Below, one piece after another: positions 1 through 58,680 of a stretch of 58,680 bases of DNA. Below the pieces are notes generated by a model that was not told the origin of the DNA, ran no database searches, and saw only the letters and a list, made by a program, of their open reading frames with translations. The translations under genes were made by a program, and so were the position numbers. How positions within the stretch are numbered: position 1 is the first letter of the stretch; every line of letters starts with the position of its first letter. The DNA lies in assembly GCA_027064005.1 (NCBI GenBank), contig JAMOQM010000030.1, positions 1 to 58,680 of the forward strand. Reading direction: 5' to 3'. The stretch is from Candidatus Cloacimonadota bacterium. GTDB taxonomy: Bacteria > Cloacimonadota > Cloacimonadia > Cloacimonadales > JAMOQM01.

Positions 1-34
1 AAATCAGCAAAGCGACGATAGGAATCGTCGCCTT

Positions 35-2410
35 CTATTTCATCAAAAGGCATTTTTTGACATTAACGTCTTTTCCATCCACATTCAATTTATAAAAATA
101 AACACCGGAGCTGACATCTTGATTTTTATCGTTCTTTCCGTTCCAAATAAGAGAATGTTTTCCTTTTGGATATTTTTCATTAGTAAGAGTTTTGACTTTC
201 TGACCTTTGATATTGTAAATTGTCAAATCAACATCTCCTGATTTCGGTAAATCAAAAGAAATGGTGGTGCCGGAACCACGATTGGAAGGGGAATGGAACG
301 GGTTGGGGTAATTTGTTAGTTTATATTTTCCATTATTTATGACAAAATTATCATCATTCGCAATATTCGGATTCCATTCGTAAGCTCCCATATCTACTCC
401 GTTACCATAAATTCGAGGATTCCCGGCAAGGTCAAATTCAGGAAGTACGATTCCGTCCGGTAACTCTAAAGTCCCGGCATCAATACAAGGAGAATCTTCC
501 GAAAGAAAATATTGATTATCTGTAGAAATATTCCAAAGCGGATCTTCTCTTAAATTTCCTCCAAGCCAATTAATTTCATTATTACCGAAAAAATCATAAA
601 CTTGTCCGTTTCCTTCTTGAATAAGAGAATTCTTTATATTCAAAATATATGGGTATGATTCTGTAGAATTATTTTCCAATACTATTTGACGAGGCGTATT
701 TCCATAAATTATAGAATTATAAATATTCATAATGCTATTTTCTTGATAGCCAAAAATTGCCGCCCCCCTATCTGCCGATGATGAATTATCTCCAATTGTA
801 CAATTAATAATATTTATTTTAGAGTTCCAAGCCGTAGAAATTCCCCCTGCAGATTGTGGCCATAAATGACAATTATCATGACAATTATTTATTTCGCAAT
901 TAATCATTGTATATTCAGGAAAATCATGAGGATTATTTGAAATTACTCCGACAAACGCAATTGGTCTGGCATAGAAAGATGGATCAATATTAACCCATTG
1001 ATAATTTTTGATTATACGACAATTTGTTAATGTTATTTTTTCATTGCTAGTATCCCTGCTATTCCAAAACAATATTCCGCCATTATCGAAATTGTTTAAA
1101 AGATTGACATTGTTCAATTTAATATTTAACCGAGTGCTATAAATCTGTTCATTTTTGGTTTTTGAATTTTCGATATTGATGTTTTCAAGATTAACGTATT
1201 TAGATACTCCGGCAAATCTTTCAAAATCTATATTACCTAATATTATATTCTTTCCATTAATAAAATCGAGATTACGAAAAGTATAACTAAAATTACCTTC
1301 TTCATCAAGAATAAATCCTGAAAGTTCCTCAGCATCAATGACCGTATTTTGTACAGACTCACCAATAACTGAAACATATTCTTTGGCATGAATTGGTAAC
1401 CACTGATTATTAAGATTTTGAGAATATACTCCGTTTGATAGATATATTGTTCGATGATTTAGGCTATCAGATTTTATCATAGTTAAAGCGTGAGCAATTG
1501 TTTGAAAAGGGTCATCTATCGATAGACCTGAGTTGGAATCATCACCATCCGGAGAGACATAAATATCTTGTTCTATTTGTTCAAAATATGAATGTTGCAT
1601 ACTAAGGTTTATTAATTCCGGATGGATATTCCCAAATGGATCCATATGTGCTATATAATATATTGAGGGATTTGCTACCGTAAAAGTATCAACAATTACA
1701 TCAATAAAAGGAGTTTCTTCTCCTTTAAAAAAATCACTACAACAAGTCCCATAATTGTTATAGATATTACAAAGATTTTCATTATCAAAATATAATCTTG
1801 AATTATCAGATTGATTCATGCCGGCAACTCCAACTCCTCCTCCTTTAGTTCTGCTTTTATTATCATGAATAGAAACATCACTCAAGTAGGTTTTTGAGTC
1901 AAAAACAGAAATGCCACCTCCTATCCCCAGAGAAGTATTTTCTTTTACAACACAATCTGATATTTTTGTGATAGATAAAAAAATCAATATTCCTCCTCCA
2001 CATGCTGCAGTGGGAGTATCTTCAAATAGTTTTGTTCCTTTACCATGTTGCATCGTAAAACCTATAATATTAACCGAATCATTAAAAACAGGTTCTTGAC
2101 CCCAAATATATTCTTCTCTTACCTGAATGCAACTGTTTGTTTGATTACCATCAATAATAGTTGAATATTTGTAAGATTGATTTCCGGTTGTGAGAGTTAG
2201 ACTTCCAAGGGTTATTGATTTTTCTTGAATAATAATATTTTCAAAATATGTTCCGGGATAAACCAAAACCGTGTCATTATCAACAGCTTCATCTACTCCG
2301 GCTTGAATATTTGTAAAATCACCTGTCCCGTCTTGTTTTATTTCATAAGTTGTTGAATAAAGAAAAGAATAAAAAACAATGGTGAATATGATTAATATTT
2401 TTGATTTCAT
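35..2410 (-). CDS. Secreted right-handed beta-helix repeat protein with T9SS (Por) C-terminal sorting domain
   Basis: 791-aa ORF with a hydrophobic N-terminal signal (MKSKILIIFTIVFYSFLY). Beta-helix cap-like motifs (DTVLVYPGTYFENI, TIYLSNGVYSQ) and many Asn/Gly-rich turns. The C-terminal ~80 aa (NYPNPF...GVYFYKLNVDGK...K) fit the type-A T9SS CTD pattern, as in 2542..4173 and 14523..16895. Confidence 0.6.
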   Translation of the reverse strand: MKSKILIIFTIVFYSFLYSTTYEIKQDGTGDFTNIQAGVDEAVDNDTVLVYPGTYFENIIIQEKSITLGSLTLTTGNQSYKYSTIIDGNQTNSCIQVREEYIWGQEPVFNDSVNIIGFTMQHGKGTKLFEDTPTAACGGGILIFLSITKISDCVVKENTSLGIGGGISVFDSKTYLSDVSIHDNKSRTKGGGVGVAGMNQSDNSRLYFDNENLCNIYNNYGTCCSDFFKGEETPFIDVIVDTFTVANPSIYYIAHMDPFGNIHPELINLSMQHSYFEQIEQDIYVSPDGDDSNSGLSIDDPFQTIAHALTMIKSDSLNHRTIYLSNGVYSQNLNNQWLPIHAKEYVSVIGESVQNTVIDAEELSGFILDEEGNFSYTFRNLDFINGKNIILGNIDFERFAGVSKYVNLENINIENSKTKNEQIYSTRLNIKLNNVNLLNNFDNGGILFWNSRDTSNEKITLTNCRIIKNYQWVNIDPSFYARPIAFVGVISNNPHDFPEYTMINCEINNCHDNCHLWPQSAGGISTAWNSKINIINCTIGDNSSSADRGAAIFGYQENSIMNIYNSIIYGNTPRQIVLENNSTESYPYILNIKNSLIQEGNGQVYDFFGNNEINWLGGNLREDPLWNISTDNQYFLSEDSPCIDAGTLELPDGIVLPEFDLAGNPRIYGNGVDMGAYEWNPNIANDDNFVINNGKYKLTNYPNPFHSPSNRGSGTTISFDLPKSGDVDLTIYNIKGQKVKTLTNEKYPKGKHSLIWNGKNDKNQDVSSGVYFYKLNVDGKDVNVKKCLLMK

Positions 2411-2493
2411 AAATTCTCCTTAAATTTAAGAACATTCTAAATGATCAAAGATCTTTCAAATTTTCATAATTTCCCTGAATCATTTTTTTAAAT

Positions 2494-2532
2494 ACCCATT
2501 CGAAATCCGGTAATACCGAAACTTCCGAATGG
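2494..2532 (-). terminator. Hairpin just downstream of the stop of 2542..4173 (possible terminator)
   Basis: 8-bp stem cccattcg/cgaatggg with an inner cggta-a-taccg stem, ~10 nt after the stop codon. The U-tract is clean only on the plus strand, so assignment is uncertain. Confidence 0.25.
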
Positions 2533-2541
2533 GGGTTATTT

Positions 2542-4173
2542 TTATTTCAGCATTAAAAGTTTACTTATAACCGATTCATTTATAGTTTTAATTTGATAAA
2601 AATATATTCCTGAACCTACGTTATTACTATTATCATCTTTCCCTGTCCAAATTACAGAATGTACTCCTTTTGATAGCAATTCATTTTTTAGTGTTTTTAC
2701 TTTTTGCCCCTTTATATTAAATATGGAAATTTTTACATTTTCAGCTTTCGGTAACTCAAAAGAAATTGTGGTTCCTAAACTACGACTGCTTCCAGACAGT
2801 TTGAAAGGATTGGGATAACAACTATGTTTTAAGATTTTATTTATTTCCGGATGAAGATTCTCCCGTTTAACCAATTTTACAATTGAATATTCTTGATGTC
2901 CCGGAATAATATGGTTATCTGTAAAAATTCCGGTATTTTTTTCATAGACTTTATAGTTAGAAACTATTTTATTACTTCTCCCGGTAACAACTTCAAAAGT
3001 AAATTCGCTCTCATTTCTATTCATTCGATCGGAATACACAAGAATCTGTTCGGAATTCTCATCGACTTTTACTCCACCCACACAAACATCATTTTCAAAG
3101 ACTCCGATTTCTTGAATTTCAGGATCAATATCAACGACATCAATTACTTCATAATCCGCTTTTTTAGTATAAGAAAAATTATCAGGTTCTTTCTTTACAT
3201 AATTTTTAGATCGGGAAGTTTGATCAAGATGCCATTGGAAATTCGGTATTCCCGCTTTCAAGTACACATAATATCCTTCGCCATAATGCAGTGGTTTTAA
3301 TTTGGCACTCGGAAGAATTTCCGGATCAGTAACGCCTCTTTCATTTTCCATCTTATCAAAATACCAATTTTCCGATTTTATTTTTTCGACTTTATCCCAA
3401 TTATCTCCAAAAGCTACATCTATCATTTCACTATGTGGCAACCAATAACCTATCCAATACCAACCTGCATTTAAACTTATCGTTGTTGTCGGAGATAAAA
3501 CGGTTCCGGTTGCTATATAAATTCTATTGTTTGGGGGAAGAAATTGAAATTTTTCACCGTCACTGCTCTTTAAGTTAGCATCGGCATTATGCCAACTAGT
3601 ATTATTTTTTTGCAAGTATCCAAAATTTCCCAAACTTTCAAATTTTGTAAAATCATTAGGAATCATACTCATAAAGATAGGGACAGCGAGAACCGGATTA
3701 TTATTCTCCCTATCCAATTTTGGAAAAGATTCCCAATTCCAACCGGGATGTAATAATTTGTTATCAAAACAAAATTCTATATCACTATTTTCGTAACAAT
3801 CAGTTTCGTTATTATAAGTGTAATTAGTGGTTGAATTAAGCGTATAAGTTTCATTTGCTACTCCGTTAGCAGTTACTTCAACATGACAAGCATCAATATT
3901 ATTTTGAATTGCGCCGTAATAAAAATCTTCAAATAAAACAGCATTCCAGCCTTTGGTTAAATTTACATTTTGACTTCTCAAAGTTATATTATAATCGCTT
4001 ACAATATTTACGATTGCATTATTGATAGGAATATTGGAATATATGTAATATTTCACATTATCAGGATTTAAAAAAGCTCTAACTATTAATTCTTGATTTG
4101 CAAATAGAAAGGTTGATAAAAAAAACAAGATAAAAAGGATAAGGGTATTTTTAATTATAGTACGTAAAAACAT
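2542..4173 (-). CDS. Secreted protein of unknown function with T9SS C-terminal sorting domain
   Basis: 543-aa ORF with an N-terminal signal/TM (LILFILFFLSTFLFA). C-terminal CYPNPF...GIYFYQIKT...LMLK matches the same CTD pattern as 35..2410. Confidence 0.5.
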   Translation of the reverse strand: MFLRTIIKNTLILFILFFLSTFLFANQELIVRAFLNPDNVKYYIYSNIPINNAIVNIVSDYNITLRSQNVNLTKGWNAVLFEDFYYGAIQNNIDACHVEVTANGVANETYTLNSTTNYTYNNETDCYENSDIEFCFDNKLLHPGWNWESFPKLDRENNNPVLAVPIFMSMIPNDFTKFESLGNFGYLQKNNTSWHNADANLKSSDGEKFQFLPPNNRIYIATGTVLSPTTTISLNAGWYWIGYWLPHSEMIDVAFGDNWDKVEKIKSENWYFDKMENERGVTDPEILPSAKLKPLHYGEGYYVYLKAGIPNFQWHLDQTSRSKNYVKKEPDNFSYTKKADYEVIDVVDIDPEIQEIGVFENDVCVGGVKVDENSEQILVYSDRMNRNESEFTFEVVTGRSNKIVSNYKVYEKNTGIFTDNHIIPGHQEYSIVKLVKRENLHPEINKILKHSCYPNPFKLSGSSRSLGTTISFELPKAENVKISIFNIKGQKVKTLKNELLSKGVHSVIWTGKDDNSNNVGSGIYFYQIKTINESVISKLLMLK

Positions 4174-4523
4174 TTTTGTTTCTCTTTTATGATTATGTTA
4201 AAGTTATTTTTTTGATTTTGAAAATTAACGAAATATCTTTTATGAAAACATAACCTCCAAAATCTCATTGTTACTCCCTATAATTTTAATTATTTGCAAA
4301 TTTACGGTTGAGAAAATAAGAGTCAACATCTTTTTTTAAGAGGTTAATTATTTCTATAAATTTAAAGAAAACTTACAACAAACTTTCACGGACAGACACA
4401 AAAATGTAGAGACAAGGTAATCTTATCTCTACAATATTAATTTTCTGTCAATGGCAATTAAATCCGGTACAGTTTTGGAAGTCAAAACCGGTACACTTTA
4501 TTGTGTCATTTTATAATGCCGTT

Positions 4524-4558
4524 AAAAAAAAAGAAAACCTCTTAATCTAAGAGGTTTT
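4524..4558 (-). terminator. Rho-independent terminator after trxB
   Basis: Stem aaaacctc/gaggtttt (4535-4542 / 4551-4558). On the minus strand it is followed by a run of T (plus-strand A-run 4524-4534). It lies ~55 nt downstream of the trxB stop. Confidence 0.6.
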
Positions 4559-4613
4559 CGCTAAAATACAATGTTACGTCAGGTTTTTAATTTAGTAAAT
4601 TTACATACATTAA

Positions 4614-5540
4614 TTATTTTGATTGCAGATATTCTATCGCACTCAAAGCGGCAATAGTTCCATCCGAAACAGCTGTTGTAACCTGTCTAAATTTCTTTTG
4701 AATAACATCTCCAGCCGCAAAAACGCCATCGACATTAGTTTTCATATTTGAATCGACAATTATCTCATTTCGTTCATTAACACTAATTTCATCTTTAAAT
4801 TTATCAACATTTGGAATATATCCAATATAAATGAAAACACCATCTGTAGTAATTTCTTTAATCTCAGCAGTATTTTTATCTTGATATTTAACACCGGAAA
4901 GATGATTCTCTCCCAAAAATCCTTTCACGTCTGCGTTAAGGATAAATGATATTTTTTCATTATTTGTTGCTTCATAAATGGCTTTTTCGTGTGCTTGAAA
5001 ATTATCAAATTGATGCAAAATAGTTATTGATTTCACCCATTTTGTTAACGAAACAGCTTCTTCCAAAGCGGAATTTCCACCACCAATTACAACGACATCT
5101 TTATCTGTATAAAAATCTCCGTCGCAAGTAGCACAATAAGATATTCCTAAACCTTTGAATTTTTCTTCGTTGGAAACCCCAAGTGTACGAGGTTTCCCAC
5201 CGGTTGCGATAACAATTACATCGGCGGTGAAAACTTCATCATCATCAATTTCTACCATTTTTTTTGAAGATTTTAAATCCAATTTTGTGATTTCCACATT
5301 AGACTCAATTTTACACCCAAAAGATTTTGCTTGTTCTTTCATTATTTGTGAAATATTGCGTCCGCTATCTTCTAAAACTCCGGGATAATTAGCAACAGCG
5401 TGAGTTAAAACCATCTGTCCGCCAATTGATCCTTCGTTAATAATCAAAGTTTTTAAATTAGCTCTGGAGAGGTAAATTCCGGCGGTTAATCCTGCCGGAC
5501 CACCACCGAGAACGATTGCATCAAAGTGAGTTACATCCAT
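4614..5540 (-). CDS. trxB: Thioredoxin-disulfide reductase family flavoprotein (NADPH motif absent)
   Basis: 308 aa. FAD fold VLGGGPAG, redox centre ISYCATCDG, second dinucleotide fold GGGNSALEEA. The position of the HRRxxxR NADPH motif reads HQFDNFQA (nt 4992-5015). Confidence 0.85.
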   Translation of the reverse strand: MDVTHFDAIVLGGGPAGLTAGIYLSRANLKTLIINEGSIGGQMVLTHAVANYPGVLEDSGRNISQIMKEQAKSFGCKIESNVEITKLDLKSSKKMVEIDDDEVFTADVIVIATGGKPRTLGVSNEEKFKGLGISYCATCDGDFYTDKDVVVIGGGNSALEEAVSLTKWVKSITILHQFDNFQAHEKAIYEATNNEKISFILNADVKGFLGENHLSGVKYQDKNTAEIKEITTDGVFIYIGYIPNVDKFKDEISVNERNEIIVDSNMKTNVDGVFAAGDVIQKKFRQVTTAVSDGTIAALSAIEYLQSK

Positions 5541-5551
5541 TTTAACTCCCG

Positions 5552-5896
5552 TTATTTTGCAAAATACTCATCTAAAATTGTTTTAACTTGTTTTTTATTT
5601 TGAATACTGGTTGTTGCTTTAACCGCTTCACCATTTTTATAATAAAAGGTGAAAGGTAATCCCATAAATGTTCTAGCTAAAGGATGATTTCGAATAACGT
5701 GTGCGTGAGGAGCATCAAATTCCATATCATAGAATTTTACGTGCGGATATTTTTCTTCAAGATTTTCCATAATATCATAAACAGGTAAACACATTGGTCC
5801 CATTCTTCCACAGCAAACCATTACATTTTCATTGTTATTGATAATCTCATTAAATTGTTCTTCACTTTCAATATGTTTTAAATTTGTTCTTAACAT
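5552..5896 (-). CDS. Thioredoxin-fold protein with atypical active-site region
   Basis: 114 aa, Trx-like length and layout, stop 11 nt upstream of the trxB start. The active-site region reads VCCGRMGPMC instead of WCGPC. Confidence 0.6.
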   Translation of the reverse strand: MLRTNLKHIESEEQFNEIINNNENVMVCCGRMGPMCLPVYDIMENLEEKYPHVKFYDMEFDAPHAHVIRNHPLARTFMGLPFTFYYKNGEAVKATTSIQNKKQVKTILDEYFAK

Positions 5897-6155
5897 CTTT
5901 TACTCCTAATTTTTTAATAATAATATCAATATAACGATTTATTTGACACTAACAAATTTTAATTTAATCTCACAGTGAATTTTTCAAATCTCTTTTTTAA
6001 ATTGGAATTACTTTTTTGAAGAAAAAAATGTCATCCTCGAATAAATTGAATAATCGGAAAAGATTAGTAATACCATAAAAGACAAAAGCTTCTTCATTTA
6101 TTATGCTAAGAAACTCTTGTCTTTAAAAAAATAAAATTTATGAAGGAATATCTTC

Positions 6156-9149
6156 TTAAAAATCTTGCATTAAATTCATATAATAAGTTGGACTGCTTTG
6201 GCTAACAAAATTTACTTTCCAAGCCACATCCAAATGTAAAATAAACATTCCGAGATTCATTCTTGGACCGAAGCCAATTCCCATTTTTAAATCTTTCAAT
6301 TCCCCATTTTCCGAAAATCTCAGGTTTTTATCTTTATCCCAAAGAGCACCCATATCTGTGAAAATACCCCCCCGAATATTTGTCAAAGTGATTGGCAGAG
6401 GAAAACCCATTTTTAAAACATCAATAAAAGGATAACGTAATTCCAAAGTTAATAGCATTTTTTTTCTCTTCTCAATTTCTTTGGAATAACCTCTCACACC
6501 GTTAAATCCGTCTAATCTGAAAGTTTGTGGATTTTTCCCAAAACTTCCTCCGAGAATTAATCTTGAAGCAAACGAATATCTCTTTTCAAATAATTTATAA
6601 AATCTCGAATCGGAATAAATAGTACTGTAACCGTAATTTTCTCTGGAAAAACTTTTTGATAATTGGATAAAAGAACGCCATCCGTCAATCGGACCGGTTA
6701 TCCCATAAATAGTATTATCGTGAACCAAACTAATTGCCGGTTCAAATAAATAATCTTTTTCTTTCTCAATATTGTGCCAAATCCCATAATAGGTATCCCA
6801 ATAATCCCAATACATTTCTCGTGAATATAGCAAAAACTGTGTATCCGCTCGCCAAAATTTATTGAACGGATATCGAAGCATTCCATAAAGTCCAAATTTA
6901 ATATCTTTGCTGCGAAAATATTCATACTGATTATTAATAGTATAGCGGTAAATCGTCTCGTCAGAAGTATGAATCAGACCAATTCCATAATCAATTCGAT
7001 TGGCAAGATACAAATAATTTATGATAATATTTGAATCTTTCAGCTTTCCGTTAATATCAGTTCGCAAAGCAAAAGCGTTGTTGCCTAACAAATCGCTCAT
7101 ACTCAATTGAAGCATTCCAATCGTTCCGGCACCGGAATTATAGGCAAGACCACCCATAAACTGATCAAGATGATAGCGTGGTTTATAAGCAAATTTGCGA
7201 GGAATATTAATTTTATTTTGTTTTTTATCGTTGAGCTTTGAATTAGCATAAAATAAAGAATCCTGAGTAATATCCATATCGAATCTACTTCTTTTTTTTG
7301 GATGATAGATGCGGATTTTTCTAGCTTTTTTTTGAGCTTTTTCCGCTTGGATATCTCGTCCGACATATTTATATCGATCTAAAGAATACCGCTGATAAAA
7401 GTTATCGTTAAAATCAACAAAATGAGGATCATCATATTTTCTCCAATCTAAATTTTTTTTCAAATCCGTATCCAAATAAATATCCCAACCGTTATCATAA
7501 AAAACCGAATAAAGAATTTTATTTTTATGACAATCAGCATCCAAAACTCCGGTTAAAAAATTAGTGAGTTTAGCTCGAGTAGAATTTTTCAAATTAATAA
7601 TATCATAATTAATAAAATCGTGTGCTTCCGTAATAAAAGCGAGTGAATCTCCAACCCAGAAAGATGAATGGTTGTCTTCTTTATCGAAAGTAATTTGCGA
7701 GAATTGTTTTAATTTCAGATTATAAATATAAATTTGTTTTGAAAGGTCATAAAAGATATGATTCTCATTTTCATACTTTGAAGGTCTTTCGCCGGTAAAA
7801 GAGATTTCATCATCATTTTTTGACCATTTTGGCTGAGATTCTTCATAAAAATCATTGGTGATTTGAGAGATTTTTTTTGTTTGAAGGTTATAAATAAACA
7901 AATTAACCTGATCATTTTTTTGAGCAGAAAACGCAATTTTATTCCCATCATGAGAAATATCCATTTCATAAATTGAAGTGAAGTTTGGAAAATCTATTAC
8001 GTTTGTAATTTCTTTTTTAAAAGTATTGAAAAAATATATTCTATCATTTTTAAAATTAGAAGCAACAAAAGCAATAGTAACATTATCCGGCAACCAGCAA
8101 AGTTCATTTCTATTATAGTGAAAACTTTCGAAATCAGGGGTAGTTTCACCTTTCAAAATCATTTTAGGTTTAATTAAATTGTAAGCATCTCCAAGCCAGA
8201 TACTTGTATGCATTTTCCGATTTGAAAAATATACATATTTCTTACCATTTGGTGAAAATTTCGGAGCAAAATTAAAAGTTGAGCCGTCTTCTTCATGATT
8301 AGTTAATCTTTGAGTTTTTTCATAAGGAAAAGAATAATTCGCTATTTCAGGTAAAAATCTTTTCTTCAAAGAATCTCGCCATCTTCTTTGAATTTCCTTA
8401 AATTTCATTCCAAAAACTTTTTCGCAATTGATATCAAGATTATGATTAGTTCGCGTATTAAAGTAAAATTCCATCACCTTTTTCCGACTATATGTTTTTT
8501 TCAAATAAACTAAAAAAGACTCACCCATTCGATAAGCATAAAATCCGCCAATCGCAGATAAATCATAAAGGTGATTATTTAGCGTCATATCCTGAAGATA
8601 CATCTCATTTTCTTTTTTCGTTCCGCCCACGGATTCATATTCGGGCAAACCTTCTTGAAACCAAAAAGGCAAAGAATTTAAGGAAGAATTAAAAAATTTA
8701 TTTCCGACAATTCCTGTATTCAAATCATTTATATAAGCATGTGTCATTTCGTGAGTCAAAACTTCTTCCAATTTTTTATAACTGCCATCAAAAGGAACAA
8801 CCACGCGGTTTTGTGATTTTTCTGTAAATCCGGCAACGCCTTCCGAAAGAATCGGATAAATGATATTTGTTGTAGAAAACTCACGTTGGGAATTATAAAA
8901 TATTATTGGAATACGATGTTGAATGGGAATTTTAAAATCTTTATTTAAATAATAATAGGTATTTTCAGACATCAAAGCGGCAATTTTCCCAAAATCATCA
9001 TTACCCTTTTTATAATAAACATCAAAGTGTTTTGTTTCCAATCTTGTCCAATTGACTTTTTTAGGTTGAATTTTATTTGTTCCAAAAGAAAATCCGAACA
9101 CTGAACATACATAAATTATTACGATTACACTGAGAATTATTTTTTTCAT
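6156..9149 (-). CDS. Large outer-membrane protein: HExxH metalloprotease-like N-domain + PD40/TolB-like propeller + Omp85-like C-terminal barrel
   Basis: 997 aa with a signal peptide. HEMTH at nt 8739-8753. PD40-like repeats (FSPNGKKYVYFS, ISHDGNKIAFSA, PKWSKNDDEISF). C-terminal alternating beta-strand pattern ending ...NLMQDF (terminal aromatic residue typical of OMPs). Paralog of 10405..13338. Confidence 0.5.
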   Translation of the reverse strand: MKKIILSVIVIIYVCSVFGFSFGTNKIQPKKVNWTRLETKHFDVYYKKGNDDFGKIAALMSENTYYYLNKDFKIPIQHRIPIIFYNSQREFSTTNIIYPILSEGVAGFTEKSQNRVVVPFDGSYKKLEEVLTHEMTHAYINDLNTGIVGNKFFNSSLNSLPFWFQEGLPEYESVGGTKKENEMYLQDMTLNNHLYDLSAIGGFYAYRMGESFLVYLKKTYSRKKVMEFYFNTRTNHNLDINCEKVFGMKFKEIQRRWRDSLKKRFLPEIANYSFPYEKTQRLTNHEEDGSTFNFAPKFSPNGKKYVYFSNRKMHTSIWLGDAYNLIKPKMILKGETTPDFESFHYNRNELCWLPDNVTIAFVASNFKNDRIYFFNTFKKEITNVIDFPNFTSIYEMDISHDGNKIAFSAQKNDQVNLFIYNLQTKKISQITNDFYEESQPKWSKNDDEISFTGERPSKYENENHIFYDLSKQIYIYNLKLKQFSQITFDKEDNHSSFWVGDSLAFITEAHDFINYDIINLKNSTRAKLTNFLTGVLDADCHKNKILYSVFYDNGWDIYLDTDLKKNLDWRKYDDPHFVDFNDNFYQRYSLDRYKYVGRDIQAEKAQKKARKIRIYHPKKRSRFDMDITQDSLFYANSKLNDKKQNKINIPRKFAYKPRYHLDQFMGGLAYNSGAGTIGMLQLSMSDLLGNNAFALRTDINGKLKDSNIIINYLYLANRIDYGIGLIHTSDETIYRYTINNQYEYFRSKDIKFGLYGMLRYPFNKFWRADTQFLLYSREMYWDYWDTYYGIWHNIEKEKDYLFEPAISLVHDNTIYGITGPIDGWRSFIQLSKSFSRENYGYSTIYSDSRFYKLFEKRYSFASRLILGGSFGKNPQTFRLDGFNGVRGYSKEIEKRKKMLLTLELRYPFIDVLKMGFPLPITLTNIRGGIFTDMGALWDKDKNLRFSENGELKDLKMGIGFGPRMNLGMFILHLDVAWKVNFVSQSSPTYYMNLMQDF

Positions 9150-9164
9150 TACTTTACCTCATTT

Positions 9165-10067
9165 TTAGAAAAGACCGATTTTGAAATATTTTTTAGGATT
9201 CTTTTTTACATCGATTAGAAGGGAATCCAGCCGAGCAGAAGAATTGAGAAGATTATTGTATAATTCCTTATCATTTATAACTTTATATAAAGTACCATCT
9301 GAAGATTTCACAACTTTAGTCAAATCATGAACTTCATCAATAAATTCATTTAACTCATCAAAAGAAATCTGAGCTTTAGTTAAAGACGAATCTGTTTTTG
9401 TTAAAATCCCATTAATCGAACCTTTGTTTTCCTCCAAAATTGATTTTAACAAATTTGAACTTTCATTTATATTTGAAAACGCATTTTGAATTGTTGAATC
9501 GTTAATTTTGAGAAAGTTAGAAATTTTATCAATTATTTTAAAATAGTTATCCGCCAATTTTTTAAATGAATCGAAAAAAACTGTTTGTTGGCTCATCATA
9601 TTCATCATCGAATTTAACTGAATAATCATTTCATTTAGATTTGCAATCAAAGTCGTGGAACCATAAACAACCTTCCCTTCTTGAATTTTATCTTTATTTA
9701 TTTCTTTTTTAGAATCTGATAATAAAATTTCAACTTCGCGTTCCCCCATCAAATTTGTTTCTTTGATAAAAAATTCGCTTTTTTCAGGAATAAATGTTTT
9801 TTTATTGATTTGCAAAGCGACTAAAACGCCGTCTTTTGCTAAAGATACTGATTTTACTTTCCCGGATTTCATTCCAAAAATTGTTACTGCACTTCCGGCT
9901 TCCAAATTGTTTGCATTCTTAAAATGAACAATTATCCCCTGTTTTTGATAAGAAGTAATGTAATCTTGCAACCAAGCATAACTGGCAATTAAAATTATTA
10001 TACTTACTAAAAATAAAATTCCTACGCGAGCTTGTATTTGTTTTTCATTCTTATAAAATTCAGACAT
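9165..10067 (-). CDS. MlaD/MCE-domain protein (lipid transport family)
   Basis: 300 aa with an N-terminal TM (VGILFLVSIIILIASYAW), then an MCE-like core (FKNANNLEAGSAVTIFGMKSGKVKSVSL...NLMGEREVEIL) and a long helical C-terminus. Stop is 15 nt upstream of the start of 6156..9149. Confidence 0.65.
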   Translation of the reverse strand: MSEFYKNEKQIQARVGILFLVSIIILIASYAWLQDYITSYQKQGIIVHFKNANNLEAGSAVTIFGMKSGKVKSVSLAKDGVLVALQINKKTFIPEKSEFFIKETNLMGEREVEILLSDSKKEINKDKIQEGKVVYGSTTLIANLNEMIIQLNSMMNMMSQQTVFFDSFKKLADNYFKIIDKISNFLKINDSTIQNAFSNINESSNLLKSILEENKGSINGILTKTDSSLTKAQISFDELNEFIDEVHDLTKVVKSSDGTLYKVINDKELYNNLLNSSARLDSLLIDVKKNPKKYFKIGLF

Positions 10068-10353
10068 TCTACATCCTTAATTTTTTTTTACCTAAATAAT
10101 TTATTCCTCTTGTTTACACAATATTTTTTTTAATTTTTATCAAATCCAAGCTTCTTTACTAAAAACAAGGTATATCATTTTAATATATCAAACGCAATGA
10201 GCAACTATCTATTTCTAAAAAAACAAAGATATTTTGGACAAATCCAAAACTCAGGAAGATTTTTAATGACAAAATTGGGTGTAAATTTTCTTTTAAAGTA
10301 AGTTAAATCATTAAAATGTTAATATTATATCAAAAAGATTTTTTTTAAATTAT

Positions 10354-10369
10354 TGGCATTATATTTGCA
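10354..10369 (+). promoter_or_regulatory. Sigma-54 (-24/-12) promoter candidate
   Basis: TGGCAttatatTTGCA. GG (10355-56) and GC (10367-68) are 12 nt apart, as in the consensus TGGCACG-N4-TTGCW. It lies 35 nt upstream of the ATG at 10405, with the SD aggag in between. Confidence 0.6.
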
Positions 10370-10404
10370 TCAAAATTCATAAAACAAATAGGAGTTAAAT
10401 CTAA

Positions 10405-13338
10405 ATGAAAAAAATCTTTTTACTGATTTTCATGATTTCGTTGAGCAAATTTTTGTTTGCTTTCGGAGCATTTAATCTGATGAACGGGAGAAACCATCCC
10501 GAATTAAAATGGCAAGAAATCCAATCTAAACATATCGAAATAGTTTATAGTGATTCTTTGGAAGAAATTGCTAATCAAGCTATCAATATTGCCGAAGCAA
10601 CTTATACAAGTTTATCTAAATCATATGATATTGAACCAAACAAAAAAGTTGTTATTTATATTTCAGATCAAGATGAAATTGTAAACGGTGCCACTGTTAT
10701 GAACGATTATATCTTCGTTTATGTAAATCAAAATGACTTTATGAAATTATTTTCAGGAAGAGACAAATTCCTCCGTAAAGTTATTTCTCACGAAATGTCA
10801 CATTATTTCTTGTTCACGGCAACCGCCTCTTGGATTACAAAATTTATTCCGGTGATTCCCGAAAATCAAATTCCCTTATTTATTAATGAAGGGTTTGCTC
10901 AATTTTTTAGTGGTGAAGAATGGGAAATAAATCGTGGAGATCGTTATTTAAGAAATGCTATCTTCTCGAAAAATCTGAATGTTGACGCCGGTAATTTGGA
11001 TTCAGGAAGATTGCTTTACGCCAAAGGTTTCTCAATGGTTCGATATCTTTATACTTTTTACGGAGAAGCTAAAATTCAAAAATGGTTAAAATATAGAAAT
11101 CAGGCAAAAATATTTGGATTCAAAAAAGGATTCAAAAAAGTATTTGATAAATCTTTTGATAGCTTTTTAAAAGAATGGGAAAATTACGTTTCAACCTATT
11201 ATTTCGGAGAAGCTTACGATTTAAAAAATAAATACCGGGATAACAATTCCAAAGATTTGACGCTCAATGCAATCAAAACAATAGCTAAACCTCTGGCAAA
11301 AATTTATAAGATTAAAGCTTTTAATGACAATCAATATCTTGTTGTAGGAAAAGAAGATAAAAACCAACAATTTGCAGAATTTATTTACGCTGAAGCTAAA
11401 GAAGATTCTTTGAAAAAAAACAAACTCATTTTCAAAAATAAGAAAGTAATTGTAAATACGAATGTTAATAATTTTTCAATTAGTCAAAACGGAAAATATG
11501 TAATTTACAATAGATATCTCAGACATAAACACGGTTCTATAAAACCAACAATCATTCTTTTTGACCGTAAAAAAAATAAAAATTTCGAGATAGCAACCGG
11601 TAATTATCCTCAAATTTTGAACGACAAAACTATTTTTTATCAAAGTCATAATTTAAAAAATAACTTCATCAAAAAATATAAAGCCGGTAAAATATCCAAC
11701 TTCCTTTCCTTATCAATTAAAAACAACATCGGTCAAATCTCCGTCAATGAATCGCAAAACAAATTGGCTGTTGCTATTTTTGACGATAAAAATCAATTCA
11801 AATTAGACATATTTGAATTAGATTCCGCAAAATTAATCTCAGAAAAAATCTTAGATTATTTTCCGCTTAAAATTGATTGGTTAAATGACGGCAGTCTTTT
11901 GGTTGTAAAAGATTCTAAAAATCAAGATGAATCAATTATCAGGATTAATCCCCAAAACGGTGAAATTACCAAATACCAAACTCCCCCGTTTTTTGTTGAT
12001 CCGGTAAAATATTCTTTGAAAAATGATTCCCTAAAAGCAATTGTTATTGGAGAATTAGGACGTAAAAAATTCCAATTTGGTGAAATAAATATTCCTAAAT
12101 TTAGAGGGAAATCTATCAAAAAATCAAACTATTTTACAAAATGGATTGAGGCAACTCCTTCTTCAAAAATTGAATGGAAAAATCTAAACATAAAACACAC
12201 AAATCCGCAAAATTATTCCTCGATAAAAAATATAAAATATCGTTCTTCCCTACTCTTTCCATTTACAAAAAGCTTGTTTTCAGAAGCAATTTTTTCAGAA
12301 GGTTTAGGAAAACACATGATTATCGGAGCGGTAAATTTGCCATATAACTTCAAATCGAATGATTTTTACTACAATTTTACGTATATCAATAAATGCCTCT
12401 CTCCCACTCTAACATTTTCCTCAAATAAATTTATGATGTATTCGGCAGTGATGAATGATAAAGTTTATTATCACAGATTTACCGATTATAGCCTGAATGT
12501 TGGCTTTCCGGACCTAATTAATTCAACACCTTTCTGGGATTTACTAAACTCGGTAAATTTCTCTTATGGAAAATATGAAGCCAAAGATAAAAATTTTAAA
12601 TACTTTGAAAATGGTAAAGTCGCTCAAGCCGGTTTTTCCACAGATTTGAAATACAATTTACCTTATTTGAATTCTGAAATTCATCCGATAAGAAAAATTT
12701 ATTTAGGATATAAATTTACCGCCGGTTCAGATAAAATTCTCGGCGATAAAACATTTACGAAACAACAATTGAATTCCGATTTGTCAATCGCTCCCTTATT
12801 TTCTTTCGTTAAAATGCCTTTATTGAGATTCTTAAATTTAAGGAATATCTCTTCTTATGAAAAATTAAACGGCGATTCTTTTATACAAAACAAACCCGGA
12901 ATTACTTCTGAAGAGAAAATAAATTTCAATGGCTCCGGCATCTCAGGAAGAACTTTTTTGAGAGGTTATGAAAAAGACGATTTCAATTCAGGAGTATTAT
13001 TTGGTGATGAAATTTTATCAACTAAAAATGAAGCTTGGATAAAATTATTTGATAACATTCACTTTAAGATCGGATTCGAAAAACCAATTATTTTAATAAA
13101 ATACGTCGGATTTGGCGGGTGGTATGATTATTTAAAAATTAAAAATCCGGCATCATTGAATTTAACTTTTGGAAATAGTACAGAAATAAAAGCTATGGGA
13201 AATGAATTAAAAGCCGAATTACAAATATTAGGAATCCCATTTATCGGAAGATATGGACAAGCTTATCGAACTGATAAATCTAAAATTGATGACTACTTTG
13301 AATTATCAATCCCGTTTGATTTGTCGAAGTATATGTAA
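10405..13338 (+). CDS. Large outer-membrane protein, paralog of 6156..9149 (HExxH N-domain + propeller-like middle + C-terminal barrel-like region)
   Basis: 977 aa with a signal peptide (LLIFMISLSKFLFAFG). HEMSH at nt 10789-10803. The N-terminal layout matches the paralog (W..l..kH.ei.Y ... HEMxH). The C-terminus does not end in an aromatic residue. Confidence 0.45.
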   Translation: MKKIFLLIFMISLSKFLFAFGAFNLMNGRNHPELKWQEIQSKHIEIVYSDSLEEIANQAINIAEATYTSLSKSYDIEPNKKVVIYISDQDEIVNGATVMNDYIFVYVNQNDFMKLFSGRDKFLRKVISHEMSHYFLFTATASWITKFIPVIPENQIPLFINEGFAQFFSGEEWEINRGDRYLRNAIFSKNLNVDAGNLDSGRLLYAKGFSMVRYLYTFYGEAKIQKWLKYRNQAKIFGFKKGFKKVFDKSFDSFLKEWENYVSTYYFGEAYDLKNKYRDNNSKDLTLNAIKTIAKPLAKIYKIKAFNDNQYLVVGKEDKNQQFAEFIYAEAKEDSLKKNKLIFKNKKVIVNTNVNNFSISQNGKYVIYNRYLRHKHGSIKPTIILFDRKKNKNFEIATGNYPQILNDKTIFYQSHNLKNNFIKKYKAGKISNFLSLSIKNNIGQISVNESQNKLAVAIFDDKNQFKLDIFELDSAKLISEKILDYFPLKIDWLNDGSLLVVKDSKNQDESIIRINPQNGEITKYQTPPFFVDPVKYSLKNDSLKAIVIGELGRKKFQFGEINIPKFRGKSIKKSNYFTKWIEATPSSKIEWKNLNIKHTNPQNYSSIKNIKYRSSLLFPFTKSLFSEAIFSEGLGKHMIIGAVNLPYNFKSNDFYYNFTYINKCLSPTLTFSSNKFMMYSAVMNDKVYYHRFTDYSLNVGFPDLINSTPFWDLLNSVNFSYGKYEAKDKNFKYFENGKVAQAGFSTDLKYNLPYLNSEIHPIRKIYLGYKFTAGSDKILGDKTFTKQQLNSDLSIAPLFSFVKMPLLRFLNLRNISSYEKLNGDSFIQNKPGITSEEKINFNGSGISGRTFLRGYEKDDFNSGVLFGDEILSTKNEAWIKLFDNIHFKIGFEKPIILIKYVGFGGWYDYLKIKNPASLNLTFGNSTEIKAMGNELKAELQILGIPFIGRYGQAYRTDKSKIDDYFELSIPFDLSKYM

Positions 13339-13347
13339 AGGGAAAAG

Positions 13348-13375
13348 GGTTTAAGGTTTATGGTTTATGGTTTTA
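13348..13375. repeat. 4 x 7-nt microsatellite-like tandem repeat (ggtttaa ggtttat ggtttat ggtttta)
   Basis: Read directly from the sequence, 10 nt after the stop of 10405..13338. Confidence 0.7.
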
Positions 13376-13421
13376 AATTGGAGGGGTAAATCACGATTAA
13401 ATCAAAACTCCGATGTGTTTT

Positions 13422-13445
13422 GTCATTCCCGCGAAAGCGGGAATC
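13422..13445. repeat. REP-like palindromic module gtcattcccgcgaaagcgggaatc
   Basis: 8-bp stem attcccgc/gcgggaat with a gaaa loop. The same module (gtcattcccgtgaaaacgggaatc) occurs in every unit of the 58011..58680 array. It is flanked by imperfect direct repeats acgattaaat(c/t)aaaa..tccgat at 13393-13414 and 13460-13482. Confidence 0.75.
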
Positions 13446-13522
13446 TCCTTCGCTAAAAGACGATTAAATTAAAAAATCCGATTCATCATTCCAACACTTT
13501 ATTTTTTAATATCAGATAATTT

Positions 13523-14521
13523 TCATTCATAATTTTTCATCGCAAATAAAACATCTTCTAAATTTTCTACAGAATATATAAATGGCTCACCAATTCCTTT
13601 TAAAAGGACAAGGTTAATTTTGTTCGTATTTTTTTTATCTGAAGAAATCAAATCAGCGAGAATATCAATTGTCAATCCGGATAAATCAATTTCATGATCA
13701 GACAATTTATTTAGCAATAATTTCACTTCATCATCATAATTAATTTTCAAATAACGGTGTGCAAAAAAAATGGCGATTCTTATTCCAACAGCAACAGCTT
13801 TTCCATGAGGAATATTAAAGTTAAAATATGATTCAATTATATGAGCAAAAGAGTGTCCAAAATTCAAGAATCTTCTCTCTCCTCTATCAAAAATATCTCT
13901 TTCACAAATATCCATTTTAATTTGGATAGTTTTCTTGATAACATCTTCCAAAGATTTTTTTTGAAGAATTAAATCTCTTAATTTGTTTTTAGAAATTAAA
14001 GCCGTTTTGATTATTTCAGACCAGCCGTTTTGAATCTCATTTTTGGGAAGGGTCTGTAAAAATCCAAAATCAATAAATATTTTTGAAGCCGGATAAAAAC
14101 TGCCGATAGCATTTTTCCTTTCATTAAAATGAACAGCTGTTTTGCCCCCCAAAGAAGCATCAACCATCGCCAACAAAGTTGTAGGGACAAGAATCAAATT
14201 ACATCCTCTCATAAACAAAGAAGCGGCCAAAGCTACATAATCGGTGGTAACTCCCCCACCTATCGCAACGATATTAAAAGAGCGATTTAATTTATTCTTT
14301 TGAAAAAAATTGAAAAGAAAATTTAACGATTCAAAGTTTTTATTTTTTTCAATCGCCTCAAATCCAATCAAAGGATATTTTTTTAATTTCGCTCTTAAAT
14401 CGGGATATAATTCCAAAATCTTTTCATCAACAATAAAAGCATAATTTTCATCATTAAAAAATTCAGGTAAAGCTCCGAAAATAATTTTGGTCGATTTATT
14501 TGTTTTAAAATGAAATTCCAT
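13523..14521 (-). CDS. aroB: 3-dehydroquinate synthase
   Basis: 332 aa. GGGVTTDYVALAASLFMRGCNLILVPTTLLAMVDASLGGKTAV and HGKAVAVG are typical AroB motifs. Confidence 0.85.
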   Translation of the reverse strand: MEFHFKTNKSTKIIFGALPEFFNDENYAFIVDEKILELYPDLRAKLKKYPLIGFEAIEKNKNFESLNFLFNFFQKNKLNRSFNIVAIGGGVTTDYVALAASLFMRGCNLILVPTTLLAMVDASLGGKTAVHFNERKNAIGSFYPASKIFIDFGFLQTLPKNEIQNGWSEIIKTALISKNKLRDLILQKKSLEDVIKKTIQIKMDICERDIFDRGERRFLNFGHSFAHIIESYFNFNIPHGKAVAVGIRIAIFFAHRYLKINYDDEVKLLLNKLSDHEIDLSGLTIDILADLISSDKKNTNKINLVLLKGIGEPFIYSVENLEDVLFAMKNYE

Positions 14522-14522
14522 T

Positions 14523-16895
14523 TTACTTTCTTATTAAAGCAATTTTTCCTTTATAAATCTTTTTCCCGGCGGAAACAACATAAAAATACATTCCATTTCC
14601 ACAATTTCTATTATTAGAATTTTTCCCATTCCAAGCAAAATCGCCAAGAATAGTTTCATTTAATTTTATAACTAAATCACCGTTCAAATCATAAATACGA
14701 CAAATATTTTTGCCTTTTGGAAAAATAGAATTTTCATTTTCAATTCGGAGAGTTTGAGTAATATTTGGATTAAACGGATTAGGATAAGCAATTACAGAAT
14801 CAATTTTCAAAGAATTTGGTTTTGAGTCAATTCCAATATTCACTGAATTTAAACCGCGATCACTGCCAATATACATATTCCCGGAGTGAGAATCATAAGC
14901 AAAAGAGGTGATATTATTTGATAATAAAGGCGAATTTTCAGAAGTTAAAATTGTGTAAGACTCATCATAAATATCATAAACGGAAATCCCGAAATCACGT
15001 GTACCTATCCAAACTCGATTAAAAGGATCTACATATAAAGCGGTTGGGAAACCATCATTTGAACCGTATAAACGAGGTTCATCGACATAATATAATATTT
15101 CATTTTGCCAGGAATGCCCGCTATATTTTTTCCTCTTATAATCTACATCATATTTATACCAAATATTTTTTGTGTACATAAAGAGACCATTTGGAGACGC
15201 AACCCAAAGCATATCATTACCGTCATAATCTTTTCCAAGAGCTAAATCATAAATTTGTTTTTTCTGTAAATCCAGAATAATCGGTTGAGTCCAGGGATAT
15301 TTTCCCGCATTATGAAATTTTGCCAACGTTCCGATTCTCAAACCTGATTCATAAGTTCCAATATAAGCTTTGGTTGAAGATATCGCTGCACATAAAGGAT
15401 CCGGTCCCTGATCATGAGATGTAGGAAAAGTAAAAGTATCGATAACTTCATTATTCTCGACAATATTAATTCCTCCCGGATAGGAGCCAATCCACATTCT
15501 ACCTTGAGTGTCATTTTCCAAAAAAGATATTGTTTTATTAATTAAATTATTCTGATCGACAAATGGCTCTATCTCACCTTGATCGAAAATGGTAATCCCT
15601 CTTTGCCAATCATATTCAGAATCAATTGGTTCATCCCAAGCTCCAAACCAAACTCTTCCATCGTTGCCGGTTGCAATTCTAAAAATATTGTCACTATTTA
15701 GATTAGAGTTGGCTGTATTGTAAGAAACCCAATTTTCTCCGTCAAACTTACTAACTCCCATTGTTCCGCGAGGGGCATTTCCTGATCCGAGATGTCCGTC
15801 ACAAATCCAAAGATTATGCTCTTTATCGATTGTCATTTTAGTAACTGTGTTGGTTCCGATGGTATTTTTTTCATAATGTTTCCAAAGATCGTTTTTATAA
15901 ATGTCCGTTCCTTTTCCCCAAGTAGAAATAATTAATTCTCCATCAATGTAATCCATTGATTTAATTCTATCAGAGAGAACGCTATTTTTGCTTTTGTTAA
16001 AATAATCAATTTTACCGGTTGAAGATATTTTCCCGAGCGGATAATTGCTTAAAGAATTCTTAATAATCAACTCTTCTTTTTCCCAAAATCCATAACTAAA
16101 ATAAATATTTCCATCATCATCTACAGCAATTACATTTACAAAATTGCTTTTTAGTCCGTTTGCAGTAGTGTAAGGAATTAAATCTTTAAAATTCAAATCA
16201 TAATTCATTATTCCAAAATTAGTTGCTAAATAAATTCTTTTTCTTTTTACAACCAAATCCTGAATTGCATTTCCGTGAGTTTGAGAATTTGAGAAATGAT
16301 GCCAAGCTGAAACCAAATATAGAGAATCTGTAGAAACATAATCTACACCTTGAGCAGTTATAGCATACATAATATTATTATGAATTACAATTTTGCTGAT
16401 ATCTCTGTCCGTCAAACCATCTTCATCGTTATAATTATCGATTAAAATTGGAATTGGAAAATGCGAACTGATTTGAAAAACCGACAATCCTTGACTGGTG
16501 GCAATATAAATCAAAGAGTCTTTATGGGTAATATAATTTACGCGATTAGATAACAATCCCAGCGTTTCTGTAATAGGAATTTTAAAAGCGTTACCATCAT
16601 AAACATTAACTCCACCGTTTTCTGTTCCCATTAAAACATATTTACTCAATTCTTGATAATCCAGAGAGTTTATTTCGTTATCATTCAAACCTTCTAATTT
16701 TGTGAATTTCTTTTTAACTTCCCCTGTTGATTTATCAAAGACAACAACTCCTCCCCAAGAAGCACAATAAAGCTCGGAACCAATTGTCTGACTTTTATAA
16801 ATGTGAGTTTGGTTAGTATAAATTTTCCAATTCTTAAATGCAAATAATAAAAATATTTGCAGGCTAATCATAATCGTAATCAAGACTTTTTTCAT
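14523..16895 (-). CDS. Secreted beta-propeller (two-component-regulator-propeller-like repeats) protein with T9SS C-terminal domain
   Basis: 790 aa with a signal peptide. Repeated ~45-aa units contain W/Y...G(L/I) motifs (WIGTRDFGISVYD, MYIGSDRGLNSV, LWVASPNGLFMY). C-terminal AYPNPFNP...GMYFYVVSAGKK...IRK. Confidence 0.55.
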   Translation of the reverse strand: MKKVLITIMISLQIFLLFAFKNWKIYTNQTHIYKSQTIGSELYCASWGGVVVFDKSTGEVKKKFTKLEGLNDNEINSLDYQELSKYVLMGTENGGVNVYDGNAFKIPITETLGLLSNRVNYITHKDSLIYIATSQGLSVFQISSHFPIPILIDNYNDEDGLTDRDISKIVIHNNIMYAITAQGVDYVSTDSLYLVSAWHHFSNSQTHGNAIQDLVVKRKRIYLATNFGIMNYDLNFKDLIPYTTANGLKSNFVNVIAVDDDGNIYFSYGFWEKEELIIKNSLSNYPLGKISSTGKIDYFNKSKNSVLSDRIKSMDYIDGELIISTWGKGTDIYKNDLWKHYEKNTIGTNTVTKMTIDKEHNLWICDGHLGSGNAPRGTMGVSKFDGENWVSYNTANSNLNSDNIFRIATGNDGRVWFGAWDEPIDSEYDWQRGITIFDQGEIEPFVDQNNLINKTISFLENDTQGRMWIGSYPGGINIVENNEVIDTFTFPTSHDQGPDPLCAAISSTKAYIGTYESGLRIGTLAKFHNAGKYPWTQPIILDLQKKQIYDLALGKDYDGNDMLWVASPNGLFMYTKNIWYKYDVDYKRKKYSGHSWQNEILYYVDEPRLYGSNDGFPTALYVDPFNRVWIGTRDFGISVYDIYDESYTILTSENSPLLSNNITSFAYDSHSGNMYIGSDRGLNSVNIGIDSKPNSLKIDSVIAYPNPFNPNITQTLRIENENSIFPKGKNICRIYDLNGDLVIKLNETILGDFAWNGKNSNNRNCGNGMYFYVVSAGKKIYKGKIALIRK

Positions 16896-17947
16896 TTAAA
16901 AAACTCCTTTTTAAATAAGATAAAAATTATCGAACTAATAGTAATCATTAACATAATAACTGTGATTAAAAGTACATTTTTGTTAGCATACGAAAAACCT
17001 ATGGCAATTAAGCCGAATAAAAAAGTTATGAAATAACTCATTAAAGCAATTGTTTTTTGGGACAATCCCATGTCCAATAATTTATGATGAATATGTTCTT
17101 TGTCAGCTTTAAAAATATTTTTACGCTTCTTCATTCTTCTAAAAATCGCCATCGTTGTATCAGCTAAAGGTAAAAATAAAACTGAAATCGGTACTAACAA
17201 GGTTATCGCCGTAATTCCTTTACTTTGACCTGTTCCGGATATTGATAAGATTGCAATCACATAACCCAACAACAACGACCCCGCATCTCCGAGAAATATT
17301 TTGGCAGGAAAAAAATTGTATCGCAAAAAGCCAATTGTACTTCCTAAAAATATTGCCGAAATCAAAGAAATTTCAGAGCTGTTAAATCTAATCCCGACAA
17401 TCATAATCACCAAAAAAGTTATAGCGGAAATTCCCGAAGCCAATCCGTCCAGTCCATCAATTAAATTTATAGCATTCATAACTAATAAAAACCAGCTAAT
17501 TGTCAAAGGTAATGAAAAATATCCAAGCATAATATCCTGTCCAAAAGGATTAGTCAATACCCGAATTTGGAAACCAAAGTAAAACATAATTAGCGAAATT
17601 AAGATTTGAATGCCAAGTTTTTTACGAGCTGAAAAATGATATTTATCGTCCAGAAATCCCAAAGCAGTTATCCCAAAACCTCCCAGAAAAATTTTATATG
17701 AATCCGAAATAGCAAATAGTTTTGAGTGAAAGAAAATAGCAAAAATTCCCATTGCAAAGGTTGAAGCAAATAAAATACTTAATCCGCCGGACAAGGGCAT
17801 CGCAAAATCATGAATATTTCTTTCATTCGGATGATCCAATACGTGGAATTTTTTGGAAAATCTAATGTTTAGCGGTACAAAGAAAAATTCCAATAAATAA
17901 CTCAACAAAAAGAAAAAAATTAATTCAAAATATAAGATATTACACAT
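16892..17947 (-). CDS. Polyprenyl-phosphate N-acetylhexosamine-1-phosphate transferase (MraY/WecA family, GT4 of the PNPT superfamily)
   Basis: 351 aa, about 10 TM segments, signature NAINLIDGLDGLASG, and DDKYHFSARKK in a cytoplasmic loop. Confidence 0.8.
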   Translation of the reverse strand: MCNILYFELIFFFLLSYLLEFFFVPLNIRFSKKFHVLDHPNERNIHDFAMPLSGGLSILFASTFAMGIFAIFFHSKLFAISDSYKIFLGGFGITALGFLDDKYHFSARKKLGIQILISLIMFYFGFQIRVLTNPFGQDIMLGYFSLPLTISWFLLVMNAINLIDGLDGLASGISAITFLVIMIVGIRFNSSEISLISAIFLGSTIGFLRYNFFPAKIFLGDAGSLLLGYVIAILSISGTGQSKGITAITLLVPISVLFLPLADTTMAIFRRMKKRKNIFKADKEHIHHKLLDMGLSQKTIALMSYFITFLFGLIAIGFSYANKNVLLITVIMLMITISSIIFILFKKEFFK

Positions 17948-17949
17948 AA

Positions 17950-19053
17950 TTATTGTAATTCATAAATTTCGTGATAAGAGTCAATAAAATTTTTAAATGA
18001 AAAATTAGCGGCAACATATTTTCGAGAATTATTTCCCATTTTTTCAAGAAGCAAAAACCTATCTTTAAAATTCAAAATCACTTCCACCAAAGTTTCAATA
18101 TCATCAGGATCAATCAAAACTCCACAATCTTTAACAACCAATTCCTTATTTCCTTTAATATCGGAAGCAATTATTGGAAGTCCGTAAGCCATTGCATCTA
18201 AGATAGATAAAGGTAATCCTTCCCATTTTGAAAATAACAAAAAAATATCGAATTTATCTAACCAATCCAAAATATTATTTTTCCAACCTACTAATTTGAT
18301 TCTATCTTGAAGATTTGCTCCTCGAACCATTTTATCCGCTAATTTATACAATTCTCCATCACCGACAAATATAAAATCAAAAGCTTCATCTTTTTGACAA
18401 ACGTTTATTGCGGCTAAAATCGTGTTAATAATATTTTTTTGCGGTGAAAAACGTCCTACATATCCAATGGTAATTCTATCTTTTTTGACAAATATCTTCT
18501 GTTTTTCGGGAATTTTAACACCGTTATAAATTGTTTGTGCTTTATTTTTTTTCAGCATATTATTTTCAAGGTAAAATTCGCGATCATAGTTATTTACAAA
18601 AATAGTTTTATCGCCGAAATAACCGCCAATCTTTTCCAAAATTTTATATGATTCCTGAACTAATAAAGGCTGATAAATATGGAACGGAGTTCCGTGCGAA
18701 GTAAAATAAATCCTTTTAATCCCCGCTAATTTGGCAGCAATTCTACCAAGAAATCCCAATTTAGAAGAGTGAAGATGAACGATATCAAATTTATATTTTT
18801 TACAATAAGAATAAATTTCGTAAAATGCGAGAAAATCTTTGAATCCAATTTCACGTCGGATATTATTTAAAGGAAGATAGTTATAACCTTTTTCCTTAAT
18901 TTTGTTGACTAATGGACCACCCGGTTGGCAAGCAACGTAAATTTCATACTTTTCCTTATCAAGAGAATCCAATATTGAAAGCATCATATTTTGCACACCG
19001 CTTAAAAGAGGTAACACCTGCATATGTAATATTTTAATCTTCATTTTTACCAA
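17950..19053 (-). CDS. GT-B fold glycosyltransferase (GT4-like)
   Basis: 367 aa. C-terminal EGLPLSILDAMAYGLPIIASDIKGNKELV is the typical GT4 E-x7-E region. Confidence 0.75.
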   Translation of the reverse strand: MVKMKIKILHMQVLPLLSGVQNMMLSILDSLDKEKYEIYVACQPGGPLVNKIKEKGYNYLPLNNIRREIGFKDFLAFYEIYSYCKKYKFDIVHLHSSKLGFLGRIAAKLAGIKRIYFTSHGTPFHIYQPLLVQESYKILEKIGGYFGDKTIFVNNYDREFYLENNMLKKNKAQTIYNGVKIPEKQKIFVKKDRITIGYVGRFSPQKNIINTILAAINVCQKDEAFDFIFVGDGELYKLADKMVRGANLQDRIKLVGWKNNILDWLDKFDIFLLFSKWEGLPLSILDAMAYGLPIIASDIKGNKELVVKDCGVLIDPDDIETLVEVILNFKDRFLLLEKMGNNSRKYVAANFSFKNFIDSYHEIYELQ

Positions 19054-21436
19054 GACATTTGTTTAAATTGTTAAGAAAGTTTTTAGACTGTTTTTCACGA
19101 GAATATTCTTCAGGAATTTCTCGTTCAACATTATTTTGAGAAGTAATATATGCCAACAATTCCAAAATTTTCTTTTTTATTTCTTGAACATTTTCCATTG
19201 GACACAAAAAATTATGTCCATTTTCCCGCAAAATCTCCGCCGCTTCGCCATCTAAAGGAACCATAGCCAAAATTTCTTTTCCGCTTCTGAGATATTCGAA
19301 AATTTTTCCGGTTAAAACGCCTTTCCCATTTTTAGAAGCAATGAAAAGTAATAATGCATCCGAATTCATTAAAACCTCAATTGCTTGATCGTGTTCCAAT
19401 TGTGGTGTTATCTTTATATAGTCAGCAAGTTTCGGATTTAAAAGCTGCATTTGAGTTTCCTTATAGTAATTTCCTACGAAATTAAACTCCAAATTTTGAG
19501 GTAATTTTTTCTCAGTAATAAGTTCTTCAACAGCTTTAGCAAAATATTCAGCACTTCTATTTGCATAAAAGTTTCCGATATAACTTATAGTAATCTTATT
19601 TTCATTAGATATTTTTTTCACCGTTTTAAAATCTTTCGCATCCCAACCATTATACATTACAAAAATTTTATTTGAGAGCTGTTCCCCAAATTTCTTGATT
19701 AAATCCTCTCGCATTGTTTGGCTTACTGTTGTAACCATTGTGGCGTAATTCAAAATTTTTCTTTCAAAAAACTCCGCAAATTTAAGATGGAATTTCGTGA
19801 GATAAGTTAAATACGGATTCATCGTCCAGTGATCTCGATAATCGATAACCAGCGGTATTTTATATTTTTTACTTAAGAAATAGGATATTAATGATGAAGT
19901 ATATGGACCAATTGTGGCTGCAATTGCCAGATATTTTTTCTGTTTTATCATACTTTTACCTGCCAAATAGGCAAAAGGAAACCAGCCCAGTTTATCATCA
20001 ATCAAAAAACTACTGCGAATTATTTTCTTAAATTTTTCAGAAGAATTAAAATATATTTTAGGTGCCGATTTTGTTTTAGCGGAATTGTTATTTTTTTTCA
20101 ATGATGAGATTTTTTTCAAAATAGACATCACATCCCAAGAATTGGTTCTAATTACATTTTCAGCTCTATCTTCATTTAGTAATCCGTAATCAAACGAATG
20201 AAATATTATATCTTTCACCGTAATAACATCAGTTGAAACATTTTCATTTTTTAGATAAGAAACCAGCTTTGTAGGGCGTTGTACACCCGGACCACCAATT
20301 GGCGGGTAGAAATAGGCAAACAAAAGCAAATTATTTTCAGATTGGATAAATTCCTTTAATTTTGGCTCAATCAAATTCCAATTAAATTTATTCTTAATTA
20401 ACATCTTTGCATTATCTGAAAGAGTTTCATATTCTTTTTGAGACGTGTTTAAAGCTTCCTTCATTTTCTTAAAAATTTCATAATAATTATACTTTGAAAA
20501 ATATAGCGGATCGTTTTCATTAAAATTATCTTTTATAATCTCAAAATTATTCGTAATTGTCGGCAATCCTGCTTTTAGATATTCCAAAAGTTTAATCGGT
20601 AAAGCTTTTGTATATCTCAAAATTTTGGGATCGTGCAGACAAAATCCAAATCTGGCAGATTCTAGAATTGCATTCACATCCGATTGCTCGACCACTCCCC
20701 CGTATTTTACTTTGGTTGAAAGATGATGCTTTTCAATACAATTTTCTAAATCGGTAAGTGTATATTTCTTAATAAATTGCCCCACAATTAAAGCAGTAAC
20801 ATCTTTCTTTTTGAAAAGAGAAATTGCTTTGATCAGAACTTCAATTCCCTTTTCAGGATGAATTCCACCCACATAAATAAAATCGTATTTTTTCTTAGAA
20901 ATTATATGATCTTCCTCTTTTAAAATGGGATAATTGGGAATAATATTTACAGGAATATTTTTTTTAACAAACTTTTTTTCTAAATAATGATTCACAGCAA
21001 ATGCAAAATCTAATTTATTAATGAGAATTCTTTCAAAAATTTTATACGCAATCAAGGCAGGATACTTTAATAATGAATATCTTTCGGCAAAACCTTCTGC
21101 ATAAAATTCGTGATTATCATAACCGATTTGACAATTTAATTTTTCCTTTAATTTAATACCAACAATAATTGTAAGTGGTTCAACACAAATAACATAGTTT
21201 GGATTAAATAAGACGGTTTTCGTGTAAAGTTTTCTAAGTATTCCTATTTTAGAATCTTCAGAACATTTTTGGAAAGACGGATTTGAATTTAAATTAGTAT
21301 CGGTTTTGGGCGTAAAAATTCTTACATTATTCTCAATAGAAAGAGTTTTTGCAATTTTGTAATAAAGTCTGACATCTTTTCCAAGATGCGAATTTGAGAT
21401 AATCGCGATTCTATTCTTTATCTTCAAAATAAACAA
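19034..21436 (-). CDS. Fusion of two GT-B glycosyltransferase modules
   Basis: 800 aa. The first half has a GT1/GT4-like nucleotide-sugar domain (YVGGIHPEKGIEVLI...LPIKLLEYLKAGLPTI). The second half repeats the architecture (YIGNFYANRSAEYF...GKIFEYLRSGKEILAM). Confidence 0.55.
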   Translation of the reverse strand: MFILKIKNRIAIISNSHLGKDVRLYYKIAKTLSIENNVRIFTPKTDTNLNSNPSFQKCSEDSKIGILRKLYTKTVLFNPNYVICVEPLTIIVGIKLKEKLNCQIGYDNHEFYAEGFAERYSLLKYPALIAYKIFERILINKLDFAFAVNHYLEKKFVKKNIPVNIIPNYPILKEEDHIISKKKYDFIYVGGIHPEKGIEVLIKAISLFKKKDVTALIVGQFIKKYTLTDLENCIEKHHLSTKVKYGGVVEQSDVNAILESARFGFCLHDPKILRYTKALPIKLLEYLKAGLPTITNNFEIIKDNFNENDPLYFSKYNYYEIFKKMKEALNTSQKEYETLSDNAKMLIKNKFNWNLIEPKLKEFIQSENNLLLFAYFYPPIGGPGVQRPTKLVSYLKNENVSTDVITVKDIIFHSFDYGLLNEDRAENVIRTNSWDVMSILKKISSLKKNNNSAKTKSAPKIYFNSSEKFKKIIRSSFLIDDKLGWFPFAYLAGKSMIKQKKYLAIAATIGPYTSSLISYFLSKKYKIPLVIDYRDHWTMNPYLTYLTKFHLKFAEFFERKILNYATMVTTVSQTMREDLIKKFGEQLSNKIFVMYNGWDAKDFKTVKKISNENKITISYIGNFYANRSAEYFAKAVEELITEKKLPQNLEFNFVGNYYKETQMQLLNPKLADYIKITPQLEHDQAIEVLMNSDALLLFIASKNGKGVLTGKIFEYLRSGKEILAMVPLDGEAAEILRENGHNFLCPMENVQEIKKKILELLAYITSQNNVEREIPEEYSREKQSKNFLNNLNKCLGKNED

Positions 21437-23093
21437 ATACCTCAGATTTAGATTCTATCCCGCTAAAATGAATCACGTTATTTTTCAAAACAGATTTACA
21501 ATTCCCTTTGATATCTATTATATTTTTTGTACTGGTAATTGTTACTGAAAAATCCGCTAATTTTTCCGGAAAATATATCTTAAAATAATTTTTAGCTTCG
21601 GCAATCCTAACTTTCAAACGTTTTTCCCACCAATCTATCAATTCAGAATGAGTTACTTTATAGATATTAGAACTTTTTTCCAGTTCATAAATATAATTTA
21701 CCAATTGATCAGCATAAGGAATATCGACAAAATTGGAAGAAGAAATTTCAAGAGAAAACACTCCGTTGTTTTTCATAAGATTTTTATGAAGCTTAATTAT
21801 CATTTCTTTAGCTTCATCATAACTAATGTTACTTATTTCATCAAACCACAATTTTGTATCGGAAAAAGATACGGGTACAAACCACATTTTATGATTAACT
21901 TCTTTATCTTCTATTAAAGGTTTAAATGGAAAAGTTACTCCGTTTTTAAAACCGTTAGAAGTATTATAAGACCAATTTGAACAATATTTTGCATTCGATT
22001 CAACGTGAGAAATCAACTGCTTTCCCAAGTCAATTTTATTGTTCATTACTCGATAACCTTGGACTTGTTTATTCACAATTTTAGATAAATTTGTGAGATG
22101 CTTATTTATTGACTGCTGAGTTTTAGTATCTAAATAATCAATCAATAAGGAAATTTCATTGCCTTCTTTTGACAACAACTCAATAATTTTCACAACATCT
22201 TTATCGTCCAAACTATAATCTATTTCATTATCTTTAATATTGGAATTGTCGGCGAAAAAATAGGTAGCTTTCAATCCAAATTTTTTATCCAAATTAATAA
22301 AAGATTCAAAACACCAATACGGTTCAATATCTTCTAAAATAAATAAAAACAGGTCTTTAAACAAACTTCCAAACGCTCGAAATTTGAATAAAATAAGAAA
22401 CTTGAGATCTTTCAAAATATCTAAAATTAAATTTTTAAAAGACCATTTTTTTAAACGATTTATTGTGTGAGAAATTAAAAGAGCATAATCCTCATTTTTA
22501 GGCCAATAATTTTTCCTCACAATATAACGCTCATTTTTCTTAATTGACAAAACGATAAAATCGTTAAGAAGTTCCGTTAGATGAGTAACGCGTGTTGTAT
22601 ATTTATCTTTAAATAAAATGTTTTCTCGATCATCAAATCTGCCTAATTCATCTTTTTTCCCGTAACGATGTTCTTCATAAGAAACCAAAGAAAAAAACAC
22701 ATTTGCTATTAAATCAAAGTTGATTTGACCATAATAATTATTATCAAACATTCTTTGAATAAATGGTTCTTTATTTTTTTCATTAGAAAAGACTGTAAGC
22801 TTCTTTATAGATTTTAGAATCAGATTAGGCAAATCTTGACGTTCAAATGAAAATTGATAGAATTCCTCTTCCGCTTTACAAAAAATTGCCGGACGTCCTT
22901 CGCTTATCCATTTCATTTCCGATTCAGTGGGATAAACCAAGGCATAACAAAAAAGCAAATCATTCTCTGAAAGTTGAGTTAAAGATTCTATATACCGATA
23001 TTCATATCCAAGTGTATTGAAAATATACTTAAAGGTATAATCTATCGACTGCTTATACTTTTCTAATTTTTGATCCAATAATATGCCAATCAT
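21411..23093 (-). CDS. Hypothetical protein, possibly polysaccharide-deacetylase-like (CE4-related) with an N-terminal accessory domain
   Basis: 560 aa. FDLIANVFFSLVSYEEHRY...DELGRFD and later GYRVMN...GFKNGVTFPFKP resemble, from memory, deacetylase-family proteins of EPS clusters. No verification was possible. Confidence 0.35.
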   Translation of the reverse strand: MIGILLDQKLEKYKQSIDYTFKYIFNTLGYEYRYIESLTQLSENDLLFCYALVYPTESEMKWISEGRPAIFCKAEEEFYQFSFERQDLPNLILKSIKKLTVFSNEKNKEPFIQRMFDNNYYGQINFDLIANVFFSLVSYEEHRYGKKDELGRFDDRENILFKDKYTTRVTHLTELLNDFIVLSIKKNERYIVRKNYWPKNEDYALLISHTINRLKKWSFKNLILDILKDLKFLILFKFRAFGSLFKDLFLFILEDIEPYWCFESFINLDKKFGLKATYFFADNSNIKDNEIDYSLDDKDVVKIIELLSKEGNEISLLIDYLDTKTQQSINKHLTNLSKIVNKQVQGYRVMNNKIDLGKQLISHVESNAKYCSNWSYNTSNGFKNGVTFPFKPLIEDKEVNHKMWFVPVSFSDTKLWFDEISNISYDEAKEMIIKLHKNLMKNNGVFSLEISSSNFVDIPYADQLVNYIYELEKSSNIYKVTHSELIDWWEKRLKVRIAEAKNYFKIYFPEKLADFSVTITSTKNIIDIKGNCKSVLKNNVIHFSGIESKSEVFVYFEDKE

Positions 23094-23130
23094 TTTTTAC
23101 TCTCAATTAATATTTAAAAAACAAATCAGT

Positions 23131-24048
23131 TCAAAGAGAAAATTTTGTCCAATTTATTTTAAAAAAAGTTACGAGCCTGCTGTCAAAGTGGGATTTAAAT
23201 TCTGCAATTTTTGGAATATTTGCCCCACAAAGATCGAATAAATCAAAATTAGTTTTAAGATTTTCAATTACTTTATAAATTAGATAAGAATTTACCCCGA
23301 GGTTATTTAGCTGTGGATTTGACACGGCTAGAAAATCATAAACAATTCTATTATTTTGATCAGGAATTACCAGTCGAGAAGCAATAATTTCGTTCTTATA
23401 TTTTACATTAAATTGACGAAATAGTTTTTTCTCAAAAAAATATTTTAACAGCTGTAACAATTTTTCATCACTAATGGGAAATTTCTTTTTTTGCCTCTGA
23501 AAAGTTAAATTATGAAGAGTTATAAATTTTTCAATATCGTATTTTTCTTCAAATTCTATCTTATTCTTAATAGCTTTTTTAATAGATTTTCGGGCTGATG
23601 AATGATAGTTTAGCAAACTATTTTCGTTCAAATTAATTTGATAAGTGTAAAGAGGTCTTATATTATATTGATGATGAGAAAATGCTCTAATATCGTAAAT
23701 TTCCGGTGAAAGATTTGTCTCAAAAAAATAATATTCTTTTTGAAAAAATTCCGCTATTGCGTTCATAATTTGAAGTTTTATTTTTTCATTTTCATTTCTT
23801 CTTTTACGCTTTTCAAAAAGAAATTCAATCGGTTGATAATATTGTATAAAGGGTTTGACTACGACATCAAAGGTGTATTTTCTTTTAAAAAAATATGGTA
23901 AAACTGCCAAGATCTCGGATTTTTTTTTAACAATAAGATATTGCAGATTCAGATGGAAAAAATCGGCACAAATATTTAGAAAGGCCTTATTATTAAAACC
24001 ATCAAATTTGTTTTCATAATCAACTACTGAATGAAGAGTGTAACCCAT
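23131..24048 (-). CDS. FemAB/GNAT-like acyltransferase-fold protein (tentative)
   Basis: 305 aa. The size and layout resemble BioF2-like/FemAB-type acetyltransferases often found in glycan clusters. Support from sequence motifs alone is weak. Confidence 0.35.
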   Translation of the reverse strand: MGYTLHSVVDYENKFDGFNNKAFLNICADFFHLNLQYLIVKKKSEILAVLPYFFKRKYTFDVVVKPFIQYYQPIEFLFEKRKRRNENEKIKLQIMNAIAEFFQKEYYFFETNLSPEIYDIRAFSHHQYNIRPLYTYQINLNENSLLNYHSSARKSIKKAIKNKIEFEEKYDIEKFITLHNLTFQRQKKKFPISDEKLLQLLKYFFEKKLFRQFNVKYKNEIIASRLVIPDQNNRIVYDFLAVSNPQLNNLGVNSYLIYKVIENLKTNFDLFDLCGANIPKIAEFKSHFDSRLVTFFKINWTKFSL

Positions 24049-24054
24049 TTAGCC

Positions 24055-25473
24055 TTATTCTTCTTCATAAATTTTCAATTTATTTCGTAAAGTACGAGCC
24101 GTTACTCCCAGTTTTTTGGCAGCTTCTGTTTTGTTATTATTTGTCTCTTCCAACAATTTATAAATTATTTCTTTTTCAATTTCCGCTAAGGTTCGATCTT
24201 TAATATTAACTAAATATTTATCATCAATATTTTCATTTGTTTTAACAATTTCATTACTCAAATTTACCGGATAGTTTTTCGTTTTACCGCCAATAAAATT
24301 AAAAGAATTTATATCTAAGACATCTTTTCTTGTAGTTATCAAAGCTCTTTCAATTGCATTTTGCAATTCTCTGATATTACCCGGCCAACGATAATCCATT
24401 AAAAAATCTATAGCTTCCGCCGAAATTGATTTCTTTGGAATACCCATTTCAAAACACAATTTTTTAATAAAAGAATTTATTAATAACGGAATATCTTCTT
24501 TCCGTTCTCGTAACGGTGGAATTCTTATCGGCACAATACTGAGTCTGAAAAATAAATCTTCTCTAAAAGTACCTTTGCTTATTTCTTCTGTTAAATCCCG
24601 ATTAGAAGTCGCAATAATCCTCGTATCAACTTTAATTGGCATTTCACCGCCGATTCGTGAGAATTCTTTTTCTTGAATTACCCGAAGCAATTTTGCCTGT
24701 AAATCCAAATTCATTTCACTGATTTCATCAAGAAGAATTGAACCTTTATTAGAAAGCTCAAATTTACCGATTGTTCGCTTTATTGCACCGGTAAAAGCAC
24801 CTTTTTCAAATCCGAATAATTCGCTTTCAATAAGATGTTCCGGCAAAGCAGCACAATTAATTTTAATGTATTTTTCATTTTTTCTTTTACTCAAAGTATG
24901 AATTGCCTCAGCAACCAATTCTTTTCCGGTACCACTTTCACCGGTAATCAAAATAGTGGTATTTGTAGGAGCAACCATTTTTACCAAATCCATGACATCC
25001 GTGATTGGTTTACTTTTACCAATAATTTTTGGAAAAGATTTTTCAGAAATGATATTTTTTTTTATTCGTTCATTTTCTAAAATCAAATCTTGTCTTTCAA
25101 AAATGTGCTTCACAATCAATTCCAGATCATCAATTAATACCGGTTTTGTTATATATTCATAAGCTCCATAAGCCATCGCCTTTGCTGCACTATCTCCCGC
25201 TCCGTACGCAGTAATCAGCACGGTATCGGTTGTCGGTGAATTTTCAGATACAAATTTTATAACATCTAACCCACTTTTGCCCGGCATCTTCAAATCTGTA
25301 AATATAAGATCATATTTCTTTTGCTTAATCTTAGCAATCGCCTCATCTCCATTAGCCGCAGTTTCCAATAAACATTTGCTATAAGCCGATATTGATTGGA
25401 AAAAATTTACTATAAATTCGCGGATTAAAACTTCATCATCAACTATAAGTATTTTTTTTTTCATATTTCTCAA
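24055..25473 (-). CDS. Sigma-54-dependent response regulator (NtrC family: REC + AAA+ + Fis-type HTH)
   Basis: 472 aa. Receiver (ILIVDDE...TDLKMPG), Walker A GESGTGKE, intact GAFTGA loop (EKGAFTGA), ESELFG, C-terminal HTH (NKTEAAKKLGVTARTLRNKL). The start may be the ATG at 25464. Confidence 0.9.
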   Translation of the reverse strand: MRNMKKKILIVDDEVLIREFIVNFFQSISAYSKCLLETAANGDEAIAKIKQKKYDLIFTDLKMPGKSGLDVIKFVSENSPTTDTVLITAYGAGDSAAKAMAYGAYEYITKPVLIDDLELIVKHIFERQDLILENERIKKNIISEKSFPKIIGKSKPITDVMDLVKMVAPTNTTILITGESGTGKELVAEAIHTLSKRKNEKYIKINCAALPEHLIESELFGFEKGAFTGAIKRTIGKFELSNKGSILLDEISEMNLDLQAKLLRVIQEKEFSRIGGEMPIKVDTRIIATSNRDLTEEISKGTFREDLFFRLSIVPIRIPPLRERKEDIPLLINSFIKKLCFEMGIPKKSISAEAIDFLMDYRWPGNIRELQNAIERALITTRKDVLDINSFNFIGGKTKNYPVNLSNEIVKTNENIDDKYLVNIKDRTLAEIEKEIIYKLLEETNNNKTEAAKKLGVTARTLRNKLKIYEEE

Positions 25474-26773
25474 ACAGTGGCAAGGTTATCGAAAAAGTAG
25501 TTCCTTTATTAATTTCAGATGTAACGTGAATATCACCTTGATGAAGATTAATAATTTTTTTACAAATTGCTAAACCTAAGCCGTTTCCTGTCTCCTTCGT
25601 CGTAAAAAATGGATTAAATAATTTTTGCATATTTTCGGGAGTAATTCCCTTTCCGTTGTCAATAATATCAATTTGAACAAAGCTAAACAATTGTCTTAAC
25701 TCTTCAATTTCTTCAGGTTCCAAAACATCACTCATATTTTCAGGCATAATAGTTTTGGTTTTTATTTCAATAAAAGATTTTTCTTTGGATGTATCTCTGG
25801 CATCAAAAGCATTTCTAAGCATATTTAATAATATTTGCTGAAAAAGTTGGCTATCTATATAAATATTAACTTCATTTTCACAATAATTTTTAATAATTTC
25901 AAATTCTTCTGAATTAATTGAAATACTCATTTTAAAGAAATCTATAACTTCATCCAATAATTTATGAATGTTCTTTTTAGTAGGATTTAATTTTTGAGGT
26001 CTTGTATAAGTTAATAAATTAGTAACGATACTGTTTAAACGATTAACTCCGGAAATTATTGGTGTAACTAATTTTTTCCGTGAATCTTCCGCCGGTAATT
26101 GTCTGTCGAGTAATCCGGCAAAACCTCCAATCCCGCTCAAAGGATTCCTAATTTCGTGAGCTACACTTGCAGCCATTTCCCCCAAAGCAGCCAAAGTTTC
26201 CATATGACTCATTCGCTTTTGCAATTTATTCAACTCCGAGACATCATTAAATATTTCTGCAACACCCAAAAATTCATTGTTGCTATCAGTTATAATCGAA
26301 GTACTATATTCAACTTCTCTAATTTCTTCATCAGCAGAAATAACCACTTTTTGTCTATGATGAGTTTCTTTACCGGTTGAGAGGGTTTGAAGAGCTGATT
26401 TATTTATATCCAAATGGTTTTTTTGTAAAAATTCCCTATAATTCAAGCCGACAACATCGTTTTTGTAATAACCGGTAATATTTTCCGCAGCTTTATTAAA
26501 AATGATAATTTCAGCTGAATTATCAATCACAATAACACCTGTATAAATATTCTCTAATATAGAATTTAGAAAATTTTTCGTATTTTCCCTTTTAGTAATT
26601 TGTTTCTCGAGCTCAATATTTTTTTTTTCTAATTGAGTAGAAAGAAAATTAATTTTATCTTGAAGTTCTTGAAAGGTATTTTGAAATTTGGATACAATTT
26701 CTGTAAAATTCCGGACTGCATCTGTTAAGACTTCTATTTTTTCAAGATTGTCTAAATTACTTTTATCTCTCAT
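25439..26773 (-). CDS. Cytoplasmic PAS-domain sensor histidine kinase
   Basis: 444 aa with no TM segment. N-terminal coiled coil, PAS-like region, H-box AHEIRNPL, and N/G boxes (LLNMLRNAFDA, DNGKGI, GNGLGL). Confidence 0.85.
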   Translation of the reverse strand: MRDKSNLDNLEKIEVLTDAVRNFTEIVSKFQNTFQELQDKINFLSTQLEKKNIELEKQITKRENTKNFLNSILENIYTGVIVIDNSAEIIIFNKAAENITGYYKNDVVGLNYREFLQKNHLDINKSALQTLSTGKETHHRQKVVISADEEIREVEYSTSIITDSNNEFLGVAEIFNDVSELNKLQKRMSHMETLAALGEMAASVAHEIRNPLSGIGGFAGLLDRQLPAEDSRKKLVTPIISGVNRLNSIVTNLLTYTRPQKLNPTKKNIHKLLDEVIDFFKMSISINSEEFEIIKNYCENEVNIYIDSQLFQQILLNMLRNAFDARDTSKEKSFIEIKTKTIMPENMSDVLEPEEIEELRQLFSFVQIDIIDNGKGITPENMQKLFNPFFTTKETGNGLGLAICKKIINLHQGDIHVTSEINKGTTFSITLPLFEKYEKKNTYS

Positions 26774-27470
26774 TACTCTTCAAAATCTCAGATTTTTTTA
26801 TTTTATATTCCCGTTCGGAGATAACTCCTGTTGCTAATAAAGAATCTAATCTTTTCAATAACTCTGTTAATTTTTTCTTTTTCCCGGATTTAGAAAAACT
26901 AGAATAAGATTTTTTTGCCAATTCATGATTTAATAATGGATCTTTTTTTGATTTTTCTGTATTTCTACTGACTATTTTAGGATAAATATTTAAGTAATTT
27001 TCAACATCAGGTTTTAATTCCTGATTTTCTTCAGTTTCCCCTATTTTATTTTTTTTTTTTAATTCTGCTATTTCATCTTCTAATTTTTTAATATCTTCGT
27101 AACCTTTTTTATTAAGCAACAATTTGTTGATAAGTTTTCCTAATTCATTTAGTCTAAAAGGTTTGACCAAATATTCTTTTGCTCCTAATTTTAGAGCTTT
27201 AGTTGCCGAACTAATGCTTGGATATCCGGTCATAATTATCACTTGAATCTGATCGTTGATTTTTTGAATTTTTTCTGTTAATTCAATACCACTCATACCC
27301 GGCATTTTAATATCAATTAATGCTATATCGATATTATTTTTATCTATGATTGCAAGAGCTTTGTAACCATCGGGAGCTAAAAATACGTTATATGATTTTT
27401 TAATTAGAAAATCATATAACACATCCCGTAAGAGTAATTCATCATCAACAACTAATACATTAATTTCCAT
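26763..27470 (-). CDS. Response regulator receiver fused to a C-terminal SHOCT-like motif
   Basis: Start placed at MEINVLVVDDE (the ATG 27470..27468 overlaps the upstream TAA by 1 nt). Receiver motifs (DIKMPGMSG, KPF). The C-terminus LDSLLATGVISEREYKIKKSEIL fits the SHOCT consensus. Confidence 0.65.
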   Translation of the reverse strand: MEINVLVVDDELLLRDVLYDFLIKKSYNVFLAPDGYKALAIIDKNNIDIALIDIKMPGMSGIELTEKIQKINDQIQVIIMTGYPSISSATKALKLGAKEYLVKPFRLNELGKLINKLLLNKKGYEDIKKLEDEIAELKKKNKIGETEENQELKPDVENYLNIYPKIVSRNTEKSKKDPLLNHELAKKSYSSFSKSGKKKKLTELLKRLDSLLATGVISEREYKIKKSEILKSNER

Positions 27471-27724
27471 TAATAATCCAATTCTATTGAAAATTTTTCG
27501 CCACAACCGCAAATTACATCTATTGACAAAACTATTCCCTGGTCATTTCTATTAACATTTATTACCGGTTTGTTATTTAAGGGAATAGTTTCTCCAGGAA
27601 TTTCTAATTTCTTTGATTCCACTTCATTAACATGCTGTAAAACGCGAGGAATTTTTGTAGCGGAATCAACTTTTTTAGTTCCGGAATCAGTTATTTTATA
27701 TTGTTTAATAACTCTATTTATCAT
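27470..27724 (-). CDS. Small hypothetical protein (84 aa) translationally coupled between two receiver genes
   Basis: The ORF overlaps the upstream REC gene by 11 nt and the downstream start by 1 nt (TAATG). The C-terminal VICGCGEKFSIELDY has no family I recognise. Confidence 0.4.
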   Translation of the reverse strand: MINRVIKQYKITDSGTKKVDSATKIPRVLQHVNEVESKKLEIPGETIPLNNKPVINVNRNDQGIVLSIDVICGCGEKFSIELDY

Positions 27725-28085
27725 AACGTTTAATTACCTTTAACAAAATCTCACGCAATGAAGACAAAGAAAATGGTTTTAAAAGATACGCATCTGCTTT
27801 GGTAGTCATAGCCTCCTCTTGAGATTTTGAAGGTTGATACCCCGTCATTAAAATAACCGGAAGATTCGGGAATATTTGCTTCAACATTTGCAAAAGCTTT
27901 AATCCGTTTAATTTTGGCATTCTGATATCCGTTATAACAAGATCGAAAGAATATTTTGTACACATTCTTAAAGCTTCTTCTCCATCTTTAGCACTAACAA
28001 CGGAATATCCTAATGTATCCAAAAATTCAGTTATTATTTCCCTGATATTTTCTTCATCATCAACTACTAAAATATTTTTTATCAT
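27714..28085 (-). CDS. Stand-alone response-regulator receiver (CheY-like)
   Basis: 123 aa. ILVVDDE, DLVITDIRMPKLNG and LLKPF are the acidic pocket, phospho-Asp and conserved Lys positions. Confidence 0.85.
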   Translation of the reverse strand: MIKNILVVDDEENIREIITEFLDTLGYSVVSAKDGEEALRMCTKYSFDLVITDIRMPKLNGLKLLQMLKQIFPNLPVILMTGYQPSKSQEEAMTTKADAYLLKPFSLSSLREILLKVIKRYDK

Positions 28086-28118
28086 AATTTTAACCTTATA
28101 TGAAGTTATTAATTCAAT

Positions 28119-29054
28119 TTATTTGAAAAGTGCATCAATGTCGATTTCTTCTTCATCTTTCTTCTTTTCGTTACCACCGCTAAATAAAGCATCTATATCT
28201 ACTTCTTCTTTCTTCTTTTCAACTCCACCGCCAAACAAAGCATCTATATCTATTTCTTCGCTATTATCTCCACCAGATTTTGCAGCCGCAGCGATAGGTT
28301 TTAATTCTTCTTCTTTATCTTTTGGTATTTCAACATCTACGTTTTTTGTTTCAAAGAGATTGTCAATTGCATTTTGAATATCTTTTTTATCTACAAATTT
28401 TGCATCTGAATTAAAAGCGTTTTTATCAATATAATGCTCGGCAGAATGTTCCGTGGAATCTGATCCTTCTTCAAATTCATTTAATAAACTTGCTACATAT
28501 AACAAAGTTTTTTCAGTATCTGATAATAAAGAATAAGCTCCGGCTATTTGTTGAGCTGTAATGTCTTGAAATTGAAGAAAATCAATTATAGTAAAAGCGG
28601 CATCTTGATTCTGATGAATTTTTTCTATGATCTCATTAATTATCGTTTCCTTATCTTTATCATTACTTTTTAGTTTTTCAATCAAATCCAAAATTGTCAT
28701 CTGCTCATCATCTAAACGTTCTGCAACATCCATAATTTTATTAGTAGCTTCTTCTGTCGTTGAAGTTACTTTTTGAAGTTGGGCTCCGGTTTTTTTAAGC
28801 AAACCATCAACGCTCTTCTTTAATTCTGACCGGCTAGAATGAATCGAATCAATAACAACCCGAATAAGTTCATAACTTTTGTCAACTTCTGTTTGAATAG
28901 AATCAATTTTTTCTTTTATCAGATTCATTTTATTCAAAACTACTTTGTTTTCTAATTTGTCACGTTTAATTAAAGGAGCAATTTCATTGTCAATTTCCTC
29001 AAACATCTTTCTCAAAAGTTCAATTGAAGGAACGATCCCTGAAAATTTTGCCAT
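28119..29054 (-). CDS. cheZ: CheZ-like CheY-P phosphatase with a triplicated C-terminal acidic peptide
   Basis: 311 aa, mostly helical. FQDITAQQI has the D-x3-Q catalytic spacing of the E. coli CheZ QDLTGQ motif. The start lies 1 nt after the cheY stop. The C-terminus carries three EE(I/V)DIDALF repeats. Confidence 0.55.
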   Translation of the reverse strand: MAKFSGIVPSIELLRKMFEEIDNEIAPLIKRDKLENKVVLNKMNLIKEKIDSIQTEVDKSYELIRVVIDSIHSSRSELKKSVDGLLKKTGAQLQKVTSTTEEATNKIMDVAERLDDEQMTILDLIEKLKSNDKDKETIINEIIEKIHQNQDAAFTIIDFLQFQDITAQQIAGAYSLLSDTEKTLLYVASLLNEFEEGSDSTEHSAEHYIDKNAFNSDAKFVDKKDIQNAIDNLFETKNVDVEIPKDKEEELKPIAAAAKSGGDNSEEIDIDALFGGGVEKKKEEVDIDALFSGGNEKKKDEEEIDIDALFK

Positions 29055-29055
29055 T

Positions 29056-29439
29056 CTACACCCCCTTACTTAAAATTGTTTCAATCTTCGCTTTCATAGT
29101 ATCCGGTGTAAATGGTTTAACAACATAATTATTCACACCTGCCTTCATTGCATCAATTATATCTTCTTTAACACTTCTCGTCGTTACCATTAGAATAGGT
29201 AATTTTGAATACTCAGGTGTACTTCTAATTGTTGTAACCAGTTGTAGTCCATCCATAACCGGCATATTCCAGTCAGTTATAACAAAATTTATGCCGGGTA
29301 TGGTTTTAAGTTTATCCAAAGCTGAAGAACCGTTATCAGCATCTTCTATATCTCTATACCCAAGACGTTTAAGGGTATTTATCACAATCCTTCTCATTGT
29401 TGGTGAATCATCTACTATAAGAAACTTAAGATTAGCCAT
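29056..29439 (-). CDS. cheY: Chemotaxis-type response regulator CheY
   Basis: 127 aa. Near-colinear similarity to E. coli CheY: KFLIVDDSPTMRRIV, FVITDWNMPVMDGL, LPILMVTT, NNYVVKPFT. Confidence 0.85.
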   Translation of the reverse strand: MANLKFLIVDDSPTMRRIVINTLKRLGYRDIEDADNGSSALDKLKTIPGINFVITDWNMPVMDGLQLVTTIRSTPEYSKLPILMVTTRSVKEDIIDAMKAGVNNYVVKPFTPDTMKAKIETILSKGV

Positions 29440-29456
29440 TTAACCTCCCAAAAAGC

Positions 29457-30338
29457 CTATTTTATTATACTTAAAAAAGACGGAATTTTTTCTATCTCTT
29501 TATTTACATCAGTGATTGTTTTTTCTATATCCAAATTTATATATCTTGGAGAATATTCTTTAATGATATCCCAAGCTTCAGCGTTTTCTAAATCAATTTC
29601 TTCAAAATTTATGGATTGTCCAATTTCGTTTTGTTTAACAAATTTATCAGCTAAAGAAACTATTGCGGATAATATTGGACTCTCTTCTGCTAATTTCGGA
29701 AAATGGTGAAATCTTATACTTTCTACTAAATTTGATGGTAATTTCCATTTTTCTGCTAACCAAGCTCCGATATCCATATGGTTCACGCCTAAAAAATCTT
29801 CCTCAACTTTATAATTAATCAATTTATCTTTCAAAATTTTATCGTTAATTTCGCAATAATCTTCAAAAAAATACTGTTCAAAAATTATTTTTCCAATATC
29901 GTGAATCAATCCGGCTGTAAATTCTTCTCCATGCATTCTAATTCTCAATACTCTACAAAGTAATCTGCTGATATGAGCAGTAGCCAAAGAATGTTCCCAA
30001 AATTTTTCTAAATCTAAAGAAGAAGATGACGTATCCGATTGAAAAGTTTTAAAGAGTGATATGGAAAGAATGATATTTGTTACTTCTTCTATTCCTAGAA
30101 TTACTAACGATAACTTAATAGTATCAATTTTTTTCCTCATTCCATAATAAGCAGAATTAGCAATGCGCAAAACTTTACTTGTAAGAGAGGGATCTGCCGA
30201 TATTATTTTGGCAATACTCATCATAGATGAATTATTATCCCCCAACAAATCTAACAATTGACTGGCAATCGTAGGTAAAGTTGGCAAATTATCAATACTG
30301 TTCAGTTTTTCAGTAATATCATTTTTTTCTAAACTCAC
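29457..30338 (-). CDS. HDOD-domain signalling protein
   Basis: 293 aa. LPTLPTIASQLL...DPSLTSKVLRIANSAYYG and GLIHDIGK are typical HDOD features. Confidence 0.8.
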   Translation of the reverse strand: MSLEKNDITEKLNSIDNLPTLPTIASQLLDLLGDNNSSMMSIAKIISADPSLTSKVLRIANSAYYGMRKKIDTIKLSLVILGIEEVTNIILSISLFKTFQSDTSSSSLDLEKFWEHSLATAHISRLLCRVLRIRMHGEEFTAGLIHDIGKIIFEQYFFEDYCEINDKILKDKLINYKVEEDFLGVNHMDIGAWLAEKWKLPSNLVESIRFHHFPKLAEESPILSAIVSLADKFVKQNEIGQSINFEEIDLENAEAWDIIKEYSPRYINLDIEKTITDVNKEIEKIPSFLSIIK

Positions 30339-30366
30339 TATTTTTTCTCCTCTTATAACTTAAAAC

Positions 30367-30395
30367 AATATATTCTCTGGCAAAAAAACAGTCAA
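30367..30395 (-). promoter_or_regulatory. Sigma-70-type promoter of the HDOD/CheY operon
   Basis: On the minus strand: TTGACT (30395-30390), a 17-nt spacer, then TATATT (30372-30367), ~30 nt upstream of the ATG at 30338. Confidence 0.55.
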
Positions 30396-30441
30396 CTGAT
30401 TTAATTATTTTCATTTAATCTATAAATGAAAATTTTATTAT

Positions 30442-30470
30442 AAAAAAAAACTGCCTTTGCAGGCAGTTTT
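30442..30470 (-). terminator. Rho-independent terminator after the porin gene
   Basis: Stem ctgcct/aggcag (30451-56 / 30461-66) with loop ttgc. The plus-strand A-run 30442-30450 is a 9-nt U-tract on the minus strand. It lies 20 nt downstream of the stop at 30487. Confidence 0.75.
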
Positions 30471-30486
30471 AATTCAATTTTATACC

Positions 30487-31662
30487 TTAGAAAGAATATC
30501 TGAGGAAACTTGAAAGTTCATAGAAATTATCAACATCGTCACCAAAATATCCATCTCCAGGAATTGCATAAGCACCAACGAGTTTGAATTCAACGTTCTT
30601 ATCAAGTTTTTTTGATAAACCAAGATCAAATTCGGTTCCCATTGCTGTTTCGCCATTTTCATTATCTTCTACAGAGTTTACCACACCAACAGCAGCATTT
30701 ACATCCATGTAACTTAAAGGATATGAAGCTGTTAAAACAGCACTTATTAGACCTAAATCACCATTACCTGGACCATTCCAACCTTGTTGTACACTATCAT
30801 TTACACCCTGACCGAAGATTTCAAGACCGTTAACATAATATTCAGAAATTGTGTTAAAGATTGTTGTTGATTCAGCATCGCTTCCGTCATCACCGGAAGT
30901 ATATAGGAAATCAAATCCTATATTTGCAACTGTTTTGTATTTAGCTTTTAAAGCAAATGCATAACCACCGTTAGTTATATCGGAACCGTCAGCTGCAGCA
31001 TCTTTGTATGAACCCAAATTATAAGCAGCTTTTAAATCTAAAGAAAGAGCATTCATATTTAAGGAATAGTAAGGCATAAACCACATATCCAAGTTGTCCC
31101 CGCCATTACTTCTTTCAATAATATTTTGCATTCCGAAAGTTTTTCCTCTTGCAAAATTTAAGAAGAATAAATCAAGATCATCATCTTTAGCAATGTCATT
31201 TTCTTCTAATTTAGCAGTACCAAATTGAAGATCAAAATTTCTAACTTTTGTACTAAACATCATAGCAGGAAAATCATCATCTAAAACCAAACTATCATGA
31301 TCATACCAAGCTTGAAGACCAATTGTAGCATTAATTGGTAAATTAGGACATTTAAATTGCATGTAAGCATGTTTTGTTTCTACGTTAATTCCATCATTAC
31401 CTAAATCGGCACTTGGACTTGTTCCCCATTTTAAATCACCAACTTCAACTTGCCAAACCATTTTAGCATTTTCATTGAAAGAGTTAGCAAATTTCATTCT
31501 TAAACGAGAATCTACCCAGCTATTTGATGGAGCACCATCACCTATACCGTTAAAAAGAGCCATTCTAGTGCGAAGTTTACCGTTAACAGTAAATCCGTTT
31601 TGTGCAAACAATGATGCACCCAACAACCCTAATAACAGCACGACCACAATGATTTTTTTCAT
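30487..31662 (-). CDS. Outer-membrane porin-like beta-barrel protein
   Basis: Start moved to the ATG at 31662, preceded by the SD aaggagg. Signal peptide KKIIVVVLLLGLLGASLFA; alternating beta-strand pattern; ends ...FLRYSF. Confidence 0.6.
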   Translation of the reverse strand: MKKIIVVVLLLGLLGASLFAQNGFTVNGKLRTRMALFNGIGDGAPSNSWVDSRLRMKFANSFNENAKMVWQVEVGDLKWGTSPSADLGNDGINVETKHAYMQFKCPNLPINATIGLQAWYDHDSLVLDDDFPAMMFSTKVRNFDLQFGTAKLEENDIAKDDDLDLFFLNFARGKTFGMQNIIERSNGGDNLDMWFMPYYSLNMNALSLDLKAAYNLGSYKDAAADGSDITNGGYAFALKAKYKTVANIGFDFLYTSGDDGSDAESTTIFNTISEYYVNGLEIFGQGVNDSVQQGWNGPGNGDLGLISAVLTASYPLSYMDVNAAVGVVNSVEDNENGETAMGTEFDLGLSKKLDKNVEFKLVGAYAIPGDGYFGDDVDNFYELSSFLRYSF

Positions 31663-31706
31663 CTTACCTCCTTTGTTTTGAATGAAGCATATTAATTTTT
31701 TATGCT

Positions 31707-32990
31707 TCACATTTTTTTTATAGGAATAAAATTTATGGTTTTAACACCCGAAATATAATTACCGTTAAAATCTTTAGTATTTTTTAGAATGGTTATTTTG
31801 TAGGACATATAGTTGTTAAGTTTTCTTTTAGGAACCATTATAAAATTAATCCCATCGGATTTAATTAATCTCACATCTATACATTTTTTCGTCTCATTTG
31901 AAATTAGATTTAGGTACAAATCTTTGTCAAGAATTATTTCCGAGAAAGATATTTTTATTATCGGTTCAAGTGAATTTATCACCGCCCCGTCTTTAGGAAA
32001 AGTACTAATAATTTTGGGTGGTATTGTATCAGTTACCGCAACTCCATGAAACTCCTTAAAAATCGAAGTATTAAGGTTATTTTTCAGGTCGGATATTGAC
32101 TCAATTTTTAGGGCATAATCAAGCGTATCTAAAGTTTCACACAACAATTTCAGTTCGCTTTTATCTTTCCATAATTTTAATATATTTTTTTTTATTTTTA
32201 GTGAATCATTAGTAACAATTTCAATATTTTTCAACAGCTGGACATCTTCTGAGAATAAAACATTTATGTGATTTGCATCAATAGCTTTAATACTTTTGAC
32301 AACCGGTTTGGAGGTGTCAGCGTAAGCTAATTCAAAATTAATATTTTGTTTTTTTAGTAATCCGGATTTTTTTTCACAAAAGGGTTCTTTAATATAATCA
32401 TAATAATGATTTTTATTTTTGTCTGCAAATACTCTAATTACATATTTTTCGTTATTTAGGAAATTAAGAGCATAATCTTGAGAAAAAATATCTTTTTTAA
32501 AGATAAAAATTGAATCAGATGAAAGAAGGTTTAAAAGAATCGGGTATTTAGAATCTTTATTATTCTCAAACGATATCTTTCCACTAATTGAATTTTCTTG
32601 TAATTTACCGGCTCGATAAACTATAACGTAATTTTTATCCAAGGTATTAAAATGCCAACCTTTAATACGATCAGTAAAATTAAAATAATAATTATTATCT
32701 TTCATTAAAGTATCTTGAAAGGAAATTATAGCAGTATCATTTTCCCATTCAATTCTCTTTTCTAAAATCGGTGGATAAATATATAGACCGTTTAAGAAAG
32801 ATTTCCGGTCCATATGCTTTGAAAAGGTGATTTTAATCTGTTTCTCAAGACTTATGTCAGTAAACTCTTCAGGCTCTATTAATATTATTTTTGGATTTAT
32901 CTTATCGTCTTTTCCTCCGGTAAGTGATTTTTTTTTACCACATCCAAAGAGAACTAACAAAATAATGAATAACTTAAAAACCTTTTTCAA
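31707..32990 (-). CDS. Lipoprotein with SbsA/Big_5-like Ig domains
   Basis: 427 aa with lipobox LVLFGC. Two segments of the type P.I....P.dg..i......I.I.FS..m (PKIILIEPEEF...IKITFSKHM and PKIISTFPKDGAVINSLEPIIKISFSE). Confidence 0.5.
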   Translation of the reverse strand: MKKVFKLFIILLVLFGCGKKKSLTGGKDDKINPKIILIEPEEFTDISLEKQIKITFSKHMDRKSFLNGLYIYPPILEKRIEWENDTAIISFQDTLMKDNNYYFNFTDRIKGWHFNTLDKNYVIVYRAGKLQENSISGKISFENNKDSKYPILLNLLSSDSIFIFKKDIFSQDYALNFLNNEKYVIRVFADKNKNHYYDYIKEPFCEKKSGLLKKQNINFELAYADTSKPVVKSIKAIDANHINVLFSEDVQLLKNIEIVTNDSLKIKKNILKLWKDKSELKLLCETLDTLDYALKIESISDLKNNLNTSIFKEFHGVAVTDTIPPKIISTFPKDGAVINSLEPIIKISFSEIILDKDLYLNLISNETKKCIDVRLIKSDGINFIMVPKRKLNNYMSYKITILKNTKDFNGNYISGVKTINFIPIKKM

Positions 32991-33609
32991 GTAACCAATC
33001 CTGTGTAATTTTATTTGTATTTTTTAACTCAATTTGTCTTAAAATATATTTTCCCAAAACATCAAATTCAATATTAATGATGTCATTTTCGCGTAAATTC
33101 GGCAAATTTGTCATACTCAAAGTATGAGATATTACGGCTACCATAAATGTGTTATGAGATATTTCAGCTAAAGTTAGGCTGATACCGTTAATAGCAATTG
33201 ATCCTTGCGGAACAATTAAACCTTGATACTTATCATCAAATAATATTTTAAAATAAACAGTTTCCCCAATATTATTTTTTTGAATGATTTTGCCAATTGT
33301 ATCGATATGACCTTGAACGATATGTCCGTCAAATCTGCCGTTAGCAACCATTGCTCTCTCAAGATTAATTCTGTCATTAATTTTCCAGAAATCAGCAGTA
33401 GTTTTTTTTATTGTTTCATTCATCGCTTCAACAACAATACTATCTTTTGAAAAATCAATTACAGTCAAACAAATACCATTACAGGCAACGCTATCACCTA
33501 TTTTTAATGATGATAAAATTAAAGAACAACGAATTCTAAAATATTTTTTTAGACCTTTATGTTCTATTTTTGCTAAAACACCTTTTTCTTCAACAATTCC
33601 GGTAAACAT
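32974..33609 (-). CDS. ribE: Riboflavin synthase
   Basis: 211 aa. Begins MFTGIVEE.G and has the internal duplication with GDS(V)A.NGICLTV / GSIAINGISLTL. Confidence 0.9.
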   Translation of the reverse strand: MFTGIVEEKGVLAKIEHKGLKKYFRIRCSLILSSLKIGDSVACNGICLTVIDFSKDSIVVEAMNETIKKTTADFWKINDRINLERAMVANGRFDGHIVQGHIDTIGKIIQKNNIGETVYFKILFDDKYQGLIVPQGSIAINGISLTLAEISHNTFMVAVISHTLSMTNLPNLRENDIINIEFDVLGKYILRQIELKNTNKITQDWLLEKGF

Positions 33610-34202
33610 TAAACCTCAAATCTTCGATCAAAAGCATTTGCTATTGTGATAGAATTAGTATATTCTAAATTTCCGCCGAATGGAAGTCCAATAGAAAGTC
33701 TGGTAATTTTTAAACCGAGAGGTTTGCATTCATCTGCGATAAAATTAATAGTGGTTTCTCCTTCCGTAGAAGGATCAAGAGCGAGAATTAATTCTTTAGA
33801 GCCCAATTCTTTGATAAAAGCCAGCAATTGAGGAAAGTTAATTTCTTCTGGTCCAACGCCATCTAAAGGCGAAAGCAAATTCCCAAGCACAAAATATCGA
33901 CCGTGGAACATATTTGTTTTTTCTACCAATATTACATCTTGAGAAGATTCCACAATACAAATTGAACTGTTGTCGCGAGATAAATCAGTACAATATTCAC
34001 AAGGTTCCGATTCAGAAAGATAATTACATTTTGAACATTTTTTGAAGCTATAAACCGCATCTTCAATAGATTTTGCCAAACTTAGGGCATTTTCTTTATC
34101 GCCGTTTACAAGAAAAAAAGCTAGACGTTGAGCAGTTTTTTTCCCAACGCCCGGCAATTTCCGTAAGTCAAATTCTAATTTTTCTAATTTTTCAGAAGCC
34201 AT
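33609..34202 (-). CDS. recR: Recombination protein RecR
   Basis: 197 aa. LPGVGKKTAQRLAF (HhH), C4 zinc finger CSKCNYLSESEPCEYC, Toprim segment. Confidence 0.9.
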   Translation of the reverse strand: MASEKLEKLEFDLRKLPGVGKKTAQRLAFFLVNGDKENALSLAKSIEDAVYSFKKCSKCNYLSESEPCEYCTDLSRDNSSICIVESSQDVILVEKTNMFHGRYFVLGNLLSPLDGVGPEEINFPQLLAFIKELGSKELILALDPSTEGETTINFIADECKPLGLKITRLSIGLPFGGNLEYTNSITIANAFDRRFEV

Positions 34203-34206
34203 AGAT

Positions 34207-34533
34207 TTAGAATAATCCGGGTATTTTCATTCCACCGGTAATTTTCCCTAAGTTATTTTCGCTATCTTTATCAATTTTGTCTTTAGCTTCAGTGAAAGCT
34301 GCAATAATTAAATCTTCGAGCATTTCAACATCTTCCGGATCAACAGCTTCCGGATCGATTTTTAAATTCTTTATTTCGTATTTTCCGTTCATTTGTAAAG
34401 TTACCATTCCGCCACCGGCTGAAGCATCGACAATTTTATTAGCAGCCTCTTCTTGAGCTTTTAAAAGATCTTTTTGCATCTTTTGGGCTTGCTTCATTAA
34501 ATCTTTCATTCCTTTTTTTCCACCTGCAAACAT
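34207..34533 (-). CDS. ybaB: YbaB/EbfC family nucleoid-associated protein
   Basis: 108 aa. MKQAQKMQKDL...ASAGGGMVTLQMNG...DPEDVEMLEDLIIAAF; adjacent to recR, as is typical. Confidence 0.85.
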   Translation of the reverse strand: MFAGGKKGMKDLMKQAQKMQKDLLKAQEEAANKIVDASAGGGMVTLQMNGKYEIKNLKIDPEAVDPEDVEMLEDLIIAAFTEAKDKIDKDSENNLGKITGGMKIPGLF

Positions 34534-34554
34534 ATTAACTCCTTGTTTTTAAGT

Positions 34555-34583
34555 AAAAAAAACCGGAATAATCCGGTTTTTTT
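34555..34583 (-). terminator. Bidirectional-looking rho-independent terminator after the ppiD-like gene
   Basis: aaaaaaaaccgga-ataa-tccggttttttt: a GC core stem ccgga/tccgg flanked by A and T runs, 9 nt downstream of the stop at 34592. Confidence 0.7.
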
Positions 34584-34591
34584 GCATTATT

Positions 34592-36376
34592 TTAGAAAAA
34601 TTCTTTTCTATTATCAATTGGATTAGCTTTTTTAAGCATATCTTGATACCAATCTTGATATCTTTCGTTTTCAGCTTTTGTTTGAGCTTTTTTCATCAAA
34701 GATTCTTTATCTTTTTCAAAAGCTTTCATATCAGCTTCAGTTCTTTTTATAACATTGGCAAGATAAGCACCGCTTTTACCTTTAATCAATTTTGTAAACT
34801 CGCCAACTTTTGTCGCAAAAATTGCTTTATTGAGTTCTTCGTCTTTACCTATTTTTGGTAAATAACCGTTTAATTTCAAATTCTTTTTATCAACAATATC
34901 CCAATTTTCGGCTTTAGCTTTTTCAAAATAATCTTTAGGCTGATATTTTTTTACAAATTCATCCGCTTTCTTTTGAACAGCTTCAATTTTCTTTTCTTTT
35001 TGGATAATGCGTTTGATATTATCTTTTACATCCTCAAAAGCAATATAATGATCGCCAACTTTCATAGTTATTTTTGCAACAAAATATTCGCCTTTTGCAT
35101 TTGAAATTGCCTCGGAAACATCATTAACATTTCCGTCGAAAGCGAATTTAATTAATTTATCTTCTCTTCCTATTCCGGGAATATAAGAAGCATCTTTATA
35201 GAATTCTTTTGTTGTTTGAGGTTTTAAAGCCATTTTTTTAGCAACTTCATCAAAATCACCGGTTTTAATTTTTTGTGCAAATTGTTCTGCTTGGAATTTT
35301 ACATTATCTTTAGTTTTTTGAGAAGGCTCAACTCTTAATAATATATGACTTGCTTTGATTTCAATTTTTCCGTCTTTCCCTTTTCTTTGATCGTATTTTT
35401 TGATAATATGATAACCAAATCTAGTTTTAATTGGTTTACTGATTCCACCTTTTTTCAAAGCAAAAGCTGCATCTTCAAAAGGTTTAATCATTCTTCCTTT
35501 TCCAAACCACCCTAAATCTCCTCCGTTTTTTGCACTTCCGTCCTGAGAATATTTTTTTGCTAAAGCGGCAAAGTTAGCTTTTCCCTTAGTTAATTGATTA
35601 TAAATATCATTGATTTTAATCTCAACATCTTTGTTATCTTGAGGTGATGGTTTCAAAGCGAATTTTACAAATTCCAATTTTCTGGCATCGCCTTTTTTAT
35701 AATCTTCTTTATGAGACTCATAATATTTTTTAAGTTCATCATCAGATACTTTTACATCTTTGATTTTTTTATAATCGAAGAAAATAATTCTTGTATCAAC
35801 TTTAGTATTATCTTCAACATATTGTTTTTTAACATCTTTTTCCGTAACCTTAGCTTCGGATTTTATGTGATTGTATAATTTTGTATAAGGTAAATTTCCT
35901 CTTACATAACCGTCTAACCAATCAAGATTAACCGGATCACCGGTAGTCAAAGCTTTCATATATTTTTGATAATCAAATTTCCCGTCTGTTTGGAAAACAC
36001 TAGCGTTTTTAATCATATCAGGTGGGTTATTTTTAAGTTCATTAATAACATCATCGTCTGTTACTTTAATGTGTAAGCGTTTAATTTCCTTATCATAAAT
36101 AGATTTTTGAATAAGATTTTGCCAAGTTTGATCGTTAAGTTTCTTCATTGTTTTATCATCAAGGCTTGCATCAGGATTTTTTTGCATATAATTTGAAATT
36201 GTATTTTTCAAATCTGCGGAATATTCAGGATAATTTATTTTCTTCCCAAAAATTTTCCCCACGAAAGGTTGTCTTCTAAAAAAATTACCGGTTCCCATAA
36301 GAACCATTCCAACAATAAACAAAAAAGCAATACCTATAATAATTGGTTTTGACTGATTTCTAAGCTTTTTCAGCAT
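34592..36376 (-). CDS. Periplasmic chaperone / parvulin-type peptidyl-prolyl isomerase (PpiD/SurA-like)
   Basis: 594 aa with an N-terminal TM anchor, a SurA_N-like region and a parvulin core ([21 protein letters not shown]...FGYHIIK). Confidence 0.7.
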
Positions 36377-36494
36377 TATTCCTCCTAACTATATTTAGTC
36401 TTTATTTTTTCGATACAGAACTTTTAAAAAGTACTGATTTTATGCAATAAAAAAATATTTTTTTTTCTAAAAATAATTTATTACAGTAATTTAT

Positions 36495-38216
36495 TTAAGC
36501 AATTATCTTATTTCCCGTATATAATTTATGATAATAACTATGTTTTTCCATTAACTCATTGTGGTTACCTTTTTCAACAACAACACCATCTTTCAACACA
36601 TAAATCAAATCTGAATTTCTAATCGTTGATAATCTGTGAGCAATAATCAAAGTGGTTCTATTTACACTTAATCTATCCATTGCATCTTGAATATATTTTT
36701 CGGAAGTTGTGTCAAGAGAAGAAGTTGCCTCATCGAAAATCAAAATAGGCGGATTTTTTAGAAACACCCTCGCAATCGAAATTCTTTGTTTTTGACCACC
36801 GGAAAGTTTTACTCCGCGTTCTCCAATCAAAGTATCCAATCCGTCCGGAAGGCTATCAATAAATTCCCGGATATTAGCATTTTTTGCAGCTTGAATAATT
36901 TCATCATCAGAAGCTTCCGGATTCCCATAAAGAATATTATCTTTAATTGTCGAATCAAATAAAAAAACACTTTGTCTAACAATTCCAATATTTTCTCGCA
37001 ATGATTTTTGGGTTATTTTTTTAATCTCGTTTCCATCAATTAAAATTTCACCTTTTTGGGTATCGTAAAATCTGGCTATTAAAGAAATCAAAGTAGATTT
37101 CCCCGCTCCTGATTCTCCCACAATCGCAATTTTTTCACCTTTATTTACTTTGATATTAATATCGCGAAGAATAAGATCTTTTGAGGAATTGTATTTAAAA
37201 TCTACATTCTTAAATTCTATATTTCCTTCAATATTAAGAAGATTTTTTGCATCTTTAGAATCCTTAATATCAGGATTAATATCCATAATTTCGATAAATC
37301 TTTCAAATGCAGCTGAACCTTGTTGGAACTGTTCCGTAAAATTTATCAAACGCGTTATCGGATTCAAAATAAAATTTATATAAAGCGTGAAAGCTATTAA
37401 ATCCGATAATTCCAATTGATTGTGAAAAATCAAATATGCCCCATATCCAATGACAATCAAATAATAAATATCTGTTAAAAAACTCATACCGGAATGGAAA
37501 GTTGCCATAATTCCATACATATTTTCTTTAGCAGATTTGAATCTTGTATTCACAAAATCAAATTTATCTTGTTCTAATTCTTCATTAGCATAGGATTTAA
37601 CTTCTCGAATTCCCTGAACAGAATTTTCCACACTGCTGTTTATATCGGCAATTCTTTTTCTAACTTTTCGGAAACCGGATTTCATCTTGCGACCATAAGT
37701 TAATCCCCACAAAACTAAAATCGGTAACGGAATCAAAGTAACTAAAGCTAATTTGGAATTAAACTGAAACATTGCATAAAACGAGCCAACAAGAATAAAG
37801 ATAGAAATTATCAAATCTTCGGGTGCGTGATGAGCAACTTCGGCAATCATATTCAAATCGTTAGAAATTCTCGACATAATATGACCGGTTTTAACGTTGT
37901 CAAAATAGGAAAAAGAAAGTTTTTGGATATGACGAAATATTTTATTCCTCATATCGTATTCCATTCTGACCCCAAGAAAATGTCCCCATTTAACTCTGAT
38001 ATACATACTGATAGTTTTGAAAATCATAATTGCCAACATTATTGAGACAATTATTACCATTGCGTGAAAATCTTTAGCCGGGATTATATCATGCAATAGT
38101 TTTCTGGTTAAAGCGGGAAATAAAATTGAAAGGATTGCCGATAAAAAAGCAAATGACATATCCAAAGTAAAAAGTCCCAAATGAGGTTTGTAAAAACTAA
38201 TAAATCTTTTTAACAT
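36495..38216 (-). CDS. ABC exporter, fused permease/ATPase (MsbA-like)
   Basis: 573 aa. Six-TM exporter domain, Walker A GESGAGKST, signature LSGGQKQR, Walker B ILIFDEATS. Confidence 0.85.
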   Translation of the reverse strand: MLKRFISFYKPHLGLFTLDMSFAFLSAILSILFPALTRKLLHDIIPAKDFHAMVIIVSIMLAIMIFKTISMYIRVKWGHFLGVRMEYDMRNKIFRHIQKLSFSYFDNVKTGHIMSRISNDLNMIAEVAHHAPEDLIISIFILVGSFYAMFQFNSKLALVTLIPLPILVLWGLTYGRKMKSGFRKVRKRIADINSSVENSVQGIREVKSYANEELEQDKFDFVNTRFKSAKENMYGIMATFHSGMSFLTDIYYLIVIGYGAYLIFHNQLELSDLIAFTLYINFILNPITRLINFTEQFQQGSAAFERFIEIMDINPDIKDSKDAKNLLNIEGNIEFKNVDFKYNSSKDLILRDINIKVNKGEKIAIVGESGAGKSTLISLIARFYDTQKGEILIDGNEIKKITQKSLRENIGIVRQSVFLFDSTIKDNILYGNPEASDDEIIQAAKNANIREFIDSLPDGLDTLIGERGVKLSGGQKQRISIARVFLKNPPILIFDEATSSLDTTSEKYIQDAMDRLSVNRTTLIIAHRLSTIRNSDLIYVLKDGVVVEKGNHNELMEKHSYYHKLYTGNKIIA

Positions 38217-38977
38217 AAAACTCCCTTAATCTTTTTAAAATCAAACAAATTTCCATCACTTAAATGAGATAGATTTATATTTGATTGAGCAGCTAAAAGG
38301 CTATTTTTTAATTGAGGAATATCGTGAGATAATTCATCTATATATTTTTTAATCTTCGCTCTTTCATTTTGAGAAGCATACACACAACTATTTGCCAAAA
38401 TCGGAAAATCCTTAAATTTTGCATATTCGATAATTTCATCTTCAGCAACATAAATAAGAGGACGAATTATACTGCGTTGTCCGTCATCAGTAACATATTT
38501 TGGAGGAAGACTTTGAATTTTTCCACCGAAAAAGAGGTTCATCAACAAAGTCTCATTTGCATCATCTCGATGATGCCCCAAAGCAATTACATTTGCGTTA
38601 ATTTCATCTGCATAACCATAGATAAAACCGCGTCTGAGTCTGGCACAAAAAGCACAATATGAATCATTTTGTGATTTCTTTTCCAAGATAATTTTATCGA
38701 TTGGAGAATTTATAATTTTCAATTCAACACCCATTTCTGAACATTTTTCCCTAATTTCTTCATCATTATTTGATTTCAGATTGCTATTAATTTTCACTGC
38801 AAAAATGTTAAAATTTATCGGAGCCGATTTTCTTAATCCGAGCAAAATATCCAACAAAACCCAAGAATCCTTGCCTCCTGATAATCCTACTAAAATCCTA
38901 TCACCCTCAGAAATCAGGTTAAAATCAAATATCGCTTTCCCGGTTTTATGTCGAATTTTCTTCTCAAATTTATTCAT
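38210..38977 (-). CDS. ttcA: tRNA 2-thiocytidine biosynthesis protein TtcA (PP-loop ATPase)
   Basis: 255 aa. PP-loop SGGKDS and CAFCARLRRG Fe-S/CxxC motif. Confidence 0.75.
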   Translation of the reverse strand: MNKFEKKIRHKTGKAIFDFNLISEGDRILVGLSGGKDSWVLLDILLGLRKSAPINFNIFAVKINSNLKSNNDEEIREKCSEMGVELKIINSPIDKIILEKKSQNDSYCAFCARLRRGFIYGYADEINANVIALGHHRDDANETLLMNLFFGGKIQSLPPKYVTDDGQRSIIRPLIYVAEDEIIEYAKFKDFPILANSCVYASQNERAKIKKYIDELSHDIPQLKNSLLAAQSNINLSHLSDGNLFDFKKIKGVLC

Positions 38978-39204
38978 CTATTTCCTCATTAGTTAATGGT
39001 TTCACAAATTTTATTAATACATATTTGTCAACTTCAATAAGAAATTTACCTGCACTCCCCAAAATTTTACGGAAAAATACTAATGAATGAAAGAAAGAAA
39101 GTTTCTAATTCAATTCATAATTATTAAAATTCACGATTTTCTTATTCCCACTAAATATTAGAAGAGGTAAAATGGCAACTTGCCAGGTAAATTTATAAAA
39201 AAAA

Positions 39205-39231
39205 TTAGCAGTCTTAAATTTAGTTTGACAA
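39205..39231 (+). promoter_or_regulatory. Degenerate distal CIRCE-like element overlapping the -35 box
   Basis: TTAGCAGTC-N9-GTTTGACAA compared with the consensus TTAGCACTC-N9-GAGTGCTAA. The left arm is good and the right arm poor. Confidence 0.3.
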
Positions 39232-39252
39232 TTTTAAGTGTTTGATTATCTT
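39225..39252 (+). promoter_or_regulatory. Sigma-70-type promoter of hrcA-grpE-dnaK
   Basis: TTGACA (39225-30), a 16-nt spacer, then TATCTT (39247-52), directly upstream of the proximal CIRCE-like element. Confidence 0.5.
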
Positions 39253-39259
39253 GTCATTG

Positions 39260-39286
39260 TTAGCAGAACAACAAAGAGATTGCTAA
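39260..39286 (+). promoter_or_regulatory. CIRCE-like HrcA operator
   Basis: TTAGCAGAA-N9-GATTGCTAA has the 9-9-9 geometry of CIRCE, with outer TTAGCA/TGCTAA arms intact. It lies between the promoter and the hrcA start. Confidence 0.6.
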
Positions 39287-39296
39287 AGAGGTGAAA

Positions 39297-40355
39297 ATGA
39301 AAAATAAAACAGAAGTTAGACAAAGTCAGTTATTAATGCATCTTGTTGAAGAGTATATTGAAACTAATGAGCCCGTTAGTTCAGGATTGTTATGTAAAAA
39401 ATATTTATCTTATGTTAGTCCGGCAACAATTAGAATTGATCTTCATAAAATGGAAGAAAAAAATTTAATTTTTCAACCTCATACTTCTGCCGGAAGAATA
39501 CCAACCTTAAATGGCTTTAAAAAATACTTTGAAATAATTGAAGAAAGTATTGGTAAAGTTAATTTTAAACAAGTGGAGACTCTTCAAAAAATATTAATAG
39601 CAAATTATAAAGATATTCCGTTAGCTTTACATTATATTAAACAACTTCTGGCAAAAGAAACCGACCAATTAAGTTTCGTTGCTGAACCGGAAATTGCAAA
39701 CGGTTATCTAAAAAGTTTCTCAGCTTTTAAAATTAGTGAAAACAAAATATTGTTTGTGGTAAGTCTTGATTCCGGAATAGATAAAACAGTTATTATAAAA
39801 TGTGAAAACAACATCAGTCCAAATCAATTAAAAGCTTTGGTAAGATATATTAATGATGAATTATACGGAGCCAGAATTTTTGATATTCAAAATAAATATC
39901 TTAAGGAATTAAATTCAAAAGTGGCTTCTGAAAACGGTTTGATGATTTCATTTATGGAAGAAATAAAAAAAGCTTTAAGCGAAATATCAAACTACTTTAT
40001 TTTCTTTGATGGAAATATTAACTTTTTGGAACAACCTGAATTTGATTCTAAAAAAGAAATAATTTCTTTCTTAGGATTAATGCAACGCCAAGATATTATT
40101 TTTTCAAAAATGCAAGAAAAGGCAGTTGAAGAAAAACCTTATTATATCATAAATGGTGATGAGTTCGGGCAACCTAAATGGTCAAAATTAGTCATAGTAT
40201 TTTCTCGATATCAGCTTTTTGATATTCCCGGATATTTAGGGATAATTTCTCCAATAAGAATGAATTATAGAAAAACTATACCAATTGTTAGAGATATGGC
40301 AAAAGCTATCACAGAAATTACAAAAAAAGGAATGGTGGTTCAATATGAAAAATAA
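39297..40355 (+). CDS. hrcA: Heat-inducible transcription repressor HrcA
   Basis: The ATG at 39297 is preferred (SD aaagagg 6-7 nt upstream); the ORF track starts at the in-frame GTG 39291. N-terminal winged helix (QLLMHLVEEYIETNEPVSSGLL) and position ahead of grpE-dnaK. Confidence 0.85.
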   Translation: MKNKTEVRQSQLLMHLVEEYIETNEPVSSGLLCKKYLSYVSPATIRIDLHKMEEKNLIFQPHTSAGRIPTLNGFKKYFEIIEESIGKVNFKQVETLQKILIANYKDIPLALHYIKQLLAKETDQLSFVAEPEIANGYLKSFSAFKISENKILFVVSLDSGIDKTVIIKCENNISPNQLKALVRYINDELYGARIFDIQNKYLKELNSKVASENGLMISFMEEIKKALSEISNYFIFFDGNINFLEQPEFDSKKEIISFLGLMQRQDIIFSKMQEKAVEEKPYYIINGDEFGQPKWSKLVIVFSRYQLFDIPGYLGIISPIRMNYRKTIPIVRDMAKAITEITKKGMVVQYEK

Positions 40356-41031
40356 TGATAAAAAAAATCAAAATGAAAAAAAATTGAAAAAAAATGCAAA
40401 TGCTCCTGAAGTAGATGTTGAAACTTTGGAAGAAGTTAAACAAGAAACTAAAGAAAAAGCTGAAGACGAAAAAGAAAATAAAAAAGAAGTTTCCGAAGAA
40501 AATACCGAAAAAAACGAAGTTAATGAGATTAAAAAAGAATTGGAAAAAGTAAAAAAGGAACGAGATGAATTCAAAAATAAATATATTCGTCTTTATGCGG
40601 AATTTGAAAATTTCAGAAAAAGATCTTTTTCAGAAAAAGCTGATTGGATTAAAAACGCAAACGAAAGGCTTATTTTGGAATTATGTGAAGTAAATGATAA
40701 TTTCCAAAGAGCTCTCGAAAACGGTATCAAAGAACATCAATTTGAATCGTTTAAAAAAGGTGTAGAATTAATCTATCAGCAAATTGGAAATATCTTAAAA
40801 AAAGAAAGTGTAGAAAAAATTGAGGCTCTTGAAAAGGAATTTGATCCTAATTTTCATGAAGCTCTCGCTCATATTCCATCTGAATTGGAAAAAAATAAAG
40901 TAACTGCGATTATTCAGAATGGTTATAAAATGAATGATAAAATCATTAGAACCGCAAAAGTTGCCGTATCTAACGGCGAAAAAATTGTTAACCAAGAAAA
41001 TACAAAAAAAGAAAATAATACTCAAAAATAG
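40345..41031 (+). CDS. grpE: Nucleotide exchange factor GrpE
   Basis: Start at the ATG 40345 (overlaps the hrcA stop). Lys/Glu-rich N-terminus, then YIRLYAEFENFRKR and FDPNFHEAL...V..GY.....IIR.A.V. Confidence 0.9.
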   Translation: MKNNDKKNQNEKKLKKNANAPEVDVETLEEVKQETKEKAEDEKENKKEVSEENTEKNEVNEIKKELEKVKKERDEFKNKYIRLYAEFENFRKRSFSEKADWIKNANERLILELCEVNDNFQRALENGIKEHQFESFKKGVELIYQQIGNILKKESVEKIEALEKEFDPNFHEALAHIPSELEKNKVTAIIQNGYKMNDKIIRTAKVAVSNGEKIVNQENTKKENNTQK

Positions 41032-42981
<1,950 letters not shown>

Positions 42982-42986
42982 ATTTG

Positions 42987-43016
42987 AAAGGGCAATTTTG
43001 CCCTTTCCTTTTGATT
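42987..43016 (+). terminator. Rho-independent terminator/attenuator after dnaK
   Basis: Stem aaagggca/tgcccttt (42987-94 / 42999-43006) followed by ccttttgattt. Confidence 0.65.
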
Positions 43017-43053
43017 TAATCAAAATGGAAATTATATAATTAATGTAGCTGTG

Positions 43054-43091
43054 AACAAACGTAATTCCTAATCTTAGAAGTTACGTTTGTT
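43054..43091 (+). other. 11-bp-stem hairpin in the dnaK-dnaJ spacer
   Basis: aacaaacgtaa ...16 nt... ttacgtttgtt, followed by tatattt, 27 nt before the dnaJ ATG. Confidence 0.5.
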
Positions 43092-43117
43092 TATATTTAA
43101 AAAAAAGAGAGGTTAAT

Positions 43118-44272
43118 ATGTCAAAAAGAGATTATTACGAGATTCTCGGTGTTGATAAAAATGCTGATGCTCGCACAATAAAAGCAGCTTATAGAAAATT
43201 GGCGATGAAATATCATCCTGACAAAAATAAAGATAATAAAGAAGCTGAAGAAAAATTTAAAGAAGCATCTGAGGCTTATGAAATTTTGAGTGATTCCGAG
43301 AAACGGCAAAAATATGATCAATACGGTCATGCCGGAGTTGATGGTTCTTTTGGACAAGGTGGATTTTCGTGGCAAGATTTTTCACACAGTTCCGATTTCT
43401 CAGACATTTTTGGAAATGGTGGGTTTGGCTCTATTTTTGAAAATTTCTTTGGTGGCGGACAAGGAAGATCATCAAGAAGAGGAGCTTCAAATAAAGGTGA
43501 AGATTTACAAATATCTTTATCGTTATCGTTGAAGGAAATTGCAGAAGGTGTTGAAAAGAAAATAAAAATTCATGTTAAAGAAAAATGTTCAAATTGTAAT
43601 GGAACAGGTTCAGCAAATGGAAAAGTAAAAACTTGCCCACAATGTAACGGTGCCGGTCAAATCCATCAAATGAGACGTTCACTTTTTGGACAAATTGCTA
43701 CTGTTATCGATTGCCCGGCTTGTAATGGGAAAGGTAAAATTATTGAAAAACCTTGTCCTAAATGTCATGGAGAAGGAAGAGTCTCAACTTCAAAAATGAT
43801 TACAGTAAAAATTCCTGCCGGTGTTTCTGAAGGTCAATATATCAGATTAAGAGGTGAAGGAAATGTCGGTGTGCAAGGTGGAGCACGTGGCGACATTTTA
43901 GTTTTGATTAGAGAAAAAGAAGATCCGATGTTTGAAAGAGAGGATTCTAATCTAATTTGCACATTTCCAATCAGTTATCCGCAAGCAGCTTTGGGGTGTG
44001 AAATTTTCATTCCAACTTTGACCTCTAAAATAAAATTGAAAATTCCTGCCGGAACTCAATCGGAAAAAGTTTTTCGACTTAGAAATCAGGGACTTCCTGA
44101 AGTTCACAGCTCTTCTAGAGGTGATTTATATGTGAGAATAAAAGTTATAACTCCAACTTCGCTTACGTCGAGAGAAAAAGAACTGTATAAAGAATTATTG
44201 GAATTGGATAAAAAAAGAGATTATAAACCAACAAAAAAGTTTTTTGAAAAATTGAGGAAATTTTTTGTATAA
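43118..44272 (+). CDS. dnaJ: Co-chaperone DnaJ (Hsp40)
   Basis: 384 aa. J-domain with HPDKN, a G/F-rich linker, and four CxxCxGxG zinc-finger repeats. Confidence 0.95.
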
Positions 44273-45009
44273 TGCCGGGATTTTATTTACCGACTCTTAA
44301 AATAAACGATAAATTGGTTACTTTAGCTGATGAAGAATTTCATCACATGATCAACGTTTTTAGAAATAAAGTTGGTGATAGTATTAATCTTACAAATGGC
44401 AAAGGATTAATTGTGGAAGCCGAGATTGTCGAGCTTTCTCGCAAAAAGGCTTTTTTAGAAATCCTAAAAATTGAAAAGAAAAGCATCTCCGAACCTGAAA
44501 TCGGAGTTGCTTTTTCTCTTCTAAAAAATAAAAACGATTTGATGATTATTGAAAAATTAACTGAGTTGGGTGTTAAAAAATTCTTTCCAATGAAAACAGA
44601 TTTTACCATTAAAAAATATAACGATAAAACTGTCGCAAAATACGTAAAGACCGCTATATCGGCAATTAAACAATGTGATAATGCTTTTCTTCCTATTTTT
44701 TCGGAAGTACTTTCTTTTGAAAAAACTATCAAAAAGGTTATAGAAGAAGGATATTCTCCAATAGTTGCTTCTGAACGAGAAACAAATTTTATTTTAAGTG
44801 ATCTTCTGAATGGTTTTAAAGGTGATAAAATTTGTCTTTTTATTGGACCGGAAGGTGGTTTTTCTGACAAAGAATTTGAATATTTTGATGAAAAAAAAGT
44901 TGCGAAATTCAAGTTGGGAAATCACATTTTGAGAGCAGAAACAGCGGCAATTTCTTCAGTATCAGAATTAGTAGGAATTTTTTTAGAAAAAGATAAAAAT
45001 TATTATTAG
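44272..45009 (+). CDS. rsmE: 16S rRNA (uracil1498-N3)-methyltransferase RsmE
   Basis: 245 aa. N-terminal PUA-like EEFHHMINVFR, C-terminal SPOUT knot (IGPEGGFSDKE...LGNHILRAETA). Confidence 0.8.
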   Translation: MPGFYLPTLKINDKLVTLADEEFHHMINVFRNKVGDSINLTNGKGLIVEAEIVELSRKKAFLEILKIEKKSISEPEIGVAFSLLKNKNDLMIIEKLTELGVKKFFPMKTDFTIKKYNDKTVAKYVKTAISAIKQCDNAFLPIFSEVLSFEKTIKKVIEEGYSPIVASERETNFILSDLLNGFKGDKICLFIGPEGGFSDKEFEYFDEKKVAKFKLGNHILRAETAAISSVSELVGIFLEKDKNYY

Positions 45010-45018
45010 GATGCGTTT

Positions 45019-45372
45019 ATGTTAAATATTATTCTTACAATATCTTTGTTGATTATTTCCAATACTTTTATGACTTTGGCATGGTATGGACATTTAAAAT
45101 GGTTCCACAATTATGGGACTATCAGCGTAATTTTTATTAGTTGGAGCATTGCTTTATTGGAATACTCTTTTCAAGTGCCGGCAAATAGAATAGGTTTTAT
45201 TGGAAACGGAGGCAGTTTTTCATTAACTCAATTAAAGGTAATTCAGGAAACAATTACTTTGACTGTTTTTATTATTTTTTCGCGAATAGTCTTTGGTACT
45301 AAAATAGGCATAAATCAAATTATTGGATTTTGTTTAATAATTTTAGCCGTTTATTTCATCTTTAAAAATTAA
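45019..45372 (+). CDS. Small DMT-superfamily membrane protein (DUF486-like)
   Basis: 117 aa with 4 TM segments. AWYGHLK...LEYSFQVPANRIG...LTQLKVIQE matches my recollection of the DUF486 consensus. Confidence 0.65.
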   Translation: MLNIILTISLLIISNTFMTLAWYGHLKWFHNYGTISVIFISWSIALLEYSFQVPANRIGFIGNGGSFSLTQLKVIQETITLTVFIIFSRIVFGTKIGINQIIGFCLIILAVYFIFKN

Positions 45373-45494
45373 AAAAAATATAAATACTTCTTACTCAAAA
45401 ATCATAAAAAAAACAATTGAATATCATGATGATATTCTTGACGTCATATTCCCAAAAATAAAATTATAAAGAAAAATTTAAGGACTTATAATAT

Positions 45495-46406
45495 ATGGTT
45501 AAAGATAAATATATCGGAGCTTCGGCAATTATTTTTGCTGCTATACTTTGGGGATTTGACGGTGTTGTTCTTACTCCTCGATTATTTAATTTGGATGTAG
45601 GATTTGTAGTTTTCATGCTCCATTTTGTTCCTTTTGTTTTAATGAATTTTGTTCTTTTTAAAGAGTATCGACATCTAAAGGAATTTACTTTCCAAGATAT
45701 AATTATTTTTGCTTTGATTGCTTTATTTGGGGGAGCTTTAGGAACTTTAGCAATTGTTAAAGCCCTATTTTTAGTGCATTTTCAACATTTATCAATTGTG
45801 GTTTTACTTCAAAAACTACAACCTATATTTGCAATTAGTTTATCGGCAATATTCCTCAAAGAAAAAATAGGTAAGAATTTTTATTTTTGGGCTATAATAG
45901 CTATAATCTCCAGTTATTTTCTTACTTTCGGATTGCATTCTCCGCATTTTAGTAAAAATCCCAATTTAATCAAAGCAGCTATTTGGGCGGTTATTGCAGC
46001 ATTTTCATTTGGAAGTGCAACTGTTTTAGGTAAAAAAGCTTTAATGAAATTCTCGTTTTTCACTACTAATTTTTATCGTTTTGCCCTAACATCTTTAATA
46101 ATGTTTATTTATGTTTTGATTACAAATAAATTCTCTGAATTTCAACACATTACGCCTTTGAATTGGTTCTTATTTTTCTTGATAGCTTTCACAACCGGAT
46201 CGGGAGCAATATTTTTATATTATTTCGGTTTGAATAAAGTAAAAGCCATTGTCTCAACTATTTGCGAACTTCTCTTTCCAATTTCCGCAGTTTTTTTTGA
46301 TTATATTATTAACCATAAATCTTTAACTTCAATTCAAATTGTTAGTGCTTTAATAATGATTATTGCTGTTATTGAAATTAGTTATCGAAAACCGGCAATC
46401 CGATAA
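45495..46406 (+). CDS. DMT-family transporter (EamA-like, 10 TM)
   Basis: 303 aa with two EamA-like halves, each of 5 TM segments. Confidence 0.65.
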   Translation: MVKDKYIGASAIIFAAILWGFDGVVLTPRLFNLDVGFVVFMLHFVPFVLMNFVLFKEYRHLKEFTFQDIIIFALIALFGGALGTLAIVKALFLVHFQHLSIVVLLQKLQPIFAISLSAIFLKEKIGKNFYFWAIIAIISSYFLTFGLHSPHFSKNPNLIKAAIWAVIAAFSFGSATVLGKKALMKFSFFTTNFYRFALTSLIMFIYVLITNKFSEFQHITPLNWFLFFLIAFTTGSGAIFLYYFGLNKVKAIVSTICELLFPISAVFFDYIINHKSLTSIQIVSALIMIIAVIEISYRKPAIR

Positions 46407-46577
46407 GATAAGATAAACGAAAATTAAACAAATTTGAGATGAAATTTGCTTTTATCTTTTTTCAAAGGTAAATCATATTCATCTTAAACACGTTAAGTTA
46501 GAGAAAAACAGATATTTCATTTTTACATAATATGTTCTTGACCAATATTCCTAAACTAATTTAATTAGTTATTAAGT

Positions 46578-46594
46578 TTGCAAATTATTTGCAA
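46578..46594. promoter_or_regulatory. Perfect 17-bp palindrome ttgcaaat-t-atttgcaa (candidate operator upstream of prxU)
   Basis: 8-1-8 perfect inverted repeat 77 nt upstream of the prxU ATG. The right arm TTGCAA plus 17 nt plus GATATT could be the -35/-10 elements. Confidence 0.45.
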
Positions 46595-46670
46595 GTGTAG
46601 TCATAAACTTTGATATTAAATTATTAGCAATTTATAAGCTAAAATTATGTCATTAAAAAAGGAGATAACT

Positions 46671-47282
46671 ATGATTAAGATTGGTAAAAAGGCACCTGAT
46701 TTTACAGCTCCGGCTTATTTTGATAACAAGTTCGGTCAGGTTAAACTTTCGGATTATATCGGAAAGTGGGTTGTATTATGTTTTTATCCCGGAGATTTCA
46801 CATTTGTTTGAGCAACCGAAGTTTCTGCAGTTGCAGAAAGAAATCTTGAGTTTGAAAAACTTGGAGTACAAGTACTTTCGGTTAGTGTAAACAGCGTCTT
46901 TGTTCATAAAATGTGGAACGAAAATGAACTGTCAAAAATGGTGGACGGCGGAATTCCATTTCCAATGTTAACAGATGGTGGCGGAACAATCGGAACAATG
47001 TACGGCGTTTATGATGAAGATGCCGGTGTTGAAATGAGAGGAAGATTCTTAATTGATCCGGACGGAATTGTGCAAGGTTATGAGGTTTTAGCACCGTCGG
47101 TAGGAAGAAATGTAGATGAAACCGTTAGACAAATAAAAGCTTTTCAGTTGGTTAGGAAATCAAAAGGAACCGAAGTAACGCCTTCCGGTTGGGAACCTGG
47201 TAAACTTACTTTGAAGCCGGGTCCTGAATTAGTCGGGAATGTTTGGAAAGTTTGGAAACCAAATATGAATTATAACAAATAA
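46671..47282 (+). CDS. prxU: Selenocysteine-containing peroxiredoxin (AhpC/Prx1 family, PrxU-like); UGA-Sec at codon 47
   Basis: ATG 46671 with the SD aggag. A single in-frame TGA at 46809-46811 falls in [14 protein letters not shown], the peroxidatic Cys position of the FVCPTE motif. The frame continues into the track ORF 46911..47282. 203 aa in total, with a SECIS-like hairpin 10 nt downstream of the TGA. Confidence 0.8.
46822..46839 (+). promoter_or_regulatory. Bacterial SECIS-like stem-loop for prxU
   Basis: tttctgc-aguu-gcagaaa: a 7-bp stem and a 4-nt loop containing G-U, beginning 10 nt after the UGA. This is comparable to the ~11-nt spacing of the E. coli fdhF SECIS. Confidence 0.55.
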
Positions 47283-47294
47283 ATCAATAAATTT

Positions 47295-47322
47295 AAAATG
47301 TGCTTTTCGGCACATTTTTTTT
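47295..47322 (+). terminator. Rho-independent terminator after prxU
   Basis: Stem atgtgc/gcacat (47298-303 / 47310-315) with loop ttttcg, followed by 8 T. Confidence 0.75.
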
Positions 47323-47434
47323 ATCAAAAAAACAACTAATCTTTTCTAAAAAATTTTCTCTCTTTGACATTTAATCTGTAATAATAAAAGTTATTCTGCG
47401 TTAATAAATTGAAAAAAAAATAAGGAGAAGTTTA

Positions 47435-48382
47435 ATGATCCAAATCTTGAATTTAACAAAAGATTATGATTCTTTAAGAGCTGTGGATCAGATCAATTTC
47501 AACATTAATGAGGGTGAAATAATTGGTTTCCTCGGACCAAACGGTGCCGGAAAATCAACAACTCTCAAAATGATGACTTCTTTTTTACCGCCAACAGACG
47601 GTAATGTCATTGTTGATGATCTGAATATCTACGATAATTCCAAAGAAATTAGAAAACTTATTGGATATCTTCCGGAATCAAATCCGCTTTATATGGAAAT
47701 GACGGTTTATGAGTATCTTGAATTTGTTTCAAAAGCGAGAGAAATTCCGGAATCGAAATTTAAAAGTGTGCTAAAAAAAACTATTGAAAAAACAGGATTG
47801 GCAAGCGTTATTTCAAAACCAATCAGTACTCTTTCCAAAGGATATAAACAGCGGGTAGGACTCGCTCAAGCAATTATTCACGATCCGAAAATAATTATTC
47901 TGGATGAACCGACCAGTGGTTTGGATCCAAATCAAATTGTTGAAATTAGAGAACTGATTAAAGAATTGGGTAAAGAAAAAACTTTGATTATCTCAAGTCA
48001 TATTTTACAAGAAGTTCAGGCTGTTTGTGACAGAATTGTTATTATTAATAAAGGTAAAATTGTTGCTGACGGTTCTACCGAAGAACTTAAAGCCGGTTTC
48101 AAAGGAAGAAATCGTCTTCATATTAACTTTATTGGAAATGCAAATATCGTGGATGAAATTCCTGAAAAAATCCCCGGTACAAAAATATCTTCATTAGAGA
48201 AAAAAGATATGTCATCTGAAGTAATAGTTGAATATAGCTCGGACTCAGATTTCAGACCGGAAATATATCAATGGATAAAATCAACTGATATTATTTTGTT
48301 AGAGATGAGAAGAGAACATGTCAGTTTGGAAGAAGTTTTCCATTCTCTCACTCTTGAAGGAGGAGATTCAAATGAGATATAG
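47435..48382 (+). CDS. gldA: ABC transporter ATP-binding protein (GldA-like)
   Basis: 315 aa. Walker A GPNGAGKST, IGYLPESNPLY, signature LSKGYKQR, Walker B IIILDEPTSGLD. Confidence 0.75.
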   Translation: MIQILNLTKDYDSLRAVDQINFNINEGEIIGFLGPNGAGKSTTLKMMTSFLPPTDGNVIVDDLNIYDNSKEIRKLIGYLPESNPLYMEMTVYEYLEFVSKAREIPESKFKSVLKKTIEKTGLASVISKPISTLSKGYKQRVGLAQAIIHDPKIIILDEPTSGLDPNQIVEIRELIKELGKEKTLIISSHILQEVQAVCDRIVIINKGKIVADGSTEELKAGFKGRNRLHINFIGNANIVDEIPEKIPGTKISSLEKKDMSSEVIVEYSSDSDFRPEIYQWIKSTDIILLEMRREHVSLEEVFHSLTLEGGDSNEI

Positions 48383-49082
48383 TATGTTAATCGCTAAAAA
48401 GGAAATCAAATCATTTTTTGATTCTCCGGCAGGATATGTTACATTAGCATTTTTTCTGATATTAACCGGTTGGTTTTTTGCTAATCCTTTATTTTTAATC
48501 GGGCAGGCGGATTTGAGAACAATGTTTAATGTTGTTCCGATAATTTATATTTTCTTTATTCCGGCAATAACAATGGGATTAATTTCAAAAGAAAAGAGTT
48601 CGGGGACCTATGAAACTTTGGCGACTTTCCCGATAAATGATTCCGAAATTGTAATGGGAAAATTTTTCGCATCTGTGGGTATCATTGCGTTTGGCTTACT
48701 TTTTACATTTGTTCATTTAATTACAATTTTAATTCTTGGAAAAAATGTTGATTTCGGACAATTTATCTCGGGATATTTCGGGTTATTACTTTTAGGTTCA
48801 GTTTATAGTGCAATAGGAATTTTTGGAAGTAGTTTATCAAAAAATCAGATTGTATCCTTTTTAATTAGTTTAATAATCGTGATTTTCTTTTATTTGATTC
48901 AACAATTAGTTATATTCCTTCCACAATTCCTCAGTGCATTTTTCCAATATATAAGTACAGGTTACCATTTTTCAAATCTTTCCAGAGGAGTTATTGATAC
49001 TCGTGATTTAATTTACTTCTTTAGTTTGATTTATGGATTTTTATTTCTTTCAACCAAAATTATGGAATCCAGAAAGTGGTAG
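48372..49082 (+). CDS. gldF: ABC-2 type permease (GldF-like)
   Basis: Start at the ATG 48372 (SD ggagg; overlaps the ATPase stop). ~236 aa with 6 TM segments. Confidence 0.6.
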   Translation: MRYSMLIAKKEIKSFFDSPAGYVTLAFFLILTGWFFANPLFLIGQADLRTMFNVVPIIYIFFIPAITMGLISKEKSSGTYETLATFPINDSEIVMGKFFASVGIIAFGLLFTFVHLITILILGKNVDFGQFISGYFGLLLLGSVYSAIGIFGSSLSKNQIVSFLISLIIVIFFYLIQQLVIFLPQFLSAFFQYISTGYHFSNLSRGVIDTRDLIYFFSLIYGFLFLSTKIMESRKW

Positions 49083-49092
49083 GAGCTGAAAA

Positions 49093-50679
49093 ATGAAAAA
49101 GAAACAATATGGAAATCAAACAATAAATATTATTATTGTAATCGCAATCCTTGTAGTTATTAATCTTTTATCGTTAAATATTTTTTATCGGTTGGATTTA
49201 ACAAACGGTAAAATTTATTCTTTATCAAAATCAAGTAAAGAGGCTGTTGAAAATCTTAAAGACAATCTTGTAATCAAAGCTTATTTTACAAAGAATCTTC
49301 CCAATCAATATGCTGACAGCAGAAGATATACCCGCGATTTACTCTCTGAATATCAAGCATATTCTCATGGAAAATTAAGATTTGAATTTATCGACCCTAA
49401 AGATGAAGACAAATTGAAAAAAGAAGCTCAACAAAATCACATTTCACCGGTTTCTATGAAAGTTGTTGAAAATGATAAAGTTGAAATTAGAGAAGTATAT
49501 ATGGGATTAGCTTTCCTTTATGAAGATAAAAATGAAACAATCCCGTTGATTAAAAACACGCAAGGTTTGGAATACGATATTACAACTACTTTGAAAAGAA
49601 TTACCGCTCAAAACCTAACAAAAATTGCATTTTTCTCAACTGATAATCCACAAGAAATGATGCAAAATCCTTATCAACAAAATCAAGATGAATTTAAAGA
49701 CGCTAAACAATTTCTTTCATCAAATTATCAAATGGAAAAAACAGATTTGAATGCTCCGATTGATTCAACAATTACCTCAATGGTTGTAACTTCTATTACG
49801 GATTCTCTTTCAAATCAGCAATTATATAATCTTGATCAATTTGTAATGCACGGTGGAAATCTTGTTATCTTCCAACAAGCAATAGATACAGATTTACAAC
49901 GTCAAATAGCAAAACCAATCAAATCGAATATTTTTGATCTTTTGAAACATTACGGTGTAAAATTAAAAAATAATCTCGTTTCAGATGCAGAATGCGGTCA
50001 GGTTACAGTCCAAGAAAGACGTGGTATTTTCACAATGAATACACCGGTAGCTTATCCATTCTTTCCAATTGTTCGCGAAACCGATTCAAAAAATCCAATT
50101 GTTAATGGCGTTAATAATGTTCAATTTATTTTTGCTTCTGAGATTGACACAACCAGTGTTCAAAAAGGTGTTAAATTTACTGCCTTATTAACAAGTTCTG
50201 AACATTCCGGTGAGACATCGGGTCCACGATATGATATTTCTTTCGATAAATTTAAAGGTAAAGATTTAACTTCTCTTTTAAATGGAAAAGGAAGAATTTT
50301 AGCCGGAATTTATGAAGGAAGCTTTAACAGCTTTTTTGGTGCGAAACAAGATAAAAATTTCAAACCATTTGTTAAAAAAGCAACAATCATCCTTGTTGGA
50401 GATTCCGACTTTATTAAAAATGGTGCCGGAATTGGTATTAAAGGTAATGTCGATTTCTTACAAAATTCGATCGACTATTTATCAGGAGATTCTGCTTTGA
50501 TTGCTTTACGTTCAAGACAAGCTATCTATCGACCGATAAAAAAATTGCCTCCTGCAGAACGTAAATTTGTTAAGTGGTTAAATATTTTATTACCGACAAT
50601 TTTGTTAATTATCTTTGGATTGTTCCATTATAAAAACTTAATTAGAAAAAGAAAATATATAAGGGATTTGTATGAATAA
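49093..50679 (+). CDS. gldG: GldG-like auxiliary component of the ABC-2 system
   Basis: 528 aa with N- and C-terminal TM anchors flanking a large extracytoplasmic domain, positioned directly after the permease. Confidence 0.6.
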   Translation: MKKKQYGNQTINIIIVIAILVVINLLSLNIFYRLDLTNGKIYSLSKSSKEAVENLKDNLVIKAYFTKNLPNQYADSRRYTRDLLSEYQAYSHGKLRFEFIDPKDEDKLKKEAQQNHISPVSMKVVENDKVEIREVYMGLAFLYEDKNETIPLIKNTQGLEYDITTTLKRITAQNLTKIAFFSTDNPQEMMQNPYQQNQDEFKDAKQFLSSNYQMEKTDLNAPIDSTITSMVVTSITDSLSNQQLYNLDQFVMHGGNLVIFQQAIDTDLQRQIAKPIKSNIFDLLKHYGVKLKNNLVSDAECGQVTVQERRGIFTMNTPVAYPFFPIVRETDSKNPIVNGVNNVQFIFASEIDTTSVQKGVKFTALLTSSEHSGETSGPRYDISFDKFKGKDLTSLLNGKGRILAGIYEGSFNSFFGAKQDKNFKPFVKKATIILVGDSDFIKNGAGIGIKGNVDFLQNSIDYLSGDSALIALRSRQAIYRPIKKLPPAERKFVKWLNILLPTILLIIFGLFHYKNLIRKRKYIRDLYE

Positions 50680-51595
50680 GAAAAATTTAGCTCTAATCGG
50701 ATTGTTAGTTCTTTTAATTGTGGCTTATAAAATGTCACAAACAAAAGAAAAAATTGAAAAACAAATAGCTTTCTTTAAAGCTGATTCTACAACGATTTCT
50801 TCGTTTAAAATTTACGATAAAGACGATACTTTGAAAATTGCTAAAATGGGAACGGATTGGAAAATGGTTGAACCGGTAAATTATCCGGCTGATACTAAAA
50901 AAGTTAAAGATCTTATCGATTTGATTTCAACCGTAAGAACTTCTAATATTCCAATTGCAGAATCTAAGAATTCGTTATTAAAATATAATAGTGTAGATTC
51001 TCTGGGTACGAACATCATACTTTATGGTAAAAACGGCAAAGTAATTGAGCATGATATCATTAGTAGAGGTAAAGAATATAGCAAAAATTACGCTCGACAT
51101 ATCAAAAAATCGAAAATATATTTGCTTAATAAACCTATGATGTATCAAATAAAACCAATTGTCGGAAATTGGAGAGATTCAAAAGTATTTGAATATCCTC
51201 AATCCAAAATTGATCAAGTTGACGTAACTTACAAATTAAATACATATAAACTTGTTAATGCCGATACAACCTGGAAATATATTGATAGTGACAGAAATTT
51301 CAATATTCCACCAAAGAATTTCCACTTTATTCAATTATTCAACAGACTAAAAAATACATCTACTCACAGTTTTGTAGATAATCAATTCGACAAATATAAA
51401 TCGTTCTTCGATAAACCTGATTTATATGTGAAAATAAAAATGAAAAACGGTCAAAAATCATCTTTCAAAATTGCTAAAGTTGCTGAGAACAAATTTTTGC
51501 TTATGCGAGGAAATGAAACAAAAACATTGTTTAGCGTTCCCGCAACTTTGATAGATAAATTTACGATCGACGCAAATCATTTTCAAAGTAACTAA
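50672..51595 (+). CDS. DUF4340-like membrane-anchored protein
   Basis: 307 aa with an N-terminal TM segment. The start overlaps the gldG-like stop by 8 nt. It occupies the usual fourth position of GldA/F/G-type clusters. Confidence 0.45.
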   Translation: MNKKNLALIGLLVLLIVAYKMSQTKEKIEKQIAFFKADSTTISSFKIYDKDDTLKIAKMGTDWKMVEPVNYPADTKKVKDLIDLISTVRTSNIPIAESKNSLLKYNSVDSLGTNIILYGKNGKVIEHDIISRGKEYSKNYARHIKKSKIYLLNKPMMYQIKPIVGNWRDSKVFEYPQSKIDQVDVTYKLNTYKLVNADTTWKYIDSDRNFNIPPKNFHFIQLFNRLKNTSTHSFVDNQFDKYKSFFDKPDLYVKIKMKNGQKSSFKIAKVAENKFLLMRGNETKTLFSVPATLIDKFTIDANHFQSN

Positions 51596-51630
51596 AACTT
51601 AAAGACGAAGAAATTCGCCGTTATTTAGAA

Positions 51631-51672
51631 AGAGATTCAGTATCATTTTGATACTGAATCTCTTATTTATTA
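51631..51672 (+). terminator. Rho-independent terminator after the ABC/DUF4340 operon
   Basis: 14-bp stem agagattcagtatc/gatactgaatctct followed by tatttatt, 36 nt after the stop. Confidence 0.75.
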
Positions 51673-51842
51673 TCATGTCCTAATTTTTGATGCAAATTAA
51701 TTCAATTCCAGTTTGTTTCTTCAATGAATTAGCAAATGATTTTTTTACCAATTTCTCATCACTTTTAATTGTAAAATAATAATTCTGTTGACACCTAAAT
51801 CGCTGATTTTAAGTAGAATAAAAAAATAATTAAGGTGTATAA

Positions 51843-53033
51843 ATGTTTGTTTGGATAAGTTTTATAATTTCGTTTTCATTGCTGATATTTTTAGCTCGTA
51901 AAGAATTATGGTTGGCGTTATTTCTTGCCGGCTCAATTCTTGCTCTCACAAATTTGTCTTTATCTGAATATAAAATCTCAGTTATAGGCACAATAACCGA
52001 TCCTTCGATCATAATGTTAGCAATTGCTTTAGGTATAATTCCGTTTATCGGAGCAATCATGAATGAATCCGGAATGCTAAAAGAAATGATTGATAATTTG
52101 AAGATGAGTCGTCGGGTTTTCATGGCTTTTGCTCCATCGTTTATGGGATTATTACCGGTTCCCGGCGGAGCTTTATTATCTGCTCCAATGTTAGAATACG
52201 GTAAAGGCAAGGTAAATGATGTAGATATATCGGTTATTAATATTTGGTTTAGACATCTTTTGATTTTGATTTACCCTTTAAGCTCATTATTGGTTTGTAC
52301 GAAAATGGCAAATGTGGAAATATATTCTACAGTTTTTTATCTAATTCCCGGTTTTATTTTGATGTTAATTTTAGGATATCTGTTCTTTTTGAAAAAAATT
52401 AGCGGGGACTTATCAACCAATAAAAATCGGGATTTGAAGAAGATTATTTTTCCAACAACGATTATTTTGTCAGCACCTTTATTACATATTTTATTATTAA
52501 ATATTTTCCAACCAAAAGATCCGGAATCAGTACTTTTAATTGCGGTTTCATTCACATTTTTTCTTTTAATTTTTTGGGGTAAAGTTACTTTTCCCATCAT
52601 AAAGAAATCTTGGATAACTATCAAACCATGGAAATTTTCTTTACTTTTGATGATGATGTTTTACTTTATTCACATTTTTCAAAGAACCCAAATTGTTCAG
52701 GAAGTGGCAAATTTAACCTATCCAATGTATGTCCTAATTATCCCCATCACGTTCATTTTTTCATTTTTGACAGGTAGAATCCAGACAGCGGTCGCATTAA
52801 TTCTTCCAATCTTTTTTGCAAAATACGGTCAAGGTTCGATGACTCCGCAAATTTTTGCCATATTCTATTTTTCTATGTTTATCGGTTATATTATTTCACC
52901 TTTACATGTTTGTCTTTTGGTAACGATAGAGTATTTTAATGTTTCGATGAAAGATTTTTACAGACGGATTTATCCGGTAATTTTAATTTGTTTTATAGTT
53001 GTTTCGATGACAGCTTTTTTATATTTAAAGTAG
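51843..53033 (+). CDS. Polytopic inner-membrane protein of unknown function (possibly DUF401-like)
   Basis: 396 aa with ~10 hydrophobic segments and no catalytic motif that I recognise. Confidence 0.4.
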   Translation: MFVWISFIISFSLLIFLARKELWLALFLAGSILALTNLSLSEYKISVIGTITDPSIIMLAIALGIIPFIGAIMNESGMLKEMIDNLKMSRRVFMAFAPSFMGLLPVPGGALLSAPMLEYGKGKVNDVDISVINIWFRHLLILIYPLSSLLVCTKMANVEIYSTVFYLIPGFILMLILGYLFFLKKISGDLSTNKNRDLKKIIFPTTIILSAPLLHILLLNIFQPKDPESVLLIAVSFTFFLLIFWGKVTFPIIKKSWITIKPWKFSLLLMMMFYFIHIFQRTQIVQEVANLTYPMYVLIIPITFIFSFLTGRIQTAVALILPIFFAKYGQGSMTPQIFAIFYFSMFIGYIISPLHVCLLVTIEYFNVSMKDFYRRIYPVILICFIVVSMTAFLYLK

Positions 53034-53046
53034 TTTAGGAGTTTTT

Positions 53047-54180
53047 ATGAAATCAATTATGTGGGTTGCCGGAGAGAATTCCGGAGATTTACATTCTTCA
53101 ATGATATTAAGAGAATTAAAAAGACGCGGTAAAAATTATCGTTCGTTTGGAATTGGCGGTTTCCGAATGCAGTCAGAAGGATTTGAAGCTTTATTCCCTT
53201 TTAAAAAATTCAATGTTATGGGATTTGCAGAAGTTATAAAAGATATTTTTTTCTTTGGAAAAGTACAGCGAAATTTGTTAAATATTTTTAAAACCAATCC
53301 ACCTGATTTATTGATCTTGGTAGATTATCCGGGATTCAATTTGCGATTAGCTAAAAAAGCCTACGATTATAATTTTCCAATTTTGTATTATATTTGTCCT
53401 CAATTTTGGGCTTGGAAACATAATCGCGTTTATCAATTAAAAGAAAACACTAATTTTGTTTCCTGTATTTTACCATTTGAAGAAGAACTTTTAAGCATCC
53501 ATCAAGTTTCTTCCAAATATGTCGGTCATCCGATTGCAGAAGAAATTCAACTTTTATCAAATAAAGATGATTTTGCGGACTTCTTTCAATTAGATAAATC
53601 AAAAAAATGGTTGGGATTTTTTCCCGGTAGTCGCGATATGGAAATAAGCAGACTTCTCCCTGAATATTTAGAATCAATAAAACACTTTAATGAAGATGAA
53701 TATCAGTTTTTAATCTCAAAATCTCATACTGTGAATAAGAAACTTTTCTCCGATATTATCCAAAAATCAAAGATGAAAAATATTAAAATTATCGATGGTT
53801 ATAATTATGATATGATGAATCTTTGCGATTTTTTAGTGGTAACTTCCGGAACAGCAACTTTAGAAGCGGCAATGATTGGAACGCCTTTCATCATAGTCTA
53901 TAAAACTTCCCCTATTTCATATTTCATCGGTTCCAAAATTGTTAAGATAAAATATATCGGATTACCAAATCTTATTGCTGACAAATTGTTAGTCCCGGAA
54001 CTAATTCAAAGTGAAGCTAAAGGAGAAATAATCGCAGAAAATATCAAAAAATATCTTCAAGATTCTTCTCTTTATGAAAAAACTCAGAGCGAGTTGAGTA
54101 AAATTTCTCATCTCCTTGGCGATAAATCCGCTTCCAAAGAAATGGCTGATATTATAGAGGATTTATTGAATGAAAAATAA
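53047..54180 (+). CDS. lpxB: Lipid-A-disaccharide synthase
   Basis: 377 aa. N-terminal AGENSGDLH; DYPGFNL; C-terminal SGTATLEAAMIGTP. Confidence 0.85.
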   Translation: MKSIMWVAGENSGDLHSSMILRELKRRGKNYRSFGIGGFRMQSEGFEALFPFKKFNVMGFAEVIKDIFFFGKVQRNLLNIFKTNPPDLLILVDYPGFNLRLAKKAYDYNFPILYYICPQFWAWKHNRVYQLKENTNFVSCILPFEEELLSIHQVSSKYVGHPIAEEIQLLSNKDDFADFFQLDKSKKWLGFFPGSRDMEISRLLPEYLESIKHFNEDEYQFLISKSHTVNKKLFSDIIQKSKMKNIKIIDGYNYDMMNLCDFLVVTSGTATLEAAMIGTPFIIVYKTSPISYFIGSKIVKIKYIGLPNLIADKLLVPELIQSEAKGEIIAENIKKYLQDSSLYEKTQSELSKISHLLGDKSASKEMADIIEDLLNEK

Positions 54181-54787
54181 ACGGTTTAAAAAAATCAAAA
54201 AGAGAATTACATTTTTTTTGGAAAAATATTTCGGCTCAGCTCTATTGTTTATTCTCGGCTCAACTTGGAAGATTGAAGGATGTGATGAAGGAAAAGACTC
54301 CCCAAGGATTTATGCGTTTTGGCACCGAAATTTTTTGCCTTTACTTTATCGCCGGAGAAATGAGAAAATCGGCGTAATTGTTTCTAAATCAAAAGATGGA
54401 GAATTTGTTGCCGGTCCTTTAAAAGTATTTGGATTCAAACCTATTCGCGGTTCCTCAAGTAAAAATGGAGCCAACGCTGCCAAAAATATGATAAAATATG
54501 TAAAATCAAATCATGTGGGAATTACCCCGGACGGTCCCAAAGGTCCTATTTATGAAATAAAAGACGGATTGACTTTTATTGCCTATATTTCCAAAAAACC
54601 GATTGTTCCCATTTCAATGGAAATTGATAAAGAGTGGGTTTTAGGTTCTTGGGATAAATTTAGAATTCCCAAACCGTTTGCTAAAATCAAAATAACTTAT
54701 CATCAAAAAATCTATGTTAATTCTAAGGAAGAAATTAAATCGGCGAAGAATCTCATAAAAAATGCCCTGAACGAAGAAATTCTCTAA
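54170..54787 (+). CDS. DUF374-domain protein (lysophospholipid-acyltransferase-like, LPS-cluster associated)
   Basis: 205 aa. FWHRNFLP...SKSKDGEFVAGPLKVFGFKPIRGSSSKNGANA...ITPDGPKGP matches the DUF374 consensus as I recall it. Confidence 0.7.
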   Translation: MKNKRFKKIKKRITFFLEKYFGSALLFILGSTWKIEGCDEGKDSPRIYAFWHRNFLPLLYRRRNEKIGVIVSKSKDGEFVAGPLKVFGFKPIRGSSSKNGANAAKNMIKYVKSNHVGITPDGPKGPIYEIKDGLTFIAYISKKPIVPISMEIDKEWVLGSWDKFRIPKPFAKIKITYHQKIYVNSKEEIKSAKNLIKNALNEEIL

Positions 54788-54920
54788 TTTTTGATTATGA
54801 ATATTGAAATATGAAAATCAGCGATTTTAAAAACAGAATTTTGAGAAACTATTTTTGTAAATTCTCAAATCACCCCAAACCTTTCACCATAAGCTTTGTA
54901 CCTTTTTCTCACCTTAAATC

Positions 54921-54949
54921 TTGACATCTATCCAACAAAAAAATTATAC
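54921..54949 (+). promoter_or_regulatory. Sigma-70-type promoter of the selenium operon
   Basis: TTGACA (54921-26), a 17-nt spacer, then TTATAC (54944-49), ~20 nt upstream of the ATG at 54970. Confidence 0.5.
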
Positions 54950-54969
54950 AAAAAATAAAAAGGATTTTT

Positions 54970-56106
54970 ATGATTTACTTTGATAATGCTGCAACCTCTT
55001 TTCCAAAAGCTCCCGGAGTTGCGGAATCAATTTCCAAATTTATTTTAAATGATAGTGTTAATTCCGGTCGATCATCTTATCCGGCCTCACAAAGAACCGC
55101 CAGATTACTTTTCGATACTCGCGATAAATTAGCAGAATTACTAAATATTGAAGATAGTTCCGGAATTATTTTCACTGCAAATGCAACCGAATCATTAAAT
55201 ACCGTGATTTTTGGTACTTTAAATTCCGGAGATTTCGTTTTAACATCAAAAATGGAACATAATTCCGTGATGAGACCTTTAAGATATTTGGAATCAATAA
55301 ATACAATAAAATTGCTTCAATTCAATTCCAAAAAAGATTATTCTTTTGATTTGGAAGATTATAAACAAAAGTTAAAAATGAATCCTAAACTTGTCATTGT
55401 TACAGCTTGTTCAAATGTAACAGGAGCAATTTATCCTTTTTATGAAATGGCAAAATTAGCAAAGCAAAACGGAGCTTTATTTTGTTTAGATGCTTCTCAA
55501 TATATTGGAATGGACGAAATAGATGTTGAAAATTCAGAGATAGATTTTCTTTGTTTTTCCGGTCATAAAGGACTTTTAGGACCAATGGGAACCGGTGCTT
55601 TTTATATTAGGGAAGGTCTTGATATTCGTTCATTCAGATATGGAGGAACCGGAAGTAAATCTGATAAAGAATTCCAACCTGACTTTCTTCCTGACAAGTT
55701 TGAAAGCGGAACTATGAATTTGACGGGTATTTCCGGTTTGAATGCCGCCTTAGATTTCATCCAAAAAACTAAAATAAAAAATATTAGAAATAAGAAGAAA
55801 ACGCTTCTTAATTTTCTCATAAATGAATTAAAAAAAATAAAAAATATAGAATTATACTCACCTCTTGATATTGAGCATCAAATTGGTGTTTTATCGTTTA
55901 TCCCGAAAAATCTGAATATTTCAAATCTAACAAGGATTCTCGATAAAAAAGACATCGCGGTACGAATGGGTTTGCATTGTGCACCTTCAGCTCACAAAAT
56001 AATTGGTAGTTTTTCCAAAGGCGGAACGATTAGAATCAGCCCCGGATTTTTTACTACTGAAAATGAAGTTGAAGAGCTTATTAAAGTATTGCGAAATAAT
56101 ACCTAA
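54970..56106 (+). CDS. Class-V aminotransferase: cysteine desulfurase / selenocysteine lyase family protein
   Basis: 378 aa. PLP-lysine region FSGHKGLLGP, active-site Cys loop RMGLHCAPSAH, and a short N-terminus as in the selD-linked subfamily. Confidence 0.75.
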   Translation: MIYFDNAATSFPKAPGVAESISKFILNDSVNSGRSSYPASQRTARLLFDTRDKLAELLNIEDSSGIIFTANATESLNTVIFGTLNSGDFVLTSKMEHNSVMRPLRYLESINTIKLLQFNSKKDYSFDLEDYKQKLKMNPKLVIVTACSNVTGAIYPFYEMAKLAKQNGALFCLDASQYIGMDEIDVENSEIDFLCFSGHKGLLGPMGTGAFYIREGLDIRSFRYGGTGSKSDKEFQPDFLPDKFESGTMNLTGISGLNAALDFIQKTKIKNIRNKKKTLLNFLINELKKIKNIELYSPLDIEHQIGVLSFIPKNLNISNLTRILDKKDIAVRMGLHCAPSAHKIIGSFSKGGTIRISPGFFTTENEVEELIKVLRNNT

Positions 56107-56115
56107 GGAGGAAAA

Positions 56116-57150
56116 ATGAAAACAATAGAACTTACTAAATATACACGTTTTTCCGGTTGAGGAGCTAAACTCGGACCGGGAGTCCTAAATAAAGCTTTAT
56201 GTGGTTTGGAACAGCCAAATTATCCAAATTTAATTGGAGATTATCATAATTCGGAAGATGCAGGAATTTATAGAATTAATGACGAAACCGTTATTATTCA
56301 AACCGTAGATTTCTTTCCGCCGATTGTGAACGATCCTTTTGAATACGGTCAAATTGCAGCCGCAAATTCTCTCTCTGATATTTACGCGATGGGAGCAAAA
56401 CCAATTACCGCTCTCAGCATTGTATCTTTTCCAAAAAACAAGCTGAAAATTGAATATCTTAGAGAAATTCTTGCCGGTGGAATGGATAAATTGAAAGAAG
56501 CCAAAACCGCATTAGTTGGCGGACATAGTGTTGAAGATGATGAATTGAAATACGGATTATCAGTAACCGGAATTTCTCATCCAAATGATATTTGGAAAAA
56601 TAACGGCACAAAAGAAGGCGATATCATTATTATGACTAAAAAAATTGGTACCGGAATAATTAATACTGCTCTTCGTGCCGGATTTGCTTCGGAAGAATCA
56701 TTAAAAGAATCATCAAAACAAATGCGAGAATTGAATAAATATTCAGCTGATATTGCAAAGAAAATCGGTATTTCTTCTTGTACCGACGTAACCGGATTTG
56801 GTCTTATCGGCCATCTTTATGAGATGATTGATACCACAAATCTCAGTGCAATTCTTAATTTTGATGAGATTCCAATTCTCCCCGGAACAATTGATTATGC
56901 CCAAATGGCAATGATCCCGGAAGGCTCATACAACAATCGAGAATTTAGACAATCTTCTGTTAAAAATTACGATCAATTGTCTGATTTACAAATTGATTTG
57001 CTGTTTGACCCACAAACTTCCGGTGGATTACTCTTCTCAGTAAACGAAAATAAAGCCAACCTGCTTTTAAAAGAATTAATTGAAAATGGAATTGATGCTC
57101 ATATTATCGGTGAATTTGTCAAAGGAGATAATAAAATTGAAATTAAATGA
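56116..57150 (+). CDS. selD: Selenide, water dikinase (selenophosphate synthetase) SelD, itself a selenoprotein (UGA-Sec at codon 15)
   Basis: ATG 56116 with the SD aaggagg. An in-frame TGA at 56158-56160 lies in FSG-U-GAKLGPG, the Cys/Sec of the N-terminal glycine-rich loop (E. coli GCGCK). The track ORF 56206..57150 is the remainder. The gene ends with a genuine TGA stop at 57148-50. Confidence 0.9.
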
Positions 57151-57394
57151 TTATATCCTGACGTTTGAATCAACTCATAATGCTTTGGCTACTGAAAAAA
57201 TTCTTACAAAAAAGGATATTGAAGTTGAATTAATTCCTACTCCAAGAGAAATTTCTGCGGAATGTGGATTTACGCTTATTTTGGAAAAAATGGATTTACA
57301 AACAATTAAAGATAATACAAACCCTAAAATTTTAGGTGATATTTATATCATTATAAAAGAAGGTAAAAGGAAAAAATATGAGAAAGTTGATTGA
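57137..57394 (+). CDS. DUF3343-like small protein (putative Se/S carrier-associated)
   Basis: Probable TTG start at 57137 (SD aggag 9 nt upstream; overlaps the selD stop). YILTFESTHNALATEKIL...IPTPREISAECG fits the DUF3343 pattern usually found next to yedF. Confidence 0.55.
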   Translation: MKLNDYILTFESTHNALATEKILTKKDIEVELIPTPREISAECGFTLILEKMDLQTIKDNTNPKILGDIYIIIKEGKRKKYEKVD

Positions 57395-58010
57395 TTGTCG
57401 CGGAATGGCTTGCCCTCAACCGGTAGTTGAAACTAAAAAAATGTTAGATAAAAAAGAATCTAATCAATATGAATCTATTGTTGATAATAAAGCTGCAAGA
57501 GAAAATATTAAAAAATTCTGTAAAAGTTATGAAGCCGAGATTTCACAGATTATAGAAGAAAATGGTATTTATCGAATCTTCATCGAAACAAAAAATGATT
57601 TGGTTGTTAAAAATGATAAAGACGTTGATTTTAATTTATATCAATGTGAAATTCCGGAAATAAAAACAGGTAAACAAATAAAAAAAATATTCATTTCTAC
57701 AAATCAATTAGGTGTTGGTTCTGAAGAATTAGGTAAAAATCTGATGACTGGATTTATTTATACTTTGAATGAACTTGCGGTAAAACCTGAAATGATTTTA
57801 TTTATGAATTCCGGAGTTGAATTATGCCTAAAAAATGCACCTACTTTGAAAAGTTTGACTAAACTGTCCGAAAGCGGCGTAAAGATTCTCGTTTGCGGAA
57901 CTTGTTTGGATTACTATAATTATACTGCGGATTTGGGAGTTGGAAAAATTTCCAATATGTATGAAATAACAGAAAATTTGATGGATTCTAACTTTGTTCT
58001 GAAAATTTAG
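57378..58010 (+). CDS. yedF: Selenium-metabolism protein YedF (TusA/SirA-like N-domain + DsrE-like C-domain)
   Basis: 210 aa. N-terminal LIDCRGMACPQPV (TusA CPxP motif); glycine-rich NQLGVGSEELGKNLM; C-terminal VCGTCLDYY. Adjacent to selD. Confidence 0.75.
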   Translation: MRKLIDCRGMACPQPVVETKKMLDKKESNQYESIVDNKAARENIKKFCKSYEAEISQIIEENGIYRIFIETKNDLVVKNDKDVDFNLYQCEIPEIKTGKQIKKIFISTNQLGVGSEELGKNLMTGFIYTLNELAVKPEMILFMNSGVELCLKNAPTLKSLTKLSESGVKILVCGTCLDYYNYTADLGVGKISNMYEITENLMDSNFVLKI

Positions 58011-58680
58011 CCACCGATTTTATGAATAAACAGAAAAATAAAGAAAGAATATTTAACCACTGATAACACAGATAAACACGAACGAAGTTGTAGATCAAGC
58101 AGCTTGCTTGAGGTATTTTCCGATTGTACGAATTCGAAGAAAGATGATAACCTGATGATTGTCATTCCAGTGAAAAAAAATGATTGTCATTCCCGTGAAA
58201 ACGGGAATCTATTATCTTATTCGGAAAAATGACAACCGACCGGAAGACTAAAGAAAGACAAGATTTTAGCCACTGATAACACAGATGAACACGAACGGAG
58301 TTGTAGCTCAAGCAGCTTGCTTGAGGTATTTTTTCGATAGCACGAATTTGAAGAAAAACGATAACCGGATGATTGTCATTCCCGTGAAAACGGGAATCTA
58401 TTATCTTATTCGGAAAAATAACAACCGACCGGAAGACTAAAGAAAGAAAAGATTTAGCCACTGATAACACAGATGAACACGAACGGAGTTGTAGCTCAAG
58501 CAGCTTGCTTGAGGTATTTTCCGATTGTACAAATTTGAAGAAAAATGATCACCTGATGATTGTCATTCCTGTGAAAAAAAATGATTGTCATTCCCGTGAA
58601 AACGGGAATCTATTATCTTATTCGGAAAAATAACAACCGACCGGAAGACTAAAGAAAGAAAAGATTTAGCCACTGATAAC
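58011..58680. repeat. Tandem array of 188/212-bp units (at least 3 full units, truncated by the window end)
   Basis: Unit starts (agccactgataac) are at ~58055, 58268, 58456 and 58668, giving periods of 213, 188 and 212 nt. 58011-58054 looks like a truncated unit. Each unit has hairpin 1 (ctcaagca-gct-tgcttgag plus a T-run, e.g. 58307-58334) and hairpin 2 (attcccg-tgaaaa-cgggaat, e.g. 58378-58397). Long units carry an extra degenerate 25-nt copy (gtcattccNgtgaaaaaaaatgatt). Confidence 0.9.

What the first reader, a model, noticed from the sequence alone, without database searches (positions are those of the whole stretch)
46671..47282. ORF split by the track is a selenocysteine peroxiredoxin (PrxU type): UGA at the peroxidatic position plus a SECIS-like hairpin
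Reading from the ATG at 46671 (SD aggag), the frame is open to the TAA at 47280 except for one TGA at 46809-46811. The translation around it is [14 protein letters not shown], so the TGA replaces the peroxidatic Cys of the universal Prx motif FVCPTE. The rest aligns colinearly with AhpC/Prx1 ([32 protein letters not shown]). A 7-bp stem with a G-U-containing tetraloop (46822-46839) starts 10 nt after the UGA, which is the geometry of a bacterial SECIS. TGA is a real stop elsewhere in the window (for example the selD stop at 57148), so this is site-specific recoding, not a reassigned code. The usual resolving-Cys motif EVCPANW reads EVTPSGW, so the enzyme would be a 1-Sec peroxiredoxin, unless Cys37 (VVLCFYPG) takes over. 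From memory, a 203-aa Sec47 peroxiredoxin (PrxU) is known from Eubacterium acidaminophilum, so the class is not new. Automated annotation would nevertheless miss or pseudogenise this gene.
Basis: partly seen in the sequence, partly recalled or inferred. Interest (0 to 1): 0.7.

Follow-up and report, generated by a model that had tools for sequence, protein, structure and literature searches.

The report
Selenocysteine peroxiredoxin (PrxU) gene with SECIS
The ORF that gene callers split in two is one intact gene for a peroxide-destroying enzyme whose catalytic cysteine is replaced by UGA-encoded selenocysteine; it is real, but it is an ordinary member of an already curated family (PrxU).

Summary
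ATG 46671 to TAA 47282 is one 203-codon frame with a single in-frame TGA at 46809-46811 (codon 47). That TGA aligns with the peroxidatic Cys of FTFVCPTE in solved 2-Cys peroxiredoxins.

With C at position 47, the protein scores 389.7 bits on the NCBIfam equivalog NF040737 'peroxi_PrxU' (cutoff 270). All 80 closest genomic relatives (71-77% identity, many anaerobic phyla) carry TGA at the same codon. Conservation is equal before and after it (76% vs 72%).

The hairpin at 46822-46839 is kept in all 81 sequences (98.9% of cells paired). Three stem pairs show compensatory changes. Loop positions 1 and 4 also covary perfectly (AGUU or GGUC). It meets the published bacterial SECIS model and resembles E. 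coli fdhF. Five true Cys orthologues (TGT/TGC) mostly lack the stem.

TGA is a normal stop elsewhere in the window. selD in the same window is also a Sec gene. The host is a divergent Cloacimonadota-like MAG.

This copy lacks the C-terminal resolving Cys (Thr170) and the N-terminal Cys-bearing extension found in 79 of 80 relatives. Its only Cys, Cys37, is invariant across the family.

selA, selB and tRNA-Sec are not in the window. Verdict: a new member of a known kind, of low interest.

The parts
46578..46594 (.). Perfect palindrome TTGCAAAT-T-ATTTGCAA, 77 nt upstream of the start codon. Possible operator with Fur/PerR-like 7-1-7 architecture. Tentative.
   Evidence: One perfect match in the window; 0.21 matches expected by chance at up to 2 mismatches. 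Present only in same-species loci L081-L085. No functional test was done.
46660..46664 (+). Shine-Dalgarno AGGAG, 6 nt before the ATG
   Evidence: Read directly from the sequence. The alternative ATG at 46647 has no such site, and relatives align from Met at 46671.
46671..47282 (+). prxU coding sequence: 203 codons including Sec47, plus the TAA stop
   Evidence: Translation. Pfam AhpC-TSA 1e-38 plus 1-cysPrx_C. NF040737 peroxi_PrxU 389.7 bits against a cutoff of 270. PDB 5zte at 5e-50.
46779..46781 (+). Cys37 codon (TGT). The only Cys in the protein and a candidate internal resolving thiol.
   Evidence: Invariant in 80 of 80 Sec relatives and present in 12 of 13 Cys-form database proteins. Typical 2-Cys Prx have Phe at this position (alignment). 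The resolving role is inferred, not shown.
46809..46811 (+). UGA = selenocysteine 47, the peroxidatic residue (TxxU motif T44-F-V-U47)
   Evidence: Aligns to the Cp column of FTFVCPTE. TGA is at this codon in 80 of 80 relatives. TGT or TGC is at this codon in 5 verified Cys orthologues.
46822..46839 (+). SECIS hairpin: 7-bp stem UUUCUGC/GCAGAAA with loop AGUU (invariant G-U at 46830-46831)
   Evidence: 98.9% of cells are paired across 81 sequences. Compensatory changes occur at 3 stem pairs and at loop positions 1 and 4. No shuffle out of 500 reaches the observed covariation. MFE is -8.9 kcal/mol for UGA plus 39 nt.
47178..47180 (+). Thr170 codon, at the position of the resolving Cys of typical 2-Cys Prx (EVCPAGW reads EVTPSGW)
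   Evidence: Alignment to 5zte and 4fh8. In 120 homologues this position is Thr (104), Ala (11), Met (1) or Cys (2).
47295..47326 (+). Intrinsic terminator: 10-bp stem, loop TTCG, then a T-run. The gene is monocistronic.
   Evidence: Terminator scan. It begins 13 nt after the stop codon.
56117..57150 (+). selD (selenophosphate synthetase), itself Sec-encoding (TGA 56159-56161, codon 15). Supporting evidence that the host decodes Sec.
   Evidence: Translation FSG*GAKLGPG. TIGR00476 369.9 bits against a cutoff of 125 with C at the TGA.

Best explanation
This is a single, intact, monocistronic gene for a selenocysteine peroxiredoxin of the PrxU family.

Translation. It starts at ATG 46671. At UGA 46809-46811 the ribosome does not terminate. 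The hairpin 10 nt downstream (46822-46839), which presents an invariant G-U on a covarying stem, recruits SelB-GTP-Sec-tRNA(Sec). Selenocysteine is inserted as residue 47. Translation then continues to TAA 47280.

Catalysis. The product has the AhpC/Prx1-type thioredoxin fold. Its active site is Pro40, Thr44, Sec47 and Arg123. The selenolate attacks H2O2 or an organic hydroperoxide and becomes a selenenic acid.

Recycling. The C-terminal resolving Cys is absent (Thr170), and this copy also lacks the N-terminal Cys-bearing tail of most relatives. The selenenic acid is therefore most likely recycled in one of two ways: directly by a thioredoxin-type reductant, or via a selenenylsulfide with the invariant Cys37.

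Shown here: the gene structure, the position of the UGA, family membership, conservation of the UGA and SECIS, and the site-specific nature of the recoding.
Inferred: actual Sec insertion in this organism, peroxidase activity, the identity of the reductant, and the resolving step.
For: - Frame and TGA position.
- The TGA aligns to the peroxidatic Cys of solved 2-Cys Prx, best E = 4.6e-50.
- Pfam AhpC-TSA plus 1-cysPrx_C.
- NCBIfam equivalog NF040737 peroxi_PrxU, 389.7 bits against a cutoff of 270.
- 80 of 80 closest relatives from many phyla have TGA at the same codon within the motif [13 protein letters not shown].
- Identity of the window residues to those relatives is 75.7% before the TGA and 72.3% after it. 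P40, T44, R123, R146 and C37 are invariant.
- The hairpin is conserved with compensatory changes at synonymous sites: columns 21-30 are GC 53, AU 25, UA 3 with none broken; columns 18-33 are UA 58, CG 11, AU 9, GC 1; loop positions 1 and 4 are AU 50, GC 31.
- It fits the published bSECIS model: loop 3-9 nt, stem 4-16 bp, G in the first two loop positions followed by G or U, 16-37 nt from the UGA, MFE at or below -7.5 kcal/mol (PMC13188914).
- It resembles the E. coli fdhF element, UGA + 11 nt + GGUUGCA-GGUC-UGCACC.
- In five Cys orthologues verified at DNA level, 3, 5, 4, 7 and 5 of 7 stem pairs are kept. In Sec forms, 75 of 81 keep all 7.
- The gene is identical in five independent assemblies.
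- TGA terminates 6 of 41 long ORFs in the window.
- selD in the same window is also Sec-encoding, and YedF, a Se/S-carrier protein and a cysteine desulfurase family protein (below the SclA selenocysteine-lyase cutoff) lie beside it.
- Cloacimonetes are reported to have their own tRNA-Sec type (PMC5330540).
- There is no SD before the ATG of the 123-aa fragment.
Against: - No selA, selB or tRNA-Sec is present in the 58.7-kb window, and the rest of the genome could not be reached.
- The hairpin alone is not thermodynamically exceptional: z = +0.63 for the 71-nt region and -7.3 kcal/mol for the bare 18-mer.
- The invariance of the loop G-U is confounded by a conserved Val codon, which the Cys forms also have.
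- This copy departs from family-invariant residues (D74N, A169V, T141A). It also lacks the N-terminal extension that 79 of 80 relatives carry, so a somewhat altered function cannot be excluded.
- There is no expression, selenium or activity data.
Confidence: 0.93

Rival explanations
1. The gene is a genuine PrxU selenoprotein gene by descent, but it is not expressed as a full-length protein here because the organism has lost (or lacks) the Sec-insertion machinery. It would be a recent relic that terminates at codon 47.
For: selA, selB and tRNA-Sec are not in the window. This copy shows a few substitutions at otherwise invariant columns.
Against: - A second Sec gene, selD, is in the same window. 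It has an intact frame and scores 370 bits on TIGR00476. A Sec-dependent SelD is pointless without the machinery.
- The SECIS stem is perfect, 7 of 7 pairs.
- Conservation downstream of the TGA equals that upstream.
- There is no polymorphism in five assemblies.
- The phylum is reported to have tRNA-Sec.
Confidence: 0.04
2. It is a pseudogene: a Cys-type peroxiredoxin inactivated by a TGT/TGC-to-TGA nonsense mutation, or by an assembly or sequencing error.
For: Gene callers split it into 54-aa and 123-aa pieces. TGC to TGA is a single-base change.
Against: - TGA is at this codon in 80 of 80 closest relatives across phyla.
- A covarying hairpin follows it.
- The frame downstream is undecayed.
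- The sequence is identical in five independent assemblies.
- A curated PrxU model matches above its cutoff.
Confidence: 0.015
3. The organism uses a reassigned genetic code in which TGA is sense (Trp in table 4, Gly in table 25), so residue 47 would be Trp or Gly.
For: The window is about 30% G+C. Public pipelines translated 103 of 120 homologues with W and one with G at this position.
Against: - TGA ends 6 of 41 long ORFs. One is selD, which aligns to the SelD profile up to residue 340 of 344, 4 residues before that stop.
- The only in-frame TGAs found inside recognisable genes fall on the catalytic Cys/Sec columns of two known selenoprotein families.
- Trp or Gly at the peroxidatic position would abolish catalysis.
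- Verified orthologues have Cys there.
Confidence: 0.01
4. There are two separate small genes (54 aa and 123 aa), as in the gene-call track.
For: The mechanical ORF list and public gene calls.
Against: - The split falls in the middle of one thioredoxin-fold domain. Both pieces hit the same Pfam family.
- There is no SD before ATG 46911.
- Residues 48-80, which lie between the two pieces, are as conserved as the rest.
Confidence: 0.005

Closest known systems
PrxU, the selenocysteine peroxiredoxin of Eubacterium (Peptoclostridium) acidaminophilum (Söhling et al. 2001, Biol Chem 382:979; cited in PMC13188914, PMC9312934). NCBIfam equivalog NF040737 'peroxi_PrxU'.
   Same: - Sec at the peroxidatic position in a TxxU motif.
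- AhpC/Prx1-type sequence with no C-terminal resolving Cys.
- Scores 389.7 bits on the family model (cutoff 270).
- Short form of 203 residues with Sec at 47. The prototype's length and Sec position are from my memory; the paper is not held.
   Different: - The host is a Cloacimonadota-like MAG, not a Clostridium-group Firmicute.
- A few substitutions at family-invariant columns, such as D74N.
- No biochemical data exist for this copy.
Long-form seleno-peroxiredoxins, for example Clostridium sticklandii CLOST_2406 (Sec84 of 240 aa; PMC3091704) and 79 of the 80 closest genomic relatives
   Same: The core is 71-77% identical. The UGA codon position, the SECIS hairpin and the invariant Cys37 equivalent are the same.
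   Different: They carry an N-terminal extension of about 37 residues with a conserved GC[AS]RPTGGPVGE motif (profile positions 1-34 of NF040737). The window copy has none: a stop lies 11 codons upstream of Met1, and no such motif occurs in any frame.
Typical 2-Cys peroxiredoxins (AhpC/Prx1 subfamily: Arabidopsis BAS1 5zte, human Prx2 1qmv, Salmonella AhpC 1yep)
   Same: - Colinear over about 185 residues, with E down to 4.6e-50.
- Active site PxxxTxx(C/U) plus Arg.
- C-terminal 1-cysPrx_C region.
   Different: - Sec instead of Cys at the peroxidatic site.
- ATE instead of PTE after it.
- Thr170 instead of the resolving Cys.
- Cys instead of Phe at position -10.
- Scores below the AhpC equivalog cutoff (174.6 against 272).
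Cys-containing PrxU orthologues (for example Peptoniphilus 'thioredoxin-dependent peroxiredoxin' P0088, Desulfoferula mesophila P0060)
   Same: 65-71% identical. They share the FYPGDFTFV-x-[AG]TE motif, mostly the same Cys37, and Thr at the resolving-Cys position.
   Different: They have TGT or TGC instead of TGA. The downstream stem is degraded in 4 of 5 verified cases.
E. coli fdhF SECIS
   Same: - Lies in the coding region immediately 3' of the UGA.
- A short apical hairpin starts 10-11 nt after the UGA.
- The loop is xGUx (GGUC in fdhF and in 31 PrxU relatives; AGUU here).
- The fdhF sequence was verified in 5419 of 5426 E. coli genomes.
   Different: - No bulged U in the 5' arm.
- 17 nt rather than 18 nt between the UGA and the loop.
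- No extended lower stem is evident.
- SelB specificity is unknown.

Membership tests
Peroxiredoxin superfamily (Pfam PF00578 AhpC-TSA) | Thioredoxin-fold AhpC-TSA domain above Pfam's gathering score | tested here: met
   132.4 bits against a cutoff of 26, residues 4-135. 1-cysPrx_C scores 27.5 against 21.1.
Peroxiredoxin superfamily (Pfam PF00578 AhpC-TSA) | Active-site signature PxxxTxx(C/U) plus the conserved Arg | tested here: met
   P40, T44, U47 (TGA) and R123 are all invariant in 80 relatives and align to the Prx motif in 5zte and 4fh8.
Typical 2-Cys Prx (AhpC/Prx1 mechanism) | Resolving Cys in the C-terminal EVCPAGW motif | tested here: not met
   The motif reads EVTPSGW, with Thr170. 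This position is Thr or Ala in 115 of the 120 homologues retrieved. The AhpC equivalog TIGR03137 scores 174.6, below its cutoff of 272.
PrxU (NCBIfam NF040737, selenocysteine peroxiredoxin) | Whole-protein score above the curated equivalog cutoff | tested here: met
   389.7 bits against 270. Protein residues 1-198 match profile positions 35-232 of 233.
PrxU (NCBIfam NF040737, selenocysteine peroxiredoxin) | UGA (Sec) at the peroxidatic position, conserved among orthologues, with Cys orthologues existing | tested here: met
   TGA is codon 47. TGA is at this codon in 80 of 80 relatives. Five orthologues have TGT or TGC.
PrxU (NCBIfam NF040737, selenocysteine peroxiredoxin) | N-terminal ~34-residue segment of the family profile (GC[AS]RP motif) | tested here: not met
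   Absent: a stop lies 11 codons upstream of Met1 and the motif is in no frame. It is probably not defining, since short forms make up about 14% of homologues. The prototype is also short, from memory.
PrxU (NCBIfam NF040737, selenocysteine peroxiredoxin) | Selenium actually incorporated; thioredoxin-dependent peroxidase activity | not testable with these tools
   Needs 75Se labelling, mass spectrometry and enzyme assays.
Bacterial SECIS element (consensus model of Zhang & Gladyshev, as given in PMC13188914 Fig. 2 legend) | Stem-loop in the coding region just 3' of the UGA, with a 3-9 nt apical loop and a 4-16 bp upper stem | tested here: met
   7-bp stem and 4-nt loop at 46822-39.
Bacterial SECIS element (consensus model of Zhang & Gladyshev, as given in PMC13188914 Fig. 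2 legend) | G in one of the first two loop positions, usually followed by G or U, with flanking N1/N2 able to pair | tested here: met
   The loop is A-G-U-U. G and U are invariant in 81 sequences. Positions 1 and 4 are A-U in 50 and G-C in 31, with no exceptions.
Bacterial SECIS element (consensus model of Zhang & Gladyshev, as given in PMC13188914 Fig. 2 legend) | 16-37 nt between the UGA and the apical loop; MFE at or below -7.5 kcal/mol | tested here: met
   17 nt (46812-46828). MFE is -8.9 kcal/mol for UGA plus 39 nt. The bare 18-mer gives -7.3, so the energy criterion is met only narrowly.
Bacterial SECIS element (consensus model of Zhang & Gladyshev, as given in PMC13188914 Fig. 2 legend) | Structure maintained by compensatory change and tied to the UGA | tested here: met
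   98.9% of cells are paired. 81 cells have changes on both sides, against 22.5 ± 3.4 in shuffles. Slid controls give 36-71% paired. Cys forms keep 3-5 of 7 pairs in 4 of 5 cases.
Bacterial SECIS element (consensus model of Zhang & Gladyshev, as given in PMC13188914 Fig. 2 legend) | Binds SelB and directs Sec insertion | not testable with these tools
   Needs a binding or reporter assay.
Sec-decoding trait of the host | selD present | tested here: met
   selD at 56117-57150 scores 369.9 bits on TIGR00476 and is itself Sec-encoding.
Sec-decoding trait of the host | selA, selB and tRNA-Sec present in the genome | not testable with these tools
   None is in the 58.7-kb window: ARAGORN found 0 tRNAs and Pfam on all long ORFs found neither protein. 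Only phylum-level literature support exists (PMC5330540).

The most novel reading that the evidence does not exclude
Short-form PrxU enzymes such as this one have neither the C-terminal resolving Cys of 2-Cys Prx nor the N-terminal GC[AS]RP Cys-tail of the long forms. They may recycle the selenenic acid through an intramolecular selenenylsulfide with the family-invariant Cys37, which sits 10 residues upstream on strand beta-3. To my knowledge that resolving geometry has not been described for any AhpC/Prx1-type peroxiredoxin. In the long forms the N-terminal tail Cys could be an additional, built-in shuttle thiol. Nothing here excludes this, and nothing beyond conservation supports it.
Probability: 0.25. 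Interest if true: 0.45.

Novelty: new member of a known kind. Interest (0 to 1): 0.2.

Why it matters
The practical value is in annotation.

- The gene is split into two fragments in public gene calls. 103 of 120 database homologues are stored with Trp at the catalytic position. Functional and selenoproteome surveys of MAGs will therefore miscount this antioxidant enzyme.
- The finding adds a selenoprotein pair (PrxU and Sec-SelD) to a divergent Cloacimonadota-like lineage of strict anaerobes. That fits the known enrichment of Sec-Prx in anaerobes.
- The 81-sequence SECIS alignment covaries perfectly at synonymous sites, and the GU is presented on an A-U or G-C closing pair. It is a clean natural data set for modelling bacterial SECIS elements.

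It does not change what is known about the enzyme class.

Tried and rejected
- Single-sequence folding of 46800-46870 gave no significant stability (z = +0.63). I did not use thermodynamics as evidence and relied on covariation.
- Rfam at gathering thresholds found nothing in the window.
- ARAGORN found no tRNA, including tRNA-Sec.
- Pfam on all long ORFs found no SelA or SelB.
- An exact 41-nt search of the GTDB representative genomes found no copy of the gene. The species is therefore not in that collection, and the best LpxB match is only 58%.
- Synteny: 80 Cloacimonadota lpxB loci (±10 kb) contain no prxU, and only one has a (Sec) selD. Gene context is not conserved and adds nothing.
- Extending beyond the left end of the window gave only a 4.5-kb contig with no Sec genes.
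- The original PrxU paper is not held. The prototype's 203 aa and Sec47 figures therefore rest on memory.
- Literature searches gave no biochemical data on the resolving step.
- The upstream palindrome was not found upstream of prxU in other lineages, so a regulatory role stays speculative.
- Structure prediction was not run. The tool returns no coordinates, so the Cys37-Sec47 distance could not be read. Fold assignment was already unambiguous from sequence (E about 1e-50).
- Pseudogene, reassigned code and two-gene readings were considered and rejected (see rival explanations).
Full report
OBSERVATION

AGGAG at 46660-46664 precedes ATG 46671 by 6 nt. The frame runs to TAA 47280-47282 with one interruption, TGA at 46809-46811, which is codon 47 of 203. 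The mechanical ORF list shows the two pieces, 46647-46811 (54 aa) and 46911-47282 (123 aa). Public gene calls on five independent assemblies of the same organism split the gene in exactly this way, and both pieces hit AhpC-TSA. The ATG of the 123-aa piece has no Shine-Dalgarno sequence. A 10-bp intrinsic terminator follows at 47295-47318, so the gene is monocistronic.

WHAT THE PROTEIN IS

With C substituted at position 47, the protein matches Pfam AhpC-TSA (1e-38), Redoxin and 1-cysPrx_C. It also matches solved typical 2-Cys peroxiredoxins down to E = 4.6e-50. In those alignments the TGA falls on the peroxidatic Cys column of FTFVCPTE, and EVTPSGW (Thr170) replaces the resolving-Cys motif EVCPAGW.

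Against NCBIfam the best hit is the equivalog NF040737 'peroxi_PrxU, thioredoxin-dependent peroxiredoxin', at 389.7 bits against a cutoff of 270. AhpC (TIGR03137) stays below its cutoff. Residues 1-198 match profile positions 35-232, so this copy lacks the first ~34 profile positions.

COMPARATIVE EVIDENCE FOR RECODING

A scan of one genome per GTDB species returned at least 587 relatives. The 80 best are 71-77% identical and come from many groups: Desulfobacterota, Spirochaetota, Caldithrix, Nitrospirota, Cloacimonadota, Clostridia and others. All 80 have TGA at the same codon within [13 protein letters not shown].

The window's residues are identical to those of the relatives at 75.7% of positions before the TGA and 72.3% after it. 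P40, T44, R123, R146 and C37 are invariant. This excludes decay downstream of a nonsense mutation.

The gene is base-for-base identical in five assemblies from different sources, which excludes a sequencing error.

True Cys orthologues exist. Five were checked at DNA level and have TGT or TGC. This gives the classical Sec/Cys pair.

In the large protein database, 103 of 120 homologues carry W and one carries G at this position. These are artefacts of table-4 and table-25 gene calling, not biology.

THE SECIS

The hairpin UUUCUGC-AGUU-GCAGAAA (46822-46839) starts 10 nt after the UGA. On its own it is unremarkable: z = +0.63 for the 71-nt region and -7.3 kcal/mol for the bare 18-mer.

Across the 81 sequences, 98.9% of cells are paired.
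- The pair at alignment columns 21-30 is GC in 53, AU in 25 and UA in 3, with none broken. Both columns are synonymous third positions of Ser and Ala codons.
- Columns 18-33 are UA 58, CG 11, AU 9 and GC 1. The AU state couples a synonymous Val/Ile change to a Glu-to-Asp change.
- No shuffle out of 500 reaches the observed covariation, and slid controls give 36-71% pairing.
- Loop positions 1 and 4 also covary without exception: AGUU in 50 and GGUC in 31. Functionally, an invariant GU is presented on a further A-U or G-C pair.

This fits the published bacterial SECIS model: loop 3-9 nt, stem 4-16 bp, G in the first two loop positions followed by G or U with pairable flanks, 16-37 nt from the UGA, and MFE at or below -7.5 kcal/mol (PMC13188914). 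Here the values are a 4-nt loop, 7 bp, 17 nt and -8.9 kcal/mol for UGA plus 39 nt.

It also resembles the E. coli fdhF element, UGA + 11 nt + GGUUGCA-GGUC-UGCACC. I verified that sequence in 5419 of 5426 E. coli genomes.

As a control, Cys-form orthologues keep only 3, 5, 4, 7 and 5 of the 7 pairs. Among Sec forms, 75 of 81 keep all 7. The stem is therefore not forced by the protein sequence and tracks the UGA. One caveat remains: the invariant loop G-U is also the first two bases of a conserved Val codon.

SITE-SPECIFIC RECODING, NOT A REASSIGNED CODE

TGA ends 6 of 41 long ORFs. One is selD, whose profile match reaches residue 340 of 344, 4 residues before that stop.

A scan for ORF pairs joined by one TGA gave only two cases inside recognisable genes: prxU and selD. 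selD (ATG 56117) has TGA at 56159-56161 in FSG-U-GAKLGPG, the known Sec/Cys position, and is followed by a small hairpin.

selD sits in a selenium-utilisation cluster: a cysteine desulfurase family protein (below the SclA selenocysteine-lyase cutoff) at 54970-56106, selD, a Se/S-carrier protein at 57080-57394, and YedF at 57378-58010.

HOST

The window matches MAG GCA_053940605.1 and several metagenome assemblies. It is about 30% G+C and encodes LpxB. The best LpxB relatives, at 58% or less, are Cloacimonadota MAGs. This points to a divergent member of, or neighbour to, that phylum. A 'Cloacimonetes type' tRNA-Sec is described in the literature (PMC5330540).

selA, selB and tRNA-Sec are not in the window, and the rest of the genome could not be reached. 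This is the one untested link.

MECHANISM

Shown here:
- the gene structure;
- the position of the UGA;
- the active-site residues;
- the conserved SECIS;
- family membership.

Inferred from established knowledge of bacterial Sec insertion and Prx catalysis:
- SelB-GTP-Sec-tRNA(Sec) binds the hairpin and decodes UGA47.
- The Sec47 selenolate, activated by Thr44 and Arg123 under Pro40, reduces peroxide and becomes a selenenic acid.
- A thiol then recycles it.

Thr170 replaces the C-terminal resolving Cys. This copy also lacks the ~37-residue N-terminal extension with the conserved GC[AS]RPTGGPVGE motif that 79 of 80 relatives carry. That leaves two candidates for recycling. One is direct attack by a thioredoxin-type reductant. 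A Trx-like and TrxB-like pair lies at 4614-5896, unlinked to prxU. The other is the single, invariant Cys37. I cannot discriminate between these.

COMPARISON WITH WHAT IS KNOWN, AND NOVELTY

Sec-containing peroxiredoxin with the TxxU motif is one of the experimentally established prokaryotic selenoprotein families (Söhling et al. 2001, cited in PMC13188914 and PMC9312934). It is abundant in metagenomes (PMC1088965) and is found in many anaerobes (PMC1794560). C. sticklandii has the long form, Sec84 of 240 aa (PMC3091704). NCBI curates an equivalog model for it.

The window's gene is therefore a new member of a known kind. It is a short-form PrxU like the prototype, in a lineage where it had only been called as fragments.

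The claim that annotation would miss it is true for Prodigal-type calls but not in principle for pipelines that use NF040737.

VERDICT

The finding is real, correctly interpreted and ordinary. Interest is 0.2. The only open biological question it touches is how Sec-Prx enzymes without a canonical resolving Cys are recycled, in particular the roles of Cys37 and the N-terminal Cys tail.

Noticed in passing
window 56117-57150 (TGA 56159-56161): selD is itself a selenoprotein gene: MKTIELTKYTRFSG-U-GAKLGPG. Gene callers start it at TTG 56206 and lose the N-terminus. A small hairpin GGAC-CGGGA-GUCC follows at 56173-56185.
   Followed up: partly
window 54970-58010: A selenium-utilisation cluster: a cysteine desulfurase family protein (TIGR01977; below the SclA cutoff), selD, a Se/S-carrier (PF11823) ORF that overlaps the selD end, and YedF (TIGR03527).
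   Followed up: partly
window 46578-46594: Perfect 8-1-8 palindrome TTGCAAAT-T-ATTTGCAA, 77 nt upstream of prxU. It overlaps a weak -35-like TTGCAA. The architecture resembles Fur/PerR-family 7-1-7 boxes. It is unique in the window and seen only in same-species loci.
   Followed up: partly
loci L001-L080 (upstream of the prxU core); proteins P0001-P0120: 79 of 80 closest PrxU relatives have an N-terminal extension of about 37 residues with a conserved Cys motif (x-G-C-[AS]-R-P-T-G-G-P-V-G-E). It occurs in both Sec and Cys forms. Its function is unknown to me; it may be a tail-borne resolving or shuttle thiol. The window copy lacks it.
   Followed up: partly
proteins P0001-P0120: 103 of 120 database homologues are stored with Trp, one with Gly and one with Ser at the Sec position. 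The Trp and Gly entries look like systematic mistranslation from table-4/25 gene calling on short contigs.
   Followed up: yes
window 58048-58680: Non-coding direct repeats of about 190-215 nt (3 copies, 87-100% identical). Each contains the hairpin TTCCCGTGAAAACGGGAA. The window and the NCBI contig end in them. TRF reported nothing, but the repeat finder did.
   Followed up: partly
window 4614-5896 (- strand): A thioredoxin-reductase-like gene (308 aa; TIGR01292 334 bits, just under the 343 cutoff). It is preceded by a 114-aa weakly thioredoxin-like ORF with an atypical CGRMGPMC in place of WCGPC. Together they are a possible reductant pair for PrxU, but they are unlinked, about 40 kb away.
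   Followed up: partly
window 46890-46892, 47091-47093, 47175-47177: The window's PrxU departs from residues invariant or nearly invariant in 80 relatives: D74N (SVDS to SVNS), T141A and A169V. The significance is unknown.
   Followed up: no
locus L171 (Logan SRR26671184 contig): One Cys-form orthologue (TGC) still has a perfect 7-bp stem, but its loop is CAUG instead of xGUx. It may be a recent Sec-to-Cys conversion with a relic SECIS.
   Followed up: no
locus L146 3929-4951: Of the 80 Cloacimonadota lpxB loci, this is the only one with selD nearby. It also has an in-frame TGA at the Sec position (TTAAG*GAKLGPG).
   Followed up: no

Follow-up and report, generated by a model that had tools for sequence, protein, structure and literature searches.

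A selD gene with an in-frame UGA, very probably read as selenocysteine, on a low-GC Cloacimonadota contig

The selD gene described here raises the question of where its reading frame begins. The mechanical ORF opens at a TTG (56206) and encodes 314 aa, yet an ATG lies 30 codons further upstream in the same frame, and a ribosome starting there would have to pass a UGA. The window, by which we mean the whole stretch of DNA that was analysed (58,680 nucleotides), was therefore read from either start and set against relatives of the gene from genomes and metagenomes. On the evidence given below, positions 56116-57150 very probably encode a complete SelD in which the catalytic residue of the glycine-rich loop is a UGA-encoded selenocysteine (Sec).

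The correct start of selD is the ATG at 56116 and not the TTG at 56206. The ATG stands 9 nt past the stop codon of the desulfurase gene (TAA, 56104-56106) and has a perfect Shine-Dalgarno sequence, AAGGAGG, which overlaps that stop and leaves 4 nt between its own end and the ATG, whereas no Shine-Dalgarno sequence is to be read upstream of the TTG. Both the strong ribosome-binding site and the 9-nt distance had been pointed out in the original prediction, and the sequence agrees with it. Translation from the ATG runs MKTIELTKYTRFSG*GAKLGPGVL..., codon 15 being TGA as had been claimed; over 56116-57150 as a whole the residues flanking this codon are MKTIELTKYTRFSG before and GAKLGPGVLNKALCGLEQPNYP... 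after, and the terminator is the TGA at 57148-57150. The loss of 30 codons from the ORF track, with its start at the internal TTG, was likewise confirmed by the coordinates. ORF callers drop these codons because the active-site Sec is encoded by an in-frame UGA, and the damage has passed into the public databases, where the entries for the window SelD (P0001) and for a relative of 91% identity (P0002) are both 314-aa fragments without the active-site loop. The chief value of this work is for that reason a practical one: a selD mis-called both in the ORF track and among public proteins should be annotated at 56116-57150 as a protein of 344 aa with Sec at residue 15 (Table 1).

Table 1. Coordinates of selD, its recoding signals and the neighbouring genes in the window
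Feature	Position	Strand	Evidence or remark
Cysteine desulfurase family protein (EF2568 / SclA-like)	54970..56106	+	TIGR01977 423.9 bits, cutoff 377
Shine-Dalgarno AAGGAGG of selD	56105..56111	+	Sequence read; also in relative L001/L002
selD (selenide, water dikinase)	56116..57150	+	344 aa, selenocysteine predicted at residue 15
UGA codon, very probably selenocysteine (U15), of selD	56158..56160	+	Alignments; equivalent to E. coli SelD Cys17
Predicted bacterial SECIS	56161..56198	+	Fold from UGA, family position, covariance model R1
DUF3343 / Se_S_carrier small protein	57137..57394	+	PF11823 66.4 bits
YedF (sulfurtransferase-like selenium metabolism protein)	57378..58010	+	TIGR03527 198.5 bits, cutoff 110

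The identity of the protein was established with the TGA translated as Cys for the profile and structure comparisons. Read through in this manner, it scored 369.9 bits against the equivalog TIGR00476 (cutoff 125), matching profile positions 2-310 of 311, and 316.8 bits against NF002098 (cutoff 299); as the TIGR00476 match begins at profile position 2, the 5' extension belongs to the family model. The AIRS and AIRS_C domains (PF00586 and PF02769) are precomputed for the public entry of the window ORF. Against the PDB the alignments ran from end to end, with values of 3.3e-71 for the SelD of Aquifex aeolicus (2yye) and 1.6e-67 for that of E. coli (3u0o). In the latter, G14-U15-G16-A17-K18 of the window is aligned with G16-C17-G18-C19-K20, placing U15 on C17 and K18 on K20, which is the correspondence between U15-G-A-K18 and C17-G-C-K20 originally put forward. 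The TGA column also coincides with the Cys of the SGCAAK motif in structure 2yye, a residue which is Sec in the native A. aeolicus enzyme.

The same register is found among closer homologues. An alignment of 30 relatives shows no variation at G14, C15, K18, L19, G20, P21, C29 and L31, nor at D48, D65, N84, D88 and D224, residues with a role in metal or ATP binding in SelD structures; all are present in the window SelD. The nearest full-length database matches to it have 57-60% identity, belong to the Cloacimonadota and Spirochaetota where they are named, and read ...LTKYT(K/R)FSGCGAKLGP...LCGL.QP.YPNL... at the N-terminus, where the window is identical except for U in place of C. The 30-codon extension, whose conservation had been singled out as a point to check, is present in all full-length relatives (FSGCGAKLGP...LCGL), and none of these starts internally without the glycine-rich loop. 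When one genome per species was scanned, 80 SelD loci were obtained, and among the selD sequences that were fetched most (72 distinct ones, from Desulfobacterota, Dehalococcoidia, Clostridia and other groups) carry a TGA at the same column as the window. Taken together, the U15 column is occupied by TGA in the 72 Sec-type loci, by TGY in 12 Cys-type loci and by C in 118 Cys-type database proteins.

Immediately 3' of the UGA a fold starting at that codon gives a two-tier hairpin of -9.0 kcal/mol, which we take as the predicted SECIS. Its lower stem of 6 bp (56161-56166 / 56193-56198) is followed by an internal loop and an upper stem of 4 bp (GGAC 56173-56176 / GUCC 56182-56185) closing the apical loop CGGGA (56177-56181); the upper stem begins 12 nt past the UGA and the spacing from UGA to apical loop is 16 nt. 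The GGAC/GUCC stem had been reported before, and is found 3' of the UGA at these positions. The published bSECIS model allows a loop of 3-9 nt with a G in its first two positions, an upper stem of 4-16 bp, a UGA-loop spacing of 16-37 nt and an MFE of -7.5 kcal/mol or lower (PMC13188914). Folded and compared with this model, as the original prediction had advised, the selD hairpin lies within the published constraints (loop 5 nt, stem 4 bp, G at loop position 2 followed by a further G, spacing 16 nt, MFE -9.0 kcal/mol). Two of its values, those for stem length and spacing, are the smallest that the model allows.

The position of the hairpin is that of the family. In alignment A2, made of gap-free, codon-registered segments from 70 Sec-type selD genes, a hairpin lies over the G-P-G-(D) codons in nearly all of the sequences, and that of the window lies at the same place. 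The window register (columns 14-19 with 25-30) has 78.8% of its cells paired, against 25-49% in controls where the 3' partner was shifted by 1-3 columns, and pair 18-26 covaries, being U-A in 43 sequences, A-U in 4 (the window among them), G-C in 3 and other combinations in the remainder. Many sequences pair in a second register (columns 17-23 with 27-33), in which 75.1% of the cells are paired. A covariance model, R1, was built from 67 Sec-type selD sequences with the window and its relatives L001 and L087 left out; over the 58.7-kb window it returned 56158-56199 as the one strong hit, at 39.9 bits (E about 5.5e-9), the runner-up scoring 14.7 bits. The homologous region of Cys-type controls gave 9.9-31.1 bits, all below the window, although R1 is not a pure measure of structure as it also captures the conservation of the coding sequence. 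Searched at the Rfam gathering thresholds the window gave no match, a result which speaks neither for nor against a SECIS.

The original prediction had called the selD stem weaker than the hairpin of prxU, and for that reason had been doubtful of a SECIS. The first part stands: the UGA of PrxU is followed, at 17 nt spacing, by a hairpin of 7 bp (UUUCUGC-AGUU-GCAGAAA), compared with 4 bp in selD, and at -4.6 kcal/mol the local energy of the selD upper hairpin is within the weakest tenth of the 72 Sec-type selD genes. However, the doubt that was drawn from this shortness has lost ground, as the family position, the bSECIS constraints and the R1 score all favour a SECIS.

Several other hairpins were considered and set aside. 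When the 70 nt past the UGA were checked for stems of at least 4 bp with a loop of 3-9 nt, an early loop G and a spacing of 16-37 nt, two hairpins passed, GGAC-CGGGA-GUCC and AUAA-AGCU-UUAU at spacing 32, the second of which was rejected as a SECIS for its stem made up of A and U only and its place away from the family-conserved position. If upstream sequence is included in the fold, the MFE structure becomes a hairpin which buries the UGA (56150-56161 / 56170-56182, -15.1 kcal/mol). It was rejected as a functional element because its 5' arm would be inside the ribosome with the UGA in the A site, and because similar pairing arises in 28 of the 72 Sec-type selD genes from CCGG palindromes of Gly and Pro codons. 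A hairpin at 56201-56223 has its loop 49 nt past the UGA, beyond the range of 16-37 nt, and the lone substitution that it carries in L001 is uncompensated; it too was dismissed as a SECIS.

The presence of a hairpin should nevertheless be considered with caution as a sign of Sec decoding, since Cys-type genes have it as well. In the Cys-type loci L088-L090 the element CUAGGAC-CGUGU-GUCUUAG is found at the same place (about -7 kcal/mol, 7-8 bp, 16 nt past the Cys codon), and L014 is similar. The mean hairpin energy is -8.4 kcal/mol in Sec-type and -5.5 kcal/mol in Cys-type selD, but the nearest Cys-type relatives have stronger hairpins than the window, so that hairpin strength does not discriminate Sec from Cys and to have a hairpin here is not peculiar to genes that decode UGA. 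SECIS-like remnant hairpins after Cys codons have been described (PMC1794560). A hairpin at the family position is thus necessary for the Sec reading but is not sufficient to tell Sec from Cys.

The genes around selD form a tight selenium cassette. The order desulfurase-selD-DUF3343-yedF recurs in L001, L088-L091, L093 and L094; the contig of L092 ends within the gene preceding selD, and that gene is unannotated. The DUF3343 gene starts with a TTG and shares its first 14 nt with the end of selD, with the same place and overlap in L001 and in Cys-type relatives, and YedF has the domains PF01206 and PF02635 (TusA plus DsrE-like). The desulfurase is probably the selenium donor for SelD, either as a selenocysteine lyase or as a desulfurase. 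It reaches the TIGR01977 cutoff but not that of the model for SclA, the Enterococcus faecalis protein cited in PMC13188914 (NF040779, 299 bits, cutoff 525), and as it falls below the cutoff of this exception model the lyase function is one that we infer. In the relatives L088 and L089, selB is immediately downstream of the cassette. No tRNA genes were found in the 58.7-kb window, and neither selA nor selB was among the 23 of its roughly 48 genes that were scanned against NCBIfam or Pfam; the Sec machinery would then lie elsewhere in the genome or among the other ORFs of the window, about 25 in number.

As for the host, the best named matches to the DnaK of the window are all from Cloacimonadota with identities of 78% at most, which points to a divergent, low-GC member of that phylum (the GC content of the window is about 30%). 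Public runs holding DNA of the selD contig are hydrothermal-vent and marine-sediment metagenomes. The contig carries a second selenoprotein gene, that of PrxU, which together with the selB beside the cassette in L088 and L089 speaks indirectly for a Sec machinery in this genome. A Cloacimonadota lineage of marine sediments and hydrothermal environments is hereby marked as very probably Sec-decoding, one of its contigs bearing two selenoprotein genes or more.

Other explanations of the TGA have to be weighed against the Sec reading. One is that the TGT or TGC of an ordinary Cys-type selD was misread through an error of sequencing or assembly, in favour of which every one of the nearest full-length relatives is Cys-type and the two forms are one base apart. 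However, the TGA was reproduced in contigs assembled independently from four public runs of four different studies (depths at selD of 61.7x, 9.4x, 15.1x and about 3x), which span 56029-56288 and have zero differences at 56116-56205, strain variants being present elsewhere in selD; and the relative with 91% protein identity has the same TGA in the same context in two further assemblies, L001 from ENA and L002 from Logan. The TGA is genuine, and an error shared by all of these sources is so improbable that it hardly needs to be entertained. A true stop is a different matter, as it would leave a 14-aa peptide or a truncated SelD from the TTG at 56206, and hence a pseudogene or a truncated variant. 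The mechanical ORF from that TTG does exist and the SECIS stem is weak, but the truncated protein would be without the glycine-rich loop that bears the catalytic Sec/Cys and the Lys, invariant in the 30 relatives, the Shine-Dalgarno sequence is at the other start, and the TGA is aligned precisely with the Sec/Cys column, where 72 other selD genes have theirs. Moreover, four of codons 1-30 differ between the window and L001, all four synonymously and with the TGA conserved, while 131 of the other 315 codons differ (104 synonymous and 27 non-synonymous changes); with synonymous changes prevailing, purifying selection acts on both sides of the TGA. The region 5' of it is thus translated and held in frame by selection, which speaks strongly against a pseudogene and an internal start alike, and we regard termination at this codon as very unlikely.

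There is also the case in which the UGA is read through but not as Sec, whether by a near-cognate Trp or Cys tRNA or under a reassigned code that gives UGA the meaning Gly or Trp. Such reassignment is known in some low-GC uncultured lineages, and the Sec machinery is not visible in the window within the tRNA search and the 23 genes scanned. Against this, TGA terminates 7 of the 48 probable genes in the window (18,233 codons), selD included, and stands in frame only twice, at U15 of SelD and U55 of PrxU. The second of these (46809-46811) is at the peroxidatic Cys position of a peroxiredoxin which, when read through, scores 394.3 bits on the PrxU equivalog NF040737. As TGA ends 7 of 48 genes and both exceptions are catalytic Cys/Sec sites of known selenoprotein families, the genetic code is standard. 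Each of the two in-frame TGAs is followed by a hairpin at bSECIS distance, and selB adjoins the same cassette in relatives; decoding of the UGA as anything other than Sec is accordingly judged to have very little chance of being correct.

If the UGA is indeed read as Sec, the sequence of events may be pictured as follows. Translation would start at the ATG (56116) behind the consensus Shine-Dalgarno sequence, and the GGAC-CGGGA-GUCC hairpin, standing on its 6-bp lower stem, may recruit SelB-GTP-Sec-tRNA(Sec) at the UGA, upon which Sec would be inserted at codon 15 instead of termination. The resulting Sec-type SelD would make selenophosphate from selenide and ATP, the selenium probably being delivered by the co-transcribed desulfurase/Sec-lyase-like enzyme, the DUF3343 carrier and YedF, and selA, selB and selC would be located elsewhere in the genome. 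Since the selenophosphate made by SelD is needed for Sec, full-length SelD depends on its own product.

This self-dependence had been brought forward in the original prediction and is correct, but it has long been established (PMC4561486, PMC1794560), and a SelD that maintains the Sec trait which it needs itself is discussed explicitly by Zhang et al. (2006, PMC1794560). The same authors name FdhA and SelD as the most widespread bacterial selenoproteins (PMC1794560), and among prokaryotes 19% of SelD genes encode Sec, the site being the same in all of them (Mariotti et al., 2015, PMC4561486); a 2026 review is in agreement on Sec-type SelD (PMC13188914). For the field, then, Sec-type SelD, the position of its SECIS and its self-dependence are textbook matters, and the selD of the window is an ordinary addition to a well-known class with nothing new in kind.

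Its likeness to the Sec-type SelD of bacteria such as Haemophilus influenzae, Aquifex aeolicus, the Clostridia and the Deltaproteobacteria extends to the position of the UGA, the Lys three residues on, the hairpin that covers the G-P-G codons and has its loop some 16-20 nt past the UGA, and the AIRS/AIRS_C fold. There are also differences: the window motif is F-S-G-U-G-A-K-L-G-P and belongs to a sub-group in which nearly every other member sampled is Cys-type, whereas the common Sec-type motif is G-A-G-U-A-S-K, and the upper stem of the SECIS has 4 bp where 6-7 bp are typical of Sec-type selD, with an A-U pair in place of the U-A pair of most. The SelD of E. coli (3u0o) belongs to the same enzyme family but, unlike that of the window, is Cys-type and without a SECIS. 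The E. coli gene is not known to lie within a yedF/DUF3343 cassette. The known selD-yedF-DUF3343-desulfurase neighbourhood, on the other hand, has the same four families in the same order and with overlapping starts and stops as in the window.

Also close to the window SelD are the Cys-type SelDs of the Cloacimonadota and Spirochaetota (P0003-P0120 and L088-L094), which at 57-60% identity have the same N-terminal motif apart from Sec/Cys and the same four-gene cassette, and of which the Cloacimonadota-like L088-L090, as well as L014, have a hairpin at the position of that in the window. Their genes have TGT or TGC where the window has TGA, and because of this they are predicted at full length by gene callers.

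The distribution of the two forms raises an evolutionary question, namely whether Sec and Cys can be switched reversibly in this SelD sub-group by way of the hairpin retained in the Cys forms. A tree of 197 SelD sequences was drawn by neighbour joining, and the states were assigned by Fitch parsimony. Within a clade of 121, Sec is confined to the window and its 91% relative L001, next to which stand, as sister group, Cys-type Cloacimonadota; parsimony puts Cys at every deeper node of the clade and thus suggests a change from Cys to Sec. A single TGY-to-TGA change could restore Sec, as the Cys-type sisters keep a SECIS-like hairpin, and if such a regain were true it would be the first example of a reversible Sec/Cys toggle, for which the preserved SECIS leaves the way open, since no change from Cys to Sec in SelD was found by Zhang et al. 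(2006, PMC1794560). However, as the proteins taken from databases for the tree are gene calls of full length, they can only be Cys-type, and with sampling biased in this way the regain is not accepted as shown. Repeated loss of Sec to Cys would explain the SECIS-like hairpins of the Cys forms just as well, and we consider it rather doubtful that the Sec of the window SelD is a secondary gain rather than ancestral.

A metagenome scan for F-x-G-TGA-G-A-K-L-G-P returned 5 loci. Four of these match by chance and give no SelD on translation, which leaves L087 as the one true Sec-type relative. The sub-group of the window SelD has in L087 at least one further Sec-type member.

The Cys-type selD genes of the Cloacimonadota-like relatives L088, L090 and L014 retain a hairpin of 7-8 bp with the loop CGUGU, located 16 nt past the Cys codon, which is stronger than the SECIS of selD in the window and agrees with the bSECIS model in loop and spacing; it resembles a SECIS that is either a remnant or latent. 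In L088 and in L089, a further locus with a Cys-type selD, selB lies directly downstream of the selenium cassette, and the organisms carrying these two loci therefore still decode Sec despite the Cys in their SelD. Within the metagenome collection, the only other Sec-type member found of the F-x-G-U-G-A-K-L-G-P sub-group was L087, the SelD of which is similar to the group of the Cys-type database protein P0004, as read from a contig that stops approximately 120 nt past the UGA.

An alternative hairpin is predicted across the selD UGA, in which the UGA and the codons immediately 5′ of it pair with the 3′ portion of the segment that holds the SECIS. Comparable pairing was predicted in 28 of the 72 Sec-type selD genes from other genomes, and its probable origin is the CCGG palindromes that Gly and Pro codons create. 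The terminator of selD is also a TGA, and a simple scan for a SECIS-like hairpin at the spacing required after this codon found none. The DUF3343 gene starts at a TTG inside the end of selD, the two genes sharing 14 nt (57137-57150), and it shares a further 17 nt with yedF (57378-57394); these two overlaps suggest that selD, the DUF3343 gene and yedF form a translationally coupled operon.

Features in the window and in related selD loci
Feature	Location	Strand	Details
Sec-type selD, L087 (SDBV01285123.1)	1326-1367		MDDIKPVELTKYTKFAG-U-GAKLGPGTLDKALCGL...
selB	L088 3719-5671; L089 3659-5611	minus	GTP_EFTU and SelB winged-helix domains
Hairpin 3′ of Cys codon, Cys-type selD	L088 1904-1945; L090 1488-1529; L014 3034-3075		
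Alternative hairpin	window 56150-56182		-15.1 kcal/mol; UCCGGU pairs with ACCGGG
PrxU-type peroxiredoxin gene, second selenoprotein gene	window 46647-47282	+	TGA 46809-46811, Sec residue 55
Tandem repeat array	window 58048-58680, reaching window end		~3 copies, unit ~190-214 nt; directly 3′ of yedF

The PrxU-type peroxiredoxin of the window scored 394.3 bits against the profile NF040737, and its UGA is followed, at a spacing of 17 nt, by the 7-bp hairpin UUUCUGC-AGUU-GCAGAAA. The ORF list holds only the C-terminal 123 aa of this gene, starting at the ATG at 46911.

ORFs called within the tandem repeats (e.g., ...RFHGNDN... on the minus strand) were rejected as spurious, being artefacts of the repeat. 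The repeat copies are 87-100% identical to one another, and the hairpin ATTCCCGTGAAAACGGGAAT is present in every one of them.

Follow-up and report, generated by a model that had tools for sequence, protein, structure and literature searches.

The window analysed here is a whole contig of 58,680 nt with a GC content of 30.4 %, whose genes include those for the type IX secretion system (T9SS) protein PorZ (14523-16895) and for DnaK (41041-42981). Toward its end lies a yedF-like gene, whose closest protein relatives in GTDB representatives share at most 43 % identity, and directly downstream of this gene, on the same strand, a tandem array occupies positions 58055-58680. The array is composed of three head-to-tail units and the start of a fourth, with modules designated A to E. 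The features of the junction and of the units are as follows.

57378..58010, plus strand: yedF-like gene (TusA and DsrE-like domains), from the ORF list and from Pfam families on identical proteins in other contigs
58002..58018, plus strand: truncated A module (aaaatTTAGCCACCGAT), from direct-repeat family D5 and the sequence
58055..58267, plus strand: unit 1, long form (213 nt), in the order A, hairpin I (B), C, D' half-site, D (SRM hairpin), E
58268..58455, plus strand: unit 2, short form (188 nt), without the D' half-site
58456..58667, plus strand: unit 3, long form (212 nt), from the repeat search and the module map
58668..58680, plus strand: start of unit 4 (A module), where the contig ends
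58052..58080, plus strand: A module, the 29-nt cassette delimiter, tttaaCCACTGATAACACAGATAAACACg, from the module map
58265-58293, 58453-58481, and 58665-58680, plus strand: further copies of the A module, from the module map

Organization of the tandem array

The original prediction had described a head-to-tail array with unit starts near 58055, 58268, 58456, and 58668, and a direct-repeat search confirmed this layout, returning start-to-start spacings of 213, 188, and 212 nt. The same search gave a 219-nt repeat pair at a spacing of 401 nt with 95 % identity, and TRF did not report the array, even at a minimum score of 30. Each of three modules tested had 0 matches in 100 shuffles. In the module map, all module copies in the array are co-oriented, and the repeat search found 0 inverted-repeat pairs within it. 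The array had also been said to run off the window; it does reach the end, but because the window is the complete contig, this end is an assembly break that falls inside the repeat.

At the other border, the array had been placed from the yedF stop codon onward. The first full unit begins 45 nt past the stop, and it is the truncated A module at the junction that overlaps the end of yedF and supplies its stop codon TAG. The complete A module (tttagCCACTGATAACACAGATAAACACg) is 29 nt long and borders each cassette type, as was observed for all cassette types at six loci (L008, L011, L012, L028, L151, and L152). A reading of this module as a DnaA box was rejected, with agreement at about 5/9 positions by eye.

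Units 2 and 3 had been considered identical over their first 65 nt and their last 81 nt; the first figure is correct, and the second is 87 nt. The differing core between these flanks measures 36 nt in unit 2 and 60 nt in unit 3, including a 25-nt indel, in which the 5' arm of the second hairpin is duplicated (the D' half-site). Changes had been described as confined to a centre of about 42 nt; across 18 units, variation extends beyond this core and is lowest in the two hairpin cores. Similarly, the alternation of long and short forms, taken previously as a possible sign of a higher-order repeat of about 400 bp, is not general, with long-long-long (L028), short-long (L029), and long-short-long-long (L151) orders at other loci.

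With regard to coding capacity, the 102-aa ORF on the minus strand (58162..58470) is spurious, as had been suspected, but it is not the sole ORF of the region, since several ORFs of 42-52 aa occur as well. The reading frame is not kept, given the three unit lengths and run-length differences of 1-2 nt. A literature search for peptides translated from repeats returned noise only, and a keyword search on Cloacimonadota repeats returned nothing specific. The array is a real, structured, non-coding tandem repeat.

The two hairpins of the unit

The hairpins and their associated half-sites are located as follows, together with a solitary copy elsewhere in the window.

58307..58325, plus strand: B hairpin core CTCAAGCA-GCT-TGCTTGAG, with GTAG just 5', from the terminator scan, shuffles, and folding
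58095-58111 (7 bp) and 58495-58513, plus strand: other copies of the B hairpin
58155..58176, plus strand: D' half-site, the duplicated 5' arm atgattgtcattccAgtgaaaa without the 3' arm, from the module map
58556-58577, plus strand: second copy of the D' half-site, absent from unit 2
58185..58212, plus strand: SRM/NTS-type hairpin TGTCATTCCCGTGAAAACGGGAATCTAT of unit 1, dRS3 core 58189-58208
58374..58401, plus strand: SRM/NTS-type hairpin of unit 2, dRS3 core 58378-58397
58586..58613, plus strand: SRM/NTS-type hairpin of unit 3, dRS3 core 58590-58609
13421..13448, plus strand: solitary SRM/dRS3-type hairpin TGTCATTCCCGCGAAAGCGGGAATCTCC, between convergent genes

The first hairpin had been described as an 8-bp stem with a 3-nt loop and a T-run in every unit. 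A hairpin is indeed found in each, with a stem of 8 bp in units 2 and 3 and of 7 bp in unit 1, but the T-run is weak, and the hairpin core forms the tip of an extended hairpin of about 50 nt that takes in this "T-run". As ssDNA, the B hairpin has a predicted folding energy of -11.7 kcal/mol (z -5.6), and no structure was predicted for the 70-nt A-rich linker by ssDNA folding. Hairpin I overall shows 10 variable columns out of 49 across the 18 units. An exact scan with the B hairpin found no match in GTDB species representatives or IMG/VR, and two lineage-specific patterns found none in IMG/VR.

The second hairpin, ATTCCCGT-GAAA-ACGGGAAT, with a stem of 8 bp, is present in every unit, in line with the palindrome attcccg-tgaaaa-cgggaat noticed earlier. 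Its extended sequence (TGTCATTCCCGTGAAAACGGGAATCTAT) fits the Neisseria dRS3 consensus ATTCCC-N8-GGGAAT, and the 20-bp dRS3 inverted repeat (ATTCCCNNNNNNNNGGGAAT) matches exactly at 58189, 58378, 58590, and 13425, with 0.21 matches expected by chance. The published SRM search string, HGTCWYN(0-2)YYVSBRHN(0-5)WNVSBRGN(0-2)RNCYNB (PMC11893778), matches the window 4 times, always on the plus strand, compared with 0.03 in Markov simulations. Against the strict 28-nt Neisseria NTS (CGTCATTCCCGCGMAVGCGGGAATCYRG), for which at most one mismatch is allowed, direct comparison gives the array copies 4 mismatches (positions 1, 12, 17, and 28), those at 12 and 17 being compensatory; the solitary copy at 13421, a compensatory variant of the array hairpin with C-G in place of T-A, has 3 mismatches. 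All copies carry GTC before the palindrome and C right after it, and the positions critical for SsnA are the three bases upstream of the palindrome and the C that follows (PMC11893778).

As ssDNA, the SRM hairpin has a predicted folding energy of -7.8 kcal/mol (z -4.9). It is the best-conserved part of the unit, with 2 of 28 columns variable across the 18 units, which together represent one compensatory C-G to T-A pair; the proportion of variable columns is 30-42 % in the other segments, excepting hairpin I and the D' half-site (4/26). By its sequence, GTC-ATTCCCGTGAAAACGGGAAT-C, the second hairpin is a member of the dRS3/NTS/Ssn-related-motif class. The statement that no function had been described for such a structure therefore does not hold for this motif, which has been studied in Neisseria (PMC1797815, PMC11893778). 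In Neisseria and Wolbachia, small GIY-YIG nucleases (Ssn) bind this motif class as an ssDNA hairpin, cleaving just upstream of it, and in N. meningitidis this cutting limits the recombination of incoming single strands; the cognate Ssn is a single-domain GIY-YIG protein (cd10448) whose gene is often flanked by the motif (PMC11893778). The link between the hairpin and this widespread ssDNA-specific nuclease family was established only in 2025 (Nat Commun, PMC11893778).

Both sequence modules of the unit had been regarded as widespread. This is true of gtcattcccg..cgggaatc, as an identical 24-mer of the second hairpin occurs in more than 120 unrelated IMG/VR contigs (a lower bound) with GC contents of 35-71 %, but not of the A module (ccactgataacac…), whose pattern had one match only in IMG/VR, apparently inside a coding sequence and chance-like. 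The IMG/VR matches listed include Neisseria arrays with a 77-nt period, and among these listed matches the half-plus-full arrangement was observed in other taxa at 21 of 126 sites. The heptamer CGGAAAA downstream of the hairpin is shared only among Neisseria-type array loci. In one unrelated contig (L059), the 24-mer stands on both sides of a small GIY-YIG gene (PF01541, E = 6e-15). A pattern search for GIY-YIG or RAYT-like ORFs found none in the window and 16 loci of the same population, which amount to about 160 kb and a small part of the genome.

Cassettes at other loci and changes in copy number

The unit is also found at at least five other intergenic loci in the same population, in runs of 1 to at least 4 copies, and the named cassette loci are those of yedF, glyQ, lpxA/dnaE, an aldolase, and a T9SS gene. 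Four cassette types were distinguished (B-D, B-X1, X2-D, and X3), two of which, B-X1 and X3, are without the SRM. Behind identical YedF proteins, 0, 1, at least 2, or at least 3 units were found within flanks of 99.4-99.98 % identity, these copy-number differences resting on short-read assemblies that usually break within the array. The gene on the far side of the array at this locus is of the T9SS type. One sample (ERZ27262656) contains two alleles, L029 and L151. Between alleles that have the unit and those that lack it, the whole difference is precisely one unit enclosed by two 29-nt A modules, which fits recombination and not target-site duplication. Additionally, the single unit at one locus (L001) is a hybrid, composed of the 5' part of unit 1 and the 3' part of unit 3 of the window. 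A MITE was rejected on account of this allele structure and of the absence of terminal inverted repeats from the unit.

It is highly improbable that the tandem arrangement is an assembly artefact. Most contigs do end inside the array, the shared stretches of about 150 nt are beyond short-read resolution, and one identical unit occurs at two loci in two MAGs, so that some differences could be assembly path choices. However, tandem units are present at several loci in independent NCBI, ENA, JGI, and Logan assemblies, substitutions and indels distinguish the units, and k = 141 contigs cross both 4 units (L151) and a zero-unit junction (L004).

The array is probably a NIME-like array of Ssn/NTS-type ssDNA hairpins whose length changes by recombination, rather than a small-RNA family; of the two functions originally proposed, the recombination-type structure is the better fit. 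Growth and shrinkage of the array would occur through unequal homologous recombination, or through slippage, between the A, B, and D segments that the units share. A cognate Ssn-type (or RAYT-type) nuclease in the host may recognise the plus-strand hairpins, and the 25-nt duplications of the half-site, which lie just upstream of the hairpin, could be by-products of events at the cleavage region. A more far-reaching version, which we regard as unlikely, holds that each cassette of about 200 nt, with its A module, GTAG hairpin, and SRM hairpin, is a self-propagating non-coding unit, copied whole into A sites by an Ssn/RAYT-driven ssDNA mechanism; the nuclease would cut just upstream of the SRM, and the half-site duplications would be scars.

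Alternative explanations and comparison with known systems

According to the RNA-based explanation, the array would encode a tandem small-RNA family or one long repetitive plus-strand RNA of the NsiR1 or CsrB kind, with the B hairpin as the terminator and the unstructured A/C-rich linker as the functional part. Several observations point in this direction: predicted folding is stronger for the plus strand (z -3.3 against shuffles) than for the minus strand (z -2.0), G·U pairs appear at several stem positions exclusively on the plus strand, and 6 terminator-like matches contrast with 0.5 in shuffles. Furthermore, at 3 of the 5 loci checked the units lie downstream of a co-directional gene; at one they are divergent from the neighbouring gene, and at lpxA/dnaE they are antisense to both neighbours, which speaks against this explanation. 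Rfam returned no match in the array region (57000-58680) at E up to 10, in the whole window at gathering thresholds, or in five related loci at E up to 0.1, and covariation of the hairpins, proposed at the outset as a check, was equal to that of shuffles for the RNAalifold structure (253/500). The sigma-70 model, the only one applied, gave no promoter-like site on the plus strand, predicted base-pairing places the T-run (4-6 T following GTA) within the extended stem, and enrichment of GGA (CsrA-type) motifs, assessed by eye, was not convincing. The best-conserved segment is moreover the motif that acts as ssDNA, not RNA, in Neisseria, and the small-RNA proposal is on balance improbable.

The remaining alternatives concern the partner of the hairpins. 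In a REP/REPIN system, the hairpins would be substrates of a RAYT (an IS200/IS605-like Y1 transposase), and the arrays would be BIME-like and RAYT-built. Both hairpins are stable as ssDNA, and GTAG, the tetranucleotide conserved at RAYT-associated REPs, lies immediately 5' of the B hairpin stem. Bertels and Rainey assigned the Neisseria ATTCCCGCGCAGGCGGGAATC to the REPINs, with a Group 2 RAYT as its partner. This possibility is quite unlikely, as REPINs are defined by inverted REP pairs whereas all copies here are co-oriented with no inverted pairs, the GTC and C that flank the D hairpin agree specifically with Ssn requirements, and, as a weak test, no RAYT-like ORF was seen in about 160 kb of population sequence. 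There is likewise a small chance that no dedicated partner exists and that we are dealing with a neutral minisatellite or with selfish DNA; the hairpins would then be at most generic bidirectional terminators or mRNA stabilisers, and the likeness to the SRM would reflect the ancient spread of a stable GNRA-loop hairpin. The sites are intergenic and usually face the 3' end of at least one gene, the solitary 13421 copy lies between convergent genes, and copy number varies without obvious constraint. On the other side, the same 24 nt recur exactly in genomes of 30-71 % GC, together with conserved flanks that are not palindromic, which argues for a sequence-specific partner, and conservation is far higher in the SRM than elsewhere in the unit.

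If the NIME-like explanation is correct, the array architecture, and not the motif alone, extends beyond Neisseria to a low-GC uncultured bacterium with a T9SS, in a very regular and simpler version with one hairpin sequence and few cassette types, which makes array expansion easier to study. An ssn gene flanked by TGTCATTCCCGTGAAAACGGGAATC, if found, would strongly support the Ssn reading, and with a cognate Ssn the unit would become a natural substrate with a new specificity. Self-propagating cassettes, if real, would show how NIME-type arrays are built far from Neisseria. In addition, one frequent cause of broken contigs and junk ORFs in metagenome assemblies is accounted for by the repeat.

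Two other array types were considered and rejected: an integron attC array, as the 670-nt region holds one RYYYAAC/GTTRRRY site, outside the units, and no paired R''/R' per unit, and a CRISPR-like array, because the "spacers" are themselves repeats. Among known systems, cyanobacterial NsiR1-type arrays of tandem small RNAs share direct repeats in which each hairpin is followed by Ts, but the present array differs in that no per-unit promoter was found, the terminator, besides being weak, is predicted to be paired, and there is no covariation or Rfam match. BIMEs of E. coli consist of alternating palindromic units and are associated with RAYTs, and the BOX elements of Streptococcus pneumoniae have terminal inverted repeats. 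The array resembles both in being an intergenic mosaic of a few modules with predicted stable hairpins, in which an internal module or motif pair is tandemly amplified to a variable count, whereas all parts of the present array point the same way and a search of it for inverted repeats was negative.

The likeness to NTS/SRM sites lies in the match to the published search string, the stable and directional ssDNA hairpin, and the retention of the upstream GTC and downstream C, which are needed for cleavage and binding. The differences are the 4 mismatches to the strict Neisseria NTS, two of which form a compensatory pair, the position of the motif within a tandem cassette of 190-210 nt, and the absence of an ssn gene from the about 160 kb searched in this lineage.

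NIMEs are intergenic mosaic arrays in which repeat (RS) elements with lengths of about 50-150 bp (19-214 bp) lie between dRS3 hairpins; they vary in repeat number between strains and were described as Neisseria-specific (PMC1797815). The present array differs from these in its host, a T9SS-bearing bacterium of 30 % GC, in its almost invariant N8 (GTGAAAAC), and in its density of 4 copies per 58.7 kb, as opposed to hundreds of dRS3 per Neisseria genome. Its cassettes are bounded by the non-palindromic 29-nt A module instead of dRS3, some are without the hairpin, and each spacer contains a second long hairpin and has no detectable homology to Neisseria RS elements (187/2000 shuffles score as well). 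In common with NIMEs, the hairpin is an exact fit to the dRS3 consensus, all copies share one orientation, the same spacer is found again at other loci, the arrays are intergenic with copy numbers that differ between close strains (here from short-read assemblies), full sites are preceded by half-sites in both, and the cores stand 189 and 212 nt apart, leaving spacers of 169 and 192 nt, and the repeated spacers, at 168-193 nt, fall inside the RS range.

Organization and coding status of the array

The array lies head to tail directly 3' of a yedF-like gene, with start-to-start spacings of 213, 188 and 212 nt in the repeat search of the window, which also returned a 219-nt pair of 95 % identity at a spacing of 401 within the array.

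57378-58010, yedF-like gene, directly 5' of the array
58055-58267, plus strand, unit 1
58268-58455, plus strand, unit 2
58456-58667, plus strand, unit 3

Modules of the repeat unit, in order
A: first in the unit, 29 nt, tttagCCACTGATAACACAGATrAACACg
Hairpin I: tip CTCAAGCA-GCT-TGCTTGAG, the hairpin of the original prediction, extending to about 50 nt with the "T-run" included
C: short segment after hairpin I
D': 25-nt duplicate of D's 5' arm, present in some units only, located before D
D: second hairpin, TGTCATTCCCGTGAAAACGGGAATCTAT
E: A/C-rich tail leading into the next A

The two hairpins were found in every unit, terminator-like matches numbered 6 against 0.5 in shuffles, and none of three tested modules had a match in any of 100 shuffled versions of the window. 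Units 2 and 3 are identical over a head of 65 nt and a tail of 87 nt; the core that these enclose, which holds the 25-nt indel, measures 36 nt in the former unit and 60 nt in the latter. The array does reach the end of the window, as described earlier, but since the window is a complete contig, its 58,680 nt being the greatest length among contigs with its proteins, this "running off" represents an assembly break.

Neither the largest open reading frame (58162-58470, minus strand) nor the smaller ones are credible genes: no frame is kept across units of 213, 188 and 212 nt or across runs that differ in length by 1-2 nt. Just five proteins out of 5.8 billion are related to the largest frame, and the four that were traced to contigs are all translations of the same repeat, which upholds the earlier description of this frame as spurious. 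The TAG stop codon of yedF sits within a truncated A module (58002-58018), and the repeat thus supplies the end of the gene.

For 18 units, RNAalifold predicted a pair of long hairpins, with a linker of about 70 nt left unpaired. The plus strand folded better than shuffles (z -3.3) and better than the minus strand (z -2.0); covariation in this structure was not above shuffled controls (253/500). As single-stranded DNA, D (-7.8 kcal/mol, z -4.9) and the extended hairpin I (-11.7 kcal/mol, z -5.6) are predicted to fold, and the linker is unstructured.

Two further observations concern other parts of the window. In selD (region 56092-56310; listed frame 56206-57150), an in-frame TGA falls at the Sec/Cys active-site position (translation MKTIELTKYTRFSG*GAKLGPG…), and judging from this reading the gene probably encodes a SelD that contains selenocysteine and begins near 56113, which makes it longer than the listed frame. 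Additionally, a 51-nt tandem repeat of 2.2 copies (28147-28259, TRF score 163) is located within a minus-strand frame at 28119-29054.

Identity and conservation of the second hairpin

Among the matches listed, more than 120 IMG/VR contigs, with GC contents of 35-71 % and unrelated flanks, contain the 24-mer GTCATTCCCGYGAAARCGGGAATC of hairpin D. A subset carries the Neisseria DNA uptake sequence and 77-nt tandem hairpin arrays; the latter are NIMEs, defined by Bentley et al. (2007) as dRS3 elements, ATTCCCNNNNNNNNGGGAAT, flanking RS repeats, with repeat numbers varying between syntenic arrays, and stated as of 2007 not to be seen outside Neisseria (PMC1797815). More recently, about half of the dRS3 copies were reported to be part of a longer oriented motif, NTS, CGTCATTCCCGCGMAVGCGGGAATCYRG, whose hairpin is bound only as single-stranded DNA and cut just upstream by SsnA, a 94-aa GIY-YIG protein, leading to less integration of transforming DNA, and related motifs (SRM) flank ssn homologues across phyla (PMC11893778, 2025).

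Hairpin D fits dRS3 exactly, the window containing 4 such sites where 0.21 would be expected. The SRM search string of PMC11893778 also has 4 matches, against 0.03 in simulated sequence, comprising all three D copies of the array and a solitary site, all on the plus strand:

13421-13448, plus strand, solitary SRM/dRS3-type hairpin, C-G variant, between a convergent 977-aa gene and aroB (region 13338-13523)

A GGTTTAT tandem repeat of 3.7 copies (13348-13373) precedes this solitary hairpin. The positions reported as critical in PMC11893778, three before the palindrome and a C after it, correspond to GTC and C in D, which differs from the strict NTS by four mismatches, two of them forming a compensatory C-G to T-A pair. 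In one IMG/VR contig of 69 % GC (L059), the identical 24-mer stands on both sides of a small GIY-YIG gene (2940-3380; PF01541, E = 6e-15), which is the NTS-ssn-NTS layout of PMC11893778.

Across the 18 units, only 2 of the 28 SRM columns vary, both belonging to one compensatory pair, ATTCCTGTGAAAACAGGAAT, which comes from L007 among these units and is also present in the aldolase-locus contig L151. Variable columns amount to 3/19 in the core of hairpin I, 10/49 in hairpin I overall, 4/26 in D' and 30-42 % in the remaining segments. The protected part of the unit is both hairpin cores, SRM above all, and the proposed layout of constant flanks around a variable core describes units 2 and 3 but not the family. 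The 25-nt indel itself is a 5'-arm half-site ahead of a full site. Among the IMG/VR matches listed, which comprise 126 distinct sites in other taxa, 21 sites have a half-site upstream of the hairpin, compared with 6 that have one downstream. The upstream distance is 17-21 nt in 16 of the 21 and 28-41 nt in the others, and ten of the 21 come from contigs that lack the Neisseria uptake sequence. The D'-D layout of the window is the same half-plus-full arrangement.

Variation among assemblies and loci

Contigs encoding an identical YedF, with flanks of 99.4-99.98 % identity, differ in their arrays, having no unit (L004), one (L001) or at least two (L002), and most of these contigs end inside the array. 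The far flank, seen in L001, consists of other repeat modules followed by a convergent gene that encodes a type IX secretion sorting domain. The single unit of L001 is a hybrid of the 5' part of window unit 1 and the 3' part of unit 3, which unequal crossover would yield, and an assembler path switch could too. A unit of L002 (10889-11098) is identical in alignment to one at the glyQ locus of another MAG (L028, 300-511), indicating that either the loci exchanged sequence by gene conversion or the assembly is chimeric. A second mosaic 3' of the array (L001, 8949-9396; L004, 8737-9079) contains inverted A-like modules, short tandem runs of 6-8 nt (ttttaca, ttcatta, ttacttt), a hairpin module gaagtcgaacaatcggaag…ttccgatgttc and a further hairpin, gtaacgacttRcaaagtcgttgtac; the make-up of this mosaic varies among near-identical strains.

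An exact scan detected hairpin I in seven contigs of one metagenome and in none of the GTDB representatives or IMG/VR sequences; further loci were reached via contigs encoding relatives of the spurious frame. Units were found 3' of a T9SS-type gene and ahead of glyQ (three copies), on the opposite strand in the interval between lpxA and dnaE, and 3' of an aldolase gene (four or more copies in L151), where alleles within ERZ27262656 run long-short-long-long… and short-long… (L151, L029). All loci share the co-oriented pattern [A - cassette]n - A - T1 … T2 - T3, with cassettes of the kinds B-(D')-D, B-X1, X2-D and X3 (B being hairpin I); L152, with tandem B-X1 cassettes and then X3, is A-delimited as elsewhere. 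This common grammar makes the window array one example of an intergenic mosaic that is modular and dispersed. In L008, a 117-bp duplication (2444-2472 and 2561-2589) includes the SRM hairpin together with a ribosome-binding site and the opening codons of a gene; the encoded protein, like two T9SS sorting-domain proteins, has an FlgD Ig-like domain at its end.

Interpretation and comparison with Neisseria

The evidence best supports a NIME-like array of single-stranded DNA hairpins of the Ssn/NTS class in a distant lineage. The host, with 30.4 % GC in the window, Lpx genes and the type IX secretion protein PorZ, has no close relative among GTDB representatives. Unequal recombination or slippage involving the long identical stretches is the probable cause of changes in array length, and by analogy with SsnA, an Ssn-type nuclease would act on the plus strand. 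A pattern search of about 160 kb of sequence returned no GIY-YIG or RAYT gene.

A RAYT, rather than Ssn, is a possible partner, given that the term REPIN has been applied to the Neisseria sequence and that GTAG stands 5' of hairpin I, although array copies never occur in inverted pairs. The small-RNA family offered in the original prediction has little support, since there is no Rfam match and no covariation, the plus strand is without a promoter-like site, the T-run is weak and predicted to be paired, and orientation to neighbouring genes varies. A neutral minisatellite is a less likely reading, which accounts poorly for an exact 24-mer across phyla and for SRM as the most conserved segment. 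A pure assembly artefact is unlikely in view of independent assemblies and distinct unit sequences; individual copy numbers are uncertain.

Compared with the NIMEs of Neisseria, the array described here has the non-palindromic A module as its universal delimiter, some cassettes without SRM, a lower hairpin density and spacers unrelated to Neisseria RS elements. These differences matter, and the array is therefore filed neither as a NIME nor as a strict NTS.
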